A stretch of DNA of 59,049 nucleotides, the filler included. It is 6 parts of 6 records of this genome, joined end to end, with 100 filler letters (N's around TTAATTAATTAA, not from the genome) between each part and the next. Parts side by side here need not be neighbours in the genome. Positions count along the whole stretch, not along the records: positions 50,595 to 59,049 come from SRR2962707_4653; 5 more parts are not named here. One strand, 5' to 3'. The notes under the pieces are model-generated. The model did no database searches. It was not told the origin of the DNA and saw only the letters and a list, made by a program, of their open reading frames with translations. Each line of letters begins with the position of its first letter. Position 1 is the stretch's first letter. A program made the translations under genes and the position numbers. Positions 1 to 59,049 of this stretch are shown here, one piece after another.

Positions 1-56
1 CTCTCTCTCTGTCTCTCTCTGTCTCTCTCCACACACACTCTCTCTGTCTCTCCCCC
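1..56. repeat. CT/CA-rich microsatellite at contig start
   Basis: ctctctctctgtctctctctgtctctctccacacacactctctc... visible directly. Confidence 0.85.
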
Positions 57-255
57 CTCCCTCTTCACACAGTCATCGTGCCACAGCCTCGTCTTCTTCG
101 ACAAGCACAGCACTCTCTTGCGCCGTGTCAAACAACTTTTCATTTGTGTTGCATGGTTTTGTTTTCTTGTTGTTCGTTGTCTTCAATCAGTTGGTTTGTC
201 GAGCGGGCTGCTTTTGCTTTGTCGTTTGTTTCTGTGACGAGACGAGAGAGCCATC

Positions 256-3200
256 ATGAAGATCTCAGCCCCAGTTTTCCTCCTTGCGGCAGCGCTTCCC
301 TCGACGGCGTTGGGTGCGGTGAGCGTCAAAATCACCGACTCGAAAACTGCGGCGTTTTCTGTGCTGGTTGACGGAGCCGAGTGGCTCACGTCTGCGGACA
401 CTCGCTTCTTTGTGGACGGTGCCTGGCACAACGCCTCTGCTGGGTCTCTGACACTCACGAACTCCTCGACCGGTCACGGGTCGGATATTCACGGGGACTA
501 CGACGAGCAGTTGTTCAGCTGGACTGCAGGTTCTTCGACACCTATTGAAACGAAGATCCGAGTCTACAACGGGTTCGACAGCTTCGTGGTGTTCGAACAA
601 CACTTCCCGTCGGGCGCTTCCAACACGAGCGTTGGGGAACGCGACGAAGTCAACTCTGTGTTCCCGTCTTTCGAGCTGGGCGGCGGCAGCGAGTCCGCCA
701 AGGGCTACATGGTGTACCAAGAATGCATGATCGCTGACGCTCATATTGGTGCGTGGAGCAAAACACATGGTCCTTCAATCTTGAGATAAAAGCACCAACT
801 TGCTGCCAATGCGTGTCGTCAATAGCCAAGTGCATTATTTATGAGGCTTGAGTGTGTGTCAAAACCACGTGTAGGAAAATGGGACAATAAGTCAACGGGC
901 ATGACTGGTGGAATCATCGGTGGTCCAATTGGCGTGTTTGACGAGCACGGCAACACGACTATCGTATTGTCGCCATACTCGAAGTTCATGGCGTCATCCT
1001 ACGCAAGGCACGCCGACGAAAACACCCCGAACTCTATCGCTTATGGTGTGTGTAGAGCGCAACCTCTGCTTGAGTGCGCGTGCATGAGTACACTTGTGAC
1101 CCTGTACCTGGCTCTCGTGTGATGCGGCGCAGGAACCATTGGAACAATGGACCCAATTCCAGCAGGCTACTCGACGTCGTTCGTTGCGTATGTGGGGAAC
1201 CGTGGTGTGAACGCTGCATTTGAAGGGTGGGGCAACACCCTGCTTCAAACATACGGCAAAAGCCGCGCCGCTTTTGAAAGTGACTACGTTCTTAACTACC
1301 TCGGCTATGTGCGTCACTCGCCATGTTCAGCTTTCAATTCGTTACTTCTTACCCGCGTACATCCTCACTTCACGTTTCGTGCCCGTTGCCTGTGTATCAC
1401 TGGTTGCACACAACCTGTGCTCGGCCAATGCTCGATCGCTAGTCAACAGACAACGGAGGTTTGACCGTCTTTCCGTGTGCTTTCTTTGTCTTGTTGCTTC
1501 CAAGCTGATTTTTTTTTTATGTATGTATTTACTTTGTCGTTTGCCGTGCTCTTGCCGCTGAATGATTTTTCCGACTTGCTTTTGTGCTAGCCTACTACTA
1601 TTACCACACCGAAGGCTCAAAAGGACGGTGGACGAACGCTACGAATATGGAGCCCACACTACATGGGGTCAAGGCTTACGCCGATGCAGAGGGAATTCCG
1701 TACAAGTACATCTTGCTTGACTCATGGTGGTACCCAAAGAACACCGCAGAAGGCTCTGGTGGTGGCGTTATGACCTGGACAGCAATACCTGAGGTACGTT
1801 TGGCAAATGTATTTACTATTTTGTGATTGCCAGTGTCCGTGGATAGAAGTTAAAGCAAGTCAGCCTCGTTGAAGCCTCCGTTTTCTTTCATCTTGTTGGG
1901 TGTGCAATTTAATGTCTCAAAGGTGTTTCCGAGTGGGCTGCCTGCCCTATGGAAGTCGACTGGGTGGCCTGTCATGGGCCACAACCGCTTCTGGAGTCAC
2001 GAAACGCCCTACGCAAAGCAAAATGGTGGTGATTATGAATTCGAGATTGGCGACGGAGACGTCATGGTCCGACCACATGCTTTTGCATTCCCTCGAATAC
2101 TAGTCGTGCAGATATTCTGTCCTTCACGCACCATTTTTTTTTTTTTTTTGATGTGACTGCAGGCGATGCCACTGGAGCAGCGCTTTTGGGATGACCTTCT
2201 CCGCAACTCTTCAGAATGGGGGCTGGTGATGTACGAACAAGATTGGCTGTACAACGAGTTTGAAGGAGTCACGAAGGCAACAACAGACGTAAACTTGGCG
2301 CGCGACTGGCTTCTTCAGATGGGACGGGGTGCCGAGAATAACCACATGACGATTCAGTAAGTAATATGCCAATGGGTGTGCGCTGAGGATTCCAATGAGG
2401 TGCTGTGCCGAAGATGAATTGTACTCGTTGGTTGCCTGTGGTTTGGTGCAGGTACTGCATGCCCTATCCTCGCCATGTGATGCAGAGTGTTGAAATTCAG
2501 GCTGTCACGAACTTCCGGGCCTCTGGAGATTATTCCCAAGGCCGATCCGATCAGTGGAAGATTGGACAGAGCTCAATCGTTGCGCATGCTTTGTCGTTGG
2601 GTCCGAGTAAGGATAACTACTGGTCCATTGCAGCTCAGCCTGACAGTGATTGGGCAACATCCACTGAACCTCGTTCAGCACTGCAGAGTGCTGTGTCGAG
2701 CTACAGCACTGGCATGTCTCGCATTCACTGCATGACTGCCCGTCGTTTTTCTGGCTTCAGTTTGTTGTCCATGGTGCGTTGTAATTTTTTTCTACTGTTC
2801 GATGTTGCTTCTGTAGGTCCCGTGGCTCCCTCAGATCGAATCAAGTACAGTAATGCAAGCCTAATCAATCGTGCATGCACGCCGTCTGGACTGCTATTGA
2901 AACCTTCCAAACCGGCCACGGCCATTGACGCAACATTCCCTTTCCGAGCTGGGATATCGTCTCATGGTCCAGATGGCGAAGTGTGGAGCACTTTTACAGA
3001 GTTCCGTGGCTCAGGTTAGTTTTCGCTCTTTCAATCCTGTAGCGGACGAGCCTGTGCTTTGATCTTTCAACGCCTTCTCTTGGCATTAACGTGTCGATTT
3101 TTTTGCTCGTTTGCGTGGACCAATTTTGCAGGCCTCCACTTCGACCATATTTTGGTTCCGGAATTGGCATCAGATTTCAACGTCGCACCTCGTGACCTTG

Positions 3201-3922
3201 CAACTCCCCATCACCGCAGCAGCTTTCAGAAAATTGCCTACTCGCACCCGGCATCGTTTGACGCGAAAGATGTCGTTGTTCAGGCAACTTTCGACGAGGA
3301 GCATCCGCTGAAGCTTGCCAAGTGTGGTACGTTGAATATCGCGCTCCAGGCGGAAAAGTCGTAGCTTGACTATCGCAAGCACTCATCAAGATACGCAAAC
3401 ATGTTTGGTAGATCAACAATCCTTCGGGCTGTACCATTCAGCACCCATTCATGCTTTTGGCGATGGCTGGGCTGTTCTTGGTGAGATTGGCAAGTGGGTC
3501 CCGGTCTCAACGGATCGGATTCGCGACATCTCTGTTGAAGACGGTTCGTTGGATATGTTGGACTCTGCCGGTTGATTTGAATGTTTGAGTGTTGTCGAAC
3601 TCATAGCCATGCTGCTGCTCGTTCACGGTGTTGCACTGTTTACAATGCCACTATAGGCGAGTCCCTCGTTGTGGATGTGGTGGGCACGGCGAACGAAGAC
3701 GTTACATTCTCATTTTACAACGTCAAGCAAGCATCTGTACGTTTTTTTATTGCACCTCCAGGTGGATCGTGCTGTGTAATGAGGCACGTCACAAGACATG
3801 GCCTGTCCAGACCTCACGGTGTGTTTGATAACACCTTGCGTGACCAGGTTCACTCTGTCAAGTGCACGCTTGACGTCCTGGGCACCGCAACGTTCTCCAT
3901 GCCAGCTGGAACCTGCCAGTAA
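256..3922 (+). CDS. Eukaryotic secreted glycoside hydrolase-like protein (Sip1/raffinose-synthase, GH36-like motifs), 13 exons, about 778 aa
   Basis: Hand-spliced exons: 256-748, 875-1045, 1133-1308, 1443-1458, 1591-1793, 1923-2066, 2163-2356, 2452-2711, 2817-3014, 3132-3326, 3412-3543, 3657-3736, 3848-3922 (2337 nt, frame preserved). Signal peptide MKISAPVFLLAAALPSTALG; motifs LLDSWWY, YEQDW, IQYCM, RASGDY, STGPVAPSD. Confidence 0.8.
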
Positions 3923-4165
3923 AGTCTTTGGGACGAGAGTTGCTTACTGTGCATCAGGACATCGACGGGCAATGGCATCAGTCAAATTCGAGACGCCCGG
4001 CTGACTTTTTGTAAAATTACACGGAATCGGCACGGAGACTTTTTGAGATGTGTTTCTTTTTTGTGATCATACAACGTATGCAAATCACAAAGCACTAAAT
4101 GCTAAATCCTTTCTTAATTAAATAGCACTTTCCATATTTCGCGAACTCGCTGTCCTCACACAGAG

Positions 4166-5582
4166 TCAACGTGTGGACTTGCTCGCATTCTTTTTTCTGC
4201 GAGTTTTCTTGCGTTTCAAATGTCGCGGACCAAGTTCGGGCGTTGCAGTTGCAGAGTGAGTCGATGCAGCTTGTCCAAGGGCGGCTCTACCAGTGGCCAC
4301 CTGCAGATCGCGCCCATGAGACGCAAAAAGGCTCAAAAAGTCCTCACGCGTGAATCCGTTGAAGTATTTCCCCCCCTTCAACAAAGGGTTTTCGGCACCA
4401 GCAATGATGGACGGCACAACACGAGGACGCAACATGCCAAGATAGCTGCCACGACCCGAGCATGTAGCAGAGATGCACGCCAAGGGAACACACACCTTGG
4501 AATCTACCAAATAGCGAATTACACGCTCCTTTCCGAGCTGAATGGAAACAAGGCGAGCCTCATCACTAGCTTGCTTCGTCAGCACAGTTTCACCTTCAAA
4601 TTCCCAACGGTGTAAAAATTACGACGTGTGAAGGATGAATGTCATCAACAACACAACCCAATGGTAAGACAATCAGCTGACAATGGAACAACGAACCAAG
4701 TGGAACCACAATCGGGGTCCCAAAGTCCACCATTGTGTGTGGGGTCACATGCACAAGAGTGTGCGGACCAACAGGACGACCAATGGCGCCACGTGGGTCA
4801 AACAGCCGCACCTCGTGCACAAAGTGAGTCGAAAAAAATTGGCACGCTGCAACAAACAAGCCGCTGAGCAGAATTGGGACGGCTCTGGCCGAGTAAAGTG
4901 CTTCGACCTGAGCAGTAGCAACAATACACACATCCATGCCATGTAAGTTGTCCATAAAGCCGAATGCAACAGAAAACGCCCAGCCTTGGCTTGCTTGAAG
5001 ACCCAACATTTAACAACAGTGATGTTACACCACTTCCGCAAACAAAAAATCAAGCAGACGCATGAACGAACAAAGCACAATCCTGTTCAGCAGAATGAAC
5101 AGTGTTTTAAAACGCACCACAGGGTTGAGATCACCGGGATCGCCTGCTGCTGAAAAGTAGACCCAATAGGCAAGGCTGGACACCGCACTCAGGCTAGCTC
5201 CACGGAAGTAGTTGCGAAGGTCTGCTCGGTACACGAGTCCAGCAGTGTCGAAGGTGTCGAGTCCTTGAGAGTCACTCACTGGCGAGGATGGAGGAGAAAG
5301 AACAGCATCTTGCTGAGTAGATGCCTCTTCCTCCTCGTCGTCCTTACTCGACAACGTTGAGGCGTATCGGAATCCCGCACGGGGAAGCAGAGCAGGCCCA
5401 CGAGCGCCCGGCCTGCTGCAACAAAGCAATGGGTTTTGAAACGGTGGAGCTAAAAGTCGTCTAAGTTGGAGTGCGGGAGGGGAGGAGGAGGAGGAGGAAG
5501 AAGAAGCAGAGGAGAGCTGTCTCAACACGCGACCGACGGGGCGACTTGCCCCGGCTGCTTTTCTCAGAACGGAACGCAGCAT
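4166..5582 (-). CDS. Eukaryotic putative mitochondrial membrane protein, 4 exons, about 327 aa
   Basis: Exons 5582-5118, 4907-4697, 4593-4496, 4375-4166 (984 nt, GT-AG, in frame). Arg/Ser/Leu-rich transit-peptide-like N-terminus, two hydrophobic segments, basic C-terminal tail. Confidence 0.6.
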
Positions 5583-5649
5583 GTCTCGCTGTGCGCACAC
5601 CCAGCAGCGTGCGAAAACTTGAGAACAGTCAAGGCCAGGGTGTTTCCCG

Positions 5650-5675
5650 TTTGTTGTTGTTGTTGTTGTTGTTGT
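5650..5675. repeat. (TTG)n microsatellite at contig end
   Basis: ttgttgttg... runs into the N spacer. Confidence 0.9.
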
Positions 5676-5775
5676 NNNNNNNNNNNNNNNNNNNNNNNNN
5701 NNNNNNNNNNNNNNNNNNNTTAATTAATTAANNNNNNNNNNNNNNNNNNNNNNNNNNNNNNNNNNNNNNNNNNNN
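5676..5775. other. Artificial contig-joining spacer
   Basis: N-run + TTAATTAATTAA (stops in all six frames) + N-run, 100 nt. Confidence 0.97.
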
Positions 5776-5798
5776 CTAACCAACTGAGCTACAACCGC
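5776..5798 (-). tRNA. tRNA 5' fragment (probably tRNA-Asp), cut by contig edge
   Basis: Reverse complement GCGGTTGTAGCTCAGTTGGTTAG is an acceptor stem plus D-arm. The anticodon is not visible, so the isotype is inferred from recalled alphaproteobacterial tRNA-Asp 5' ends. Confidence 0.7.
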
Positions 5799-5963
5799 CC
5801 ACTGCACGCTTTGTCGTAAACTTCAAAGCGTTGGGTGGTCATAGGGTCTGGCCCTGCCCCCGTCAAGCGGGGTTTTAACCAGATATCGAGTTTTGGTGAA
5901 AATAATTTCATCGCCCCCGACAGCGCAGAAAAAAGCCCGCAGATTTCGCTGCGGGCCTTGGGA

Positions 5964-6323
5964 TCATTTTTCGGAATATGTGCTCCAGACCGGGTCACCC
6001 GGCGGCGGTGGCAATGCCTTTTTGCCGCGCAGACGGTGCATGTTTACCTTGGCGATGAAATTGCCCGAAATGGGGGCTGTGGCAAACAGGAACGCCATCA
6101 CCAGGATTTCATGCACGGACCCGTCAGACGTCGCGAACGAATAGACCACCGACGCCATAAGCAGCGCCCCTACCCCCAAGGTCGATGCCTTGGTCGGGCC
6201 GTGCAGGCGCGACATGCAGTTGTCGAGCTTGATCAACCCGATGGACCCCACCAGCGTAAAGAACGCGCCAATCACCAACAATGCGGCGATGATTACTTCG
6301 GTTATTATGCCAAGATCATTCAA
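5964..6323 (-). CDS. phaG: Mrp/Pha cation:H+ antiporter subunit G
   Basis: SRLHGPTKASTLG motif; last gene of the operon; probable TTG start overlapping phaF. Confidence 0.9.
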   Translation of the reverse strand: MNDLGIITEVIIAALLVIGAFFTLVGSIGLIKLDNCMSRLHGPTKASTLGVGALLMASVVYSFATSDGSVHEILVMAFLFATAPISGNFIAKVNMHRLRGKKALPPPPGDPVWSTYSEK

Positions 6324-6585
6324 TGATATCACCCCGCAAGACAAAGCGCGCGATGGCGACGGTGGACACAAAACCCAGCATCGCAATGATCATCGCGCTT
6401 TCAAAATAAACCTGTGTGCCAAGGCGCATGCCCAGCAGGATGATCATCGCGATTGCGTTGATCACCATGGTATCCAGCGCCAGAATGCGGTCCCCGGTCG
6501 AGGGGCCTTTGACAAGGCGCAGCATCGCAAGAAGTTGTGACAAGGCCACTGCCACAAAGGCAAAGTTCAAAGCCATCAGGATCAT
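6316..6585 (-). CDS. phaF: Mrp/Pha antiporter subunit F
   Basis: GPSTGDRILALD motif, ARFVLRGDIIE C-terminus. Confidence 0.93.
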   Translation of the reverse strand: MILMALNFAFVAVALSQLLAMLRLVKGPSTGDRILALDTMVINAIAMIILLGMRLGTQVYFESAMIIAMLGFVSTVAIARFVLRGDIIE

Positions 6586-7073
6586 TCGAAAATCTCCTTT
6601 AGTCGGCGCTCGTAGCGCTGTTTGATGTCGTCGCGCACCGCAGCGGGATCTTCGGCGTCCAGCGCATGAACCAGCAGGGCTGTGCCGTCTTCGGACAGGT
6701 CCGCGCTGACGGTGCCGGGGGTTAGCGTGATGGTGCCTGCCAGCATCGTAATCGCCTCGGGGGTGCGCAGATCAAGGGGGATGACCACCCATTGCGGGCG
6801 CATGTTCTTGTTGCTTTTGAACAGCACAATCATCGCCACCACGACATTGGCAACAAGGATATCCCACATCACCAGCAAAAGATAGGACAGCAGCTTGATC
6901 GGTCGGCCAACCGGCGGGCGGTCGGGCCAATAGGCGGCGGTGATAATCGGGATGAGCAGTCCAAGGATGATGCCAAACACCACGGTGCCCAGCTTGATCT
7001 CATTGACCAGCACGCACCAGACGATGGCCAGCAACACGGTCAACAGGGGATGCGGAAACAAACGTGCGCGCAT
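6582..7073 (-). CDS. phaE: Mrp/Pha antiporter subunit E
   Basis: ITLTPGTVS motif, IKQRYERRLKEIF. Confidence 0.93.
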   Translation of the reverse strand: MRARLFPHPLLTVLLAIVWCVLVNEIKLGTVVFGIILGLLIPIITAAYWPDRPPVGRPIKLLSYLLLVMWDILVANVVVAMIVLFKSNKNMRPQWVVIPLDLRTPEAITMLAGTITLTPGTVSADLSEDGTALLVHALDAEDPAAVRDDIKQRYERRLKEIFE

Positions 7074-7074
7074 A

Positions 7075-8733
7075 TCAGTGATCCTTTTTCCTGGCTGCGG
7101 GGGCTACGGCTTCGGCATCGTGGGCACCATCGTCGCCATGGCTGTCGGCACTGTGATCGCCGCTATGGTCATCGCCATGATGGTCCTTGACCTCTTTGCC
7201 CGGCGTGGTGAGCACCACGGCGATATAGGCCTCTGGATTGAACAGCTGTGCCGATGTTTCCGACAACACGCGGGTCACAGGCCCCGCGCCAACCGTCAGC
7301 GCCACAAGCAACGCCAGCAGGCCACCAATGGACACCATCGGTAGAACGGATGTCGGCTCGGGGTCAGGCTCGGGCTCTGCGGTTTCTTCGGGGGCGGTAT
7401 CCACGGGCTGGTGCGCTTTCCAGAATACAACGCTACCCGCTCGGGCAAATCCGACGACAGCAACCAGCGACCCGATCAGGATCGTGCCCCAGATCCACCA
7501 CATCAGATCAGAGGCCGTAGCCGCGTCCAAAATCAGCAGCTTGCCGATAAAACCGGACAGCGGCGGCAGCCCCGTCATGCCGATAGCCGCGACAAAGAAC
7601 ATGCCAGCCACCAATGCCCCGCCCACAATCGGGGGGGCCACATCAAAGCTGACGCCAGCAGCACCACGGCGCGACCGCAACACATCAACCAGCAAGAACA
7701 GCGCAGCGGCGGCAAAGGTTGAATGGATCGCGTAATACAGCGCAGCAGTGACACCCGTGGGCGTGAACACCGCCACCGCAGCAAGCAACATGCCCATCGA
7801 CCCGATCACCGAAAACGCGACCAGACGGTCGACGCTTTTGGCACCCAATACGCCCAACATGCCCAACGCCACCGTCAGCAACGCGGCCGGGATCAGCCAT
7901 AGATCAAACAGCCCTTGGGTGATTTCAAGATCGGGGGGGAACACCAGCGTGAACACGCGAATGATGCAATAGGCACCGACTTTGGTCATGATCGCAAACA
8001 GCGCCGCAACGGGTGCCGGTGCTTCGGAATAGCTGGCAGGCAACCAGAAATGCAGCGGCAGGATCGCGGCCTTGACCGCAAAGACCATCAGCAGCAACAC
8101 GGCGGCCACGCGGATACCCGCGCTATTGGCGGCGTCCAGCGTCGATACCCGCACCGCCAGATCGGCCATATTCAGCGTGCCTGTTTCGGCATAAAGCAAA
8201 CCAAGCGCGAACAGGAACAGGGTCGATCCCAGCAGGTTATACAGCACATATTGCGTCCCTGCCCGCAGCCGTTTCGGGCCACCCGCATGGATCATCAACC
8301 CGTAGGACGCTATCAACAGGACCTCGAAAAACACGAAAAGGTTAAAGATATCGCCGGTCAGGAAAGCCCCGATGATGCCCATAAGCTGGAATTGGAACAA
8401 TGGGTGGAAATGCTGCCCGCGTTCGTCCCAGCCCGACCCGATTGCATATAGCAACACAGGCAAGGCCAGCACACAGGTCAGCAGCACCATCAAGGTCGAC
8501 AGACGGTCGGCGACCAACACAATGCCGAAAGGCGCGGACCAATTACCCAACTGATACAAACTGACGGTACCGTCAGATGCCTGCCAGAACAGGCCAAGCG
8601 CCAGACCCAGCAACATCAGTGATCCCGCGACCGAGAACACCCGTTGGATCGTCAGGTGATACCGCGCCACCAGAACCAGCAGCGCCGCCAGCATCGCTGG
8701 CAACAAAATAGGAAGAACGAGCCAATGGGTCAT
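7075..8733 (-). CDS. phaD: Mrp/Pha antiporter subunit D
   Basis: FLTGDIFNLFVFFEVLLIASY, PLHFWLP, TKVGAY motifs; His-rich C-tail. Confidence 0.95.
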   Translation of the reverse strand: MTHWLVLPILLPAMLAALLVLVARYHLTIQRVFSVAGSLMLLGLALGLFWQASDGTVSLYQLGNWSAPFGIVLVADRLSTLMVLLTCVLALPVLLYAIGSGWDERGQHFHPLFQFQLMGIIGAFLTGDIFNLFVFFEVLLIASYGLMIHAGGPKRLRAGTQYVLYNLLGSTLFLFALGLLYAETGTLNMADLAVRVSTLDAANSAGIRVAAVLLLMVFAVKAAILPLHFWLPASYSEAPAPVAALFAIMTKVGAYCIIRVFTLVFPPDLEITQGLFDLWLIPAALLTVALGMLGVLGAKSVDRLVAFSVIGSMGMLLAAVAVFTPTGVTAALYYAIHSTFAAAALFLLVDVLRSRRGAAGVSFDVAPPIVGGALVAGMFFVAAIGMTGLPPLSGFIGKLLILDAATASDLMWWIWGTILIGSLVAVVGFARAGSVVFWKAHQPVDTAPEETAEPEPDPEPTSVLPMVSIGGLLALLVALTVGAGPVTRVLSETSAQLFNPEAYIAVVLTTPGKEVKDHHGDDHSGDHSADSHGDDGAHDAEAVAPAARKKDH

Positions 8734-9086
8734 GCCGCGCCCTCCCGTGTTTGGTCAGCATCGGCATTGGGATCGTTCACCAGATCATCATCCGAGCTGA
8801 GGTAAGACCCGACGGCGATCATCACGATCACAGCCGTCATCCCGAACGAGATCACAATCGCCGTGAGCACCAAGGCTTGGGGCAGCGGATCGGTGTAAAC
8901 TTCGACCCCGTCGCGCAATACGGGCGGCGCGTTCAACGCCAAACGCCCCGAGGCAAACAAAAACACGTTCACCGCATAGCTGAGCAACGACGTGCCGATG
9001 ATGACGGGAAAGGTACGCAAACGCAGGATCATATAGATGCCCGCAGCGGTCAGCGTGCCAATGGCTGTTGCAACAAGAAGCTCCAT
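8730..9086 (-). CDS. phaC: Mrp/Pha antiporter subunit C
   Basis: DPLPQALVLTAIVISFG motif. Confidence 0.95.
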   Translation of the reverse strand: MELLVATAIGTLTAAGIYMILRLRTFPVIIGTSLLSYAVNVFLFASGRLALNAPPVLRDGVEVYTDPLPQALVLTAIVISFGMTAVIVMIAVGSYLSSDDDLVNDPNADADQTREGAA

Positions 9087-9087
9087 A

Positions 9088-11949
9088 TCAGCTCTCCCCT
9101 CCCGTTACTGTTTCGGTACGGGACGGGTCGATATCCATGGCATAATCGCTTTCTTCGATGCCAGCGCGACGTCCCAGTCGCGAAAAGCTTTCGAGCGACA
9201 GCATCACGGCACCGACCACGGCCAAGAACACGCCGAGGTCAAAGCCCATGGCGGTGGCCAGCTCGAACTTCTCCATCGGGGGAATGCGGAAATAACCAAA
9301 GGCCGAGGACAGGAACGGTGCGCCCGCAAACCATGCGCCGATACCGGTCAAACCAGCACAAAGCACCCCTGCCCCGATGATCCCGTGATAGGGATAACGC
9401 TGGCGACGATCTGCCCAGCTGAACCCGCTGGCCATGTACTGCATCAGCACCGCAATCGCGACGACCAGACCCGCGATAAAGCCGCCACCGGGTTCGTTAT
9501 GACCGCGCAGGAAGATATAGACACCCACCATCAAAACCAGCGGCATCAAGACGCGGGTCAGTACCACCATCATCAGCGGATGCGCATCGCCCGCGCGGGC
9601 TTCCTCGTATCCGCGGTTCAATAGACGCGCGCGGACAGGCCCGGCCAGCAAGGCTTCGGTCAGGGCATAGATCACCAGCGCCGCGATCCCCAGCACGATG
9701 ATTTCGCCAAAGGTATCAAAGCCCCGGAAATCAACGAGGATCACGTTCACCACATTGGTGCCGCCGCCGCCCTTGTAAGAATTGGCCAAATGGTATTCCG
9801 AGATCGACGTGATCGGGAAATCGGACATCAGCATCGCATAGGTCAGCCCCATGGCCGCGATGCCCCCCGCCAGTGCCAACACGATATCGCGGGTACGTTG
9901 GCCCGTAGTCGATTCAACCGGCGTCGCATTGGGCAAAAAGTTCAGCGCCAGCAGCAACAGCACAATCGTCACCACCTCGACCGAGATTTGCGTAAGCGCC
10001 AGATCGGGTGCCGAGAAGTAGTTGAACCCGACCGACACCATCAGCCCGATCACCCCCATCAAAATCAACGTGGCCAAGCGGTTACGATGCACAGTGACCA
10101 GGAATACCGTGGCAAGGATCAGCATCAACCACCCCGCAAAACCAACCGGCGTGATCGCCAGCATGTCACGTGTCGGTGCCGCGTTAACACCGGTGAACCA
10201 CGCATGCGCGCCAACGGCGATCACGGTTGCGGTGAAAATCGCGGCATAGCGGGTAAAGGAATTGTTGTGCAGCCGTTCGGCAAACACATAGGCAAGCGAC
10301 ACAGCCGCCGCGATGATCCGGTCAAAGATAGCCTTGGCTTCGGGGCGCGGTGTCGCGGCCCAAACCCGTGCCAGCGGGGCAAATGCCGCCAGCAGGATCA
10401 GACCACCCACCACGGCGATCACCGACATCCACAGCGCAGGCACCAACCCGTGCCAGATCTTGAAATGCGCATCGGGAACCGCAGCGGCGTTGCCGATCAC
10501 CGCTTGGGTCACGGTTTTCACAAAAGGTTCAGCCAGAAACGGTGCGACGCCGATCAGGATCACCGGAATAATCAGTAACGCAGGTGGCAACAGCAGGCCG
10601 ACCTCGGGATCATGCGGCTTGTCCGGGTAATCATCACGCACCGGCCCCAAAAACGTATGTGCAACAAACCGAAAGCTGTAGCCCGCCGAGAACAGCGCAC
10701 CCAACGTAGCCACCGCAGCCACCAGATAGGGCGAACCGAATAGCGTGGTGTGATAGGCCTCTTCCAGCATCATTTCCTTGGACAGGAACCCGTTCAACAG
10801 CGGAATCCCCGCCATCGACAGCGCCGCAATCGTCGCCACAGCAAAGGTCAGCGGCATCAGGCGGCGCAAGCCCCCCAACCGTTTCATATCGCGGGTGTGA
10901 ACGGCGTGATCAACAATGCCCGCCGTCATAAACAACGCCGCCTTGAAACTGGCGTGGTTCAGGATGTGAAACACCGCCGCCATCGCACCAAAGGCCGTGC
11001 CCGTGCCCAGCAAAAACGTAATCAGTCCCAGATGCGACACGGTCGAAAACGCCAGCAGCGCCTTGAGATCATCCTTGAACAGGGCAATCACCGCGCCCAG
11101 CACCATGGTAATCAAGCCCGCCGAGCACACCAAAATTACCCACAGGTCCGTGCCAGACAGAACCGGCCAAAGCCGTGCCATCAGGAACAACCCGGCCTTC
11201 ACCATGGTTGCCGAATGCAGATAGGCCGAAACCGGCGTCGGGGCCGCCATCGCGTGGGGCAGCCAGAAATGGAACGGGAACTGCGCGGATTTCGTGAAAC
11301 AGCCGACCAAGATCAGGATCAGCGCCGGTACGTATAGCGGCGAGGCTTGGATCAGCTCGCGATTTTCCAGAATCGTGGTCAGATCATAGCTGCCCGCGAT
11401 CTGCCCCAGCAAAAGCATGCCGCCGATCAACGCCAGACCGCCCATGCCCGTCACAGTCAACGCCATCCGCGCGCCTTGGCGGCCGTCAGCCGTGTGCTTC
11501 CAAAATCCGATCAACAGAAAGGACGACAGCGACGTGAGTTCCCAGAAAATCAGCAACATCAGTATGTTATCAGACAGAACGATCCCGACCATCGCGCCCT
11601 GAAACAGCAACAGGTAGGAATAGAATTCGCCCATATTGTCGTCACGCGACAGATAGAACCGCGCATAGGTGATGATCAGCAGCCCGATCCCCAGGATCAG
11701 CCCCGCAAACATCAGCCCCAAGGGATCAAGGAACAGATTGACGTTCAAGCCAAGCGACGGCAACCAGTTCAGCTGCGCGGTCACCACCTCGCCTGCCAGA
11801 ACGGCGGGCGCGTGGGTTGCAAGCCCGATCAACGCCGAGGCCGTCACCAAAAATGTCATGATAAAGCAGCTTTGACGGCCAGCCTGAATCATCAGACCGG
11901 GCAGCAAAGCGCCAAGAAACGGGAGGGCAATGATCAAAAATAAGGACAT
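9088..11949 (-). CDS. phaA: Mrp/Pha antiporter fused subunit A/B (group 2)
   Basis: TKSAQFPFHFWLPHAMAAPTPVSAYLHSATMVKAG, DFRGFDTFGE, RGHNEPGGGFIAG; start taken at MSLFLII. Confidence 0.95.
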   Translation of the reverse strand: MSLFLIIALPFLGALLPGLMIQAGRQSCFIMTFLVTASALIGLATHAPAVLAGEVVTAQLNWLPSLGLNVNLFLDPLGLMFAGLILGIGLLIITYARFYLSRDDNMGEFYSYLLLFQGAMVGIVLSDNILMLLIFWELTSLSSFLLIGFWKHTADGRQGARMALTVTGMGGLALIGGMLLLGQIAGSYDLTTILENRELIQASPLYVPALILILVGCFTKSAQFPFHFWLPHAMAAPTPVSAYLHSATMVKAGLFLMARLWPVLSGTDLWVILVCSAGLITMVLGAVIALFKDDLKALLAFSTVSHLGLITFLLGTGTAFGAMAAVFHILNHASFKAALFMTAGIVDHAVHTRDMKRLGGLRRLMPLTFAVATIAALSMAGIPLLNGFLSKEMMLEEAYHTTLFGSPYLVAAVATLGALFSAGYSFRFVAHTFLGPVRDDYPDKPHDPEVGLLLPPALLIIPVILIGVAPFLAEPFVKTVTQAVIGNAAAVPDAHFKIWHGLVPALWMSVIAVVGGLILLAAFAPLARVWAATPRPEAKAIFDRIIAAAVSLAYVFAERLHNNSFTRYAAIFTATVIAVGAHAWFTGVNAAPTRDMLAITPVGFAGWLMLILATVFLVTVHRNRLATLILMGVIGLMVSVGFNYFSAPDLALTQISVEVVTIVLLLLALNFLPNATPVESTTGQRTRDIVLALAGGIAAMGLTYAMLMSDFPITSISEYHLANSYKGGGGTNVVNVILVDFRGFDTFGEIIVLGIAALVIYALTEALLAGPVRARLLNRGYEEARAGDAHPLMMVVLTRVLMPLVLMVGVYIFLRGHNEPGGGFIAGLVVAIAVLMQYMASGFSWADRRQRYPYHGIIGAGVLCAGLTGIGAWFAGAPFLSSAFGYFRIPPMEKFELATAMGFDLGVFLAVVGAVMLSLESFSRLGRRAGIEESDYAMDIDPSRTETVTGGES

Positions 11950-12189
11950 GGCGGCAATTATCAGCGAGGGGCACCAAAACAACCAGCCCTAATTGACAAC
12001 TTTCCGCCCAAACCGTCGTTTTTTCGACGATTTTCATGCGGCCAATGCGCCCGCCCGTTACGGATCAAACGGTCAACAAACCGAGATAGGGTAATGGTTT
12101 GCAAAATAAAGGGGCGGCGGGCTCACTTCGCGTCGAATTACGATGGCGGGCCGTTTTTTTCGCCACGACCACGCCGCAGGCTGTCCTGT

Positions 12190-13014
12190 TTACCCTCGTT
12201 CGTCAGCCTCGTCCTCGGACAATTGCCCCTTAAAGCCTGTGGCGACCACGAATTTCTCTGAGCTGTCCTGACGGCTTGCGGGCGGCTTGATGTTCAACAC
12301 TTTGGTAAAGCGGCGTTTCAACAGCTTTTGCAGATCGCCCTCGGCACCGCCGGCCAAAACCTTGGCAACAAATGTGCCGCCGTCTTCCAGCACATCAAAC
12401 GCGAAATAGGCCGCAGCCTCGCATAGGGCGATGATGCGGTTGTGGTCGGTCTGTTTGTGGCCCGAGCTGGACGCCGCCATGTCAGACATCACCACATCGG
12501 CCTTGCCGCCCAGCCAATCCTTGACGGTTTGGTCTGCGTCGTCTTCCATGAAATCAAGGACGTGGAGTTCACAACCGGCAATCGGTTCCATCTCTTGCAG
12601 GTCGATGCCCAAAATGGTGCCGACGTTTTTGCCCTTTTTCTCGCCCAGCACATTGCAGCGCTTTACCGCGACCTGACACCAGCCACCGGGGGCAGCACCC
12701 AAATCGACGATCCGCGCACCGGGCACCAGAAAGCGGAACTTGTCGTCCAGCTCCATAATCTTATAGGCCGCGCGGCCACGATAGCCTTCGGCATTGGCGC
12801 GTTTGACATAGGGGTCATTCAACTGACGCTGCAACCACCGGGTCGAGCTAAGCTTGCGCCCGCGCGCCGACTTTACCTTGACCTTCAGGTCACGTTGACC
12901 GCGGCCCGATGTGTTCTTGCCGGTTGGGGTTTTGCCGCCCGAGGTCTTGCCCGATGGCGTTTTATCCGTCGGCGTCTTGCCTGTCGGCGTCTTGCCCGTT
13001 GGTGTTTTAACCAT
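12190..13014 (-). CDS. rlmE: 23S rRNA Um2552 methyltransferase RlmE/FtsJ with an N-terminal pentapeptide repeat
   Basis: [44 protein letters not shown] motifs. Confidence 0.95.
12911..13008 (-). repeat. Degenerate 15-nt coding tandem repeat (KTPTG-like, about 6-7 units)
   Basis: [35 protein letters not shown] in the RlmE N-terminus. Confidence 0.9.
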
Positions 13015-14129
13015 CAGCTTGGTCCTTCTTCCAAAACGCCATCCGCGCTCATCTGGGCATATAACAGCCCCTCGCGCAGACCACGGTCTGCAACACTTAA
13101 TCTATTTGTCGGCCAGCACCGCATCAAGGCCTGCAAGATCGCAGCCCCCGACATGATCAACGCCTGACGGTCTTGACCGATACGCGGGTCAGCACGACGC
13201 CCCCCCGGCCCCATCGCCAGATAGGAATGGATCACCTTGTCGATCTGGGCGCTGCTCATGCGCAACCCGTCAACCTTGGTCCGGTCATAGCGCTTTAGCC
13301 CCAAATGGCTGGCAGCAACAGTGGTGACCGTACCGGATGTGCCAACGATCTGGAAATGATCCTGCGACTGGGTGGATTGATAAGGCGTAAAGCTTTGCAG
13401 GTTTTCCTCAAAGAACCAGCTCATCAACGCGAAACGCGCGGCATCGTCTTCGACATCGGAAAACTGGTCGCGCAAGGTGGCCACACCCAAAGGCACGCTG
13501 ATCCAGTCGACCACGCGGGCCTCGGGGATGCCAGTCTTGGCCTGATTGAACCCGCCGTGCAGCCGCATGATCGACCGCGCGCGGTCTGCCTTGGGCACTT
13601 TGGAAATGTCGATCCAGACCAGTTCGGTTGACCCGCCGCCAATATCCACCACCAACAGGTTATGGGTTTTGCGGTTCACCAAGGGCGCACAGGAAATCAC
13701 CGCCAGTTGCGCTTCTTCCTCGGGTTTGATGATATCAAGCTTCAGGCCGGTTTCGCGCTGGATACGCGCCATGAATTCCGCGCCATTGCTGGCACGGCGG
13801 CAGGCCTCGGTCGCGACCAGGCGCATCCGGCGCACCTTGTTACGGCGCAGCTTTTGCTGACAGATACGCAATGCCTGAATGGTGCGAGTCATCGACCCGC
13901 GCGACAATCGCCCGGTCTTCTCAAGCCCTGCCCCAAGCTGGACAGACTTCGAGAAACTGTCGACGACATGAAAACCGCTCCCCTTGGGTTGAGCGATCAA
14001 CATGCGACAACTATTTGTGCCCAGATCAAGGGCCGCATAGAGTTCGGTCGATCTGGGCGGAACTGGCGCGGGGCTCAGAGCCGGCGGTGTGTCGAGCGCG
14101 CCCGCACCTTTGGGACGCTGTGGCGCCAT
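13014..14129 (-). CDS. ppx: Ppx/GppA family phosphatase
   Basis: [39 protein letters not shown]; 1-nt overlap with the rlmE start. Confidence 0.92.
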
Positions 14130-14392
14130 GGTTTGCGCCTTTCATTACGAGTTGCGTTTAAAGTAGTGTCTCTTGGGCCTAGGGGCAAGCGGGAAACGCC
14201 GCCGTTGACGTCGCTTCATGCGATGCACCTCACAACCATCTTGAGAATTATGAGGGGTTGGTGCCCTCGCCCCTTGGCACTGCCCTGTGTACAGTAACGA
14301 CGTCGCAGACGCCGTTTTGAGTGTCGAAAAACGGCGACGCGGACAGATCAACAACCGCTAGAAAAACGCTAGTGCAGTCAAAGGAATCGACC

Positions 14393-14689
14393 ATGCCAGA
14401 AGTAACCATCGTCTATTGGCGTGATATTCCTGCCCAAGTGATTGTCGGCAAGGGCCGTCGCGGATCCAAACGCGCGCTGCCCGAACGGTTTGAACAGGCG
14501 ATTGATCGCGCGGCAATGAAGATCGGTGCCGAAGATTCCGATGCCTATCTGGCGGAATGGCGCAAGGCAGACCCTTATACAGTTGATGGCGAACCCGATG
14601 CCGTCGCCGATACCGAGGCTGCGCGCATTGATGCCGAATACGACCGCGACCGTATCAAGGCGCTGATTGCAAAAGACGGATGGGCTTAG
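14393..14689 (+). CDS. Small 'virulence factor' domain protein
   Basis: YWRDIPAQV...LPERFEQAIDRAAM...YLAEWRK signature; AAGGA ribosome-binding site before ATG 14393. Confidence 0.85.
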   Translation: MPEVTIVYWRDIPAQVIVGKGRRGSKRALPERFEQAIDRAAMKIGAEDSDAYLAEWRKADPYTVDGEPDAVADTEAARIDAEYDRDRIKALIAKDGWA

Positions 14690-14731
14690 CCCCATGTCCC
14701 CACGTTGATCCCTTTCATGAAAGACACGCTC

Positions 14732-15661
14732 ATGGCTCTTCTCAATTTTCGACGCAAAGAAGCCCCTGCCCCCAACATGCCCAACCCGGCAGTCGAGGCG
14801 TTCTTGCAGGACTATTCCATCGAAGTGATGCCGCGCACCGCCGAGAAGGTTGAGAATTTCCGCGATCTGCTGCCTGCGGGCACACGTGTCTATATCGCCC
14901 ATATCGAGGGCACGCCGATCGAAGACATGGTTGCCACTGCCGCGCGCCTGAACGCTGACGGTTTCAAGGTGATGCCCCACATGCCCGCGCGGATCATCAA
15001 GGACAAAGCCACGCTGGAAAACTGGATCGCCATGTATCAGGGCGAGGCTGACGTGAAACAGGCGTTGCTGCTGGCCGGTGGCGTCACAACGCCCCACGGT
15101 GATTTCAGCGATTCAATGCAGTTGATGGACACGGGCCTGTTCGACAAACACGGGTTTGAACGGCTGCACATCGCGGGCCACCCCGAAGGCAACCGCGACA
15201 TCGACACTGACGGCACCCGCCTGCGCGTCGATGATGCGCTGCGCTGGAAACAAGGGTTCTCTGAACGTACCGACGCCAAAATGGCCATCGCCACGCAATT
15301 CGCGTTCGAGGCACAGCCGGTCATCGAATGGGCAGACAGCCTGAAAGCGGCGGGCATCGACCTACCGATCCACATCGGCATCGCGGGCCCGGCCAAGCTG
15401 CAAACCCTGATCAAATTCGCCATCGCTTGCGGTGTCGGCCCGTCGCTGAAAGTGCTGCAAAAGCGTGCGATGGACGTGACCAAGCTGCTGCTCCCCTACG
15501 AGCCGACGGACGTGATCACCGAACTGGCCGCCCACAAGGCTGCCAACCCCGACTTTAACATTACCAATGTGCATTTCTTTCCGCTGGGCGGGATCAAGAC
15601 GAATGCCAATTGGGCCATTGAAAACGGCGGGGCTTCTGCCCGACCTGCCAGCGCCGTCTAA
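14732..15661 (+). CDS. metF: Methylenetetrahydrofolate reductase (alphaproteobacterial variant)
   Basis: YSIEVMPR, AGHPEG, TQFAF, CGVGPSL, HFFPLGG motifs. Confidence 0.85.
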   Translation: MALLNFRRKEAPAPNMPNPAVEAFLQDYSIEVMPRTAEKVENFRDLLPAGTRVYIAHIEGTPIEDMVATAARLNADGFKVMPHMPARIIKDKATLENWIAMYQGEADVKQALLLAGGVTTPHGDFSDSMQLMDTGLFDKHGFERLHIAGHPEGNRDIDTDGTRLRVDDALRWKQGFSERTDAKMAIATQFAFEAQPVIEWADSLKAAGIDLPIHIGIAGPAKLQTLIKFAIACGVGPSLKVLQKRAMDVTKLLLPYEPTDVITELAAHKAANPDFNITNVHFFPLGGIKTNANWAIENGGASARPASAV

Positions 15662-15685
15662 ACGCGCTTAACTGAAAGAAGAACC

Positions 15686-16765
15686 ATGACCAGAACCGTC
15701 GTCGAATCCAAAACCAAAACAGCGATCATCGGCTTTGACGAGCCCTTCTGCGTTATCGGAGAACGCATTAACCCCACGGGCCGCAAGATCCTGGCCGAAG
15801 AGCTGGAGCGCGACGATTTCAGCCGCGTCGAGGCAGACGCGATTGCGCAGGCTGCCGCCGGTGCCAATATCCTCGATGTGAACTCCGGCGCTGTTTTCTC
15901 GAACAAAATGGCTGAAGACCCCCGCTATGCGGATAACAACTTTGTCGAACCCACATTGATGCGCCAGTTGATCGAAGTCGTGCAGCGCGTGGTTGATATC
16001 CCGCTGTGCATCGACAGCTCGGTTCCCGGCGCGCTGGAAAACGGTCTGGCCGCTGCCGAAGGCCGCCCGCTGTTGAACTCGGTCACGGGCGAGGAAGAGC
16101 GCCTTGAGCTGGTTCTGCCGCTGGTCAAGAAATACAACGTGCCGGTCGTGGCGATTTCCAACGATGACACCGGCATTTCCGAAGACCCCGATGTGCGGTT
16201 CAACGTCGCCAAAAAGATCGTCGAACGCGCCGCAGATTTCGGCATTCCCGCCCATGACATCGTGGTCGACCCGCTTGTCATGCCGATCGGTGCCATGGCA
16301 ACCGCTGGCCATCAGGTATTCACCCTTGTGCGCCGCCTGCGCGAAGAACTGGGCGTCAACACCACCTGTGGCGCGTCCAACATCAGCTTTGGCCTGCCAA
16401 ACCGCCACGGCATCAACAACGCGTTCCTGCCAATGGCCATGGGCGCTGGCATGACGTCGGCGATCATGAACCCGATCACCCTGCCCGTGAACCGGACCAA
16501 AATCGCGGAACACAAGGCGCTGATCATGGCGGCGGGCATTATCCTGCCCGAAGACATCGACGACGAAACGTTTGTGACCCTGTTCGGTCTGGGATCGACC
16601 AAAGCCACCCCCGGCAAGGAAATGGAAGCCATCCGCGCCGCCAACTTCCTGTATGACCGCGACCCCCATGGCAGCGAGTGGATCAAGTTCAACAAAGTCG
16701 CCCCCAAAGCCGGCCAAGAAGGCCGCGGCCGCGCAGGCCGTTCGGGCGGACGCCGTCGGGGGTAA
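15686..16765 (+). CDS. Pterin-binding methyltetrahydrofolate:corrinoid methyltransferase (split methionine-synthase module)
   Basis: IGERINPTGRK, LDVN, PLCIDSS, NSVTGEE, DPLVMP, GASNISFGLP motifs; Gly/Arg-rich tail. Confidence 0.9.
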   Translation: MTRTVVESKTKTAIIGFDEPFCVIGERINPTGRKILAEELERDDFSRVEADAIAQAAAGANILDVNSGAVFSNKMAEDPRYADNNFVEPTLMRQLIEVVQRVVDIPLCIDSSVPGALENGLAAAEGRPLLNSVTGEEERLELVLPLVKKYNVPVVAISNDDTGISEDPDVRFNVAKKIVERAADFGIPAHDIVVDPLVMPIGAMATAGHQVFTLVRRLREELGVNTTCGASNISFGLPNRHGINNAFLPMAMGAGMTSAIMNPITLPVNRTKIAEHKALIMAAGIILPEDIDDETFVTLFGLGSTKATPGKEMEAIRAANFLYDRDPHGSEWIKFNKVAPKAGQEGRGRAGRSGGRRRG

Positions 16766-16790
16766 ATTTCATCCGGCGATATGGTTTAGG

Positions 16791-16831
16791 AAACCCCTGA
16801 GGACGATGGTCTTTCAGGGGTTTTTCTTTTT
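16791..16831 (+). terminator. Intrinsic terminator
   Basis: AAACCCCTGA...TCAGGGGTTTTT hairpin plus T-run just after the methyltransferase stop. Confidence 0.8.
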
Positions 16832-16870
16832 GGTAGGTGTTTTGATATACTGGAAGTCCGGTGTGCGGAC

Positions 16871-16970
16871 NNNNNNNNNNNNNNNNNNNNNNNNNNNNNN
16901 NNNNNNNNNNNNNNTTAATTAATTAANNNNNNNNNNNNNNNNNNNNNNNNNNNNNNNNNNNNNNNNNNNN
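16871..16970. other. Artificial contig-joining spacer
   Basis: N-run + TTAATTAATTAA + N-run. Confidence 0.97.
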
Positions 16971-17046
16971 CCCCCCCCCCCCCCCCCCCCCCCCCTGTTC
17001 AACCATTGTCTGATTCTCTGAACTGTGTTACGGTGTTGTTGACCAG

Positions 17047-20000
17047 GGGGACGAAATCGTCAAGCGCTTGGTGCCGAGGCAGCTTCTCTCAACTCCGATG
17101 ATATGGTGCACTTGGTGGAAGATGTGCAGCGAGAGTTTGACGCTCCCACCAGCCCGGTTGCTTCCGCTAGCTATCATGGTAGCAATGGTAGCAGCCCATC
17201 GTCAGAGCGACGACAGCAGCAGTTTATGTCCATGCTCGAACGCGAACGAAGAGAAGATGAGCAGCAACAGCAGCAGGAGTATATCAACAAGGCACCAGGG
17301 GGCATGAACTTTTCAATCAACCCCGGTGGCCACGGGGTGCGTGTGCTGCAAGATGAACTCCCTGGGAGCGGTGCGGAGTTCTACGGCGGAATATCCGAAG
17401 CAAAAAAGCAAGAGTTTGCGCTGCGGAAGCGAGTTGATGCGCAAGGCCGTCAAATTGCTGACGCAAGGGCAAAGATTCAGCAAAAAGTAGAGTCGGCAGT
17501 GGCGCTTGAAAAACACCGGTTGCGGGACGAAGAAGAGCGTGCCGAGTCGCTTCGGAAGCAGATCGAGCGGTATCGCATGCACGCCAAAGAGAAGTACAAC
17601 ATTTTGCTCCGCCATCGCCACCACCTTCGTCGCAAACTTGAGCAAGCGAAGAGTACGCTCAAAGTGTGCGGTGTAAAATTGCACACTTTCCAGCACGAGC
17701 TACGGACTGTGCACGAGGCGGAATTGCGCAGGCAAAACACCCTGCAGGCGAACAATCGCACACTCTACCACCGCATTCGCGTTCTGGAGGTGATCCTCGG
17801 ACAACATGCGCACGGCTCGCAGCCTGCCATTGACAGCGACGATTCCATATGTAGGAATGGTGACGAGAACCCTTTTGCACGTTTCGGACGGGATGATGCG
17901 CATCGAAGCGTCAGTTCGAACAGGAATGGATCAATGACGGCAACAGCGATCGCGTTACGGCCCTCTGGAAGCGAGGCACTTGTTGACAACGACACCCGAG
18001 GGAAAAATGCCACCAGCGGAGCGTTTGAGGCTGCTTGTGTAGCTGCCTTCGCACACCAAAAGTACAGTCACTTATTGTTGGCTGAGCGAACAAAAGCCGT
18101 TTCACAGATGGTGCAAGAGGCTCGCGAAGAACGTCGGCGCCGTGTCCTTGATGTGACGTCGCTGACACCATCAATGCTGCGCTCTCGCTTTGAGCATGCA
18201 CGCAAGATTTCTGCGTACGAGGCACGCAACCAAGCGCTGGAGGGCGAGCGAGCTCGTGAGGCACTTGCGCTGGTTTCAAAATCAGTCAAAGAAGTCGCTG
18301 GCAAACCGAAGGCAGTTTCAACAAAAGCAGTCGCAACAGCAACAGCGCGACTGAGGTCATTGCAAGAGAAGGTCGACGCGAAGCAACGCGAGCACGATGT
18401 TGCGGAGCGCAAGTATGAGCAGGTGAAGCGACGGCATCTCACACTCACCCGTAAATTGACGGAACTCCGGGGTGCTGTGGGAGTTCTTGACAAGGCTCTG
18501 CCTGGGGACAATGCCGTAGATCGACATGCGCTTGTACCCGCGAGCGCAGGTGGCAGGCAATCGTCCAGCGATGGCGACGATCAACAGTTGCGCAAGTATG
18601 AGCAACAAGTGATACAGTTTCGGGAAGTGCAGGGCAATCTTTTGGAAAAGCGCGATGAAGATGCTCGTGCGGAGATTGTTGCGGCAAAGGAGCGACTTCA
18701 GGCAAAGTTCAAGCGTGATATGGATGTCGAGGTAAAGCAAATGGCAGCCGAGTTCAAGGTGAAAATGCAGCGAACTGCAGAGGAGCACGCACTAGCCCGT
18801 CGTAGCAGCGAGGAGTCGGCAGATAAATGCCGCTCGAGATTGAAAAAAATGGACTTTCAAATGCACGAGGTGGGAAGTCGCCGCGCAGAGCTAAAAGATC
18901 GTTGGTCACACTACGAGCAGCGAATTCACAGACTCAGGGAGCTCCAAGACGGCATTCGCTTGAGGTGGCGAGGGTCCAAAGTGTTGCGCGCAGATCGTGT
19001 ACTGGATTTCTTCACGGCGTTGTCGAGTCTCGGCTCGGACGTTCGTGGTTCGCCACCTCCAGCTGGCCGGCCTCTTTGTTTGGCTGCACCTTTCACGACT
19101 CCTGATGTACTGGCAACGCTTCGGTCCAAGGTCGGCCGCTTAGCCCGTCAGCGTGCTGTTCACGGAGATATTGAGGATGTATTTGGGCACTGGTCAGCTG
19201 CGGTCCAAGCAGCCAGGCATGTTCAAGACTGGGTCGATGACCCTGCGTTTGCGCTGAGCATGGACCTTCGTTTGCTACAGGTTGCGGGCGTCCCCGGGCT
19301 CCCGTCACCTGCAGCTGCAGGTCGAGTCCAGCAGGGGCACCTTTCAGAGGCTCAATTTCGCCTTTTGAAAGGTGTCGTGCACAATGCTGAGGACTTCTTC
19401 AAGAAGATTCAAGCGCAAGACCTTCGACCGATGAGCAAGCGCCTAAAGAGGCTTCTTCAAGAGTATGCTTACGCAACTGGTCAATTAAGTGCCACGCAGA
19501 CGCGTGGACACGGCAGTGACGATGGCGACGAGGATTCGGTGCTCAGCATGGCGTCTTCCACAGCCACAGGCGCAACGGGCTCAAGTTTGGCCCATCAAGT
19601 TACTGTATTGGTACGGGGTAGCGGTCTAGAGAACGTAGGAGCTCGACTTCGCAAAGAGCGTTTGCTCAACCACGCGGTTCTTGACACAGACATGTTGTTG
19701 CAAAGGCTGCGCCAAGAAACACAACACCCACAGCAGTCGACTGAGCAGAACCTTGGTCAACAAAGCAAAGCCATCGGCGGTGCCCTGGCGGGTCCAACTC
19801 GTAAGCCCAGAGTTGATGCAGGGAATGCTGCAGCCTCGCCCATCTCGAGGTACAAACCCGCGTCCCACCTCGTTAATCCTTTCTTGCCATCTGCTTCGGC
19901 ACGGCAACAACAGCATCGCACCGCATCGCAACCTGACGGCCAACAGCCTCACCCCCAAAGTCTTGCAGATGATGGTACTACCCGAGCTGCTGTAAGTGCT

Positions 20001-20592
20001 CCAGCCCCCGCATCTGCACCCGCACCAGCGCCCGCACCGTATGTGTCACCTTATTCGCAGCAGCGATTCCGAAGACCTAAGCAACCGCTGGATGTATCAA
20101 AGGGAAGCGCGCCTTCTTCACCATTGCACTCGCCATTTTTGCGCACAAATGGAGGAGCCGGATCCGGAACGGTGTCTCCCGTTCGTTCGCCACATGTGCA
20201 CCAAGGTGAATGGAGAAACGAGCGGTTGCACAGCGTGGACGACCTGGCCACAGCACCGCTGCACAATTCGCCAGCAACGAGAGCAGGTTCCATGTAAGTC
20301 ACTTGCAAACTTTGTTTTCGTGACAGACGATTTGTTGTGCTTGTGGGCTATGCGTCATGCCGTCGTATTTCATGTCAATGACAGGTTTGATGCGGCTCGC
20401 AGCGACGCATTTTTGGCGGAGATTGATGCGTTTGAAGGTGCCATGGAACAGCGCTTGCAGGCAGCCCTTGCCACTAGCAACGATCTTCTGAGTAACCACC
20501 ACTACCAACAGCAATCCAAGGGAGGTGGCAGCGGCATCTCGCACAAATCCGCTGGAAGCGTTGGCAGCCGATCGAAAAATCGGCGGTGGTGA
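17047..20592 (+). CDS. Eukaryotic large coiled-coil protein of unknown function, probably 5'-partial
   Basis: Acceptor ...GACCAG at 17046; exon 17047-20293; GTAAGT donor at 20294; acceptor GACAG at 20384; last exon 20385-20592 in frame (AT|G). Heptad-rich E/K/R/Q segments. Confidence 0.7.
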
Positions 20593-20944
20593 GGCGTTGC
20601 CCTCGTCAAAGGGGCAAAGTGCCACTGTGATGTTATGCCTCCTGGCACCCAGCGCTGCTTCCACCATGTTCATAAAAGTTTATATGCACTCCTGGGAACT
20701 TTTCCTGACCTTCGACACGTCGACACCTCACTCTTGTGAATCAATTTTTATTGAATACTTGGGTGGGGGTTAGCAGTTAGCGGAATATTTGAACAAGCGG
20801 TGACGTGCCCAGCAGAAAGTTTTCCACATGATGCCCCCCGACAAGAATGCATCAATGAACCGCCTGAAAGTGTTGTGTGCTACGATTTATGCCACAGAAG
20901 CATCGACATGGCAATGGCCGCTTGCACTAAAGGTCGACGCAATC

Positions 20945-23900
20945 TCACTCCGGCGCCTTGCCCCGTACACGGCGGGCAATATTGCGGGGTCCTGCAGGCT
21001 GCTCCACCTGTGCCTTCATCTGTGCAATCTTCTTGTCGTGCTCCTCGCGCATCTTGGCCATGTCGTTGAGGTGGAGCTTCGCCTTCACCTTTGCGTTGTG
21101 CATTAGCTGCTTGTAATCCGCTTCCAGCTCCTTGATGCGCTGCGAGCGAACTTGGAGCTTGTCGTTAGCATCGCAGAGCTCGTATTCCAAGGTTGCGTAG
21201 CGTCTCAGCAACGTGCGATGGAACCCAACTAATAGCTCCGTGTTCTTTTTGTTCTTTTCGTAAGACTCTTTCAAGGCCTTGTACTCGGCCGATGACGCGA
21301 CGGGAGCCTGCAGCTCATCGAGCTCCTTTTGTGACTTTTCCTTCATGGCCTCGAGATCTGCTGCCATCTGCGATCGCTTGGCAGATCCACCATCCCGCGA
21401 ACCGAGCTGAGCCTGTGGGTTGAAAGGCAAATGAATTGATGCTGGGGCTGCAAGTGCAAGACATGCATTTTGTCATGGGATGGAGAATGAGTGCGGGCAC
21501 ACACCTTGAGCTCGGCAACTTCGACCTCGAGCTGTTCGTTCTTCTCGACCAGTTCGGCCTACGCAAAGAGCAACACAGCGAAAGGCAGGACCTCAGGACA
21601 TCTGCGCTCGAGTAAGTCAATAGCACACCGCTGGCACACACACACAGTGCAGAGAGAAAGCACTCACGGATGTGGAAGTCAAGTCGCCCTGCTTTTCGCG
21701 CGTGGCGCTTGAAATGAGGCGCTCCTTCAGCTCCTGGGTCAGCTGATCGTGCACCATCTTCATGTCCAACTCATCCTCGGCCGCAAGCTCTTGCGTGACA
21801 GAGTCCAAGTGCAAGGATTCCGCAACTCGCGCAGCAAAATCTTTGGCCGCGCGGATTGCCTCGTCCAGCTGCTTTCCCTGTGCTGCGGCCGCGTGCTGCA
21901 AACGAGATTTGGCTTGCAAGGACGCTGAGATTTCCATGTCCTTCTCGTGAATGATTGCACTCAATGAGCCTGCGGACGGTAGACATGGACACAGCAGCAA
22001 TCCAATGCGACGGTGAGGGAATGAGCCACCCACCGTTGCCGAAAAAGTCCAACATTTCCTTATTTTCTAAGCAAGCGTAGCGACGCACCAATTTCGCCAG
22101 TCGCCTGCTCGAGCTCGGTTTCCAGATTTGAGATTTTGCGCTCGGCCTGCGTCACCTTGGCCTTCAGTTCTTCCGAGCTGACAAAGTCATCTTCTTCGTC
22201 TTCGAAGGCGTCCGGCAGACCGGCCTAGCACAAACGCCAGAGGAGAGACGACGCGCAGGTTAAAGCCTTTCTCACACACTGTTGCACGCGCCCATCCAAC
22301 TCGCAGGCTGCACGCCAACGAGAGTGTGTTCAATCACGCACCGCCTGGCGATACTTGGAAACCTTGGCCTTGAGCGAAGCGATCTGCTTCTTGTACAGCT
22401 CGTTCTGAGCCAGCGCTGCCTCGAGCAGTTTGGTCAGCTGCTCTACACTCCGCGTCTCGTTCACGCGAGCCTTGTTTTGGATGCTCTTGGCACGATTACC
22501 GAACTGAAATGCAGGTGTGAGGAAGCAAGCAAGTGTGGCAGAAGGATGGGGATTAGAAAAAGTATTCAACACCAAGCACGGACGAACAAAAAAGGAACGA
22601 CAGCAAAGCAAAAAATGTACCCGAAGGGTTGACAGGATTTCGGGTGCGTTGTAGCTACTCGGGGAGCAGCAAATGATCAGGGCAGTTCGGGCATTTCCTC
22701 CCAACGACTCTTGGAGCATACGTGTGAGTTTGGAGTTACGATACGGAACGTGTGTGGCTGTTGAGTCCGTGAGGGCGTTGATGACGTTACCTGCGGGGGA
22801 AAAAAATTAAAAAAAAACAAGAAGCTCGTTAAATGTCCACGATGCACACACTTTCACACGCGGACAGGTTCAGATTCGAAGATTCAAGCGTCACAATTTT
22901 GGCTGACGCACCAAGCGCCGAAAGGGACTTGTTGATCATTTTCGCTTCTTCCAGCTGCTGACCAGAAGCGCCTGTCTTGCGGACCATTTCCGATCCAGCA
23001 AGATCCACAAGGTAGAGGTTGCCGCGACGACTTGTGCCTGCGAGTGGAGGCAAAACGAGACACCGCAAATGACGCACGTAGTTGCGTGGTGCCTTGCACG
23101 GCATGCCTGGAGACGCTGCGAGCGGAAGACGCACCTTCTTGTGTGTCTTTTTGCGTAATGGCAACGACAAACACCGAGTGACTGCGGGAGCTGCCTTCGT
23201 TCATGCCGGTTGCAGATGTTGCCTGTACAGACGAGGGTCGGAGAAAAACACGTGAACAGCAGCGGAGTGGATTGTATTCTGCGAAGACAGGGCAGTGCGA
23301 GCGCATCGCACAATTCTGAGGAGGAGGGGGATGGACGCACTCGGTTTTGGGCACCCAAATCCAGGAAATAAAACATCTCTGCTGGGGATGTGACATACTC
23401 CTCACTCATACCCTCCACGTAGACACCACGAGTTGGGTGTTCGCGGATGGTCAGGTTGTGCCTGCGGACGCAGCGAAATACACACGGGGTGAGACAGCAC
23501 GACGTGAAACAGTGCGCACACGTGGCGCAGTGCCGCTGCCACAGAAACAACAGGGGGAGCTGTGAGCGGGAATAGCAGCGACAATGAGGCTCCACTCACT
23601 TTTTTGGGTCCAACAGATCGCGCACACGTTCGAGGTAGATCTCGACGTAGGAAACCTGGACAGTAAACTCGATGTGCTCGTCCGTCTTGTAGATGCGCTC
23701 GAAAATGCCATGGATAGAGCGCGGGATAATACCTTGCTCAACAGGGTCCTGCATTGAGGGACCTTGCATGGTGTGCGTCTTACCGGATCCTGTCTGTCCG
23801 TACGCAAAAATGGTTCCGTTGTATCTGTCGGTCGCCAAGTGGGCGCACAAGGGTGGCATAGTCAGCAAAGGCAGCAGCAGCAGCAGCAGCAGCAACGGGA

Positions 23901-24431
23901 TGAGACAAACAAATCCAAAACCAAAGTCAAGGTGGATGATTGATCCACAGATCGATGGGCAGCCAGCCAGCCAGGCGAAGGGATGGAGCAACGAATGAAT
24001 GGATGAACGAATGCATGCACGCACGGACGGACGGACAGACGGGCAAGCAGACCGCCGAATGAATGACCAGACAAGTGACGAGGACTGCTCGGCTGCCAAG
24101 TTGGCTGGCTGGCTGTCTGCCTGAGCCTGCCCGAAAAACGAACGAACGAACGAATGAAAGAACGAACGAACGCGCCCACTTACCCTGTGAAGATGTCTTC
24201 GATGATGGGCTTGCCGGCATACTCGAAGACGGACTTCTGGTGCCAGTCGTTGCCGCCGATCTCGGAGGGCGCGAACACGCGGTCGAACGTGAACTTCATC
24301 GGGCCCTTGTCCGTCTGCAGCAGGATCTCCGAGTCATGCTTCACCTTCACCGCCAGGTGCCCGCCTCGGTTGTTCTCGATCTTGTTCTGGGGCCGGAAGC
24401 GGCACACCACGCGGACTTTGGATCCCGACAT
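20945..24431 (-). CDS. Kinesin heavy chain (kinesin-1-like), 11 exons, about 699 aa
   Basis: Exons 24431-24184, 23824-23600, 23461-23341, 23222-23135, 23037-22912, 22790-22621, 22503-22342, 22224-22089, 21969-21668, 21558-21505, 21412-20945 (2100 nt). Motifs [39 protein letters not shown]. Confidence 0.92.
23870..24172. repeat. Simple repeats (CAG, GGAC, GAAC, GCCA) inside kinesin intron 1
   Basis: cagcagcagc, ggacggacggac, gaacgaacgaac and ccagccagcc runs. Confidence 0.75.
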
Positions 24432-24669
24432 GATGGTCGCGTGTTAGGGAGGACGAGCGACAAGGGAGCAAGCAGCAAGGTGGAGGTGGTGGAGGAGGAG
24501 GAGGGGAGGGCTGCGTTTATGTATGAACGAGCTGTAAGGCAACAACAACAACAAAAACAACAAGGAGAACGTTCTTCCGTGTAACGGAAATAGTCAATAA
24601 GAGGGAGGGACAGGCGTTGTGCCAGCCAGCCAGAGAGAGGGAAGCCGCAGCCTCAAGTCTCGCATGAGT

Positions 24670-24738
24670 TGAGAGCGAGAGAGCGAGCGAGCGAGACAGA
24701 GAGCGAAAGAAAAAGGAAACAACAACAACAACAACAAC
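24670..24738. repeat. GA-rich and (AAC)n microsatellites at contig end
   Basis: gagagcgagagagcgagc..., aacaacaac... into the spacer. Confidence 0.85.
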
Positions 24739-24838
24739 NNNNNNNNNNNNNNNNNNNNNNNNNNNNNNNNNNNNNNNNNNNNTTAATTAATTAANNNNNN
24801 NNNNNNNNNNNNNNNNNNNNNNNNNNNNNNNNNNNNNN
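24739..24838. other. Artificial contig-joining spacer
   Basis: N-run + TTAATTAATTAA + N-run. Confidence 0.97.
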
Positions 24839-25084
24839 GCCCGAGCTTTCCGGCCCGAAAATCTCGATCACCCGGCCGCGCGGCAATCCGCCGATGCCCA
24901 ATGCGATATCGAGGCCCAGAGAACCGGTCGGAACCGTTTCGATCTCGACCACCTTGTCATTGGCCCCGAGCTTCATGATGGAACCCTTGCCGAACGAACG
25001 TTCGATCTGGGCAAGTGCGGCGTCCAGCGCCTTGGTTTTGTCCACGGATTTTTCCTCTACCAGCCGCAAAGAGTTCTGTGCCAT
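24839..25084 (-). CDS. recA: Recombinase RecA, 5' part only
   Basis: [37 protein letters not shown]...[18 protein letters not shown]. Confidence 0.97.
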
Positions 25085-25143
25085 TTGGTCCACCTTTAGG
25101 TTATCATGCCACTGCAAGCAATGTGTGCCCGTTTGCATAGTTT

Positions 25144-25158
25144 GTACTCTTTTTGTTC
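25144..25158 (-). promoter_or_regulatory. Alphaproteobacterial LexA (SOS) box upstream of recA
   Basis: GTAC-N7-GTTC (GAAC-N7-GTAC on the recA strand) 60 nt upstream of the ATG; second degenerate site GTTC-N7-GTTT at 25212-25226. Confidence 0.85.
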
Positions 25159-25329
25159 CATCTTTGCAAGCCCCATCCAAGCCACTGATTAGAAACGATA
25201 TAAAACTGCATGTTCTATTTTTGTTTTCACCTGACGGACAAATCGGCCGACAGACTGGCCACTGTGATTTCGCCTGGCTCCACCGCTCCGGCGATTCGCC
25301 AGCGCTGCGAAATTGCGGGGGCATAGGGC

Positions 25330-26307
25330 ATGGCGAATATTCTGGTCATTGGTGGCGCCCACATCGATCGCAAGGGCTGGCTGTCCGCCCCGCATCAGGC
25401 CGGCGCATCCAATCCCGGCCAATGGCAAACCGAGGCAGGCGGCGGCGCTTTCAACGCGGCACGCAATCTCGCACGTCTCGGCCACAAGGTGACGCTGGTC
25501 GCGCCCCGCGGCGGCGATGCGGCGGCTGATCTGGTTGCACGGGCGGCCGATGAGGCCGGCATCGAGGATTGCCCGCTGACCTTTCTTGACCGCGCCACCC
25601 CGAGCTATGCGGCAATTCTGGAACCCAACGGCAATCTGGTCACGGCGCTCGCCGACATGGCGCTTTATGATCTGGTCCCTGCCCGGCGGCTGCTGACCTC
25701 GAGACTGCGCAAGCGGCTTGCGACAGCCGATCTGCTGCTGGTTGATTCGAACCTGCCCGAAAGCGCGCTTTCGGCTCTGGCCGACGCTGCCGCAGCCCAT
25801 GCTCTGCCGCTGGCGGTTATCGCCGTGTCGCCAGCCAAGGTGGTGCGCTGGAAACCAAGCCTTGCCAGGATCACCTGCCTTGCCATGAACTCCGCCGAAG
25901 CCGCCGCCCTCACCGGTAAACAGGCGCACGCACCGGACGAATGGGTAAAGCACCTTATGGATTGCGGATTGAGCGGAGGCCTCGTCAGCACCGGCGCCGG
26001 CCCAGTCACGGCATTTGGCGCGTCCGCTTCGGCTCCCAGCACCATCGCACTCCAGCCTCCGCAGCTTGATCGGCTCCTTGATGTGACCGGTGCCGGCGAT
26101 GCACTGGCCTCAGGCTATCTCGATGGCCTGCTCTCGGGCGGTTCGATCGAGGCCAATCTGACCCGCGGCATTGCATTGGCGCGGTTGACCACCGGGGTGA
26201 GCGGCCCGGTAAGGCCGGATTTATCCCGGGCTCTGCTTGCACAGGCGCTTGCAGCCATGCCAAAGCCTGCGCAAATCCAAACACACATTCAGGAATCCCA
26301 TCCATGA
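25330..26307 (+). CDS. PfkB-family kinase, probably pseudouridine kinase
   Basis: [15 protein letters not shown] and DVTGAGDA motifs; overlaps psuG by 4 nt. Confidence 0.88.
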
Positions 26308-27227
26308 CCGGATCCATCAAGATCGAAATGACGAGCGAAGTGGCTGATGCCCTGGCCGCCGGACGTCCCGTTGTGGCGCTCGAATCCACCATCATCACCC
26401 ACGGCATGCCCTGGCCGGGCAATCGCGACATGGCACTCGAGGTCGAGGCGGTCATCCGTTCGGAAGGCGCTGTCCCCGCCACCATCGCCGTCATCGATGG
26501 CCGCCTGCATGCGGGCCTCGATGAGGCCACGATCACCAAGCTGGCCCAGGCCACCGACGTGATGAAACTCTCGCGTGCCGATTTCGCCTTTGCCCTGGCT
26601 GAAGGCCGCACAGGAGCGACCACGGTGGCCGCCACCATGATGGCGGCCGAGCTTGCCGGCATCAGCGTCTTTGCCACCGGCGGCATCGGCGGCGTGCATC
26701 AGGGGGCGTCAGAAAGCTTCGATATTTCCGCCGATCTGGAGGAGCTGTGCCGCACCCCGGTCATCGTGGTCTCCGCCGGCGCCAAGGCCATTCTCGACAT
26801 CCCCAAGACGCTGGAAGCGCTGGAGACCCGCGGCGTGCCTGTGGTGGCCTTTAGGCAGGATGCGATGCCTGCCTTCTGGTCACGCGACTCAGGCCTCGCC
26901 GCCCCCTTGCGGCTTGATGATGCGGCTGCCATCGCCCGCTTCGAAGTTACCCGCCGGGCTCTGGGCGGCCATGGCGGCATGCTGATCGCCAATCCGGTGC
27001 CGGTGGAAGATGAAATTGCTGCAAGCGAAATGAAGCGTCACATCGCATCAGCCTTGGAAACAGCCAAAGCCAGAGGCATCGAAGGCAAGGCGGTCACCCC
27101 CTTCCTGCTCGGCGAAATCCTCACGCTGACCGGCGGCGCCAGCCTGAAAACCAACATCGCGCTGGTGCTCAACAACGCCCGGCTGGCGGCAAAGATCGCC
27201 ACCGAACTGGCCTCGGCGACCAGCTGA
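26304..27227 (+). CDS. psuG: Pseudouridine-5'-phosphate glycosidase
   Basis: VVALESTIITHGMP, GATTVAAT, FATGGIGGVH, DISADL, GKAVTPFLL. Confidence 0.96.
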   Translation: MTGSIKIEMTSEVADALAAGRPVVALESTIITHGMPWPGNRDMALEVEAVIRSEGAVPATIAVIDGRLHAGLDEATITKLAQATDVMKLSRADFAFALAEGRTGATTVAATMMAAELAGISVFATGGIGGVHQGASESFDISADLEELCRTPVIVVSAGAKAILDIPKTLEALETRGVPVVAFRQDAMPAFWSRDSGLAAPLRLDDAAAIARFEVTRRALGGHGGMLIANPVPVEDEIAASEMKRHIASALETAKARGIEGKAVTPFLLGEILTLTGGASLKTNIALVLNNARLAAKIATELASATS

Positions 27228-27268
27228 TCGCCAGCCCCTGCCTGCCATCACAACGAAAGGATCGCCAG

Positions 27269-27505
27269 ATGAAGCCCACCCGACGCACCGGCAGCGCCTT
27301 CGACCGCGCCGAAGCCGCCTTCAAATCCGCCACCACCAAACCGGTGGAAGCGGCACCCAAGACCAACAGCGTGCCCGAAGGCAAGGAAATGGTGTCGATC
27401 AGGCTCGATCGCGCGGTGCTTGAGCATTTCCAGGAAGACGGCCCCGGCTGGCAGGACCGCGTCAACGCCGCGCTGCGCCAGGCTGCGGGGCTGGATGGCG
27501 CGTAG
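27269..27505 (+). CDS. BrnA antitoxin-family (ribbon-helix-helix) protein
   Basis: KEMVSIRLDRAVLEHFQEDGPGWQDRVNAALR signature. Confidence 0.88.
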   Translation: MKPTRRTGSAFDRAEAAFKSATTKPVEAAPKTNSVPEGKEMVSIRLDRAVLEHFQEDGPGWQDRVNAALRQAAGLDGA

Positions 27506-27555
27506 AGACCTTGTCCGGCTGAAAGGCAGCGTTTTCAAGCGGGTTCCCATGCTTT

Positions 27556-27669
27556 CGTTATCCCGGCCTTGAGCCGGGATCCAGCGGACCCGGCGTCTGC
27601 CGGGTCGAACGACTCTCTTCAACCCAGAGACCTGGGCTGGCTGGATTCCGGATCGAGTCCGGAATGACG
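27556..27669. repeat. CGTC-type REP/palindromic element (inverted dimer)
   Basis: CGTTATCCCGGCCTTGAGCCGGGATCCAG ... CTGGATTCCGGATCGAGTCCGGAATGACG with internal hairpins. Confidence 0.8.
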
Positions 27670-27793
27670 GTGTGAAAACCTTGCGCGCCGTGCCCCCCCC
27701 AAAGATGTATACCGCAAAGCCTGCCCCGACAAAAAGACCCGGCAGCTTGCGCCACCGGGTCTGAATTCGCTTCACACGATTGGTCGCAGCCGA

Positions 27794-28459
27794 TCAGCTC
27801 AGCGGCGAAATCTGGATTTCCACGCGGCGGTTGGCAGCGCGTCCGGCGTCCGAGCCATTGTCGGCAATCGGCTGACTTTCGCCAAAGCCCTGGGTATAGA
27901 ACCGGCGCGGATCGTTGCCCTGCGAGATCAGGTAACTCGACACCGACTGCGCCCGCTGCTGCGAGAGCGTCAGATTGTGGCTGTCAGACCCGATCGAATC
28001 GGTGTGACCTGCCACATCGACCAGCGAACGGTTGAATTTCTGCAAGACCAGCGCCACCGAGTTCAGCGTCGGATAGAACTGCGGCTTGACCGCCGACTGG
28101 TCGCTGTCAAAGGTGATGTTGGAGGGCATGTTGAGCACGATCTTGTCGCCCATGCGGGTCACCGAGACGCCGGTGCCCTGCAGCTGCGCCCGCAGCTGGT
28201 TTTCCTGCTGGTCCATGTAACCGCCGATGGCGCCACCGGCGAGCGCGCCGACACCCGCGCCGATCAGCGCGTTCTTGCGGTCATCGCCGCCTGCCAACGT
28301 GCCGAGCGCGGCACCGCCGAGAGCGCCAAGTGCTGCGCCACCGGCCAGATTGGACACCTTGGACTGGCCGGTGTACGGATCGGTCGTGCAGCCGGATACG
28401 AAGACTGCGGCCAACGCCGCGATCAGAAGTTTGGATTTCATGATGGCCCCTCTTGGCAA
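27794..28459 (-). CDS. OmpA-family lipoprotein (YiaD-like, glycine zipper)
   Basis: Lipobox VSGC, glycine zipper, GHTDS, LSQQRA, NRRVEI. Confidence 0.93.
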   Translation of the reverse strand: MPRGAIMKSKLLIAALAAVFVSGCTTDPYTGQSKVSNLAGGAALGALGGAALGTLAGGDDRKNALIGAGVGALAGGAIGGYMDQQENQLRAQLQGTGVSVTRMGDKIVLNMPSNITFDSDQSAVKPQFYPTLNSVALVLQKFNRSLVDVAGHTDSIGSDSHNLTLSQQRAQSVSSYLISQGNDPRRFYTQGFGESQPIADNGSDAGRAANRRVEIQISPLS

Positions 28460-28554
28460 AACTGGAAGTGCGAACTTTAGCGGAAAATGCGGCAGGATGA
28501 TGAATTTTTCGTCACTGCAAAATTAACACTGCCTGCCCGATTGTTGTTCAGATT

Positions 28555-31176
28555 TCAGGCGTCCAGCATTTCCCGCACCGAGGTCGCCAGTTGCTTGAGC
28601 GAGAACGGCTTGGCCAGGAAGCCGAACTTGGCGTCGGCAGGCAGATTGCGGGCAAAAGCGTCCTCGGCATAACCGGACACAAAAATGAACTTCATGTCGG
28701 GATAGTCCTTGCGCAGCTCGACGAGCAGCGTCGGCCCGTCCATTTCGGGCATCACAACGTCGGAGACAACGATGTCGACCTTGCCTTCGAGCTCGGCCAG
28801 CACTTCGAGCGCTTCCACGCCGGTGCCTGCCTCGTGCACCTCGTAGCCGCGCGCCTCGAGCATGCGCTTGCCGCCGCGCCGCACCGCTTCCTCGTCTTCC
28901 ACCAGCAGCACCACCGCCGAGCCGCCGGTCAGATCCTCAGGACCGTCTGATGCTGGCTTGGCAGGCGCGCCCTCGGCAGCCGCGCGGCCGGCAGCAGCCT
29001 CCGCTTCGGCCACAGCCGCGGCCTTCTCGGCCTCGTCTTCGACATGGCGCGGCAGATAGATGCGGAATGTCGTGCCCTTACCGACTTCCGATTCGGGATA
29101 GATATAGCCGCCCGACTGCTTGACGATGCCGTAAACCATCGACAGTCCCAGCCCGGTGCCCTTGCCGACATCCTTGGTGGTGAAGAACGGCTCGAAGATC
29201 TTCTCCATTACGTCCTGTGCGATGCCTGTGCCGGCGTCAGCCAGCTCAACGAGCACATAATCGGCCACTTCCATGCCGCGATGATTGAGCCGTGCAACTT
29301 CCTCGGCCTCGACATTGCGGGTCCGCACAGTGATCGTGCCACCTTCCGGCATGGCATCCCGGGCATTGACCGCCAGATTGATCAGCACTTGCTCGAACTG
29401 GCCAAGATCGGTCTTCACCGGCCACAGGTCGCGGCCGAATTCGAGCTCCAGCTTGACATTGGTGCCGATCAGACGGTCGACCAGCATCCGAAGATCGCCG
29501 ATCACATCTGTCATCGACAGCACTGTTGGCCGCATTGTCTGCTTGCGTGAGAACGCCAGCAACTGGCGCACCAGCACCGCAGCGCGGTTGGCATTGCGCT
29601 TGATCTCGATGAGATCGGCAAAGCTCGAATCGGCGGGCCTGAGCGACATCAGCAGGTGATCGGCCGACAACAGGATGGCTGTGAGTACATTGTTGAAATC
29701 ATGCGCGATGCCGCCGGCCAGCGTGCCAACGGCATTCATTTTCTGGGTCTGCGCCATCTGCGCTTCCAGCGCCTTCTGCTCGGTGGTCTCCACCGCATAG
29801 ATGATGGCGGTTTCCTCGGGCGCCTCTTCCGAGTGCTCGATCACCGCATTGACGTAGAAGCGGAAATGCCGCTCTTCATCGTCGGCGCGGCGGCTGTCGA
29901 TCGGCGAAATATCGCCCTGCTTGTCTGCCGCCTGACGCAACGCTGCCTGAAATCCCTTGCGGTCATCTTCGCGCAGCACCGTCTCGAACAGCGATCCGCG
30001 TTCCATGTCGTCACGCGTCACAAGACCGCTGAACATCTGCAGGAACGGCCCGTTGGTGCGCAGAATCTTGCCTTCGCCATCCACCGAGGCAATCGCCATC
30101 GGCGTGTTGTTGAAGAACCGGGTAAAGCGCATTTCGGCACTTGCCGCATCGTGCACGCCCGAGCTGCCCTCTTCCCGGCTGATGACGATCGTGCGGCTTT
30201 CGCCCGGTGAACCGTCGCGGGTGGCGCTGACCCGGTGCACAAGCCGCACCGGCAGGCTCTGGCCGTTGGACTTGAGCAGATCCAGATCAAGTTGCGCCGT
30301 GCGGTTGAGACCCGGCTCGGCCTGCACCGATTCCACCAGCGCCATGCCCGCACCCGCCACCAGATCGCGCAGCATCACCTTGCCCGGCAGGAACGAGGTC
30401 AGATCGATGCCCAGCCAGTCGGCCAGCGTGGCGTTGAGATAGACGATTTCGCCATCCCGTCCCGCCGAGAAAAACCCGACCGGCGCATGGTCAAGATAGT
30501 TGATGGCGTTCTGCAGCTCCTTGAACACCATCTCCTGTTCGGTGCGTTCGTGGCTGATGTCGGAGAGTTGCCACGCCATCAGCGCGGTGCCCTTGTTGCC
30601 CTTGTCGCCAGAGGCAACAGGACGGCCACGCAGCCGGTACCAGTGTCCGGTTTCGGTGCTGTCCTGCGCCGCGCTCAGAGGCTGCGACATGCGAAACTCT
30701 TCCTGACCGTCCTTCCCGTCGCGCATCGCATTGGTCAGCCGGTAGACAGCTTCCGCGGATTCACGATGGCGCGACAGGATGGCTTCGATGGATTGCACAT
30801 CGGCCGCATTGGTTGAACCGGTCAGGCGCCCATAGGCATGATTGGCGTAGACCACCCGCCCCTTGTCGTCGGTGACAAGCGTGCCTTCGGGGTGGGTGTC
30901 GATAAAGGCGCGGGCAAGCGGATCAGCCGTGGTCTTCGGCATGATGTCGACAAAGCCGATGACGGTGGAAACCAGGAAGAAGATCCCGACCACCGCAAGC
31001 ACGCCCAGAATACCGAGCATCAATTCATTGTTGAGCCGGTCCCTGAACAGGAAGAAGACGATGGACGCGCCAATCATCACCAGCGCGAGGAAAACCAGCC
31101 TCGACACGGAGCGTGGCTTTGCGCTGCGGTCTACAAGTGCTGCCGGGTTTGTCGCCGCTGGTGTCGTCTCGGTCAT
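28555..31176 (-). CDS. cckA: Cell-cycle hybrid histidine kinase CckA
   Basis: Two TM helices, PAS domains, [10 protein letters not shown]-box, [17 protein letters not shown]-terminal receiver; start taken at MTETT. Confidence 0.93.
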
Positions 31177-31471
31177 GAATCGTTCTTTCGCCCCGCCGCG
31201 GATCCGTCCGGTTTGAATCACATTCCGCCGGTGATGGAAAGCCCAAACACCGCTTCAACCGGTTTGCAGACCCGCTTTCCGGGGAAAACTGCCCTTGTCG
31301 CGGTTCCCGTGACATATCCTCGCCACAGATTTCAGCTCTCACGGGATAACCGCCCTACATGGCTTGTGAACGCGGCGGAAAATAAGTCAAATGCGGCTTG
31401 GTCACCATCAGACCCAGTGATACGCCGCTGTTTTTTGTTGGCAAATCGCGATTGGAACGGGAGAGCACCGG

Positions 31472-32650
31472 ATGCCGGAAAATCTATTGAGTGGCCAGGC
31501 TGCAACATTGCTGACCGCCATCATCATCGTCGCCATTGCGCTGCTGGCGCTTGTCGGGGTGTTCTGGATGATCCGGAACCGCGCCGCCTCCACCTTTATC
31601 CGCGGCGGCAAGAACCGCCAGCCGCGGCTTGCTGTGCTCGACGCAACTGCCGTCGACACCCGTCGCCGGCTGGTGCTGATCCGCCGTGATGATGTCGAGC
31701 ATCTGGTCATGATCGGCGGACCCACCGATATCGTCATCGAAAGCGGCATCCCCCAGGCGCACCAGCCCCACAGCTTCCAGCAAGCCAATCAGGCAATGCA
31801 ACAGCAACGGGCCGCACAACCAGCACCCGCATCGCGACCTGCCGTTCCCCAGAGCCAGCGCCCGCCCGCGCCTGAACCGGCTCCATCAACGGCCATGGCA
31901 ACCGAGCGCGGCACTAACCAGCCCGATGCCGGAACACGGCCATCCCGCCGGCCTCAGCAGCCGCCACAGCCCCCTGCAATTGCTGCCACGGCTGCGACCG
32001 TCGGAGCCGCCGCCACGATCCGCACCGAAGCTGCCGATCTGCTTGAGACTGCCAGAAACAGGGTTTTCGAAGAACCGGAGTTCAACGCAAGCGACCTTGA
32101 AGATCTGATTGCCGCTCCGCAGCCTGCCACTCAACCGGCACCACCAAGGCCTGCGCCACCCGAACCAGCGGCTTCGACCTCGTCGAGCCAGGCTGAGCCA
32201 ACTGCGGACCCCATCCAGACACAAGCCGCCGATGTGCTGGAAACTGTCAGGACGCGGATTTTTGAAGAACCGACATTTGACGGCAACGCCTTTGACGAAC
32301 TCACGGCAGATGCCCCGTCCACTGAGCAGCGGACACCTGAAGCAGCGCGCGCAACCATGTTGCCCGCAGCAGCAACAGCTCCCACACCATCGCCCTCACA
32401 CTCCCCGGCACCGGCTGATGCCCGGGGATCGGGTGATTTCGAAGCGGTGCTGGCAGCCGAACTCTCCGAGGACCCGACGCTGGGCTCCCCACGCGACAAT
32501 TTCCTTGCCGCGCACTACAACGAGCACCAGCTTGCTCCCGACGAAGACGACCGGGTGGAAGCACCCGACGTCAAGCCCGAACAGCAGTCGTCACGGGATT
32601 CGCTTGAAGCCGAGATGGAAAAACTGCTCGGGGATCTCTCACGCAAGTGA
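31472..32650 (+). CDS. FliO-like N-terminal domain protein with a long Pro/Ala-rich tail
   Basis: TM helix + PRLAVLDATAVDTRRRLVLIRRDDVEHLVMIGGPTDIVIE; C-terminal SLEAEMEKLLGDL. Confidence 0.8.
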   Translation: MPENLLSGQAATLLTAIIIVAIALLALVGVFWMIRNRAASTFIRGGKNRQPRLAVLDATAVDTRRRLVLIRRDDVEHLVMIGGPTDIVIESGIPQAHQPHSFQQANQAMQQQRAAQPAPASRPAVPQSQRPPAPEPAPSTAMATERGTNQPDAGTRPSRRPQQPPQPPAIAATAATVGAAATIRTEAADLLETARNRVFEEPEFNASDLEDLIAAPQPATQPAPPRPAPPEPAASTSSSQAEPTADPIQTQAADVLETVRTRIFEEPTFDGNAFDELTADAPSTEQRTPEAARATMLPAAATAPTPSPSHSPAPADARGSGDFEAVLAAELSEDPTLGSPRDNFLAAHYNEHQLAPDEDDRVEAPDVKPEQQSSRDSLEAEMEKLLGDLSRK

Positions 32651-32692
32651 TGAGGGCCTGACGCGAGTGCCGCACATTGTTGCAGCAATCAT

Positions 32693-32724
32693 AAAAAAAC
32701 CGGCTCAAGAAGCCGGTTTTTTTT
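32693..32724. terminator. Bidirectional intrinsic terminator
   Basis: AAAAAAACCGGCT-CAAGA-AGCCGGTTTTTTTT between convergent genes. Confidence 0.9.
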
Positions 32725-32749
32725 AATCATCAGATCTGCCCGGCAACGT

Positions 32750-33169
32750 CTATTCGTCGCGGTAGACCTTTTCACGCCGCTCGTGACGCTCTTGCGCCTC
32801 GATCGACAGTGTCGCGATCGGCCTTGCGTCGAGCCGCTTGAGGCTGATCGGCTCGCCGGTTTCCTCGCAATACCCGTAGGTACCCTCATCAATGCGCGTC
32901 AGCGCCGCGTCAATCTTGCCAATCAGCTTGCGTTGGCGATCACGCGCCCGCAATTCGATGGCGCGGTCTGTTTCAGACGATGCGCGATCGGCCACATCGG
33001 GGTGGTTGGCACTTTCCTCTGCGAGATGGTCAAGCGTCTCGCGCGCCTCTTTGAGAATGTCATTCCGCCATTCAATCAGCTTGGCCCTGAAATAGGCCTT
33101 CTGCTTGGCATTCATGAAATCCTCGTTGTCCGAGGGCACATAAGAGGAAAAATCGAAGTCTTCACTCAT
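32750..33169 (-). CDS. dksA: RNA polymerase-binding protein DksA
   Basis: DVADRASSE, RDRQRKLIGKI, YGYCEETGEPI; start MSEDF. Confidence 0.96.
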   Translation of the reverse strand: MSEDFDFSSYVPSDNEDFMNAKQKAYFRAKLIEWRNDILKEARETLDHLAEESANHPDVADRASSETDRAIELRARDRQRKLIGKIDAALTRIDEGTYGYCEETGEPISLKRLDARPIATLSIEAQERHERREKVYRDE

Positions 33170-33459
33170 GACGATTCTCCCGGCTAAGCCATTTCGGGGC
33201 TGTATAGCCAGACGGGCGCACCGGTACAAGCGGTATTGTCTCTGCTCACCGCAATTTCATGAAACTGTCAATTTCCTTTAGAAATCCGAAATATACCGAC
33301 TTTCACCCCATATTGCTGCGTAACAATAATACAGACACCCGTCCCTGGCAGTTCAGCAACAATGGCCTGGGCCGCCAAGCGTACCCGCAACAAATTATTG
33401 CAGTGCGATTTGTTCTTTTGGCGAATTGAAGCTGCGGCGCAAATGGCTACATTCAGGAA

Positions 33460-33993
33460 ATGGACCCTGCACCAAACACCGTTCTGCGTATTTTTCTTGT
33501 TCGCCATGCGCATGCGGCTTGGGCCCTGCCCGGCGTGCGCGATTTCGATCGGCCGCTTGACGACCGCGGACGCGAGGAAGCCGCACGACTGGCAGCAACC
33601 ATGTCGGTCAATGCCTTCGAACCGGACATGGTCTATTGCTCCAACGCCCGCAGATGCCTGGAAACTCTCGGCATCTTGCAGGCACGCAGCAGCGTCAAGC
33701 TGCGTATCGAGCACAGCGATGCGCTCTACGCTTCAAGCCACGACGCCTATCTCGACCTGATTGAGTCCAAGCATGACAAGGCCATCCGCTCGATCATGAT
33801 CATCGGCCACAACCCGATGCTCGAGGACACCGCACAGGTTCTGCTGCAAAACGACCCCGCAACCTTCGAAACCGCGCTCGGATCGGGTTTCCCGACCGCC
33901 GGCTTGCTGATCCTGGATTGCGACACAAGAGGCAGCAGCGCCATCAAGGGCGGCGCAAGGTTTGTCGGCCTGCTTTCCCCGGTCGATGCCTGA
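33460..33993 (+). CDS. sixA: SixA-like phosphohistidine phosphatase
   Basis: LVRHAHA, DFDRPL, SNARRC, IGHNP, FPTAG. Confidence 0.85.
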   Translation: MDPAPNTVLRIFLVRHAHAAWALPGVRDFDRPLDDRGREEAARLAATMSVNAFEPDMVYCSNARRCLETLGILQARSSVKLRIEHSDALYASSHDAYLDLIESKHDKAIRSIMIIGHNPMLEDTAQVLLQNDPATFETALGSGFPTAGLLILDCDTRGSSAIKGGARFVGLLSPVDA

Positions 33994-34089
33994 CGCCAGG
34001 TCACGCGCCGGCACGGCCTACCCGCCCCCGCTTTTAATTGCTCCGGCAACTTCCTATATCTCAAAGAGCAAATCGGAGCAGATCTCAAC

Positions 34090-35562
34090 GTGTCATCGCC
34101 CATAACCACATTTACCGATGAGGCCCTGATTGCCTTTGACACGCTCACCGACCGCGCCAGCAACCTGATCCAGCCAACCTTGCGGCTCGGCGTCACCGGG
34201 CTTTCAAGGGCCGGCAAGACCGTTTTCATTACGTCTCTGGTGCACAATCTTCTGCATGGCGGCCGCTTGCCGATGTTCGAGGCCGCCCATTCCGGACGGC
34301 TGGCCCGATCCTTTCTCGAACCGCAGCCCGATGATGCGGTTCCGCGTTTTCAGTACGAAGACCACGCCGCACAGATGATCACCGACCGGATCTGGCCTGA
34401 TTCGACCCGTGCCATTTCGGAGCTGCGTCTGGTCATCGAATATGAATCGGCCAGCGGCTGGAACCGCTTCTTCTCCGGCGGCAGGCTGTGTCTCGATATT
34501 GTCGACTACCCCGGCGAGTGGCTGCTCGACCTTCCGTTGCTTGGCCAGGATTATGCTGCCTTCTCGCTCAACGCTGCCTCGCTCGCGCGATCACCGGTCC
34601 GCGCCGATCTTGCCGCGCCCTGGCTTGAGAAAGCCAAATCCATCGATCCGCTCAAACCGGCTGATGAAAGCGATGCGCGGGAACTGGCGCGGCTTTTCAC
34701 CGATTATCTCAGAGCCTGCAAGAAGGATGAGCGCGCTCTCTCTACCCTGCCACCGGGACGCTTCCTGATGCCCGGAGATCTTGAAGGCTCTCCGGCACTC
34801 ACCTTTGCACCCCTGCCCAACCTGCCCGACACGGCTGCCCCCAAGGGCTCGCTGATGGCGATGATGGAACGCCGCTTCGAAAGCTACAAATCGGTGGTGG
34901 TCAAACCCTTCTTCCGCGAGCATGTGGCCCGGCTTGACCGCCAGATCGTGTTGATTGACGCCATGCAGGCGATGAACGCCGGACGCGAGGCTGTCATCGA
35001 TCTCGAACGCGCGCTCTCCGATGTACTGTCCTGTTTCAGGCCCGGCGGCGGCAATTTGCTGACCAACCTCGTGTCACGCCGTATCGACAAGGTTCTGATT
35101 GCCGCCACCAAGGCCGATCACCTGCACCATGAAAGCCATGACCGGCTGGAAGCCATCGCCCGCCGCATTGTCGAGCGCGCCTCGGCCAATATCGGAAGCT
35201 CCGGCGCAGACATCGAAGTGCTGGCGCTGGCTGCCGTGCGGGCAACCCGTGAAGCCACCGTGCGACAGGATGGCGAAGAGCTTCCGGTGATCGTCGGAAC
35301 CCCGCTTGAAGGCGAACGCATTGCCGGCGAGCTGTTCGACGGCAACCGCAAAACAGCCATATTTCCCGGTGACTTGCCCAGGAATCCGGATTCATTCTTC
35401 AAAGCCGTTGATTCGTCGTCTCAGCCCCTGCTGCCGGAAATCAACATCGTCCGTTTTCGCCCGCCCTTGATCGAAGAGAGCGACACCGGCATCAAGCTCT
35501 CGCTGCCCCACATTCGCCTCGACCGCGCAATGAACTACCTGCTGGGAGACCGTCTGGCATGA
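34090..35562 (+). CDS. ycjX: YcjX-family GTPase-like protein
   Basis: GVTGLSRAGKTVF, DYPGEWLLDL, ATKADH, PHIRLD. Confidence 0.95.
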   Translation: MSSPITTFTDEALIAFDTLTDRASNLIQPTLRLGVTGLSRAGKTVFITSLVHNLLHGGRLPMFEAAHSGRLARSFLEPQPDDAVPRFQYEDHAAQMITDRIWPDSTRAISELRLVIEYESASGWNRFFSGGRLCLDIVDYPGEWLLDLPLLGQDYAAFSLNAASLARSPVRADLAAPWLEKAKSIDPLKPADESDARELARLFTDYLRACKKDERALSTLPPGRFLMPGDLEGSPALTFAPLPNLPDTAAPKGSLMAMMERRFESYKSVVVKPFFREHVARLDRQIVLIDAMQAMNAGREAVIDLERALSDVLSCFRPGGGNLLTNLVSRRIDKVLIAATKADHLHHESHDRLEAIARRIVERASANIGSSGADIEVLALAAVRATREATVRQDGEELPVIVGTPLEGERIAGELFDGNRKTAIFPGDLPRNPDSFFKAVDSSSQPLLPEINIVRFRPPLIEESDTGIKLSLPHIRLDRAMNYLLGDRLA

Positions 35563-36659
35563 GCGACAACGACCCCGATACCCAGCCGCGTAAACCGCGC
35601 TCCTTCAGCTTCGAGGAATCGTCTGCCAAAGAGCGCGCTGCACAGCCGGAGCGCCAGACCAGAACACCTGAGAAGCCGCGTAAACCGGCTGCCATTCCGG
35701 TCACCGCCTCCATCACCATGGAAAAGGAAGACCCCTTCGCATCCGCACCGGCAGAGCTTGAGGCGCTGACCCCGCCGCCGGCGACGCCCCGGCCCCGGCG
35801 CTTGACCGCCGGCAAGGTGCTGATGACGAGCCTCGGTTTTCTGCTGGCCCTGGCGGTTGGCATCTGGACCGACAGCCTGATCCGCAGCCTGTTTGAGCGC
35901 GTTCCCTGGCTTGGCTGGGTTGCCAGCGCCGCAGCCGCTATGGCTGCTCTGGCACTGCTTGTGCTGGTGGTCAGGGAAATCCTCGGCATCCGGCGCCTGG
36001 CAAAAGTTGCCCATTTGCGCGAGGGCATTGCGGCCATAGCCAAGTCAGCGACCGCCAAGGAGGCACGCTCTCTCACAGCCGAAGTGGCCGGGCTGCTGGC
36101 AGCCAATCCGCTGACCGCACGGGGCCGCAAAAGCCTCAAGACGCTTGACGACGAAATCATCGACGGCCCGCACTATCTTGCCTTTGCCGAGCGCGAACTG
36201 ATGTCCCCGCTTGACCGGCAGGCACGGCTGCTCACCGTCAACGCAGCCAAACGGGTCTCGGTGGTCACCGCCATAAGCCCGCGCGCCTTTGTCGATCTCG
36301 CCTATGTCGGGTTCGAAGCCGTTCGGTTGATCCGTGCGCTCGCCGAGCTTTATGGCGGACGCCCCGGCACCATCGGCATGATCCGGCTGCTTCGTGACGT
36401 GATTGCTCATCTCGCCGTCACCGGCGCCATCGCCGCTGGCGACAGCCTCATCCAGCAGGTGGTCGGACACGGCGTTGCAGCCAAACTCTCCGCACGGCTT
36501 GGCGAAGGCGTGATCAACGGCCTGATGACCGCGCGGATCGGCATCTCCGCCATGGATCTGTGCCGCCCCATGCCGTTTTCCGCCCTCAAGCGCCCCGGCA
36601 TCGGCGATTTCATGTCCGATATTTCAAACTTTGCCGGCACTGCCGGGAAAAACGAATAG
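35559..36659 (+). CDS. ycjF: YcjF (TIGR01620) membrane protein
   Basis: VTAISPRA, YGGRPG, LSARLGEG, CRPMPF; overlaps ycjX. Confidence 0.92.
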   Translation: MSDNDPDTQPRKPRSFSFEESSAKERAAQPERQTRTPEKPRKPAAIPVTASITMEKEDPFASAPAELEALTPPPATPRPRRLTAGKVLMTSLGFLLALAVGIWTDSLIRSLFERVPWLGWVASAAAAMAALALLVLVVREILGIRRLAKVAHLREGIAAIAKSATAKEARSLTAEVAGLLAANPLTARGRKSLKTLDDEIIDGPHYLAFAERELMSPLDRQARLLTVNAAKRVSVVTAISPRAFVDLAYVGFEAVRLIRALAELYGGRPGTIGMIRLLRDVIAHLAVTGAIAAGDSLIQQVVGHGVAAKLSARLGEGVINGLMTARIGISAMDLCRPMPFSALKRPGIGDFMSDISNFAGTAGKNE

Positions 36660-36771
36660 CAGCAAAAGCTGTGTTTTTCGGTCAAACTGTGAATATAGTG
36701 AGTGTGATTACCATCCATTAACCATTCTGCGTCAGGGTCGAACTTCCTTTCCAGCCGCAACAGGTGTGACC

Positions 36772-37311
36772 ATGTTCTCGAAGTTTCGCATCATTCCGCT
36801 GTGTCTTGCGGCTCTCGTCTTGTCACCCGCATCCCCTTCTCAGGCGCGCGACAACGACACGGTGTTCTTCGAATCCGTGGCTGGTGATTGGAAAGGTCCA
36901 GGCGAAATCGTCGCAGGAAAATACAAGGGCACGAAATTCGTCTGCAACCTGTCCGGCGATCCGGTTGAGGGCAAGGCTGCCGGCATCTCGCTTGACGGCC
37001 ATTGCCGCGTTGGCGTCTTCAATCAGAAAATGTCAGCTCTGATCACCCGCAAGGGCTCAACCTATACCGGCCGTTTTCTTGACGGCTCCGCAGGCGACGG
37101 TCTCGACATCGTGTCAGGCAAGGTCACCCGTGACCGCGCGATCATGGGCATCAACCGCAAGACGCTTGATGGCGCGATGATCGCACGTCTGCACGACGAG
37201 GAAACGATGAACGTCACGATTTCCGTCAAAGTCGGCAAGGAAATGGTTCCGGTGATCGGCATGACCCTCAAGCGCGGCGCCCGCAAGCTCGCGTCCGGCG
37301 TACTGCGCTAA
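36772..37311 (+). CDS. Secreted hypothetical protein
   Basis: Signal peptide; GDWKGPGEIVAGKYKGTKFVC; beta-strand-rich. Confidence 0.75.
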   Translation: MFSKFRIIPLCLAALVLSPASPSQARDNDTVFFESVAGDWKGPGEIVAGKYKGTKFVCNLSGDPVEGKAAGISLDGHCRVGVFNQKMSALITRKGSTYTGRFLDGSAGDGLDIVSGKVTRDRAIMGINRKTLDGAMIARLHDEETMNVTISVKVGKEMVPVIGMTLKRGARKLASGVLR

Positions 37312-37390
37312 TCCATATACGGTATCGTTCAAAGGTAATCGTTCGACGATAACCGACATGAATCCCGTCAAAGACAGCTCTAGAGACCAA

Positions 37391-37912
37391 TCAGTCTTCG
37401 TCCTGCCACCAGTCGCCTGAGCGGCTCAGAGCTTCGATACCTTCCGAATCCACTTCGCTCGACCAGTCCGCAATGCTTTGCAGATTGACCACCGCTTGTG
37501 GCGCAATGTCGGCCAGCGGCACCATCACGAAGGCCCGCTCGGTCATCCGGGGATGCGGCACGGTCAGATCTGCGTGATCCGACAGGAAATCACCGTGCAG
37601 GAGCACGTCGAGGTCGATGGTACGCGGTCCCCAGCGGTCGGTCCGCACCCGATCGAGCTGCAGCTCGATGTCGAGGCACACCTTGAGCAACTCATGCGGG
37701 TCGAGTGTCGTCTCCACCAGCGCGCAGGCATTGTGAAACCACTCCTGATCGGTCTTGCCCCATGGCGGGGTCCGGTAGAGCCGCGAGACCGTGCGGATCT
37801 TGATATCCTCGCGCCCGTCAAGCAGCTTCAGAGCTCTCGCCATGGTCCTGCGCGGATTGCCGATATTGCCGCCCAGGCCGATTGCCGCGATATCGGTCTT
37901 GCGATCAGGCAC
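37391..37912 (-). CDS. folK: HPPK (2-amino-4-hydroxy-6-hydroxymethyldihydropteridine diphosphokinase)
   Basis: IGLGGNIG, WGPRTIDLD, PHPRMTERAFV. Confidence 0.96.
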   Translation of the reverse strand: MPDRKTDIAAIGLGGNIGNPRRTMARALKLLDGREDIKIRTVSRLYRTPPWGKTDQEWFHNACALVETTLDPHELLKVCLDIELQLDRVRTDRWGPRTIDLDVLLHGDFLSDHADLTVPHPRMTERAFVMVPLADIAPQAVVNLQSIADWSSEVDSEGIEALSRSGDWWQDED

Positions 37913-38273
37913 GATGTTCGACCATCACTTCAACATGATCGAGAACACCCGGCACGGCTGCACTGGGCTTGCGCACCGTGATGCGGGCAAGACGGATCTG
38001 TGAAAACCGGGTGGTCAGCGCCTTGGCGATGTCCATGGCCAGAGCCTCGATCAGGTATCGCCTCTTGCCGGTGACAATCTGCTCGATCACCTGAAACGCG
38101 ATTCCGTAATGCACGGTCCCCTCGATGTCGTCGGTTTGAAGCGCATCGCCCGGATCGACTTCCAGCTCGGCGTCGACAAAGAAGCGCTGACCCAGAAACT
38201 CCTCCTCGTCATGGACACCATGGCGGGCGAAGAATGCGCAATTGGCAAGGCGGATTGTGTAGCTGTCAGCCAT
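37905..38273 (-). CDS. folB: Dihydroneopterin aldolase
   Basis: FARHGVHDEE..GQRF, LIEALA, VRKP. Confidence 0.95.
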   Translation of the reverse strand: MADSYTIRLANCAFFARHGVHDEEEFLGQRFFVDAELEVDPGDALQTDDIEGTVHYGIAFQVIEQIVTGKRRYLIEALAMDIAKALTTRFSQIRLARITVRKPSAAVPGVLDHVEVMVEHRA

Positions 38274-39144
38274 GGCCGGGCTCCTTTTCGCGGCTGCTTT
38301 GAACCATCGCGTCCACCACCGCAAGCCCGTCCTTGTTGAAAGCGACATTATGGACCCTGAACATCGCAGCCCCCGCCAGTCTCAGCGCCACGCTGGTGGC
38401 AACCGTTCCGGCATCACGCTCAGAGGCCTCACGACCTGTCAGGCCACCAATAAACCGCTTGCGCGAAGTGCCGGCCAGCAGCGGCAGACCCAGCACGTGC
38501 AGTTCTGCAAACCGCGCCATCAGCTCCAGATTGTCGCTGGCATCCTTGGCAAATCCGAAGCCCGGATCAAGCATGATCTGGTCGTCACCAATGCCAGCCT
38601 TGCGGGCAATCTCCAGCGAAGCGGCAAACCAGTGGAACTGATCTTCCACCAGGTCCGGCAGCCGTTCGCGCTCACGACCCGTATGCATGATCGCCACCGC
38701 GGCGCCTGCATCGGCGACAACCTTCGCCATTTCCGGTTCGCGTTGCAGCCCCCAGACGTCGTTGATCAGATGCGCCCCCGCCGCAAGCGCGATCCGCGCC
38801 GTCTCCGCTCGCCAGGTATCCACCGAGATCAACACGCTCTCACGCCCGCTCAACGCCTCGATCACCGGCATGATCCGCCGCTGCTCCTCAAGCGCACTGA
38901 CAGACGCGGCGCCGGGTCGGGTCGACTCGCCGCCAATATCAATGATGTCGGCCCCCTCGCCGATCATCGCAAGTGCTGCATCAACCGCCACGCGCGCATC
39001 AATGTGCTGGCCGCCATCGGAAAAGGAATCAGGCGTCACATTGAGAATGCCCATCAACCGGGCCTTTGGCCCCAGCCCGATCGATCTGCCACGGCCCAGC
39101 CGCAAGGATTTGGGATGAAACACGCTGTCGGGCGGCGATTGCAT
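38266..39144 (-). CDS. folP: Dihydropteroate synthase
   Basis: GILNVTPDSFSDGG, DIGGESTRPG, DPGFGFAK, SRKRF, RVHNV. Confidence 0.97.
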   Translation of the reverse strand: MQSPPDSVFHPKSLRLGRGRSIGLGPKARLMGILNVTPDSFSDGGQHIDARVAVDAALAMIGEGADIIDIGGESTRPGAASVSALEEQRRIMPVIEALSGRESVLISVDTWRAETARIALAAGAHLINDVWGLQREPEMAKVVADAGAAVAIMHTGRERERLPDLVEDQFHWFAASLEIARKAGIGDDQIMLDPGFGFAKDASDNLELMARFAELHVLGLPLLAGTSRKRFIGGLTGREASERDAGTVATSVALRLAGAAMFRVHNVAFNKDGLAVVDAMVQSSREKEPGHG

Positions 39145-39250
39145 GGCGTTGTTATCCCGTTACCTGTGGCAAAATGGCTTCGGGTTCCTGTTGCATGAGC
39201 ATGCTGCTTGGCGCAAGTTCCGCTGCAGTGTTTCTGACCGGGAGTTTTAC

Positions 39251-39868
39251 ATGCGCCGACCACGCTTAGCCATTATGGCCCTGACGTTGCTGTGCGCATC
39301 AGTAGCCACCAGCGCCTCGGCACCGGTTATCACCAAGACCTATTCCTATTTCGACATCCGCGGCGTCACCGGCTTCGATCTCGAGCGCGAACTGTCAAAA
39401 CACGGACCACTGCTGGACAAAACAGGCATACGGCACCCCGGAGCCACCAAGATCAAGTTGGGAGGCTCGGTCGATTACAGAAGCTCCGACGGCCGATGCA
39501 GGGTGCTCGACGCAAAAGTTACGCTTGAAACCCATTTGACGCTGCCGCGCTGGAAAGACCGCAACCGTGCGGACCGCGAAACCGTCATGATCTGGGACAC
39601 GCTGTCCTCCGACATCAAGCGCCATGAAGAACGTCACGCCGAGATTGCCCGCCAACACGCCCGCAAACTGGAAAAGGCGCTTGAGGCGCTGCGCCCCGAG
39701 CGAACCTGCCAGCAGATGGAAGTCCGCGTCGAAGCAACCAGCAAGGCCATCATCGATGCCCACGCCGCAGACCAGCAAAGGTTTGACCGGGTCGAGGCAG
39801 CAAGCTTTGAACGACGGATGCTGCGCATGCTCCGCTTCAAGGTCAACAAACACAACAACCGCAGCTAA
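39251..39868 (+). CDS. DUF922 secreted Zn-dependent protease-like protein
   Basis: Signal peptide, LPRW, IKRHEERH (HExxH); GGAG ribosome-binding site. Confidence 0.85.
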   Translation: MRRPRLAIMALTLLCASVATSASAPVITKTYSYFDIRGVTGFDLERELSKHGPLLDKTGIRHPGATKIKLGGSVDYRSSDGRCRVLDAKVTLETHLTLPRWKDRNRADRETVMIWDTLSSDIKRHEERHAEIARQHARKLEKALEALRPERTCQQMEVRVEATSKAIIDAHAADQQRFDRVEAASFERRMLRMLRFKVNKHNNRS

Positions 39869-40261
39869 ATACAGATTTTATTGGTTACCCCGGCTGCAGG
39901 TCGGTGCAAGCCACCTGGCGAAGCTGATTCCATGCGCCACGGCCCCCGCGCAGGGCACGGATATCAACCAGCAGCTGCCCCATGTCGCGTCCAAATCTTT
40001 CCATGTAAATACGAACCGGCCTACATGATTTCAAAATCTTGCAGTGTCTATCGCGCATCCGTTTGACAAAGCGGCATTGCCGGCAAAAGAACGCTGGAAT
40101 TTTCATCGTATGGTGCCGTGCGAACGCCACGCATTGACAGCAATTCCACTATTTGGACCAGAAACTTCTCAACTAAACTGACGACTAACCAGCGACCCCC
40201 AAGTTCCCACCGGGCATTACTGGCAATATTCGCACAAGCAACTTCATATAAGATCAAGCTT

Positions 40262-40395
40262 AAGGAACAGATTTGAGAAATTGATTCGGCTTCCCCGGCG
40301 CAAGGATGCCGCCCGGCGATCCTCCCTCGTCAGGCTTGACACCTAGGCGCCTATTTGCCCCGCTTTCCTCCAACAGGAAAGCGGGGCTCTTTTTT
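40262..40395 (+). ncRNA. Candidate small regulatory RNA with an anti-Shine-Dalgarno loop
   Basis: Hairpin 40311-40335 exposing UCCUCCC, followed by a + strand terminator; 5' end uncertain. Confidence 0.5.
40357..40395 (+). terminator. Intrinsic terminator
   Basis: GCCCCGCTTTCCT-CCAAC-AGGAAAGCGGGGC-TCTTTTTT, 13-bp stem. Confidence 0.85.
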
Positions 40396-40429
40396 CAAAA
40401 TGCTTTGATGAAATACTTGTAACTTGCTG

Positions 40430-41470
<1,041 letters not shown>

Positions 41471-41483
41471 TTAAAGAGAAAAA

Positions 41484-41804
41484 TCAGGCCTGCCGCTCGG
41501 GCACATGCACAACCAGACCGTCAAGGTCATCGCGAACCTTAATCTGGCACGACAGCCGCGACGTCGGACGCACATCGAATGCGAAATCGAGCATGTCCTC
41601 TTCCATCGCCTCAGGCGAACCGACGGCCTCGATCCATTTTTCATCGACGTAAACGTGGCAGGTCGCGCAGGCACAGGCACCGCCGCACTCGGCTTCGATG
41701 CCCGGAACGGAATTGCGGACGGCATTTTCCATGACGGTCGAGCCGTTTTCGGCATCAACATCAAAACGCGTTCCGTCAAATGCGACGAGGGAGATTTTGG
41801 TCAT
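41484..41804 (-). CDS. 2Fe-2S ferredoxin (adrenodoxin-type)
   Basis: [11 protein letters not shown]...SRLSCQ. Confidence 0.95.
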
Positions 41805-41977
41805 TACGGCCTCTGGTACAGTCTCAGGGATATGAGGCTTTCATACACGCTGGACTGTGTGAGGCAAGAATGAAAACCACCCTGCGACAGTGATTCGCGG
41901 CATGGTTTTCTAAAATGACTGTTTATCGACCAAATTCACGCAAAAGCTTAGGTCCTGTGGACAGTTATTGTTGCGGT

Positions 41978-42077
41978 NNNNNNNNNNNNNNNNNNNNNNN
42001 NNNNNNNNNNNNNNNNNNNNNTTAATTAATTAANNNNNNNNNNNNNNNNNNNNNNNNNNNNNNNNNNNNNNNNNNNN
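41978..42077. other. Artificial contig-joining spacer
   Basis: N-run + TTAATTAATTAA + N-run. Confidence 0.97.
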
Positions 42078-42146
42078 GCCACCGCCAGGGAGGGCGGTGG
42101 CAAAAAGCCGCACCTCCTCGACGCCGGCCCAGGTACAATCGCGACC

Positions 42147-43340
42147 ATGACCGGATTGCCTCCCTACGTAGTCTGGCGCCGCCGCATGCTCTGGCTGCGG
42201 GCGGTGCTGGTAATCGCCCTTGCCCTGGCGCTGCTGGTATTGCGCCAGTTTTCAGCGCTGGTGCCGTTGTCACTCACGCCACTGCTGTGGCTGGGCGCGT
42301 TGCTGCTGCCCAATCTGCTGACCCTGCTGACATTGAACCTGGATCCCCGCCCTCAGCAACGTCTGCTGGCGGTGGAGCTGGCCATGGACGTGATGCTGTT
42401 TCTCGCCGTGGTGCAACTGTTCGGCGGTGCCAGCAACCCGATGACCTTTTACCTGCTGGTACCGGTCTTAATGGCTGGCATGACTCTGCCCCCCATGGCC
42501 AACGGTCTGGTGCTGATTCTCGCCCTGACCGGTTATATGACGGTGAGCCAGTGGCACCACATGCCCGCCCCCCATACCGCGCTGCACGCTCTCACCCGGG
42601 AACTGAGCGCCCTGCACAATATCGGCATGGCGGTGGCCTTCGCCGCGCTGGCGGTGACGCTTTCCATCCTTGGTCAGGTGATCCAGGCATTGACCCGGCA
42701 ACAGCAGCGTCAGCAGGACAAGGCCATGGAACTGGCCGGACGCCGCGAGCGCATGTACCAGGTGGCGGCGACACTGGCCCACCAGGCCCACGAACTCAAC
42801 ACGCCGTTGAGCAGCCTGGTGATGATCAGCGATAACGCCTTGCAGGAGCCCGGGTTGTCCGACACCACCCGCGCCGACCTGGAGCAAATCCACGCATTGG
42901 CCCGGCAGGTAGCCGGCAAGCTGCGCCGGGCCGACCACCATGACGTTCCCGAGGACATCGCGTTCCCCGCCCTGATCGACCGCTTGCGCCTGCACCTGAG
43001 ACATCTGCAACCCACCCTGGAGATCCGGCATCAGGGCCCCGACCACGCCGTGCTCAGACAAGCCAGCGACTGGTTCCGGGTGCTTGCCAATCTCGGCTAC
43101 AACGCCATCGACGCCGGAGCCGGTACGCTGGCGATTCAGTTGGACACGGCGCCGGAGGGGTGGCTCCTGCAGATCAGCGACGACGGACCGGATCATCCGG
43201 AGCGTCCCGGCCGCGAGGGGATGGGCATCGGCCTGGCACTGGTGGAGAGTACCCTGGAAAACCTGGACGCGCGGCTGGAGATGGAATTCAGCCGGCAATG
43301 GACCCAGGCCCGCATTCGCTGGAGTGGTTATGGCGCTTGA
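42147..43340 (+). CDS. RegB/PrrB/RoxS-like membrane sensor histidine kinase
   Basis: Multiple TM helices, GGASNPM (GGxxNPF-like), AHELNTPL H-box, NAIDA, DDGP, GMGIGL. Confidence 0.85.
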   Translation: MTGLPPYVVWRRRMLWLRAVLVIALALALLVLRQFSALVPLSLTPLLWLGALLLPNLLTLLTLNLDPRPQQRLLAVELAMDVMLFLAVVQLFGGASNPMTFYLLVPVLMAGMTLPPMANGLVLILALTGYMTVSQWHHMPAPHTALHALTRELSALHNIGMAVAFAALAVTLSILGQVIQALTRQQQRQQDKAMELAGRRERMYQVAATLAHQAHELNTPLSSLVMISDNALQEPGLSDTTRADLEQIHALARQVAGKLRRADHHDVPEDIAFPALIDRLRLHLRHLQPTLEIRHQGPDHAVLRQASDWFRVLANLGYNAIDAGAGTLAIQLDTAPEGWLLQISDDGPDHPERPGREGMGIGLALVESTLENLDARLEMEFSRQWTQARIRWSGYGA

Positions 43341-43884
43341 AACCCTGCTGCTGGTGGAAGATGACGAGTTACTGGCGACACAGACCCGCCGGGCGCTGGA
43401 ACGCCACGGCCTGAGCGTGACCCTGGCCGCCGATGCCGAGCAGGCGCGTCAGTGCATGGCCTCCCTGCCCACCCTGGACGCGGCGGTGCTGGATCAGAAT
43501 CTGGGCGTCGACAACGGGCTCGATCTGATTGCCCCGTTACTGACGCATTTCCCCCAATGCCGGATTCTGGTGCTGACCGGCTACGGCAGCATTGCCGCCG
43601 CCGTGGCCGCCACCCGCCGCGGCGCCCATAATTATCTGACCAAGCCCGCCGGTGCCGGCGATATTCTCGACGCGCTGCGACGCGACCCGGCGCAAATGGA
43701 GTCCCTGCCGGACTCGCCGCCATCATTGCAGCGGCTGGAATGGGAGCATATCCAGCGGGTACTGGACGCCCACGGCGGCAACATCTCCCACGCCGCCGCC
43801 GCGCTCGGCATTCATCGGCGTACCTTGCAGCGGCGTCTGAAGAAACGTCCCAGCCCGGTGCAATACGAACGGGAACGGCCGTGA
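43330..43884 (+). CDS. RegA/PrrA/RoxR-like response regulator
   Basis: LLLVEDD, LTGYGSIA, YLTKPA, LEWEHIQRVL..GNIS..HRRTLQR; start ATG at 43330 (MALETLLLVEDD). Confidence 0.9.
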   Translation: MALETLLLVEDDELLATQTRRALERHGLSVTLAADAEQARQCMASLPTLDAAVLDQNLGVDNGLDLIAPLLTHFPQCRILVLTGYGSIAAAVAATRRGAHNYLTKPAGAGDILDALRRDPAQMESLPDSPPSLQRLEWEHIQRVLDAHGGNISHAAAALGIHRRTLQRRLKKRPSPVQYERERP

Positions 43885-44240
43885 CGGCTGGACACCAAAA
43901 GATGAAGAACCGGGCCCACCGCCTCTCACAAGTATTTAAAACGCGTATCTATATCCGCAATGCACTACGGCCCGGTTTTCTATAGCGTCCGGCGTCCAGC
44001 GTCCTGCCCAAATGTGAAACAATCCTGCTTCCACTGGCTTTCCGCTAAACTCCTCCAGTAGTCTTTCCAGAGTCAGGGTCTGGCGCTACCGTCCAGGCCA
44101 AGCAAGGGGCGAAACCGAAGTAGCATCATCATGATCAGGGATAGAGTTTGCCGCCGCCGGGATGCCATCACGCGCACGCCTTGCCCCAACCACGACCAAA
44201 CCGGTTGCCCGTTGTCTGACCGCCGAGTTGTCATTGTGCT

Positions 44241-46016
44241 ATGAGGACCGAACGCCGCCGCCGGCCCCTTGCGCTCCGCGCCCTGCTCTCCGGACTGCCC
44301 CTGGTGCTGGCTTTTACCGTCAACGCCCCGGCCCGGGCGGCGGACAAAGAGCCAGTGCTGACCATCAAGGGCGACCTGCGTGATGAGGTGCGCGACAACG
44401 TGCGCGTACTGGTGGGTCTGGACGATGCCGCCTGTCAGCCGGGTCCCGGCCAGAAGGCGCTGATTCTGCGCCAGGTTCGCAACCGGTCAGAGGAGGCGAT
44501 GCAGGCACTGGGGTATTACCAGCCGGACATCGTGCCGCAATGGCGGGACGCCACCGGCGACGCCTGTTTCGGCGTTACGCTCACCATCACCCCCGGGCCC
44601 CGCACCAAGGTGGAAACCCTGTCGATCACTTTCAATGGCGAGGCGCAACAGGATCCCGCCTTCCAGAACGCCATCGACAAGGCCAGCCTGTCCCCCGGCG
44701 ATCCGTTGCGCCACGACCGCTACGAAGCATTGAAACGACGGCTGCAACAGTTACTGATCGATCGCGGCTACGCCGAGGGCAGTCTGTCCACCCATCGTCT
44801 GGAAGTGGACCGCGCCCGGCATCGGGCCAGGGTGGTAATGGTGGTGGACAGCGGCCCGCGCTACAGCGTGGGCGAGATCATCATCAACGAGGTTCCTCTG
44901 GACCCGCGCCTGGTCAACGCCTATCTGCGTTTCGCCAGTGGCGAGCCGTTCAATAACGAGCGCTTGCTGGCGACCCAACAGGCTTATATGGGCACCAGTT
45001 ATTTCAGCGCCGCGCGGTTGGAACGCAGCAAGGTCAACGCCGACAGCAAAACCATCGATGTCGGTATCAATCTGACCATGCGCAACCGCTGGGCGCTGCT
45101 CACCGGGGTCGGGGTCAGCACCGATACCGGGCCGCGGCTGCGGCTGGGGATCGAGAATCGGCGCATCAACAGCGCCGGTCATCGTGCCCGGGCGGAAACC
45201 GAGCTGTCCGACTTGCGTCAGGGGGTCGGCGCCAACTACCAGATTCCCCTGCGCGATCCCAATACCGAACGGCTGGATCTGCACACCCGCTACCTGAACG
45301 AAATCACCGACACCCGCGAAAGTGAGACGATCAGTACCGGGGTCGACTACATTCGCGAGTTGCCGTCGAAGTGGGTGGTCACCACTTCGCTGGAATATCT
45401 GCAAGAGAACTTTGACGTGGCCGACCAGGCCGATCACATCGAACTGATCATGCCCGGTATCCAGATCAGCCGCGTTCACTCCGATGATCCGATCTACCCG
45501 CGCTGGGGTTGGCGGCTGGGAGTCAAGGTGCGCGGCGCCCATGAGTCGCTGGCGTCGTCATCCAGCTTCGTGCAGGCGGACAGCTGGGCCAAGCTGGTCG
45601 TGCCGCTGGGCAAGGGCCGTCTGCTGACCCGCGCCGAGGTCGGTTACACCGAAATCGATAACGTCCGCAACCTGCCTGCCTCGTTGCGTTTTTTCGCCGG
45701 CGGTGACTCCAGCGTGCGCGGCTTCGCCTACGAATCCCTGGGGCCCACCAATGATGATGACGAGGTCATCGGCGGTCGCCACCTGCTGGTGACCAGTGTC
45801 GAATACGATCGCCCGATCAGCCGGCAGTGGAGCCTGGCGGTGTTCTCCGACGCCGGCAACGCCTTCAATGACTTCAACGACTATGACGTGGAACGCAGCG
45901 CCGGCTTCGGCGTGCGCTGGCGCTCGCCGCTGGGACCAATCCGTCTGGATCTGGCCCGCGGCCTCAGCGGCGGCGACACCTGGCGGCTGCACCTGAGTAT
46001 GGGGCCGGACCTGTGA
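44241..46016 (+). CDS. tamA: TamA outer-membrane assembly factor (Omp85)
   Basis: ALGYY POTRA motif, RFFAGGDSSVRGF, RWRSPLGPIRLD, LHLSMGPDL. Confidence 0.93.
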   Translation: MRTERRRRPLALRALLSGLPLVLAFTVNAPARAADKEPVLTIKGDLRDEVRDNVRVLVGLDDAACQPGPGQKALILRQVRNRSEEAMQALGYYQPDIVPQWRDATGDACFGVTLTITPGPRTKVETLSITFNGEAQQDPAFQNAIDKASLSPGDPLRHDRYEALKRRLQQLLIDRGYAEGSLSTHRLEVDRARHRARVVMVVDSGPRYSVGEIIINEVPLDPRLVNAYLRFASGEPFNNERLLATQQAYMGTSYFSAARLERSKVNADSKTIDVGINLTMRNRWALLTGVGVSTDTGPRLRLGIENRRINSAGHRARAETELSDLRQGVGANYQIPLRDPNTERLDLHTRYLNEITDTRESETISTGVDYIRELPSKWVVTTSLEYLQENFDVADQADHIELIMPGIQISRVHSDDPIYPRWGWRLGVKVRGAHESLASSSSFVQADSWAKLVVPLGKGRLLTRAEVGYTEIDNVRNLPASLRFFAGGDSSVRGFAYESLGPTNDDDEVIGGRHLLVTSVEYDRPISRQWSLAVFSDAGNAFNDFNDYDVERSAGFGVRWRSPLGPIRLDLARGLSGGDTWRLHLSMGPDL

Positions 46017-49000
46017 AGCGCTGGCGCGGCTTGAAAATCGCTCTTCTGGTTGTAATCCTGCTGCCGCTGCTGTTGATAGTCGGCGTCTACGGGCTGCTCG
46101 CCTCCCGGGCCGGCAATCTTTGGGTACTGGAGCGGGTCAAACCGGTATTGCCCGGCGAACTCACCATTGAGGACTGGCAAGGCAATTTGCTCAGTGGCGC
46201 GCAAGTGGCGCATTTGCAATACCGCCAGGATGAGCTGGTGGTGGACCTTCACCAGCTGCGCCTGTCGCTGGCGCCGCTGGAAGCCTTGCGTGGCTGGCTG
46301 TATCTGGGCGAACTACACGCCGACCGGGTAAGGGTGCATGTGCCGCCATCGCCGCCAGACCAGACACCGGATGACACGCCGTTCACCCCGCCCGAGAGCA
46401 TCGCCCTGCCCCTGGGCGTGCGCATCGATACCTTCTCGTTGAACGAGCTGATTCTGGAAGGCGCCACCGATCTGCAACTGCGGGATCTGGAAGGGCAGCA
46501 ATGGGCCGCCTGGCAACGCCTGAACCTGCCCCGGATCGCGCTCACCGTGGCCGATACCCGTCTGGACGCCAGCCTCTCCGGTAACCTGCACGCGCCCTTT
46601 CCGGCCCAGGGCGATCTGCTCTGGCGCCGCCCCGCCGCGGGAGACGATGGCGCGCCTCGGCTGGGTGGCCGGCTGATTTTCCGTGGCGACCTGGACAAAC
46701 TGAACCTCAGCCACGACCTCAGCGCGCCGCTGACGCTGAGCACTAACGGCAGCCTCGCCTGGCGGGATCACACCCTGAATCTGGATCTGATCCATGAATG
46801 GCCGGCCCAGGCACTGCCGGTGGACACTCCCGTGCCGGTGCAGCTGGGCGCCGGCAAACTGACCACCGTGGGCTCCCCCGATGCCCTCCAAATCCAGGGC
46901 CAAGCCGACCTGGAAGCGGACGGCCACCCGCTCAAGCTGAATCTGGACGCCACCGCCAGCACCCGGTCCATGGCCTTGAAGCAATTGCATCTGGAAGGCG
47001 CCGGCCAACGTCTCAATGCCACCGGCAATCTGTCCTATGAGAAGGGTCTGGCCTGGGACCTCAACGTCAATGGCGACGCCCTCGACCCGGCGCTGGTGGC
47101 GCCGGACTGGCCCGGCAATCTGACCCTGCGCGCCCAGAGCAAAGGACACTGGCGTGATGACGATTGGCGCGTCAGCGTGGACCCTTTGTCCCTCACCGGC
47201 ACCCTGCAAAAGAAACCGGTTTCTCTGACCGGCAAGGCCAGCCAGCCCGCCGGCGGCGATCTGAGCCTGACGCTGAATGGCCGCTGGGGCCAGGACCGGA
47301 TCACCGCCGAAGGCAAGGTGGGGGAACGGCTGGCGCTGGCGGGAACCGCCGCGGTGGCGGATTTGTCAGCGTGGCAAGGTCCGGCCCGCGGCGCCCTTGA
47401 TTTGCGCTGGCGGCTGGCCGGCACCTTGGAAAACCCGCTGCTCAGCGGTGAACTGAGTGGCCAGCAACTGGCCTGGGAAGATTGGCAGTTGCCCCGCCTT
47501 GATGCCCGTTTCAACAACCTGACGCCCGGCAACGGCCAGCAAAGCCTGAACGTGACCCTGGGCCCGGTGAGTCAGGGCGCCGAGCAACGCCTGGAGCAAG
47601 TGACGCTGGCGGTTCAGGGCACCCGCTCGAATCACAGGGTGACGATCGCCGCCCACCAGGATGCCGCCGAGCTGGAACTTGCCCTGCAGGCGGCGCTGAG
47701 CCAGGACTGGCGCTGGCACGGCCGGGTCGAGCAGTGGCGGCTCGGTGAACCGCGTGCTGGCAACTGGGCGCTGGATACGCCGGCGCCGTTCAGCGTCAGC
47801 GCCGCCCGGCAGCAGCTGGAAACACTGTGCCTGCAGCGCCAAAGTGGCGAGGGCCGTCTCTGCCTCGGCGGTGAACATGGCGACGGCGGCCGCTTCAACG
47901 CCGAAGCCCGGCTCGCGCGCTTGCCGCTGACGCTGTTGAATCCCTGGCTCGGCGACCAGCTCAGTCTGGCCGGCGAGATCAACCTGGACAGCCGCTTCTC
48001 AGGCACCCTGGCCGCCGCCAACGGAGAATGGACCCTGAGCGCCGACCACACCCGGCTGACCGTGCGCGATGTCGGACAGGACCATGTCTTCGACCTGGAC
48101 ACCGCCCGTCTCGACGGCACCCTCCAACAAGGCAGTCTGGCCAGCCAACTGGCCCTGGTGGCGGCCGGACACGGCTCCCTGGACGCGGAGCTGAACACTC
48201 GCCTGAGCGCGGCGGCTCCGGTTGACGGCCGGCTGCGTCTGGATATTCCCAAACTTGATGACTTCGCCGCCCTGATCCCGCAAATCGGCGAGCTGAACGG
48301 CGCCGTCCGTGGCGAATTGAACCTCAGTGGCACACAGGACGCGCCACGATTAAGCGGCCAGATCGATCTCACCGGCGGCCGCGCCAGTGTGCCGGAACTG
48401 GGGATCGCCATGGAGGAGATCACCTTTACCGCCGCCGGCGATGCCGCCGGGTTGCGCCTGGACGGGCGCGCCCGGTTCGGCGAAGGCACCCTGACTCTGG
48501 ACGGCGAGTGGCGACCGGAGGTATCGCCGCTGGCGGTCACACTCAACATCGATGGCGAACGCCTGCAGGTGGCCAACCGCCCGGACGCCAAGGTCTGGGT
48601 CAGCCCGGCCCTGCGGCTTCAGGGCAATGGCCAGGATCTCACCCTGGACGGTACCCTGACCGTGCCCGAGGCTCACCTTGAGCCCCGCGAACTACCGGAA
48701 AGCGCTGTGTCGGTGAGTGCGGACCAGGTGATTATCGACGCCGAGACCGAGGACCGTGCGCCGCTGCCCTTCGCCATGTCGGTGGACGTGGTACTGGGCG
48801 ACAAGGTCAGCTTCGAGGGCTTCGGTCTCACCGCCACCCTGGGCGGCGATCTGCGAGTGAGTCAGAAGGTGGATCAACCGGCCCAGCTCAACGGCAACCT
48901 GACCATCAAGGAAGGCCGTTACCGCGCCTACGGCCAGAACCTGGCCATCGACAACGGCCGCCTGATGTTCCAGGGGCCGCCGGAGAACCCGGGCCTGGAT

Positions 49001-49480
49001 ATCCTCGCCATCCGCAAGATTCCCAGTGAAAGCCTGGTGGTGGGGGTGCGTATCAGCGGCACCCTGCAGCAGCCGAAGGCACTGATCTTCTCCGATCCAA
49101 CCCTGGAGGAGAGCGAGGCGATGTCCTACCTGCTCACCGGCCGCGGGCTCAGCAACGCCAATCAAAGCGATGCCGCCATGGTGGCCCAGGCACTGGCGAT
49201 TTACGGCCTGCAGGGTAGCGGCGTGACAAGAAAACTCAGTGAAACCCTGGGGCTGGATGAAGTCACCATCGGCAGCGACTGGGGTGGCGCCGAGGACGCC
49301 GCGCTGATGCTCGGCAAACAAATCTCCGAGCGCCTGTACCTGACCTACGCCGTGGGTATCTTCGACGCCATCTCCACGGTGATGCTGCGTTACACCCTGA
49401 CCCGGCAACTGCACCTGGAAGCCCAGTCCAGCAGCAAGAGCCAGGCCCTCGATCTGATCTGGGAAAAGGAGTTCAGGTAG
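46013..49480 (+). CDS. tamB: TamB translocation/assembly module protein
   Basis: N-terminal TM anchor, beta-rich repeats, GRYRAYGQNL, MSYLLTGR, LGKQIS C-terminal domain; follows tamA. Confidence 0.92.
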   Translation: MKRWRGLKIALLVVILLPLLLIVGVYGLLASRAGNLWVLERVKPVLPGELTIEDWQGNLLSGAQVAHLQYRQDELVVDLHQLRLSLAPLEALRGWLYLGELHADRVRVHVPPSPPDQTPDDTPFTPPESIALPLGVRIDTFSLNELILEGATDLQLRDLEGQQWAAWQRLNLPRIALTVADTRLDASLSGNLHAPFPAQGDLLWRRPAAGDDGAPRLGGRLIFRGDLDKLNLSHDLSAPLTLSTNGSLAWRDHTLNLDLIHEWPAQALPVDTPVPVQLGAGKLTTVGSPDALQIQGQADLEADGHPLKLNLDATASTRSMALKQLHLEGAGQRLNATGNLSYEKGLAWDLNVNGDALDPALVAPDWPGNLTLRAQSKGHWRDDDWRVSVDPLSLTGTLQKKPVSLTGKASQPAGGDLSLTLNGRWGQDRITAEGKVGERLALAGTAAVADLSAWQGPARGALDLRWRLAGTLENPLLSGELSGQQLAWEDWQLPRLDARFNNLTPGNGQQSLNVTLGPVSQGAEQRLEQVTLAVQGTRSNHRVTIAAHQDAAELELALQAALSQDWRWHGRVEQWRLGEPRAGNWALDTPAPFSVSAARQQLETLCLQRQSGEGRLCLGGEHGDGGRFNAEARLARLPLTLLNPWLGDQLSLAGEINLDSRFSGTLAAANGEWTLSADHTRLTVRDVGQDHVFDLDTARLDGTLQQGSLASQLALVAAGHGSLDAELNTRLSAAAPVDGRLRLDIPKLDDFAALIPQIGELNGAVRGELNLSGTQDAPRLSGQIDLTGGRASVPELGIAMEEITFTAAGDAAGLRLDGRARFGEGTLTLDGEWRPEVSPLAVTLNIDGERLQVANRPDAKVWVSPALRLQGNGQDLTLDGTLTVPEAHLEPRELPESAVSVSADQVIIDAETEDRAPLPFAMSVDVVLGDKVSFEGFGLTATLGGDLRVSQKVDQPAQLNGNLTIKEGRYRAYGQNLAIDNGRLMFQGPPENPGLDILAIRKIPSESLVVGVRISGTLQQPKALIFSDPTLEESEAMSYLLTGRGLSNANQSDAAMVAQALAIYGLQGSGVTRKLSETLGLDEVTIGSDWGGAEDAALMLGKQISERLYLTYAVGIFDAISTVMLRYTLTRQLHLEAQSSSKSQALDLIWEKEFR

Positions 49481-49886
49481 TCGCCGGCAGTGCGTAGATG
49501 CCGGTGACATGGGCCACCATGTCATCGCTGTCGACGCTGTAGAGACGCACTTCCAGTACCGCCGAGCGCCGTCCCAGCCGGATGATCTCGGCGTCGGCGA
49601 TCATGTCCACCGGCGCCGGCTTGCTGAGAAAGTTGATATTCAGGTTTTGCGTCACCGCCATTTCCAGCGCCCCGAGCCGACCCAGAATCACCGCGTACAT
49701 GGCGGAATCCGCCAACCCCATCATGGTCGGGCCGGAAATGGTGCCGCCGGGGCGGATCATGGACGGCTTAAACGGATAACGCACCCGGGCCCGGTTCCCT
49801 TCCACCCACTCCACCTGCAAAGCGGTATCGGCCGCCGAAGGCAAGCCGTTGTACATAATGGTCTGTACTTCCTGCGCGCTCAGCAC
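49473..49886 (-). CDS. PaaI-family hotdog thioesterase
   Basis: [31 protein letters not shown]. Confidence 0.9.
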
Positions 49887-50050
49887 TGTTGTTTTCCTTC
49901 TTTCTTCAGTCGACGATTGGCAAATGGTGCCAGAGGCCCGCTTTGACGGGAAGCGTACCGGTGTCAGCGCCGGGCCGACTATGTAGAATAGCCCACTTAA
50001 CGCTTCGGCACCGTCAATCGCCTTTCATTGGATCCGGATTCGTACAAACT

Positions 50051-50494
50051 ATGCGTACTTCCCGCTATTTGCTTGCCACCGTCAAGGAAACCCCCGCCGA
50101 CGCGGTGGTCATCAGTCACCAGTTGATGCTGCGCGCGGGCATGATCCGCAAGCTGGCATCCGGCCTCTATACCTGGCTGCCCAGCGGCCTGCGCGTGCTG
50201 CGCAAGGTGGAGCGGATCGTGCGCGAGGAAATGGAACGGGCCGGCGCCCAGGAAGTACTGATGCCGGTGGTGCAGCCGATCGAGCTGTGGCAGGAATCCG
50301 GCCGTGACAGCGCCTACGGCCCCGAATTGCTGCGCATCACCGACCGCCACGACAACGGCTTCTGTCTGGGTCCCACCCATGAGGAAGTGATCACCGATCT
50401 GGCGCGCAACGAGATCCACAGCTACAAGCAACTGCCGCTCAACTTCTATCAGATCCAGACCAAATTCCGCGACGAGATCCGCCCGCGCTTCGGC
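50051..50494 (+). CDS. proS: Proline-tRNA ligase, 5' part only
   Basis: [46 protein letters not shown]. Confidence 0.97.
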
Positions 50495-50594
50495 NNNNNN
50501 NNNNNNNNNNNNNNNNNNNNNNNNNNNNNNNNNNNNNNTTAATTAATTAANNNNNNNNNNNNNNNNNNNNNNNNNNNNNNNNNNNNNNNNNNNN
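50495..50594. other. Artificial contig-joining spacer
   Basis: N-run + TTAATTAATTAA + N-run. Confidence 0.97.
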
Positions 50595-50627
50595 ATCTGA
50601 TGCTCTATCCTGCTGAGCTACGGGACC
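50595..50627 (-). tRNA. tRNA-Arg 5' fragment, cut just before the anticodon
   Basis: Reverse complement GGTCCCGTAGCTCAGCAGGATAGAGCATCAGAT; GGATAGAGC D-loop typical of tRNA-Arg. Confidence 0.8.
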
Positions 50628-50762
50628 ACGGCACGTCGCTTAGCAAATCGACGCCGTAAAGGAAACATCGTTTGCATGTCCGCGCCATGACGCCCACGTG
50701 CACCGCCCGGCATCGGGCCATAAAAGCTGGACAATTGACCGCCACGCCGGTGGCGATTCATC

Positions 50763-51107
50763 TCACGCCGCCCGGCCCAACGCCCGGCGGCTGCCTTCGA
50801 GATCCCAGACCAGCGTCATCACCGCCAACGGATCGCTCGGAGCGGCAAGCGACAGCATGCGCGCGCCACCGGAACTCAGTCTGCGGAATTTCTCGCGCGC
50901 CCGGTGATCGCCGATAAGATCCTCGGCGGTGCCGGCCCAGCCGATCACCCCATTGTCCTCGAGCGCATAAAGACGGCTCGGCGCCATGGCGACGCCGGCT
51001 TCTCTCTCGCGCTCCATAAGGTAGCGCCGACCGGACCGTCCGGCCCAAAGAACACTCGCCGTCGTCTCGCCGATGCCCGCTTCCACACTGTCTTTAAATC
51101 TGATCAT
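50763..51107 (-). CDS. Small hypothetical protein (114 aa), possibly a degenerate GIY-YIG-like fold
   Basis: GAGGG ribosome-binding site before ATG 51107; WAGRSGRRY...LYAL...WAGTAEDL pattern. Confidence 0.7.
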   Translation of the reverse strand: MIRFKDSVEAGIGETTASVLWAGRSGRRYLMEREREAGVAMAPSRLYALEDNGVIGWAGTAEDLIGDHRAREKFRRLSSGGARMLSLAAPSDPLAVMTLVWDLEGSRRALGRAA

Positions 51108-51200
51108 GGCCACCCTCGAAAACGGCCCCGCGCTGTCCCGCCCGAAAAAGGGCGAAAAATTGATTTGGCGACCGGCAGCAAGATCGAGCCGATCCAATAA

Positions 51201-51215
51201 GAACAAAATTAGAAC
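51201..51215 (-). promoter_or_regulatory. Perfect alphaproteobacterial LexA box
   Basis: GAAC-AAAATTA-GAAC (GTTC-N7-GTTC on the minus strand), about 95 nt upstream of the 51107 start. Confidence 0.8.
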
Positions 51216-51353
51216 AAATTGAAAGAAGCGTCAATCCCATGCACGTCCGAATCGTCCCATCCCTCGCAATCGATGTCAAGATATTGTGTCTCGATTACGG
51301 CGAAACACAATCTATCGCTTTTCGACGATCAAAATCACCAAAGGCGTGACAGG

Positions 51354-52163
51354 TCAGGACGAGGTGCCCGATTGGGCTTCGAGTTCGTTGAGACGGGCCC
51401 GCAGCCGGGGCGAAATCGGCCGGGCGAGGCCCTTTTGCGCGTCCGCGAGCACCATGGCGTTGGTCTCGGTCTCGATGCGTTCGATCAGCGTTTTCAAAAA
51501 TTGCTCGCCCGACAACCCGGGCATGATCGGTTCGAGAAACTTGGCCCGCGCCGTTCCGGGCCACAAAACGAGACTGTTGCGCCCCCAATAAAGCCCCGAG
51601 GTCAGCGCCACGGGCACCACCGGCACGCCCATGGCCAGGTACATCCGCACGATCCCCGAGCGGTAGGCCGGAACATCGAGCGGTGGCCGCCGCGTGCCTT
51701 CGGGAAAGATGATGACCCTGCAGCCCTTGTCCAGCGCCTCGCGCGCTTCGAGCGTCATGGCCGGCAGCGCATCCTTGCCCTTCTTACGGTCCACCGAAAT
51801 CGTATCCATCCACCGCGCCGCCCAGCCAAACAGCGGAATGTCGAGCAGTTCCTTTTTGGCGATGAACGCGGGACGCCCCACATAGGGCAGCACGGCAAAG
51901 ATGTCCCAGTCCGACTGGTGCTTGGCGCCGATTATGCACCCGCCCTCGGGAATATTTTCCGCCCCCGTTACCTCGGTCTTGATGCCCACCAGCCAGCGCA
52001 GGAAAAACAGAACCGCATTGTTCCAGTACTGCGCGAGGCTCCACCCAGCCGATTTCAGGTTCGGCGTCAGCTTGGCCATCAGCCCGATAATGACCGCCAT
52101 GACGATCGTGTGGACGAAAAAGAACAGATAAAACACCGCCGAGCGGATGGCCTGAACGATCAT
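51354..52163 (-). CDS. plsC: 1-acyl-sn-glycerol-3-phosphate (lysophospholipid) acyltransferase
   Basis: KHQSDWD (HxxxxD), AKKEL, IFPEGTR. Confidence 0.9.
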   Translation of the reverse strand: MIVQAIRSAVFYLFFFVHTIVMAVIIGLMAKLTPNLKSAGWSLAQYWNNAVLFFLRWLVGIKTEVTGAENIPEGGCIIGAKHQSDWDIFAVLPYVGRPAFIAKKELLDIPLFGWAARWMDTISVDRKKGKDALPAMTLEAREALDKGCRVIIFPEGTRRPPLDVPAYRSGIVRMYLAMGVPVVPVALTSGLYWGRNSLVLWPGTARAKFLEPIMPGLSGEQFLKTLIERIETETNAMVLADAQKGLARPISPRLRARLNELEAQSGTSS

Positions 52164-52191
52164 GAGCGCCGATATCCTTGATGCAGGAGCG

Positions 52192-53112
52192 TCAGGAGAT
52201 TTGAGAGAGGAAGCGCCTCACCGTCAAGCGTGAGGTGATCGCCGTCAGCCCGGCAATCACCAAAACGACGCCGATAATGCCCAATATCCCGCTGATCCCC
52301 AGCGCGAATTGCCCGAACAAAACCCCGAGCTGCGCGCTCGATTGCTCGGGCACCACGGTGCTCATTGCAGTGCCCGCCACGATGAAAAAGACGATTGCCG
52401 CCAGCCCGCCGACCAGCCCGCCCTTGAGCCCGAGCAACAGGAACCGCCCCTGGAATTCCCCGGCGATGAACTTGTTGGACGCCCCGATGAAGTGAAGCAC
52501 GTCGACGATCTCGCGGTTGGTTGACATCGTCCCGCGCGTCGCAAAGACAATGGCCAGCGCGGTCGCCACAAGGATCAGCGCCAGCACCAGTATCCCCGAA
52601 ACAACGATCGTCCCGGCCATCGTGTTGAGCTGCACCCGCCAGGCGGCGTGGGTTTCCAGCGTCGCCCCGGGAATGGCCGAAATCTCGCTCTCCAGCCGCG
52701 CGATATCTGCGGCATTGGGATCGCCAAGCTGCACGATCACCAGCCGGGGGATGGCCAGATCGGAAAGGTCCAGCCCCTCACCCAGCCAGGGCTGTAGCAA
52801 CTCTTCGCTCTCTTCGATCGTTACCACCCGCGCGCTCGCCACACCCGGCACCGCCTCGGACAGCGACACTGCCAGCCGCAGATTGGAGTCGATAACTTCC
52901 CCATCGAGCGGGCGCACCTGAATGGTCAACTCGCGCCCCACATCGGCCGACCAGCCCATCGCCGATTTCTGCACCAGCAGCACCCCACCGAACGTCACGC
53001 AGGAGAGGAACGTCATGATCCCGATCAGCAGCATCAGCGTGCGCCCGGCCACCGACTGGGCCGGCACGATCGGGTTGGGACGGGAAAAATTGAGCCTGAT
53101 CCCCTCACTCAT
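52192..53112 (-). CDS. ftsX: Cell-division ABC permease FtsX
   Basis: ELTIQV, LLQPWLG, NREIVDVLHFIGA; downstream of ftsE. Confidence 0.9.
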   Translation of the reverse strand: MSEGIRLNFSRPNPIVPAQSVAGRTLMLLIGIMTFLSCVTFGGVLLVQKSAMGWSADVGRELTIQVRPLDGEVIDSNLRLAVSLSEAVPGVASARVVTIEESEELLQPWLGEGLDLSDLAIPRLVIVQLGDPNAADIARLESEISAIPGATLETHAAWRVQLNTMAGTIVVSGILVLALILVATALAIVFATRGTMSTNREIVDVLHFIGASNKFIAGEFQGRFLLLGLKGGLVGGLAAIVFFIVAGTAMSTVVPEQSSAQLGVLFGQFALGISGILGIIGVVLVIAGLTAITSRLTVRRFLSQIS

Positions 53113-53764
53113 GGATGGCGAGCTCCCCATCGTTTAACAGCATGCGCGGATAGCCGAACTTTTCCAGCAGCGCCACCTCGTGGGTGGCCAGGATGATCGT
53201 CGTGCCCATCTTGTTGAGCTGTTCGAACAGATGCAGCAGCCGCTCGGAGAGTTCGGGGTCCACATTGCCCGTCGGCTCGTCGGCCAGCAGGATGTCGGGG
53301 TTGCCGATCACCGCCCGGGCAATCGCCGCGCGCTGTTTTTCCCCGCCCGAAAGCACCGCCGGGTGCGCGTCCATGCGGTCGCCCAGCCCCACCCAGTCGA
53401 GCAGTTCTTCGACGTTGCCGCGATAGCTTGCCTCGGCCTGCCCGCGCACCCGCAACGGCAGCGCGACATTTTCGAATGTGGTCAGATGATCGAGCAGCCG
53501 AAATTCCTGGAACACGATCCCGATATGGCGCCGCATCTGCAACAGCCTGTCGCGGTCGAGCGCCGTAACGTCTTCCCCGAACATCGAGACCGACCCGCGC
53601 GTCGGCTTGAGCGAAAGCAGCAACAGCCGCAGCAGCGAGGTCTTGCCCGACCCCGACGGTCCGGTGAGAAAATGGAACGAGCCCGGCGAGATCGCAAAGG
53701 TCAGGTCTTTGAGGATTTCCGGCCCGTGTCCGTATCGAAGGCCCACATTTTCGAACGCGATCAA
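53105..53764 (-). CDS. ftsE: Cell-division ATP-binding protein FtsE
   Basis: GPSGSGKT, IGIVFQEFRLL, LSGGEKQR, LADEPTGNVD. Confidence 0.95.
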   Translation of the reverse strand: MIAFENVGLRYGHGPEILKDLTFAISPGSFHFLTGPSGSGKTSLLRLLLLSLKPTRGSVSMFGEDVTALDRDRLLQMRRHIGIVFQEFRLLDHLTTFENVALPLRVRGQAEASYRGNVEELLDWVGLGDRMDAHPAVLSGGEKQRAAIARAVIGNPDILLADEPTGNVDPELSERLLHLFEQLNKMGTTIILATHEVALLEKFGYPRMLLNDGELAIHE

Positions 53765-53915
53765 ACCGCTTTTCTCCGCGAATCATCTGGCTGGAGGTTA
53801 TCCTACCAGCCATCACCCCCCAATGGCCGCATCAAGGCGGCGTTTCAAGAGTTTTAACCCCACCCGCATAGGGTTGGGCCAACGTTTTCGCTTAACCGCC
53901 ACCGGTCCCTCGCGT

Positions 53916-54779
53916 GTGATCATCACCTGCCCAAATTGCCAGACACGCTACAAGCTCGGCTCCGATGCGCTCAATGCGGCCGGCCGGCAGGTTCAGTGCG
54001 CCGCGTGTTCCGAACTCTGGTACGCAACCCCGGGCTTTCCCGAGCCCGCCGCCGCGCGGCGCGATCCCGATCCCAGCGACGATGAACTGATCTTCCGGGC
54101 CGATTCCGATACGCTGTTTTCCGCGGCCGACGAGGAGATGCTCGACGCCTCCTTCCTGCGCACACAGCCACCGGCCGCCAAACCCGCCCCCGATCATCCG
54201 CCCGCCGAGCCCGAGCCGGCCCCCGCCCCGCACGATCCGCGCCCGTCCATCGACAGTGCCGGCAACCGCGCCCGCATCGAGGCCCTGGCCCGCCGCCGCA
54301 ACGGCATGCTCGCCGCGCAGCCGATCGCACGCTTCCGCCGCATTTTCCGCATTGCGATCATTGCCCTGCTCATTGCCGGGGTGGCGGCGACCTTCGCGCT
54401 GCGCACCGAGATCGTCTCGGCAGTTCCCCAGCTCGACGGCCTCTATCGTCTTGCCGGTCTCAAGACCAATGTCATCGGACTTGATTTCACCGAAATTAAG
54501 ACTTTGCGAACCACGCAGAATGGAAACCCGGCCATTGTCGTAAACGCTAAGATTTCCAACATAACGAATCGCATAACCTTCGTGCCGTCGGTGCTGGTGA
54601 GCCTGCTCGATTCCGCCGGCACCATTGTTTACGAATGGACGGTAACGCCCGCCACACGGAACGTTCTGCCCGGCGATACATTGGCAATCGACGCGCAACT
54701 GATCGGTCCGCCGCAAGGCGTTACAAATATACGACTGAGCTTTGTCGACGGCCGCAACGGATCGGCGGCGGGGCAATAA
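53916..54779 (+). CDS. MJ0042-type zinc-ribbon / DUF3426-like membrane protein
   Basis: IITCPNCQTRY...VQCAAC, Pro-rich linker, TM helix, Ig-like C-terminus; GTG start. Confidence 0.88.
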   Translation: MIITCPNCQTRYKLGSDALNAAGRQVQCAACSELWYATPGFPEPAAARRDPDPSDDELIFRADSDTLFSAADEEMLDASFLRTQPPAAKPAPDHPPAEPEPAPAPHDPRPSIDSAGNRARIEALARRRNGMLAAQPIARFRRIFRIAIIALLIAGVAATFALRTEIVSAVPQLDGLYRLAGLKTNVIGLDFTEIKTLRTTQNGNPAIVVNAKISNITNRITFVPSVLVSLLDSAGTIVYEWTVTPATRNVLPGDTLAIDAQLIGPPQGVTNIRLSFVDGRNGSAAGQ

Positions 54780-54783
54780 AGAA

Positions 54784-54860
54784 TAAGAGCGTTTCGGCAA
54801 CGCGACAAAACAAAGACTGAGAGCATTGAAGCGATTCAACGAAGCGCTGAAATGCTCAAG
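54784..54860. repeat. Shortened Rhizobiales intergenic palindromic element (RIME/Bru-RS-like)
   Basis: AGAGCGTTTC...CGCGACAAAACAAAG...GAGAGCATT..GCGATTC...GAAATGCTC; resembles recalled element ends. Confidence 0.5.
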
Positions 54861-54878
54861 AGATAAGGGTAGAGCCCC

Positions 54879-55283
54879 ATGGCACGCATACTGGTGGCCG
54901 AAGACGATGAAAATGTCCGCGCCTTCGTCACGCGCGCGCTCGAAATGAGCGGCCACGAAGTGATCGACGCGTCCGACGGCGGCCTCGCCCTCGAAATCGC
55001 CAACGAGCATAACGGAAATTTCGACCTTCTGGTCTCCGACATCAAGATGCCCGTCATGGACGGCATAGGCCTGGCCCTCGCCATCGGCGCCCAATACCCC
55101 GCCATGACCATCCTCCTGATGACCGGCTTCGCCGACCAACGCGAACGCGCCCACGGCCTCGACGCCCTGATCTACGACGTCCTCGGCAAACCCTTCTCCC
55201 TCGCCCAACTGATCGAAAAAATCGACGACGCGCTGACGGGGAAGCCAGCGGAGATTATTCCATTGGCACGCTCGGCGCTGTGA
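54879..55283 (+). CDS. Single-domain response regulator (CpdR-like)
   Basis: MARILVAEDD, SDIKMPVMDG, MTGFA, KPF. Confidence 0.9.
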   Translation: MARILVAEDDENVRAFVTRALEMSGHEVIDASDGGLALEIANEHNGNFDLLVSDIKMPVMDGIGLALAIGAQYPAMTILLMTGFADQRERAHGLDALIYDVLGKPFSLAQLIEKIDDALTGKPAEIIPLARSAL

Positions 55284-55429
55284 GCGCCGAGACCGAACAG
55301 TATCCGTCCCGCCGAAACGCCATCAAGGCGCTCCAGAACGCCGTGACCGAAGCCATCGAAAGCGGGAAACCGCAGCCATTCGATGCCGTGACCTTCAAAC
55401 GGCAAATGCGGGAGCGACCAAACGCCTAA
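55280..55429 (+). pseudogene. 49-aa mini-ORF resembling the C-terminal half of ParD-type antitoxins (remnant or minimal antitoxin)
   Basis: GTGA overlap with the upstream stop; translates MSAETEQYPSRRNAIKALQNAVTEAIESGKPQPFDAVTFKRQMRERPNA; absent from the ORF track. Confidence 0.55.
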
Positions 55430-55481
55430 CATCGGTCCTTCTATAGGCTAGGTTGCCAGTGTAAACTTGCGTCTTTGGCAG

Positions 55482-56504
55482 TTACGCTGGATCAACTTTG
55501 ACAGTTACCTTCGTGATATTGAACTTGGCAACTCCGCCGCCGACAGCCTTCGACGGGTCAAACAGCGCTAGGTTCATGCCGTCACTGACCGAGCTTCGAT
55601 AAACTACCCCATCATAGCCGTTCTTTTTGATGAATTCGCAGAGATACTGGCTAGGAACATAGTCGATAGCGGCCCCGCGGGGTTGAACCGGACGGGTCAA
55701 CTCATCCCCAAGCCGCTCCAGAAACGCAATATCGGCACGCAGCTGACCGATCGCGCTCGCATCCGCCAAAAGGAAGGGGGATACAAGCTGGCGCGGATTA
55801 CGTAGATCAACACCACGCAGCGGTATAGGAATCGTGAAATCGGCTACGCAGGCCACTTCGCCAGTGTGGGGCCGGATTTCGGCAGCAGCCGTCTCGGGCA
55901 TGGAACCGAGATACAGATATGGAATGCCGGGCGGATTCGCGCGCCCGTGCGATGCAAGACGCTTAGGCGGTGCGCCCATTTCGCCAATAGGGTGAGCCGC
56001 GCCGTTTGCCAGGATGCGCGCACGAAACCACTTGGCAGGCATGTCGTCGGTAGGCAAATGACCGAGCAATTCTCGGAGCCGGTCCGCGTCCAGAACCTCG
56101 TCCAAGAAATACCGGTTTTTCCACATCAGTTCATCTCGGAGATTTTCCCATTGCGCGAGGGCCTTACTGTCATAGGCGGACGACGGAACGAACGGCTTGC
56201 GAACGATATCGCCATCATCGAGAATCTCGGCGAGTAGCTCCTTCGAATGCGCTACGTCCATTGCAGCATGGCTAAACAGGTGCCAGTCCTCTTTCATCCA
56301 TTCGACTAGCGTCCTGCCGGCGGAATCGATCTCATAGACCCCCACGAGCAGCTCGAAGACGTCAGCGAGCGCGCGCGGTTCAACCAAGACGACGCCCTTC
56401 GATCTGCAGAAGTCGCAGTCCCCCGTTCCATGGCTGAGGGAAGGTATGATGTCGCGACGAAGGCCGCGATCGTCGAAGCATTCCGGGCAGCAGGACTTAG
56501 GCAT
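55482..56504 (-). CDS. RES-domain protein (NAD+-consuming toxin family) with a Cys4 N-terminal domain
   Basis: CCPECF...CDFC; FRAR, GRANPPGIPYLY, AAAEIRP, YVPSQYLCEFIK..GYDGVVYRSS. Confidence 0.9.
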   Translation of the reverse strand: MPKSCCPECFDDRGLRRDIIPSLSHGTGDCDFCRSKGVVLVEPRALADVFELLVGVYEIDSAGRTLVEWMKEDWHLFSHAAMDVAHSKELLAEILDDGDIVRKPFVPSSAYDSKALAQWENLRDELMWKNRYFLDEVLDADRLRELLGHLPTDDMPAKWFRARILANGAAHPIGEMGAPPKRLASHGRANPPGIPYLYLGSMPETAAAEIRPHTGEVACVADFTIPIPLRGVDLRNPRQLVSPFLLADASAIGQLRADIAFLERLGDELTRPVQPRGAAIDYVPSQYLCEFIKKNGYDGVVYRSSVSDGMNLALFDPSKAVGGGVAKFNITKVTVKVDPA

Positions 56505-56515
56505 GCTATTGCCCG

Positions 56516-57457
56516 CTATTTAGAGAAAAAGTCGACGAGCGTCTCGATGTGGTGGCGCATCGACAGCTTCTTGACCTGCCCCAGCCCAGGGAAATGGCCC
56601 TTTTCATGTAACTCGCGAAATTCGGCGATGGCTGTGCTAGAAAACAGCTTGGAAGTTCCCGAATCTAGTTGAGCGATCAGCTTTGCCAATGCCTGAGCAA
56701 ATTTACCGCCGGGGTCAGTTGGCGTGTCCCTTGTCGTCGACACGAAATGATAGATATACATCACCTCATCCTTGCCGGGATCAAGGAAAGTTAGGTGGAT
56801 CGCAACGGCATAGGCGGGGCCGCCCCCTTCTATATAGTCGTCGCCCACAATCAGGAAATCGCCGAACCCATCCATGTCTTCCTCCTCGAATGTGAGGTGG
56901 AGGTCTGAGAACAATTCGACAGGCGGATAATCGGCATTACGTCGGCGTTCGAATCCGTCGCGCAGAAGGACTCGCATTTTACTGCCCTTCAAGTGCTTGC
57001 GGTAGAGTTTGTGGCAGTGTCTTTCGAAGAAGACGTGTCGTGTTTCTGGCAGGTCACTACCGAGAGCTTCTGCCAGTGCCTTAGCTTCGGTAAAGCCCGC
57101 ATGAATGAATACAGGGCGATGCGCTTGGTGCTGGGAGTGACAGCCGACCGCCTCACCGACATTCATGTCATGGGTGAGCAAGATGCCTGCGCTTATGCCA
57201 TCCTTGTCTAGAAACCCATTCCCGAGCAGTGTCGAGATGCTCACACCGTCCTCGGCATGGTCACCGTGTGCCGGATTGATTATTACAATCGCCTCACCAC
57301 CGGCGTCGCATATCGCGGTCAGCGTACGCTCGAGCCCTTTAAGTGCCTCCCGCACCGGCTCAATAATGGGAACAAACCTCGATTCCGCCATCAGCGCAGC
57401 AGTCTCGCGAATGGCGATCAGCTCGAATTGCTTGCCGCGGAAATAGGGGTGGTACAT
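56516..57457 (-). CDS. sce7725-type / Beta-like protein
   Basis: MYHPYFRGKQFELIAIRE, PIIEPV, GFGDF, AVAIHLT, GLGQVKKLSMRHH; family assignment from memory. Confidence 0.8.
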   Translation of the reverse strand: MYHPYFRGKQFELIAIRETAALMAESRFVPIIEPVREALKGLERTLTAICDAGGEAIVIINPAHGDHAEDGVSISTLLGNGFLDKDGISAGILLTHDMNVGEAVGCHSQHQAHRPVFIHAGFTEAKALAEALGSDLPETRHVFFERHCHKLYRKHLKGSKMRVLLRDGFERRRNADYPPVELFSDLHLTFEEEDMDGFGDFLIVGDDYIEGGGPAYAVAIHLTFLDPGKDEVMYIYHFVSTTRDTPTDPGGKFAQALAKLIAQLDSGTSKLFSSTAIAEFRELHEKGHFPGLGQVKKLSMRHHIETLVDFFSK

Positions 57458-57460
57458 GTG

Positions 57461-58408
57461 CTAGGTCCAGGCCACGGTTGCGTCGAGCGGCGTATCAATC
57501 GCTTCAACGATACGGTCATGATCTGCGCGGCGCACTGGGATCGACAAGGCAGCGGCATGCAGCGAGCGCGGGAGGCTATCGAGAAGGCGAGCCAAAGGCG
57601 CGAGATCGCGGGTGCGCTTTAAGGTCCGCACCATTTGGTGATGAAGTACAACAGGATCAAGATCTGCGAACAGCGCCCGCATTGAGGCGTGGCGCTGTGT
57701 ATTGGGGACGTCAGGAACTGCGATGTCGAGCGCTTTCAGGACAGCCGCAGCTTCCGTTGACCTCAGTGATTCGAACACGGTAGCCGGGCAAATTCGTTCG
57801 GGGCAGTCCACCGCGTCGCGCACCATCGTAATGTGGTACCTGTGCGACAAGCACAAAATACCGACGTCCTCAGGAAGGACAAGCTGGACTCCGTCTACAT
57901 GGCGTTCGCTGACAACGACGTTCACCGAAGCGAACACACGTTTGTAGTTTTCAACTTGGTTAGCCAGACGAGAGAGCGAATCGCGTTCGGATTTGATCTC
58001 GTAAACGGTCGAAGTTCCGTTGAGAATGACAAGGTCGGCCTTGCATGATCCGGCACGAAATTCGTTGAGCATTGAGGCAGTACGCAACGAGTGTTTGCCC
58101 ATCAGGATCTTTTGGGTCAGCGCCGACCGGTATATGTATTCATCACGTAGCCCAGCAATCCGGAGAATCGAGAAGGCAGACTCGAAGGCGTCCCCTACTG
58201 TGGCCCCCTCCGCGCAACGCCCAGCGACGCGGGTCTCGTCGAGAAGACGACGGAACAACGCGGAACGCCCCTTCCGGGCCAGTTGCTGGAATACTGCCGA
58301 AGAAAACAAGCGCGTCAGCGCTGAAAGTTCTAATGTACCGACTGTCACCGTTCCCCCGATGCTGAGCCTGACGCGAAATCGCAACAGACTAACCTGCTTG
58401 CGCCACAA
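57461..58408 (-). CDS. sce7726-type PD-(D/E)xK nuclease-like protein
   Basis: RDEYIYR, NEF...KADLV...YEIKSERDSLSRL..QV..Y; alternative GTG start at 58348. Confidence 0.82.
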   Translation of the reverse strand: MWRKQVSLLRFRVRLSIGGTVTVGTLELSALTRLFSSAVFQQLARKGRSALFRRLLDETRVAGRCAEGATVGDAFESAFSILRIAGLRDEYIYRSALTQKILMGKHSLRTASMLNEFRAGSCKADLVILNGTSTVYEIKSERDSLSRLANQVENYKRVFASVNVVVSERHVDGVQLVLPEDVGILCLSHRYHITMVRDAVDCPERICPATVFESLRSTEAAAVLKALDIAVPDVPNTQRHASMRALFADLDPVVLHHQMVRTLKRTRDLAPLARLLDSLPRSLHAAALSIPVRRADHDRIVEAIDTPLDATVAWT

Positions 58409-58544
58409 GGCAAATCAATAATGCCGGCCTCTAAGCTGTGGCACCGCTTGTGGCTCCCAAATACGTCATCAAAAGAATTAGATTTCTCTAGAAGCAGACG
58501 TGTGGGAAACCACCAATATTAGCCCGTACCGGATTTAGGAGGTC

Positions 58545-59049
58545 TTAAGCCTCATCCCTCACCCACTCCGGCACACTATCCAGCCCAATCAACTCATCCA
58601 GCGTCTGCCGCGGTCTGATCGTGTGCCACTTGCCCCCATCGACAAGCACTTCGGCCACCAGCGGGCGCGTATTATAGGTCGAACTCATCACTGCCCCATA
58701 AGCCCCCGCACTCATCACCACCAAAAGATCACCCTCGGCCACCTCAGCGATGTCCCGGTCCAGCCCCAGATAATCGCCCGTCTCGCACACCGGCCCCACG
58801 ATATCGGCGTGGATGGTTTTGGCCCCCGCACCCGCTTCCTGCACCGGCAAAATGTCATGATGGGCCTCGTAAAGCGTTGGCCGGATCAGATCGTTCATGC
58901 CCGCATCGACGATCACAAAACTCTTCTTGTCGGTCCGCTTGACGTATTCGACCCGCGTCACCATCACCCCCGCATTGCCGGCAATCAGCCGACCTGGCTC
59001 AAGGATCAGCCGGCAGCCCAGCGGATCGACATGGCGGCGCATCAGATCG
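58545..59049 (-). CDS. lysA: Diaminopimelate decarboxylase, 3' part only
   Basis: LEPGRLI, DAGMNDLIRP.LY, VGPVCETGD, GAYGAVMSSTYNTRP. Confidence 0.96.
   Translation of the reverse strand, partial: DLMRRHVDPLGCRLILEPGRLIAGNAGVMVTRVEYVKRTDKKSFVIVDAGMNDLIRPTLYEAHHDILPVQEAGAGAKTIHADIVGPVCETGDYLGLDRDIAEVAEGDLLVVMSAGAYGAVMSSTYNTRPLVAEVLVDGGKWHTIRPRQTLDELIGLDSVPEWVRDEA

Follow-up and report, generated by a model that had tools for sequence, protein, structure and literature searches.

A mobile three-gene cassette of a predicted nuclease, a TIM-barrel protein and a RES enzyme is probably an anti-phage system of the gop-beta-cII and aRES kind

Do three closely packed genes, for a predicted nuclease, a TIM-barrel protein and a RES enzyme, form an anti-phage system, and is that system an undescribed one, as an earlier note on this DNA had suggested? 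The window (the whole stretch of DNA analysed, 59,049 nucleotides long) consists of pieces joined by N spacers, and the context of the cassette is the last piece, positions 50595-59049; between 5676 and 50594, five pairs of 44-nt N runs separate the joined pieces. Three open, co-oriented frames with gaps of 3 and 11 nt are present on the minus strand as first described (Table 1), and their coordinates stand with the exception of the gene 1 start: homologue coverage of gene 1 reaches 1.0 only from residue 21 and the Shinella orthologue, which is 86% identical, is annotated at 295 aa, so translation most likely begins at the GTG at 58348 and not at the TTG at 58408. The genes are also less GC-biased than their flanks, as had been claimed (GC 0.55-0.58 versus 0.61-0.64 in six flanking genes, and GC3 0.62-0.64 versus 0.73-0.83). 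Comparison with orthologues on a Shinella plasmid, the only one of four comparisons that was not near or at saturation, gave dN/dS values of 0.10, 0.04 and 0.05 for genes 1, 2 and 3, respectively. The three genes are thus intact and under purifying selection and the operon is real; the dN/dS values and the conserved gene order (below) rule out a frame artefact or pseudogene. Misassembly is ruled out by contigs of two sequencing runs, one of which (run X1, possibly the source of the window) covers 55083-59045, while the other (run X3, from another study) bridges the junction between gene 1 and lysA. No sigma-70 consensus was found upstream of the cassette, and a promoter and terminator scan gave results at chance level.

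Table 1. Positions of the cassette genes and surrounding features in the window.
Feature	Position	Strand	Description
Gene 1	57461-58348	-	sce7726/P4 cII-family, predicted PD-(D/E)xK nuclease, 295 aa from probable GTG
Gene 1, longest frame	57461-58408	-	315 aa from TTG
Gene 2	56516-57457	-	sce7725-family TIM-barrel protein, probable divergent P4 beta (TIM-B) relative, 313 aa
Gene 3	55482-56504	-	aRES-like; Cys-rich HEPN/RES-NTD1-like N-terminus and RES NAD+ phosphorylase domain, 340 aa
Upstream non-coding stretch past lysA stop	58349-58544	-	Probable promoter/ribosome-binding region, inferred
Entire insert	55284-58544		Variable cargo site between the convergent 3' ends of a response regulator gene and lysA

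The nuclease signature reported for gene 1 is genuine: the residues of its E..D..ExK motif (E96, D105, E117 and K119 in the 295-aa form) are invariant in 52 aligned homologues, and nuclease activity is predicted from this motif, which we take to be of the PD-(D/E)xK type. The gene scores 181.8 bits against the NCBIfam family sce7726 (NF033832, cut-off 70), and the cII protein of satellite phage P4, itself annotated as sce7726, scores 151.4 bits with the same model; the two proteins are 32% identical across 109 aa (E 2e-11). By these profile scores gene 1 and P4 cII fall in one NCBIfam family, a kinship that had been missed earlier. Among the three genes only gene 1 is recognised by PADLOC 2.0 (2023), whose cII model matches its residues 101-191 (E 3e-19); genes 2 and 3 have no match there. 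No Pfam family names gene 1, a sequence search of solved structures returned no match for gene 1 or gene 2 at E ≤ 1, and profile searches of solved structures gave nothing useful (a match of the gene 1 profile to CagY was discarded as a helical-repeat artefact). Because gene 1 is a member of the cII family, genes 1 and 2 correspond to parts of the validated gop-beta-cII system, which protects against lambda and P1 (Rousset et al. 2022, PMC9122126).

The description of gene 2 as Beta-like stands at the level of families and fails in pairwise BLAST and in Pfam searches with gene 2 itself. Gene 2 scores 345.5 bits against the NCBIfam family sce7725 (NF033831, cut-off 60), it has no pairwise BLAST similarity to P4 beta and no match to PF14350 at E ≤ 5, and P4 beta in turn does not match NF033831. 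When the gene 2 family was aligned to the beta family with hhalign, the probability was 79% (E 1.5e-5), a result of moderate strength in which an N-terminal YxPxLR..E motif is paired, as is GFGDF with IYGDH, whereas the residues that each family conserves are in part different. The nearest named Atlas cluster is also beta (score 0.76, taken as a lead only). With moderate strength, these comparisons point to a TIM barrel that is distantly homologous to P4 beta and belongs to a separate sce7725 clade. In the structure model, gene 2 folds as a TIM barrel whose polar core is conserved, so the protein may be an enzyme rather than a guard that simply binds. The matches listed in three fold searches (up to 50) were other TIM barrels with no TGT or DpdA among them, but since TIM barrels fill the matches listed, this absence excludes nothing. 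Similarly, an hhalign comparison with a profile of 29 close TGT sequences gave a probability of less than 1% for gene 2 and canonical beta alike, and therefore has no power.

In gene 3 the RES domain is intact, as had been stated (PF08808, 69 bits, residues 169-318): R161, R163, R188, N190, Y198, E209, Y282, Q286, S304 and N311 do not vary among 57 homologues. Its best fold matches are MbcT and NatT, and a sequence search of solved structures gave chance matches only. The N-terminus contains five cysteines that are invariant in the 57 close homologues. In HMMER searches gene 3 itself has no match to PF18870, and 16 of the 57 homologues match it weakly (best 1.3e-4). A profile of the 150 N-terminal residues recovers three plasmid RES proteins by their N-termini (29, 29 and 50 bits, shuffled sequences scoring 7 or less), which have no sce7725 neighbour and share with gene 3 all ten RES-domain residues checked; one of them passes the PF18870 cut-off. 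On the same question, an Atlas score of 0.89 is treated as a lead. This part of gene 3 looks HEPN/RES-NTD1-like, so that the protein would have the two-domain layout of aRES, an anti-phage NAD+ phosphorylase described in January 2026 (Osterman et al., 10.64898/2026.01.28.702374). According to that report aRES proteins are 300-600 aa long and combine RES with PF18870 (HHsearch probability >80%), deplete NAD+, block phages, and work without a partner gene. A classical RES-Xre pair is ruled out: the flanking genes encode a response regulator and a lysA-type decarboxylase, no Xre/MbcA-type gene is adjacent (again as claimed before), and no Xre/MbcA/ParS antitoxin recurs beside the trio in 80 loci.

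Relatives of gene 3 without any sce7725 gene are found on plasmids (317 plasmid records versus 15; three regions were read), and this, together with the partnerless aRES, suggests that gene 3 may not need gene 2. An anti-phage reading of opposite logic, which we think rather unlikely, makes gene 2 an activator or amplifier and not an antitoxin, with gene 3 either gated by its own N-terminal domain or turned on by a nucleotide synthesised by gene 2 from gene 1 products. It accords with the reported protection by aRES alone (10.64898/2026.01.28.702374), with the Cys-rich N-terminal domain common to trio-encoded and beta-less RES proteins, and with the co-transcription of the three genes in one direction, unlike in P4. 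Against it, the only genetic evidence on the beta family, as recounted in PMC9122126 (citing Ghisotti 1990), is inhibition of a toxin, Gop being toxic without beta. On IncFII plasmids of Klebsiella and E. coli (L249:2989-4362 and L250:2989-4362) we also observed an aRES-like gene of 457 aa, with parAB plus two small genes on one side and umuDC on the other.

To see how faithfully the three genes travel together, we took the best 80 of the 115 genome loci that a search with gene 2 had found. The gene order is the same in 79 of the 80, with gene 1 upstream in all 80 and gene 3 downstream in 79; the single exception (L056) has broken genes, and four more loci have a two-piece match in one gene. 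The flanks are unrelated across these loci, as no flanking family recurs in more than 10, and the named hosts are Alpha-, Beta- and Gammaproteobacteria, Acidobacteria, Nitrospinae, Verrucomicrobia and one Microbacterium. In 104 further loci, ten of them near-identical viral copies, gene 1 lies directly upstream in 92/98 and gene 3 downstream in 87/94 of those with room to tell. The trio is still together at 24-35% identity, and the metagenome scan took in the best 80 of 530 relatives, all at least 59% identical, and so covered close variants. The cassette has a sporadic distribution: among 401 gammaproteobacterial genomes, 3 (one being the search centre) pass the cut-off, and canonical beta was found in 5 of 400 genomes of the same class. 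Distant sce7725 genes occur with the nuclease alone in swapped order beside an IrrE-like peptidase gene, beside a GNAT gene, or beside neither partner (L209).

Several such loci deserve description in their own right. Viral contigs (L176:1521-5270, also L177, L178 and L180) have sce7725 followed by sce7726 and no RES gene, and in L176 the pair is preceded by a repressor-like gene, an IrrE-like peptidase gene and an HSDR_N nuclease gene. An Enterococcus faecium plasmid (L183:5306-7513) carries a 229-aa gene of unknown function, sce7725 and GNAT with no sce7726, and the same neighbourhood is present in an unverified "Listeria phage" record (L186) that may be bacterial DNA. In L245 and L248 (G465:C224) there are two units in tandem, and in each of them a probable metallopeptidase gene precedes a canonical beta gene. 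Truncated sce7725 plus sce7726, with no RES gene found downstream, in L179:3501-3962, L198, L174 and L056 represent decayed or partial cassettes.

These patterns of co-occurrence bear on another anti-phage reading, one that we consider unlikely, in which genes 1 and 2 are a restriction-modification-like core and gene 3 is an exchangeable back-up, killing the cell if that pair is inhibited. The TIM barrel would exchange or remove a host DNA base (as DpdA-type transglycosylases do) and the nuclease would cut unmarked DNA. A closely allied form, which we hold to be equally doubtful, makes gene 2 a putative base-transfer enzyme that marks host DNA or makes a licensing nucleotide, gene 1 its restriction partner, and gene 3 a guard that would destroy NAD+ once a phage blocks the gene 1/gene 2 pair. 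If true, this would be an unrecognised restriction-modification chemistry with a built-in back-up and would explain the biochemistry of P4 beta and cII. The restriction-modification-like core is opposed by sce7725/beta loci that have no nearby sce7726 (L183, L186, L209 and three of the five beta genomes) and by gene 1 tracking gene 2 less tightly than gene 3 does; Spearman correlations of identity to the window across 77 loci are 0.86 for genes 2 and 3, and 0.63 and 0.60 for gene 1 versus either, a difference that is only a hint because the loci are related. P4 mutants without both beta and gop grow with cII intact, which also counts against such a core.

The insert, on which the response regulator gene and lysA converge from either side, contains the trio and no other gene, integrase included, and among short repeats none at its ends is att-like. 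In 20 related genomes the trio is absent from this site, which is empty in 7, occupied by other cargo in 11, and not callable in 2. The cargo in relatives (beta-lactamase-like, EamA/OpuAC fusion, phospholipase D and HSDR_N nuclease genes, among others) is mostly non-defence, and such a mixture marks the site as a general hotspot and not a defence island. Across the related Hyphomicrobiales examined (L201-L208 and L210-L221) the gap holds 0.6-4.7 kb of unrelated genes. Window positions 55100-55416 are 86% identical over 317 nt to L213:7886-8205, extending about 130 nt beyond the response regulator stop; this similarity is present only in the relative whose site carries the HSDR_N-type nuclease gene, and an overlapping 86-codon frame (55172-55432, minus strand) is probably not a gene.

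Are other defence genes found beside the trio elsewhere? Of the 530 ORFs of at least 200 aa that neighbour the trio in the 80 loci, we scanned the nearest 101, all no more than 825 nt away, and compared them with 79 control ORFs from 20 arbitrarily chosen 7-kb stretches of 19 Hyphomicrobiales genomes and one gammaproteobacterium. Enrichment was found: PADLOC matches at E ≤ 1e-25 number 14/101 among neighbours versus 1/79 in the controls (Fisher p 0.002, or 0.003 without three generic neighbour matches and the control's primase-like match), although the controls are core-rich and unmatched to the neighbours by taxon or mobile DNA. The matches are type I and III restriction, KwaB, BilD, Drt8, DrmD, dCTP deaminase, TmtA, three PDC candidates and three generic ones. 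The other 87 nearest neighbours have no PADLOC match, and 11 of the 101 are mobility genes, so mobile islands in general may account for some of the enrichment. The presence of the trio on plasmids, integrative elements and variable chromosomal sites, and the fact that the RES toxins MbcT, NatT and ParT belong to toxin-antitoxin pairs, agree with a toxin-antitoxin module of three parts, for addiction or stress, that would stabilise mobile DNA and play no part against phages. We judge such a module very unlikely in view of the defence-gene enrichment and the reported anti-phage activity of both of the closest tested systems (PMC9122126; 10.64898/2026.01.28.702374).

What was observed directly is the families to which the three genes belong, the intactness of their catalytic residues, their strict co-inheritance and mobility, and the defence genes in their neighbourhood, and the trio very probably makes up an anti-phage system combining parts of two proven defence systems; the anti-phage readings taken together are highly probable. 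The cassette looks like a gop-beta-cII-type module in which an aRES-like NAD+ phosphorylase has taken the place of Gop and the nuclease gene points the same way as the other two. We lean, by analogy, towards a mobile three-gene abortive-infection system of the gop-beta-cII/TIM-B kind in which gene 3 kills, gene 2 restrains and gene 1 is a second effector. From its family, gene 3 would be the killing effector, splitting NAD+ with phosphate to nicotinamide and ADP-ribose-1''-phosphate as aRES, MbcT and NatT do, and gene 1, likewise from its family, would cut DNA. Gene 2 would keep gene 3, and perhaps gene 1 too, off in uninfected cells as beta does Gop, probably through an enzymatic product or modification and not by binding alone. 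If a phage protein blocked gene 2, or took away its substrate or product, NAD+ destruction would be released and the infected cell would arrest before the phage multiplies. The general model of the earlier note, a beta-like negative regulator of toxic effectors, is supported by P4 beta and Gop and by the TIM-B prediction (10.64898/2026.10.19.760177). The closer tracking between genes 2 and 3 is a hint in favour of our preferred explanation. Counted against it are the partnerless aRES, the gene 3 relatives that lack an sce7725 gene, the PF14350 mismatch of gene 2 and the mostly non-defence cargo at the site.

After decades of genetics we know of no biochemical function for P4 beta or cII. The cassette couples a beta-related barrel to an effector whose predicted activity is easily measured (NAD+ loss and ADP-ribose-1''-phosphate gain), and is therefore a good vehicle for testing the predicted enzymatic silencing of toxins by beta-family proteins. 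It further suggests that in several phyla a multi-gene system has incorporated an enzyme of the aRES type, which had been reported as stand-alone, and it gives the unnamed sce7725/sce7726 pair a testable function; in the literature text available the two families are listed without function.

How does the cassette compare with known systems? Like gop-beta-cII, it has a cII/sce7726-family nuclease gene and a beta-related TIM-barrel gene beside a third, toxic gene. Unlike it, the cassette has a 340-aa RES enzyme in place of Gop (a 133-aa predicted membrane toxin), its genes are all co-oriented whereas P4 cII converges on gop-beta, its gene 2 lies in the sce7725 clade with neither a PF14350 match nor pairwise beta similarity, and it sits between chromosomal genes and not in a P4 satellite. 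True gop-beta-cII membership is ruled out by the absence of gop, the lack of a PF14350 match and the different layout. The P4 system is reported to be triggered by the phage protein orf184 (10.1101/2023.04.06.535777), and two other papers, in the text available, only name it (PMC11754643 and 10.1101/2024.10.26.620412). Strict aRES membership is also ruled out; gene 3 resembles aRES in its length, in a RES domain with R, E and S and probably in a HEPN/RES-NTD1-like N-terminus, but aRES is described as stand-alone and gene 3 closes an operon of three genes that is strictly conserved. The MbcT-MbcA, NatT-NatR, ParT-ParS and RES-Xre pairs differ in having an Xre/MbcA-type antitoxin and in lacking the extra 140-aa N-terminal domain of gene 3. 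The closest counterpart is the TIM-B class in an October 2026 preprint of Li, Burroughs and Aravind (10.64898/2026.10.19.760177), a prediction in which beta is a TGT-like TIM barrel that represses swappable effectors, including a RES toxin, a GNAT and a nuclease with helical extensions and a C-terminal HeH domain. The cassette shares with it a beta-homologous TIM barrel coupled to RES and nuclease genes, and GNAT- and metallopeptidase-linked forms were also found in the relatives here. It differs in that the preprint, in the text compared, defines the class by PF14350 without naming sce7725 and gives the two-effector form a convergent nuclease, although its Figure 6B may show the trio. Judged by its gene families, the cassette falls inside the predicted TIM-B class. 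The original label "undescribed" thus holds in part: no laboratory test of the trio was found in the literature searched, which took in few subscription papers, while TIM-B systems with RES and nuclease effectors had been predicted. The prior prediction of that class and the prior anti-phage report on aRES rule out a categorically new system. The operon is widespread as well as real and intact, is probably anti-phage, and most likely works as a hybrid of gop-beta-cII and aRES.
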